A DNA stretch of 12,540 nt from Selaginella moellendorffii (taxonomy: Eukaryota > Plantae > Lycopodiophyta), in NCBI RefSeq assembly GCF_000143415.4, contig NW_003314563.1, positions 1 through 12,540 of the forward strand, given 5' to 3'. Shown here one piece after another: positions 1-12,540 of the stretch; the first letter of the stretch is position 1; each line of letters begins with the position of its first letter. Both the position numbers and the translations under genes were made by a program. The notes below the pieces were generated by a model, which was not told the DNA's origin, did no database searches, and saw nothing but the letters and a program-made list of their open reading frames with translations.

Positions 1-46
1 AAAAAAAAAAAAAAAAAAAAAAAGAAAAGGAAGGGGGCCAAGGGGG
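1..46. repeat. Poly-A/purine-rich low-complexity start, probably a contig end or low-quality sequence
   Basis: A run of 22 A followed by A/G-rich sequence. Confidence 0.6.
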
Positions 47-96
47 GCAGCACGACGGAGTGCACGCTGCTTGACTATAATTGAAGACAAAGTCCG

Positions 97-121
97 GCTC
101 TACCAGCTGAGCTAGGCCGGC
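97..121 (-). pseudogene. tRNA-Lys 5' fragment (acceptor 5' strand plus D arm)
   Basis: gctctaccagctgagctaggccggc is identical to 10275-10299. The flank 122-153 matches 10300-10342 with small deletions. Confidence 0.9.
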
Positions 122-153
122 TAATATTAATGGTGACATAGCAAGAGCTTTTC

Positions 154-335
154 GGTAATTGAAAGCAGGGATGGTCGCATTAGTTCGAGTGTCAACTCTC
201 GTAAGTTGCTTAGAAAACCTGACATGGTAGATCTTGCAGGCTCAGAGCGTATTGGAGCTGGTGGTGTTCGACTCGAAGACGGGACGCACAAACAAATCCG
301 ACACTTGGAACTGTTATCAGCAAGCTAAGTGACGG
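154..335 (+). pseudogene. Deletion-eroded kinesin-7 fragment (exon 7, intron, exon 8)
   Basis: Aligns to 12303-12540. It retains DLAGSER (gatcttgcaggctcagagcgt) and GTVISKLSDG but carries at least 7 deletions of about 2-19 bp. Confidence 0.92.
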
Positions 336-405
336 TTTTTTGTGTGGAGAAATGTGCACGGCTATCAATCGGGCACTCCAAGATCTACCAGGTACAATGT
401 AGCAG

Positions 406-980
406 TCAAGGATCGGAGCAAGTTCGTCTAGCTCCGTCCGTGAACAAGCTCAAGGTAATTTTCTTCCTTAAGCTACAAATCCAAAGATCTCCAAGGATGC
501 TTGTCAAGTTAAGATTTTTTTCTCTCTCCGATTTGTGTCCCACCCAAAGCTTAAACGCTTCCACAGCGCGTCTTGTCTCGGCCGTGTTGGCCTTCCTGTG
601 CTTGCTGGTGTAGAGATTCGCATAGAGCTCCACGTACAATCGCTTGTACTTGGCCTTGGCTCTCCCCGAGTTGCTTCCCTGCCAATCCATGCAGTCCACC
701 AGAGCGCGAGCTGAGAGTATCCTCCTCGCACGAACGACACCACTGATCGAGGGTTTATCTCTTTGCAGAAGGATGTAGTCCTCAACCTGCATGTCCAAAA
801 ACGTACTTCGTCACAAAATGCTTAGCCATGGAACTGGCCGCGTTGCTTCTCTCGTCTCCATCAAAGGATTCGTAAATGGTGTCCATTTTCCTCGGCCGTG
901 AGAAAATCATAGAAGTCATTTCGTCTTTGTCGTAGATGGGATTCACTCGCTTCTTGATGTCCCTAAGATCACTGCCCCGC
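406..980 (-). pseudogene. Hypothetical ~190-aa coding region, frameshifted in a homopolymer; product unknown
   Basis: ORFs 782-985 and 406-798 join (KYV-LDMQVEDY) if one base is removed from the A5 run at 797-801. An acceptor-like ttgcag precedes CGG GGC. No family recognised. Confidence 0.4.
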
Positions 981-1195
981 TGCAATCAATCAATTGAATC
1001 TGGGAAGTGTGCAACAACCAATCCGGCACAAAAGCACAGCCCCATGCCCCAGTCCACTCTTAGAGCAAACCGGAATTATTTAAAATGAGATATATTTAGC
1101 ATGTAGATTAAGTTTTATACAAAGGCAGGATATAAAACGCAGAAGAAAATCTACTAATTCTGCAATTGTGCAATCATTTTGTAATTTGGAAACAC

Positions 1196-1340
1196 ATGGC
1201 TCAGGTTCAAGGGTAATCAACAGCATCGCAGTTCCAACAATCTGCTTTGGATGGCAACAATACCAACAAGATCAAGCCTGGCCAAGGAGTAAAAACAACA
1301 ACAATAACTTTGCGGCTTCAGCCAGATTGTCAATGTGTGT
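1196..1340 (+). pseudogene. Degenerate CFGW micro-protein (copy A, paralog of 7966-8178)
   Basis: atggctcaggttca, tgctttggatgg (CFGW), caagatcaagcc and tttgcggcttcagccagattgtcaatg (FAASARLSM) match copy D. An early TAA follows the ATG. TATAAAA at 1131-1137 matches 7813-7819. Confidence 0.8.
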
Positions 1341-1349
1341 TATCTGCAC

Positions 1350-1636
1350 ACCTTCAATTCTGCTCAATGACAAATGGTTGATATCTCACGCACCTACAAC
1401 AAGCGCGAGGAGATTTTCCTCTGGGACTACAATGACTATCTGGATAGAGGACTCTCGTTTGATTCTCGGGTTGCTCGCTGTAGTCTTCAATCTGGTCCAA
1501 GGGATACCATGGAGAATAATTTTTTCTCACCTGTTCCGTTTCAGTGAAAACACGCAGCAGCCAGCAAGGCAGCCCGAGCCGATTGACAGAGTCTGCTCAA
1601 CGGTAGTGCGGCCGAGGAGATGATTCGAGAGGACCG
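1350..1636 (+). pseudogene. Diverged remnant of the spliced unknown gene at 8330-8838
   Basis: Shared blocks with 8281-8790: cttcaatt..ctcaatga, tgtagtcttcaatctg, gcagcagcca..aggcagcccgag and gctcaacggt..gattcgagag. Confidence 0.65.
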
Positions 1637-2008
1637 CACAGAATGGCCTTTCTAGAACGTCTATAGATCAAAGATTGCTCCACCTGTTTCACTCTCTCTC
1701 AAGCACTTACATGGCATTTGTATATTTCCACTCCCGTCGGCATCCGTCCGTCAAACGACTGTGGTCTTTTGGCACTCTTTTGACCGGCACACTCCCATTC
1801 GGCTACATTCTTCTTTGACTGGCACACTCCCATTTGACTACATTTTCTCTTGTTGTGGGAGTTCTTGGTGGAGACGGTGCACCTTGGTGCCGGAAGATAG
1901 TTGGAGGATGTAGATGTGTATAAAACCAAATGGGCTTTTCTGGTAGCTCTTGATTGTTTCAAATCGGCAACTCATAACATGTGATTTAGCATTGAAAGAT
2001 TTCTACAG

Positions 2009-3069
2009 GTGAGAAGGCTCACTAGCACCACATTTTGGCACCTCAACAAGCTGTCCATGAAATCGGTAAGCTCTCCCAGCCTTGTCTGGTCATGCTCGAC
2101 ATGTCGGACAGCTCATGATCGCTGGAGCGCAGGAGGAGCAACTCTTCGCAATTCCTCCATAAAGAGGCCGACTTTCGCATGCGCTATGGCTTGATAGAGA
2201 TCAAGCATCAGATGCCTAGGTTTGCTGCCGTGGAGATCTCAGGCGAAACTCTTCATTGCGTCAACAAGCTCATCGCCAACGATGTGGCCTACTCGACTGC
2301 GTTCCAAGGTGATTGCAAAGGAGAGATGCAGGTCGCACCGATACTGGACAGGATGCTACGGAACCTTGGCCGCTTTACAAGGCCCCGCGAACTTGAAAAG
2401 GAGCCCCCGTCATCGCCATCTGACAAAAAAGCGGACTTTGTGCTCCAGTATGAGGCTGACAAGGAAGACACGTGACCCTGGTTGACGCGGAAAACCTTCC
2501 CATACGTGTACACTAAACGCTACACGCTTCGTGGCCTGCGGCTCAAGGTGACGTTGGATTTCAAACGCAACGCCGGCGTTGAGAATCTCTACCAGCCAGC
2601 TATGTACACCATACAGGAACTCCTGGAGACAGCAGCGCGTCCGAAGAGCTACAGACCGCCAGTGACCATCATGGTAAGAATAGTTAGTCACTTGGATCAT
2701 GAGCATATCGTCTTCTAGGCCGGTGACAAGGATGACTGGTATTACGGAATCCTGGAAATAGATGGTTTCGTTTGGGTGGAGAACCATCAGATTGATCAGG
2801 CCAGCTTCCAAGGTAAATGACTGCAAAAACGGCTACCCGTCTAGCTATTTGTGGTCGTGTGCGCAGAGTTCCCGGAAGAAAAGATGGAGGTGAATCCGAA
2901 GAAATTCACTCCAAGCTTCACCCGCGCCGAATTACAGAACAACTTCGAAACGTGGAAGAAGGACTTTGCTAAGATCAAGATGAGAATCCCCAATGGGCAC
3001 CAAGCGGCAAAAGCTAATGGACCGTTAGGAATAGGGCAATCCTTACTCTACATTATGCCCTTAGTTTGA
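2009..3069 (+). pseudogene. Spliced pseudogene with a putative PD-(D/E)XK restriction-endonuclease-like domain
   Basis: GT-AG introns at 2066-2111, 2674-2718 and 2813-2866; the last two keep the frame. There is an in-frame TGA at 2473-2475 and a probable frameshift near 2150. Motif order: GEMQVAPIL...KADFVL...PYVYTKR...QPAMY...VTIMAGDKDDWYY. Confidence 0.6.
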
Positions 3070-3344
3070 TCTGTTGCTTGGTGCTGGATGGTTTTGGTCG
3101 CGCTAATTGGAGAGCGCGATGGTGCCTAGCAGAAGAAATCCAACGCAATATCAGTGCACATTATGTCTCTTGTTGAGAAGAAATGATTTTAACTTTTTCA
3201 CCGTGATCTTTCATGAGTTTTGTTTTCAGCAAAGCAATTTTGTTTCTATGCGTAGATTGGACTAACTATAGCCAAATTTGCACAAGCTACGTTAAAGAAA
3301 CACAAACCGTATTAAAGATAAGACATCTTAGAAATTTTAAAATC

Positions 3345-3484
3345 AGAGAGGTACGCCAGCCCTCAAATTACAACGTCCACTCCTCCACTTTGGGAAGATG
3401 GTAGGCCGGCCAAGCCGTAGTGCAATGGGAAAGCCAAACCTAGGCCATTGGCCTTCATAATCACCAATAAACCCCACCCAGGTA
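3345..3484 (-). pseudogene. U1: U1 snRNA pseudogene
   Basis: Near-identical to 8945-9067 over about 120 bp. It lacks the 5' ATACT, the Sm site is truncated (AATTTG-AGGG), SL4 is broken and the USE is deleted. The TATA is retained at 3496-3502. Confidence 0.92.
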
Positions 3485-3589
3485 CAGGCCCTATCTTATA
3501 TAGATAGGGCAAAGATCCGGTCTTTTGGTCAAAGACCTAATCAAACGGTCAACATCTTGACCGCTTTAGTCCATGCCCCGTCGCTTCCG

Positions 3590-4215
3590 TCAACGGAACG
3601 TCAAGGAGTGCCGGTGGCCCGGCATGGCCACGAACGGTATCGCATTATCTCGTAGGGTTTGTTCCTCGTCAGCAGTGTGAGCAGCGCAGTAGTGCTCCAC
3701 GCTCAGCCCCATGTCGCGGAGTTCTACTGGAGCCGAGAATGCCGTAAGAACTGCTGAGAGGACCATGGTGCACGCGTCCATGATCGACGTCCAGGTGATG
3801 GTGTGCCTACACCATGTTGCATGCTTCAACAGTCACTCAGATCAAATTGTCAAATGCTGTACGGCCTCCGTGGTCTCCGTACCCCCTACTCACCGTGTCG
3901 TCTCGGGCATCAAGTTGGCGACCTTGATGCACTTGGCAAGAAGACTTGGCAGCGATGGAATCCGATGGTGGCAATGAGCAGCAGGCTGCGGCATCCAGTT
4001 GTAGATCTCGCTCGCCTCCGCCACCTTGCCATAGCCGGCGTAGGCCGCCATCATCTGGATCCACCACCAGGACTTTGCCCGAGGGAGAGACAAGAACATC
4101 CGCCTGGCGTCCTCCAAATGCACGTGGGCCTCGAAGATCACCCGGTATGCCACCTCGTTCCTTGGGTGGCAAATGGCACCCCAGTTTCCAAATGCCGCGT
4201 CGCAGAATATCTGCC
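3590..4215 (-). pseudogene. PLS-class pentatricopeptide repeat (PPR) pseudogene, copy 1
   Basis: Fragments HLEDARRMFLSLP, WIQMMAAYAGYGKVAEASEIYNWMP, TITWTSIMDA, VLTAFS, SVEHYC and IPFVA lie across shifted frames. Paralogous to 9750-10185. Confidence 0.8.
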
Positions 4216-4320
4216 TCACTTGCATCACTCGCAAAATGCATCCCCATTTTTTTAAGAGATAACTAAATGATTTTCATCACTCGCAAAACCTTTCTCACTC
4301 AATTCAAATATTAAAATGGT

Positions 4321-5110
4321 TACGTTTGGAAAAGTGATTGAAGTGTTCACTACTGTTGATCTTCTTGGCCAAACGTTATTGCACAAAATTGCAATCTCCT
4401 TAAGCATGCTATTCTTGAGAAGTAGTCAAGCCCAACTCATATATGCCTTCAACAATTAGTGCACACGAGCCTAAAGTTAAGGAATCAGCCTCAATGTTGT
4501 AGCATGGGTCTTACCATTCCCCTTAGTGTTGCCTATGTCACACATGAATGAGCTCTTCACCAACACCATGCAAACTTGCATCCAAATACAAGCTCCACCA
4601 TTCATGGAATTGGTAAAGGTGTTTGTTGAAACTGGGACTATAATCAGGAAGATGAGCATGAAGTGAGGGGTTAGACACCATTAACCTGGGACCATCTATA
4701 GAGAAGTTGCTATGGTTTGTTCTTTTGCTAAAGGAAAGTGCTTTTCATTGCAACATGAGCAGTCAGTAGAATAACATTCATAATGATTTTTTATCTTTAG
4801 CCTAGTTTGTGCAAATCTTTGTGAACATCTTCCTCTAAGGTGTTAAAAGACCTAGATTGCAAATCAATGGCAAGGAAGGATATACTCAATTGGCTGCATT
4901 GGGGGCACGACTCCAGATGCTATACATCCACAGCTTCACAAAGGCATTTGTTGTCAAGAACACCATGTTAAAGACGATAGTGTGCAAGAGAATGAAAATT
5001 TGGTTCTTTTGTCATGTGTGATAAGAGCAAGAGGTGAGAACATTTTGCTCTAGAGAAGCTACATTTGGTTTGCAACATGTTGAATGCATGGGATGTCTAT
5101 GGGCCCAGGA
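4321..5110. mobile_element. Candidate old transposon relic (CpG-depleted, TG/CA-rich); family not identified
   Basis: Only about 5 CpG in ~780 bp, against CpG-rich flanks. No convincing ORF, TIR or LTR was found. Confidence 0.3.
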
Positions 5111-5402
5111 ATCAATTCGGCACTTTCCCCTAAACTCGGAGCTATGAAGAAATGGAAGAGCTTGTGTTCATTGAAGACATAGATGGGGCAGAGGGTCATG
5201 AATTTTACCTTTTCTGATGGTAGAGTGGACGTAGATTCTGCGGGTGTTCTCGGCTAACTCCATCTCTGTGAAGTGCGAGGAGCCACCAACCGTCCGATGG
5301 AGAACTCTTGAACCAAGAAAAGAAGATGGTCTCAGCAAAGTGAAATTTCGGGCTGGATCTTCCAATGTCATTCGTCCCACGAGAGGTATGCTACTTTCTT
5401 TT

Positions 5403-6213
5403 GGGATGGCTCAATGTGAGTGCTCTCGCCAGTGGGAATAGTCGCGCTGAACCCCTCGCAATTTGCTGCAGCTCTTAGATGCTCGCCGGTTTGGATGCCG
5501 GGAAAAAGCCTCAGTAAGTGTTGTGTTGTTGCCTGCTGCTGGATGGTTTCTCACTCCGTTATTCTTCCTCTCAGCTGTGAGCATCGCGGTGGATGCCTGG
5601 AGGCTGGCCTTAACCGGGCGTTTCAGGCTGATCGACCAGTGGTGCGAGTTTGTGCGAATGCACCATCGCCATGGTATTACCGAAGATACCTGGCGACAAG
5701 TCCTGGAGTTTAGTAGGGTGGTGCACGAGGATTTGAGCAATAACGATTCAGAAGGTAGAGAAAACTTCGCCCTTCGCGTGCTCTGGTCTAACTAACGTAG
5801 CTGCCGCTCCAGGTGCTTGGCCTGTTCTTGTCGACGAGTTTGTGGATCACATGTACAGGTAACACCCGATAGTTCCCTTGCTGGAAAAGAATGGCCGTCC
5901 TCACAAAATCCTCCTGCTTTCAGAAGCTCGTCATGCTCTTGCATTGCGGAAGCCTGCGCTTGCGATCCGAGTGCAGTGCTGAGCTCTTCGGAAGTTTTGG
6001 ATGCTACCTCTCAATTGAACCGAGCGAATACACTACCAGGCAAGAAAACTCGCTCCCACTATGATGTCTACAGATCTATCTCTCTTCACAGGTATGGCTG
6101 CTACCGCCGGTAGTAAGAGGCGGAGGAAAGACACGAACGACGAGGTGTCTTTGTCGCGGCATTTGAAGCGTCTACTGCTGGAGAAACCTCTGCTCATGTC
6201 CGGTGGGTTTTGA
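5403..6213 (+). pseudogene. AAR3: 5'-truncated, frameshifted DCN1-like (AAR3-type) cullin-neddylation gene
   Basis: Exons 5472-5513, 5575-5754, 5813-5858, 5924-6039 and 6092-6213 give AWRLALTGRFRLIDQWCEFV...ITEDTWRQVLEFSRVVHEDL...EGAWPVLVDEFVDHMY...LPG..SKRRRK. The usual FYDFVFF and GQ residues around CRE..KSL are missing, and exon phase is broken at 5513/5575. Confidence 0.85.
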
Positions 6214-6461
6214 CAGATGAGAGCTTTGTAGTAGAGAAAATCTTTTCAATGTATAGTGGTGCCCGAGCGAGCGATGATTCTTTTTCCGCATAACATTCTT
6301 GTGACCGAGAAACACGTGACAATAATATTAATTCTTACTTGTGATCTAGACTCTATTCAAGTCAAAGTCTGGAGTCCTAACAACTCTCTATATTTCTTGG
6401 CTAGCAAGTTAGGACGAAGTATATAATGTGTGCCCTGAGAATTTCTTTCATTTGTTTTGGA

Positions 6462-6686
6462 ATGGCAGCAGGTGGAAACAGCATCAAGATGGACGAGCAA
6501 CAAGAGGTTGCAAAGGTCGATTGTTTTGGATGGATGAGCCAATGGAAATTCAAAGTAGCAAGCAAGGTGGAGAATTCGCAAGATTGGAGCAAGACTATGG
6601 AAAGCAGCAGTGAGTCAAAGAAAAAGAAAAAGGATGCAATTGTCGTGCCTCACTTCTCTTCCTCGCCAAGACTTCCACTCCTGTAA
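6462..6686 (+). CDS. 74-aa micro-protein (copy B), CFGW ... DAIVVPHFSSSPRLPLL
   Basis: Intact ATG-TAA frame with TATATAA at 6420-6426. Two motifs are shared with the diverged paralog at 7966-8178. Confidence 0.7.
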   Translation: MAAGGNSIKMDEQQEVAKVDCFGWMSQWKFKVASKVENSQDWSKTMESSSESKKKKKDAIVVPHFSSSPRLPLL

Positions 6687-6806
6687 TAGTAGAGAAAAGC
6701 TTCCAAATTGTTTGTTCTCCCTCCAAATATCTTCTCTGTTTTAAGATCTGGTACTCAGGATAAGTTGGTCAAGCTAGGATGAATGAGCAGCATCGTATCC
6801 ATTTCC

Positions 6807-7003
6807 AGGACACTTCGTTTGCATGCCGAGTCATTTCTTGGTTTGCACGGAAAGTTTTTTGGACAAGGATTGAAATCAGGAATTCGCAGCAACAGAGCGT
6901 AGAAAATCTAATTCAGCCTTCACGCACGAAGACTATATCCTTTCTTCTCTCCAATTTGTGACTGGCTCAATGGAGTTAGTGCTTTGGATGGAGGAGTAGT
7001 CAA
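6807..7003 (+). pseudogene. Eroded copy (E) of the promoter and 5' part of micro-protein D
   Basis: aggacacttc.tttgcatgccgagtc, gtagaaaat.taattc, tggctcaa and tttggatggaggagtag match 7741-8050. The ATG is lost. Confidence 0.8.
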
Positions 7004-7029
7004 CCCACAATCTGAGTCCTGTTGATTGC

Positions 7030-7216
7030 CCTCACAATATCCAGAAGCTCGTCGTGCTCTTGCATCGCGGAAGCCTTCCGAGTGCCGTGATGAGCTCTTC
7101 GGAAGTTTTGGATGCTACCTACCGAGAGGCAGAGGAAAGACACGAGCGACGAGGTGTCTTTGTCGCGGCATTTGAAGCGTCTACTACTAGAGAAACCTCT
7201 GCTCATGGGTTTTGAT
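7030..7216 (+). pseudogene. Second, eroded copy of the AAR3-like 3' exons
   Basis: Matches 5900-6213, for example gagctcttcggaagttttggatgctacct and gacgaggtgtctttgtcgcggcatttgaagcgtctact, with internal deletions. Confidence 0.9.
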
Positions 7217-7303
7217 AACAAGACAATAATATGAAGCGAATTTTTTTTTTGCACTGTTGTAATCGAGACTCTATTCAAATACAAAACGATCATTGATTTT
7301 GGA

Positions 7304-7457
7304 ATGGCAGCAGGAGTTCAAGGTGGAAACACGGACGAGCAACAAGAGGTTGCAACGAGACAATGGAAATTGAAAGAAGTAGCAAGCAATGTGAGCAAGA
7401 CTATGAAAAGTAGCAGTGAGATGCAATTGTCACTTCTCTAGACTTCCACTCCTGTAA
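7304..7457 (+). pseudogene. Deletion-shortened copy (C) of micro-protein B; residual 45-aa ORF at 7304-7441
   Basis: Reads MAAGVQGGNTDEQQEVATRQWKLKEVASNVSKTMKSSSEMQLSLL*. CFGW is deleted and the C-terminal motif is frameshifted. The tail agacttccactcctgtaatag is identical to copy B. Confidence 0.85.
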
Positions 7458-7675
7458 TAGGCTTCTACATTTTTTATTTTTTGTAATGAAAATAAATCTG
7501 TCATCTTGAACATCTGAATCTGTTCTAAATTTTGGTAGTCCATTTCGTGTGAGGGATGTGATCCTCCCAAAAGCATGGAAATTTAAGATATCTCGATTGA
7601 ATACTGGACGTTAATCTTTTCAATCACATTAAAATTCCAATTAAAACTGCACGTGATAATTTTGCCCTTTGAAAC

Positions 7676-7731
7676 TTTCAAGATATGTCTGGTAAAGCAT
7701 AAGTTTCAAAGATATGTCTGGTAAAGCATAA
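7676..7731. repeat. Tandem duplication, 29-bp period
   Basis: aagatatgtctggtaaagcataa at 7680-7702 and 7709-7731. Confidence 0.9.
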
Positions 7732-7965
7732 CATCACATCAGGACACTTCATTTGCATGCCGAGTCTTTTGCATGCCGTGGTGTGCAAGGAAAGTCTCGT
7801 GGAAAGCCGGGATATAAAACACAGAGGATGGGAAGCTTCAGTGTCAAGAACTCGTAGCGACACAGTGTAGAAAATATAATTCCAGGCTCCAGGCACCAGG
7901 CACCAAGTCCATAGCAATTCTGCAAATTCTTCATTGTCGATTCTCCATTTTGTGATTGGAAACCC

Positions 7966-8178
7966 ATGGCTCAAGTTCATGCTGCGGAGTTGAAGGGCAA
8001 TCTCAGTCCTAACAAGCGCATGGGCTGTTTTGGATGGAGGAGTAGCAGCAACAAGACCAGCAAGATCAAGCCCAAGAAGAATGCCCAAGTCTCAGATGGG
8101 AAGATCAAGGAGAGAAAACAAGAACAACCAATAATTGTTCCATACTTTGCGGCTTCAGCCAAATTGTCAATGCTGTGA
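7966..8178 (+). CDS. 70-aa micro-protein (copy D), MGCFGW ... PIIVPYFAASAKLSML
   Basis: Intact ORF with a good start context (ccATGG) and TATAAAA at 7813-7819. Motifs are shared with copy B. Confidence 0.7.
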   Translation: MAQVHAAELKGNLSPNKRMGCFGWRSSSNKTSKIKPKKNAQVSDGKIKERKQEQPIIVPYFAASAKLSML

Positions 8179-8329
8179 CATGGATTTGCACAGATTCAAG
8201 ATGTTTTCCTTTTCGTCTTGAAGAAGCGAACTTGTAATATATTTTGTTGTTTCATGAATTGAAATCAGTCAAAAAAATCTCTTCAATTCATTCTCAATGA
8301 TCACAAAAATGCTTGTTATCACTTCGCAG

Positions 8330-8838
8330 AAGAACTGAGAATGTGGAAAACTTCAGGTTTTAGGACATCAGTGACATTCTCTCAGCCGCTCACTCACTTT
8401 GCCTTGTAGTCTTCAATCTGAGGCGAAGATCAAGGCGTATAGTGAGGAAAACTACGAGCAAATCCTCGCATCCAGAGCCCGCAAGGTAAGGCGTGTTTTC
8501 GAGGAGAAACAAATCCTTACTCTCTCTCTCTGTCTCACATACACACACAGGCTGTGGAGACTAGCACCGCTCTCCAGCAAGAGCAAGGCTTCACTGAAAC
8601 GAGAGAAGCCGTAGAACAACGAGAAATTCTTTTCAATGGCAGCGAGAATTTGGATAAAAAACAGGGACCTTCTGGAGCGTACGCGCCGGCAGTGGCGGGT
8701 ATGTTGATGCAGCAGCCAACGAGGCAGCCCGAGATTGGCTCAACGGTGGATCCAGAGGCGCAGAGGATTCGAGAGTTGCGAGCCGCCATCGCCGGCAGGA
8801 CAAGCGATCGCTGCTCAATGGATGAAGCAGCAAGCTGA
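8330..8838 (+). CDS. Three spliced exons of an unknown gene, probably 5'-truncated
   Basis: GT-AG introns at 8357-8409 and 8486-8550 join RTENVENF-SLQSEAK...RARK-AVETSTAL...DEAAS* in frame. No clear start exon. Confidence 0.4.
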
Positions 8839-8911
8839 TGGTTCTAGCTTAATCAACTGTAAGTTGGACACGATATTGATCCATTAGATCCATCTTAGGC
8901 CTTAAAATTTG

Positions 8912-9072
8912 GAGAGGGCCGCGCGTACGCGAGCCCTCAACTTCCACAAATTACGACGTCCACTCCTCCACTTTGGGAAGATGGTAGGCCGGCCAAGCCG
9001 TAGTGCAATGGGAAAGCCGAACCTAGGCCATTGGCCTTCATGATCACCAATAAACCCCGTCCAGGTAAGTAT
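8912..9072 (-). ncRNA. U1: U1 spliceosomal snRNA (intact)
   Basis: The minus strand begins ATACTTACCTGGACGGGG. It has loop I GATCATGAAG (U1-70K site), loop II ATTGCAC (U1A site), Sm site AATTTGTGG and SL4 GAGGGC...GCGTACGC...GCCCTC. Length about 161 nt. Confidence 0.97.
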
Positions 9073-9095
9073 GGATCTCTTCCCCAGGCCCTATC

Positions 9096-9142
9096 TTATA
9101 TACTGCTCTTGTGCCTTCATTATGCGCCCCGGCATGTGGGAT
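9096..9142 (-). promoter_or_regulatory. Plant snRNA promoter: USE (ATCCCACATGC, 9142-9132) and TATA (TATATAA, 9102-9096)
   Basis: Matches the plant USE consensus RTCCCACATCG at -70..-60, with TATA at -30..-24 relative to U1 +1. Confidence 0.9.
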
Positions 9143-9328
9143 AGGGCAAAGAATCGGTGCAGCATATCCTTCGGTCAAACAGTCAAACGCTCTTGGGGAT
9201 CGCGGCCACCACTACGAATGGCTCCGCTGGAATCACTCCTCCGCCGGTGCCGCCTGGCTGCTGTCCGGACAATCTTACACGTGTCGCCACGAACAGTATG
9301 ATCTTCGGCGTCGCCAGCTCCAATTGAG

Positions 9329-9728
9329 TGTCACTATGCTCTTAATGGGCTATGGATTGCCCATTAACTTGATCCAACCGTTAGCAGCCATTGGATTGAG
9401 TCAGGTTCTCTGTGAGAACGTGGCTAACAACTGCCAAGTTCTAGAACCTAGCTGCCAGCTGCCAGGTTCTGGAGAACCAGGCTACCAACTGCCAACCTAG
9501 CTGCCAGCTGCCAGGTTCTGGAGAACCAGGCTACCAACTGCCAATTCTAGAGAACCCTCTCATCCTCGAATAATATTCTTCCACGTATCCGTTAACAGTC
9601 TTGTCACAGCCCGTTAAAGCCGTTCCCGGGCACGGGCTCGCTCGTTCCCGCCCAAAACAGGCAAGCCGGGCATTACCAAAATGCGCTCCCCAGGCTAACG
9701 CCTGGCTTGCCCATTCTAGGCGGGAACA
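9329..9728. mobile_element. Insertion absent from PPR copy 1; possible LTR or MITE remnant(s)
   Basis: TGTCAC at 9329 and 9602 and ...AACA at 9597 and 9728 give TG...CA-like ends. Internal palindromic repeats are present. No matching TSD was found. Confidence 0.35.
9445..9544. repeat. Perfect 49-bp tandem duplication containing a GGTTCT-gg-AGAACC palindrome
   Basis: aacctagctgccagctgccaggttctggagaaccaggctaccaactgcc at 9445 and 9494. Confidence 0.95.
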
Positions 9729-9840
9729 TGCTCACCCTACCCGGGAACTGCCTCATCCTTCTCCACCGATTGAAATCTTTGGGTGTGGCTCTGGCCAGGA
9801 TCAAGCAGGAGTGCTCCACACTCAGGTGAATGCCATAGTC

Positions 9841-9877
9841 CGAGGCCATGTTGCGGACGAGGCCATGTTGCGGACGA
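9841..9877. repeat. 17-bp tandem duplication within the PPR pseudogene
   Basis: cgaggccatgttgcgga occurs twice in tandem. Confidence 0.95.
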
Positions 9878-10188
9878 TCCCCGTGGAGTCTTCCAGGCAG
9901 AGTGCGACCGCCGAAAGTCCCGAGCAGTTCTCCAGTGGAGCGCCTGTCCCGATTTTGCTCGAGGGAGAGATGTGAAGACCTGCCGGGCATCCTCCAAATG
10001 CCTGTTGTTCACGTAGGCCTCAAAGATCGCTCGGTATGCCTCGTTCCTTGGGTGGCGAATGGCGTCAAACACTTGGCAGGCTTCCTCCACGCCACCCCAC
10101 TTTCCAAATGCCTGGATCGTCACGTTCTTGAGCTCGCGATTGTCTCGGGTGTGAGCTTGCGTGCAGATGATCTTGCATGGAGATGGCT

Positions 10189-10192
10189 AAAA
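10189..10192 (-). terminator. Probable Pol III terminator (T4) for tRNA-Lys
   Basis: First run of 4 or more T on the minus strand, about 35 nt downstream of the tRNA. Confidence 0.5.
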
Positions 10193-10226
10193 GACTTTAA
10201 ACACAAACAATGCATCGCCGTGCCAC

Positions 10227-10299
10227 CGCCGACCGTGGGGCTCGAACCCACGACCACAAGGTTAAGAGCCTTGCGCTCTACCAGCTGAGCTAGGCCGGC
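10227..10299 (-). tRNA. tRNA-Lys-CTT: tRNA-Lys(CTT), nuclear, intronless
   Basis: GCCGGCCTAGCTCAGCTGGTAGAGCGCAAGGCTCTTAACCTTGTGGTCGTGGGTTCGAGCCCCACGGTCGGCG forms a 73-nt cloverleaf with a 7-bp acceptor stem, anticodon CTT, A and B boxes, and no encoded CCA. Confidence 0.98.
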
Positions 10300-10332
10300 T
10301 TATATTAATGGTGAGATTATCTTGAAGCAAGT

Positions 10333-10950
10333 CTAGCTTTTCCCTGTGTAGAGCATGTATCCCAGGCCGTTGACCGTGAAGATGATCGTGACAATGATTG
10401 CAAAGAGGCTACACGGGAGCTTGATCCGCCGGAGGAATTTTTCGAGCTTGGCGATCCAGCGGATGATCGAAGCGAGGTATAGCGTCGTGATTCCGGTGCA
10501 GACGCTAACGATCACGTTGGCGGTGCCGTGTGGGCAGTGAAAAAGGACAGTAAGAATGCTGTAAATGAGAGGCCAGATCAGGGTCGTGATCCCGGCGAAG
10601 AAGAGGAAGAAGAGGCACTCGTTGATCCGGCGCTGATCCTCGCTGGGCTTCCGCTTGCGCTGGATGAGGAGAAAAACTGACCAAAATGTGCCGACTGTGG
10701 AGATGATCCCGGCCAGGAACAAGTGGAAGCATCGCCCTCTCTCCTCCCGCGTCGCGTCGGGCTTGATGAGTGAAATCCCCGTCTGGAAGCAAGTGGAGGC
10801 CACGAATGTGAAGGGCGTGATCATCGTCTTGGCCAGCGCCTTGGTGGGCATCATCTCCATTTCGCCGCGGTCATCGGATTCCTGCTGCTGATCCATTCCT
10901 TCAACAACTTGGTCATCTGCTTGGGGATCTCTCTGGGAGGCCGATTCCAT
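10333..10950 (-). CDS. Intronless ~205-aa membrane protein with 4-5 TM segments, PGG-domain-like, without ankyrin repeats
   Basis: Long open frame with an acidic N-terminus. MITPFTFVASTCFQTGISL resembles the PGG first helix (xxxATLIATVTFQAGL.PPGG) and is followed by hydrophobic segments. Confidence 0.7.
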   Translation of the reverse strand: MESASQRDPQADDQVVEGMDQQQESDDRGEMEMMPTKALAKTMITPFTFVASTCFQTGISLIKPDATREERGRCFHLFLAGIISTVGTFWSVFLLIQRKRKPSEDQRRINECLFFLFFAGITTLIWPLIYSILTVLFHCPHGTANVIVSVCTGITTLYLASIIRWIAKLEKFLRRIKLPCSLFAIIVTIIFTVNGLGYMLYTGKS

Positions 10951-11220
10951 GCCGATGAAATCAATCAATCGAATCGATCAATCCATCCAGAGTTACTGTG
11001 CCAAGTGGACTTTTGTTCTACGTGTTAAATTGTTGACAAAGTCTTCTTGACTACACTTCTTTGAAGAAGAATTTATCTTTGACCATTACGAGAATCACCT
11101 TTTACCTCGAAGTGAAACTTTTCGGATTGTCGCATTGCTGGTCGAAGGAATCCACCTTATATTAGAAGCTCGTCAGGCGGCACAATGAATCTTTTCTGTT
11201 CTCTGCAATTCAAAAAACGC

Positions 11221-11267
11221 GCGGGAAACCTAGTGTACGTTGCCACAATATCTCTGGGCCTAGGGTT
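11221..11267. promoter_or_regulatory. E2F site (TTTCCCGC, minus, 11221-11228), site II TGGGCC (11255-11260) and telo-box-like TAGGGTT (11261-11267)
   Basis: Consensus matches clustered about 80-125 bp upstream of the kinesin ATG. Confidence 0.5.
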
Positions 11268-11343
11268 CTTCATTATAGCTAGACGAAGAGCTCGCGATCG
11301 CGGTTTCGCGTGCTCTGGGGGTTTCGACTGATCCAGGGCGGCA

Positions 11344-12540
11344 ATGCAGCAGGGCGAGAAGATTTCGGTCGCGATCCGGGTGAGGCCGCCGATCAGGCAG
11401 GAGCTTGTGAGAGGCAGCCAATGGAAGCTTGGGGCTAGAACGATCGCACTGTACAATGCGCTCGGCGCACCTGTGCTGGGTCAATCCTACATGTTTGGTA
11501 AGTAGGGCATTGATTGTGATTGATCGTGTTCTCCGTTTCGATAGATCAAATATTTACCAAGGATGCGACCAATGCAAGCGTGTATGAGATCCATGCCAAG
11601 GATCTCGTTCTATCTGGGCTTCAAGGATTCAATGGTCTCTTTCGTTTTTCAGAGTTGTTTGGCTCTCATTGTTTTTTTTTTCCCTTTTCCTTATTTTTGT
11701 TGCTCCAGGAACAATTTTTGCTTATGGCCAAACCAGCAGTGGCAAAACCTATACAATGCGTGGGTCTGAGCGGGATCCTGGGCTTATCCATCGTGCTATA
11801 TGCGACGTTTTCAGCACCATTCAGAGTGTTTGTGTAATTAAATCTGTTCTCTGTGGAGCTTATTTGCTTCTTTGCAGATACTAGACAGGGAGTTCTTGAT
11901 TCGGGTTTCATACATGGAAATATACAAGGAAGAAATCAACGACTTGCTTGCTCCTGAAAATCGGAAGCTTCGGATACATGAAAACTCCGTCGTATGTATT
12001 TTGATTGATCCTGTTTGTGTTTTGGACTTTACTGAAAAGAGCTTCAGAGGGGGATTTTTGTGGCAGGATTACGCGAAGAGATTGTGAGCAGTCCAGATCA
12101 GGTCTTTGAGTTCCTCAAATTTGGAGAAGGTAAGCGTCAGATTGAAATGCCTAGAAATTATTGTTTGTTAACTTTCAGCTTACCGTCACTTCGGGAAAAC
12201 CAACATGAATGTTTACAGTAGTCGATCTCATACCATATTCCGCATGGTTAATATGTTTTTCCTCTGTCAAAGTCAAAGTTGATTCAGTCTTTGTTTGTAA
12301 CAGGTAATTGAAAGCAGGGACAAGAAAAACGATGGTCAAGACGATGCATTGGACGCAGTTCGCGTGTCAACTCTCGTAAGTTGCTTAAATTTCGTTTCTG
12401 GTAACCTGACAGTTTGTTTTCCGAAGAATATGGTAGATCTTGCAGGCTCGGAGCGCATCGCCAAAACTGGGGCTGGTGGTGTTCGTCTCAAAGAAGGGAC
12501 GCATATCAACAAATCCTTGATGACACTTGGAACCGTATCA
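11344..12540 (+). CDS. KIN7N: Kinesin-7 (CENP-E-like; KIN7N/ZCF125-like) motor domain, 3'-partial
   Basis: Exons 11344-11497, 11545-11634, 11709-11827, 11878-11991, 12048-12129, 12179-12246, 12304-12375 and 12427-end, all with GT-AG introns. Motifs: [12 protein letters not shown]-loop GQTSSGKT, switch I SSRSH, switch [28 protein letters not shown]. Confidence 0.93.

What the first reader, a model, noticed from the sequence alone, without database searches (positions are those of the whole stretch)
6462..8178. Clustered family of ~70-aa micro-proteins with CFGW and a conserved C-terminal motif
B (..DCFGW..KKKKKDAIVVPHFSSSPRLPLL*) and D (..MGCFGW..KERKQEQPIIVPYFAASAKLSML*) differ in the middle. 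Both keep CFGW, a Lys/Ser-rich linker, a basic patch and I(V/I)VP(H/Y)F-x5-LxxL at identical distance from the stop. Five copies (A-E) occur in the window. Short, probably disordered proteins with two linear motifs look like adaptors, inhibitors or peptide precursors, and annotation easily misses them. D ends in SML, a PTS1-like tripeptide, and its second ATG (8020) would give an MGC acylation start. I recall similar C-termini in uncharacterised small plant proteins but cannot verify this. This is the best candidate for an undescribed system here.
Basis: partly seen in the sequence, partly recalled or inferred. Interest (0 to 1): 0.75.

Follow-up and report, generated by a model that had tools for sequence, protein, structure and literature searches.

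The report
Spikemoss orphan small-ORF pair beside MAT1
Two related ~70-codon reading frames found only in the spikemoss Selaginella moellendorffii sit just upstream of the cell-cycle gene MAT1; they look like real but unproven tiny genes, and the other three "copies" in the window are decayed duplicates.

Summary
The window appears to be a whole 12,540-bp contig of Selaginella moellendorffii. ORF B (6462-6686) and ORF D (7966-8178) are intact and truly homologous. They align from start to stop and share CFGW, a basic patch and AI[IV]VP[HY]F-x5-LxxL-stop. The Smith-Waterman score is 71, against 26.7±5.2 for 20,000 shuffles. Six conserved C-terminal residues use different codons. A, C and E are decayed fragments.

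All five copies descend from two ancestral ORFs lying between a DCN1-like gene and MAT1. A ~1.1-kb tandem duplication and then duplication of the whole block multiplied them.

Across six genomic copies, D keeps its start, stop and frame. It has one in-frame indel, against 36 indels in 1,038 flanking columns (p≈0.004-0.02). dN/dS is about 0.43 (p≈0.05). B is damaged in both canonical loci.

GenBank already uses most of D as exon 1 of fused "hypothetical/MAT1" models. Those models look wrong.

No relatives turned up in any of the protein and metagenome searches run. AlphaFold2 predicts disorder. The PTS1 and MGC-acylation ideas do not hold for the family.

Best reading: a lineage-restricted micro-protein pair. 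Main rival: D is a peptide uORF of MAT1, whose start codon lies 207 nt downstream. I had no expression data. The scan had not noted this family elsewhere.

The parts
1121..1339 (+). Copy A: decayed D-type copy. It keeps the TATA-like box, the ATG, CFGW and the last ~11 codons. It has internal deletions and a premature stop.
   Evidence: blastn and tblastn against D; three-way alignment
5426..6213 (+). 3' part of a DCN1-like (Cullin_binding) gene. Its stop codon is at 6211-6213, 249 nt before the ATG of B.
   Evidence: Pfam PF03556 hit; 92% identical to the 259-aa DCN1-like gene of L004 and L005
6420..6426 (+). TATATAA box 42 nt upstream of the ATG of B. It is present in all four B copies, at 42-67 nt.
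6462..6686 (+). ORF B: intact B-type micro-ORF of 74 codons plus stop.
6803..7000 (+). Copy E: 5' fragment of a D-type unit (upstream region plus CFGWRSS). It is cut off at the junction of the ~1.1-kb tandem duplication. Its TATA box is mutated and its frame is broken.
7042..7207 (+). Duplicated fragment of the DCN1-like 3' end. It marks the start of the second tandem unit.
   Evidence: repeat families D2, D5 and D7
7290..7460 (+). Copy C: decayed B-type copy. Deletions have removed CFGW and IVVP. It is decayed in every locus examined.
7740..7819 (+). Upstream region of D. It holds a 31-nt element (7740-7770) that is 94% identical to 6806-6836, and a TATAAAA box at 7813-7819, 153 nt before the ATG. 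The box is kept in all six D copies and in A.
7966..8178 (+). ORF D: intact D-type micro-ORF of 70 codons plus stop (73 codons in the other five copies).
8362..8838 (+). Remnants of MAT1 exons. The first three exons, including the start codon, are missing and the C-terminus is changed. This is a dead MAT1 copy downstream of D.

Best explanation
B and D are the two members of a micro-protein family seen so far only in Selaginella moellendorffii.

**Origin (shown by comparing loci).** An old tandem duplication of one small gene between the DCN1-like gene and MAT1 gave a B-type and a D-type ORF. A later ~1.1-kb tandem duplication then produced the order DCN1 - B - E - DCN1 fragment - C - D - MAT1. 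Finally the whole block was copied to several places in the genome. Redundant copies (C, E, A) decayed by small deletions.

**How it probably works (inferred).** Each intact ORF is transcribed from its own TATA-type promoter. It is translated into a basic, disordered peptide of about 70 residues. That peptide would act in trans through two short linear motifs:
- an N-proximal CFGW;
- a C-terminal module made of a basic patch followed by AI[IV]VP[HY]F-xxSx[RK]LxxL-COOH.

The lysine clusters resemble nuclear localisation signals. I therefore guess it is a small docking or adaptor peptide, possibly nuclear. Its partner is unknown. D's transcript may run into or overlap the MAT1 promoter and leader.
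For: **Homology at protein level.**
- B and D align from start to stop with z≈8.5; 0 of 20,000 shuffles reach the observed score.
- Their DNA is only 50% identical in the codon alignment.
- 10 of the 25 identical positions use different codons, counting the two different stop codons. In the C-terminal motif these are I, V, P, F, S and L. That pattern indicates selection on the peptide.
- The antisense frames are not conserved (read directly from the sequences).

**Frame conservation of D.**
- The start, stop and frame are intact in 6 of 6 genomic copies.
- There is 1 indel (9 nt, in frame) in 222 ORF columns, against 36 indels (26 of them frame-shifting) in 1,038 flanking columns. Poisson p = 0.004, or 0.018 if only 28 events are counted.
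- There are 14 non-synonymous and 8 synonymous changes, giving omega ≈ 0.43 (p = 0.05).
- The motif core is unchanged in five of the six D copies. L001 has W for the Cys of CFGW, and Y/H varies at the fifth motif position.
- D stays intact in three blocks where MAT1 is dead: the window, L002 and L003.

**Points favouring a trans-acting peptide over a cis-acting one.**
- CFGW lies about 45-50 residues from the C-terminus. From general knowledge, the ribosomal exit tunnel holds about 30-40 residues, so CFGW would be outside it.
- B is not directly upstream of any main ORF.
- Both ORFs have TATA boxes at plausible distances.
- There are 9-11 ATGs between D's ATG and the MAT1 ATG, against 8.4±2.6 expected. 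This is no AUG depletion, unlike genuine leaky-scanning bicistrons (PMC11291117).
Against: - No transcript, Ribo-seq or peptide evidence was available.
- I found no homologue outside this one species. The searches covered HMMER over 1.84 billion representatives, a word search over 5.8 billion proteins, the ESM Atlas and JGI metagenomes. Plant genome DNA could not be searched.
- B is damaged in both canonical loci. In L004 an 11-nt deletion removes the ATG. In L005 a +1 insertion removes the last five residues.
- dN/dS among the D paralogues is only weakly below 1.
- The flanks are nearly as well conserved as the ORF in substitutions: 9.0 against about 12 variable columns per 100.
- One D copy (L001) has lost the Cys of CFGW.
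- Only 207 nt separate D's stop from the MAT1 ATG. That is little room for a separate 3' end plus a promoter.
Confidence: 0.4

Rival explanations
1. D, and ancestrally perhaps B too, is an upstream ORF in the 5' leader of the MAT1 mRNA. MAT1 is the assembly factor of the CDK-activating kinase. Under this reading, the conserved C-terminal peptide acts in cis as a nascent chain that stalls the ribosome at or near the fixed stop codon. That would throttle MAT1 translation.
For: - D is on the same strand as MAT1. It ends 207 nt before the MAT1 ATG in both canonical loci and about 219 nt before it in L001. This is very short for a terminator plus a promoter plus a leader.
- Conservation is strongest in the last 17 residues, and the distance to the stop is fixed. 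That is the pattern described for termination-stalling plant CPuORFs such as AT1G70780 (PMC5587730).
- D and MAT1 were always duplicated together.
- A cDNA-like MAT1 contig from another plant has a 1,262-nt leader with several sizeable ORFs.
Against: - No transcript data were available.
- The leader would hold 9-11 AUGs and a 73-codon uORF. By general knowledge of scanning and reinitiation, that would almost abolish MAT1 translation.
- CFGW, far from the C-terminus, is also conserved.
- B carries the same motifs but has no main ORF behind it.
- D's frame is kept in blocks where MAT1 is dead, although this is not significant on its own (p≈0.08).
- No similar ORF lies upstream of MAT1 in the two other loci I could obtain.
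Confidence: 0.25
2. The ORFs are relics. A small gene family that was once selected is now decaying or neutral. The copies that are still open are simply young duplicates that have not yet been hit.
For: - Three of the five copies in the window are dead.
- B is damaged in both canonical loci.
- The D paralogues differ by only 2-6%, so intactness is weak evidence.
- omega ≈ 0.43 is only borderline significant.
- Non-coding flanks are almost as conserved as the ORF in substitutions.
- No stand-alone annotation and no relatives were found.
Against: - Indels are depleted about seven-fold in the D ORF relative to its flanks, and the single one is in frame.
- The motifs survived a B/D divergence at which the DNA no longer aligns outside CFGW.
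- An intact B is seen in both distal blocks (the window and L002).
- D is intact in every block.
Confidence: 0.25
3. D is the true first coding exon of MAT1-like proteins, as in the GenBank models SELMODRAFT_432407, 408886, 404242 and 428018. In those models an intron removes D's last four codons and its stop.
For: Four GenBank gene models join D's first ~66-69 codons to downstream MAT1 exons.
Against: - In the canonical loci L004 and L005, the frame entered through that proposed splice meets a TAG 18 nt before the MAT1 ATG.
- The canonical MAT1 proteins (SELMODRAFT_230282 and 440128) and a MAT1 from another plant all start at MNKE.
- B and D are similar right up to their own stop codons.
- The proposed donor site (TT|GTCAAT) is weak.
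- Three of the four fused models sit on dead MAT1 copies.
Confidence: 0.05

Closest known systems
CDC26/TTM3 bicistronic locus of plants and green algae (a 65-aa APC/C subunit encoded upstream of TTM3 on one mRNA; described in PMC11291117 and its reference 11)
   Same: - A small ORF of about 65-73 codons lies immediately upstream of, and on the same strand as, a gene for a larger protein.
- The neighbouring gene has a cell-cycle role.
- The small ORF could be both a functional protein and a uORF.
   Different: - CDC26/TTM3 is conserved from algae to angiosperms and shown to be one transcript. Here no transcript evidence exists and the ORF is known from one species only.
- Genuine bicistrons show a bias against AUGs upstream of ORF 2. 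Here there are 9-11 AUGs, as expected by chance.
- There is no sequence similarity to CDC26 (no Pfam hit).
Plant conserved-peptide uORFs (CPuORFs), for example the termination-stalling uORF of AT1G70780 (PMC5587730)
   Same: - The C-terminal peptide region is conserved.
- The stop position is fixed.
- The ORF sits shortly upstream of a main ORF.
- The length is tens of codons.
   Different: - CPuORFs are defined by conservation between orthologous mRNAs of different species. This could not be shown here.
- A second conserved motif (CFGW) lies outside the likely tunnel-resident segment.
- The paralogue B has no main ORF behind it.
- I found no CPuORF paper that mentions the Arabidopsis locus At4g30820, which from memory is the MAT1-like gene.
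Lineage-restricted ('orphan') micro-proteins or sORF-encoded peptides in general
   Same: - Under 100 codons, disordered, no Pfam family.
- Missed or mis-joined by gene prediction.
- Tandemly duplicated.
   Different: Nothing distinguishes it from this loose class except the specific motif pair. Function and expression are untested.

Membership tests
Conserved-peptide uORF (CPuORF) | The ORF lies in the 5' leader of the main-ORF mRNA | not testable with these tools
   No transcript or EST data were available. Only the geometry is known: the stop is 207 nt before the MAT1 ATG and a TATA box lies 153 nt before D's ATG.
Conserved-peptide uORF (CPuORF) | The peptide sequence is conserved upstream of orthologous genes in other species | tested here: inconclusive
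   No CFGW/VPxF ORF lies upstream of MAT1 in L006 or L007. No other lycophyte genome could be searched.
Bicistronic small-protein locus translated by leaky scanning (CDC26/TTM3 type) | AUG codons are depleted between the first AUG and ORF 2 | tested here: not met
   9-11 ATGs in 418-440 nt, against 8.4±2.6 in shuffles.
PTS1-targeted peroxisomal proteins | A C-terminal tripeptide of the [SA][KR][LM] type or an accepted variant, shared by the family | tested here: not met
   All six D copies end in SML, but the B copies with an intact C-terminus end in PLL. That SML is an accepted plant variant rests on my memory only.
N-myristoylated/S-acylated MGC-start proteins | An initiator Met followed by Gly, with a small residue at position 6, conserved in the family | tested here: not met
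   MGC occurs only at D's internal Met19. The residue at position 6 is Trp, which the PROSITE myristoylation pattern excludes (from memory). L001 has MGW and B has VDC.
Secreted peptide precursors | An N-terminal hydrophobic signal peptide | tested here: not met
   Neither N-terminus has a hydrophobic stretch. GRAVY is -0.66 to -0.81. This was judged by inspection; no signal-peptide predictor was run.
MAT1 (PF06391) proteins, with D as an N-terminal extension as in the GenBank models | An open reading frame continuous from D into the MAT1 domain in the functional loci | tested here: not met
   In L004 and L005 an in-frame TAG lies 18 nt before the MAT1 ATG. D has its own conserved stop. MAT1 proteins start at MNKE.
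Any Pfam family | A match at the gathering threshold | tested here: not met
   Only sub-threshold chance hits for B and D, at E = 0.06-0.07.

The most novel reading that the evidence does not exclude
D is a lycophyte-specific peptide cistron in the MAT1 leader. Its conserved C-terminal 17 residues would stall the ribosome at the fixed stop codon. Translation of the CDK-activating-kinase assembly factor would then be gated by a nascent peptide, and possibly by a metabolite or signal sensed through the CFGW segment. B would be a duplicated second sensor or a trans-acting offshoot.
Probability: 0.2. Interest if true: 0.6.

Novelty: new variant of a known kind. Interest (0 to 1): 0.35.

Why it matters
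If the peptides are made, this is a new micro-protein family restricted to one lineage. It has two clean linear motifs and is wrongly fused to MAT1 in GenBank. It would be a useful case of how small genes arise, duplicate and decay in a compact early-diverging plant genome.

If D is instead a uORF, it would be translational control of the CAK assembly factor MAT1. A full-text search for 'CPuORF' together with At4g30820, which from memory is the Arabidopsis MAT1-like locus, found no paper.

Either way, the practical result is a correction. Four GenBank "hypothetical protein" models join an independent small ORF to MAT1 copies, three of which are dead.

The stakes are modest. The family is known from one species, there is no expression evidence, and no wider question depends on it.

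Tried and rejected
**Searches that found nothing or nothing useful.**
- Word-indexed protein search with D alone and with the 10-sequence B+D alignment at E ≤ 10: nothing.
- HMMER profile of B+D against 1.84 billion representatives: only the fused S. moellendorffii models, plus one low-complexity repeat protein (P0004) that I dismissed.
- ESM Atlas for D and B: no usable hit.
- Exact-sequence look-ups of twelve ORF variants: none is on record as a stand-alone protein.
- JGI metagenome scan with the B+D alignment: nothing. The patterns the tool chose were not the conserved motifs.
- I considered a hand-made DNA pattern scan. I dropped it because the pattern rules would force exact codons or yield thousands of chance hits.
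- A second metagenome scan, with MAT1, gave one more MAT1 locus (L007). It has no related upstream ORF.
- Rfam found no RNA family inside 5900-8400.
- The repeat finder reported no inverted repeats in the window at a minimum length of 30. I ran no dedicated transposon test.
- Literature searches for MGCFGW, for CPuORF together with At4g30820, and for Selaginella small ORFs found nothing relevant.
- The scan's own notes hold nothing on this family.

**Analyses that did not help.**
- AlphaFold2 with the 10-row alignment gave a disordered model, so I ran no fold search.
- L008, the locus of RefSeq LOC112346639, has MAT1, U1 and PPR remnants but no B or D copy.

**Motif ideas considered by eye and rejected as not fitting both paralogues.**
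- PP1 RVxF.
- LIR/AIM.
- EAR.
- Cyclin RxL.
- PDZ class I.

A MAPK D-site-like pattern (basic cluster followed by hydrophobic-x-hydrophobic) fits both paralogues. It is too degenerate to count as evidence.
Full report
**What the window is.** Base composition, intron-split genes and the neighbouring genes mark it as plant nuclear DNA. These include kinesin, PPR, DCN1-like, MAT1, U1 snRNA and tRNA-Lys. Every protein model that matches it comes from Selaginella moellendorffii. The GenBank model SELMODRAFT_432407 (P0007) lies on a single contig of 12,540 nt. That is exactly the window length, so the window appears to be that whole contig.

**Checking the observation.**
- Their local alignment scores 71, against 26.7±5.2 (maximum 61) for 20,000 shuffles of B. 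It runs to both C-termini.
- In an alignment of all genomic copies, the two types match from the initiator Met to the stop. The shared features are MA, a QQE patch, CFGW, a Lys/Ser-rich linker, a basic cluster, and AI[IV]VP[HY]F-xxSx[RK]LxxL.
- At the DNA level B and D are only 50% identical in the codon alignment. Ten of the 25 identical positions use different codons, counting the two different stop codons. In the C-terminal motif these are I, V, P, F, S and L. So the conservation is at protein level and on the + strand.
- The antisense frames of the two motifs are unrelated, and one contains a stop (read).
- The other three "copies" are not micro-proteins.
  - C (7290-7460) is B-type with deletions that remove CFGW and IVVP.
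  - E (6803-7000) is the 5' end of a D-type unit with a broken frame and a mutated TATA box.
  - A (1121-1339) is D-type with internal deletions and an early stop.

**Where the copies come from.** A HMMER profile of B+D against 1.84 billion protein representatives found only three S. moellendorffii models. In each, the first ~69 residues are D-type and are joined to MAT1 sequence. I fetched those loci and the two loci of the intact MAT1 genes (P0005 and P0006). Every block has the same order:

DCN1-like gene - B - E - fragment of the DCN1 3' end - C - D - MAT1

- Within each block, the segment from the DCN1 3' end to the CFGWRSS codons of the D-type ORF is present twice. It is about 1.1 kb long and the two copies are about 78% identical (repeat families D2, D5, D7 and D11).
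- One tandem duplication explains this. Its end points lay in the DCN1 3' end and just after CFGWRSS.
  - It explains why E is a truncated 5' half.
  - It explains why there are two B-type copies.
  - It explains why there is only one complete D.
- C carries the same deletions in all loci, so it decayed before the block itself was copied around the genome.
- L002 and L005 overlap on one scaffold. The dead-MAT1 block lies about 6 kb downstream of the intact one.
- A belongs to yet another block copy at the left end of the window. It is followed by MAT1 debris and a PDDEXK_6-type gene, as in L001 and L003.

**Is D under selection?**
- All six D copies (window, L001-L005) keep the same ATG, frame and stop. 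They have 73 codons; the window copy has lost 9 nt in frame.
- In a six-way alignment, the 222 ORF columns hold one indel (9 nt). The 1,038 flanking columns hold 36 internal indel events, 26 of which would shift a frame.
  - Poisson P(≤1) is 0.004, or 0.018 if near-coincident events are merged down to 28.
  - P(no frame-shifting indel) is 0.004.
- Substitutions are only mildly rarer in the ORF: 9.0 against about 12 variable columns per 100.
- By parsimony there are 14 non-synonymous and 8 synonymous changes. That gives omega ≈ 0.43 and a binomial p of 0.05, which is optimistic because transition bias is ignored.
- FGW, the residues I-I-V-P-x-F of the C-terminal motif, and the terminal L-x-x-L are unchanged in all six copies. 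One copy (L001) has W for the Cys.
- MAT1 is intact in L004 and L005 and probably in L001. It is dead in the window, L002 and L003. D stays open there too, though for those lineages alone the indel test is not significant (about 0.08, my count).

**B is less well kept.** It is intact in the window and in L002. In L004 an 11-nt deletion removes the ATG, although an in-frame Met at codon 10 survives before CFGW. In L005 a one-base insertion in an A-run replaces the last five residues. That last lesion could be a sequencing error.

**Relation to MAT1.**
- In the canonical loci, D's stop lies 207 nt upstream of the MAT1 ATG on the same strand.
- The GenBank fusions splice out D's last four codons and its stop. 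In L004 and L005 the frame reached that way hits a TAG 18 nt before the MAT1 ATG.
- The intact MAT1 proteins, and a MAT1 from another plant, start at MNKE.
- B and D resemble each other right up to their own stop codons.
- I therefore reject D as a MAT1 exon. The fused models look like prediction artefacts. Three of the four sit on dead MAT1 copies. I built and searched no spliced or joined model of my own.

**uORF or separate gene?**
- For a uORF:
  - the 207-nt gap is very short;
  - the conserved C-terminus with a fixed stop is the pattern described for termination-stalling plant CPuORFs (PMC5587730).
- Against a uORF:
  - there are 9-11 AUGs between D's AUG and the MAT1 AUG, against 8.4±2.6 expected, whereas genuine leaky-scanning bicistrons avoid such AUGs (PMC11291117);
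  - reinitiation after 73 codons should be poor (general knowledge);
  - CFGW lies 45-50 residues from the C-terminus;
  - B carries the same motifs with no main ORF behind it;
  - both ORFs have their own TATA-like boxes, 153 nt and 42-67 nt upstream;
  - two MAT1 loci from other organisms show no related upstream ORF.
- Without transcript data this cannot be settled. I put a trans-acting micro-protein at 0.40, a MAT1 uORF at 0.25, relics at 0.25 and a MAT1 exon at 0.05.

**Nature of the peptide.**
- There is no Pfam family, no relatives and no Atlas neighbours.
- AlphaFold2 gives mean pLDDT 59.7, pTM 0.12 and no secondary structure.
- pI is 9.2-10.6 and GRAVY about -0.7.
- There is no signal peptide by inspection.
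- The PTS1 idea fails at family level: D ends in SML and B in PLL.
- The MGC acylation idea also fails. It applies only to D's second Met, which is followed by an unfavourable Trp at position 6. L001 has MGW, and B lacks the motif altogether.
- The lysine clusters resemble nuclear localisation signals. The basic cluster followed by a hydrophobic-x-hydrophobic pattern resembles a kinase docking site. Both are weak inferences from degenerate patterns.

**Novelty and verdict.** The "five-copy family" is two genes plus the debris of duplications. The family is known only from this species, and only in the blocks that contain MAT1 or its remnants. Most of D is already in GenBank inside wrong fused models. 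B is not covered by any called gene in the fetched loci, and its exact sequence is not in the protein collection. It is a candidate orphan micro-protein or uORF with moderate evidence of frame conservation and no expression evidence. Interest is modest (0.35).

Noticed in passing
window 8912-9072 (-) and 3359-3489 (-): A full-length U1 snRNA gene (136.8 bits) and a decayed second copy (71.2 bits, just above the gathering score). Each lies just downstream of MAT1 remnants. So the U1 gene is part of the duplicated block.
   Followed up: partly
window 10227-10299 (-) and 97-139: A tRNA-Lys(CTT) gene, and a 43-nt fragment at the left end of the window that is 95% identical to part of it. Together with the kinesin-exon repeats (182-288 against 12357-12503), this shows that the contig's two ends are copies of one segment.
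   Followed up: partly
window 7740-7770 and 6806-6836; also all D loci (alignment A2): A 31-nt element containing TTTGCATGCC (an RY/Sph-like core) is 94% identical between the D and E upstream regions, although those regions are only about 78% alike overall. It is duplicated in tandem in the window copy. It may be a promoter element of the D-type unit.
   Followed up: no
GenBank models SELMODRAFT_432407 (this contig), 408886 (L002), 404242 (L003), 428018 (L001): All four models fuse the small ORF D to MAT1 exons or MAT1 debris through a weak splice site. Three sit on dead MAT1 copies. RefSeq LOC112346639 (L008) is likewise a model built on MAT1 debris, partly out of frame.
   Followed up: yes
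L006 (JGI sample 3300013314, 1,943-nt contig): An intron-less, cDNA-like contig encodes a MAT1 homologue that is 61% identical over its best local alignment (about a third of the query; 48% over the full length). It is preceded by a 1,262-nt leader with ORFs of 85 and 63 codons that are unrelated to B and D. MAT1 mRNAs of non-seed plants may generally have long leaders rich in uORFs, or the contig is chimeric.
   Followed up: partly
window 7977-8162 (-): The antisense strand of D gives a 61-codon Leu-rich ORF that looks like a transmembrane protein. It is a by-product of reading Lys/Ser codons backwards and is not conserved in B's antisense strand.
   Followed up: yes
window 9445-9542: A perfect 49-nt tandem duplication (2 copies, 100% identical) between the U1 gene and the PPR-like region.
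   Followed up: no
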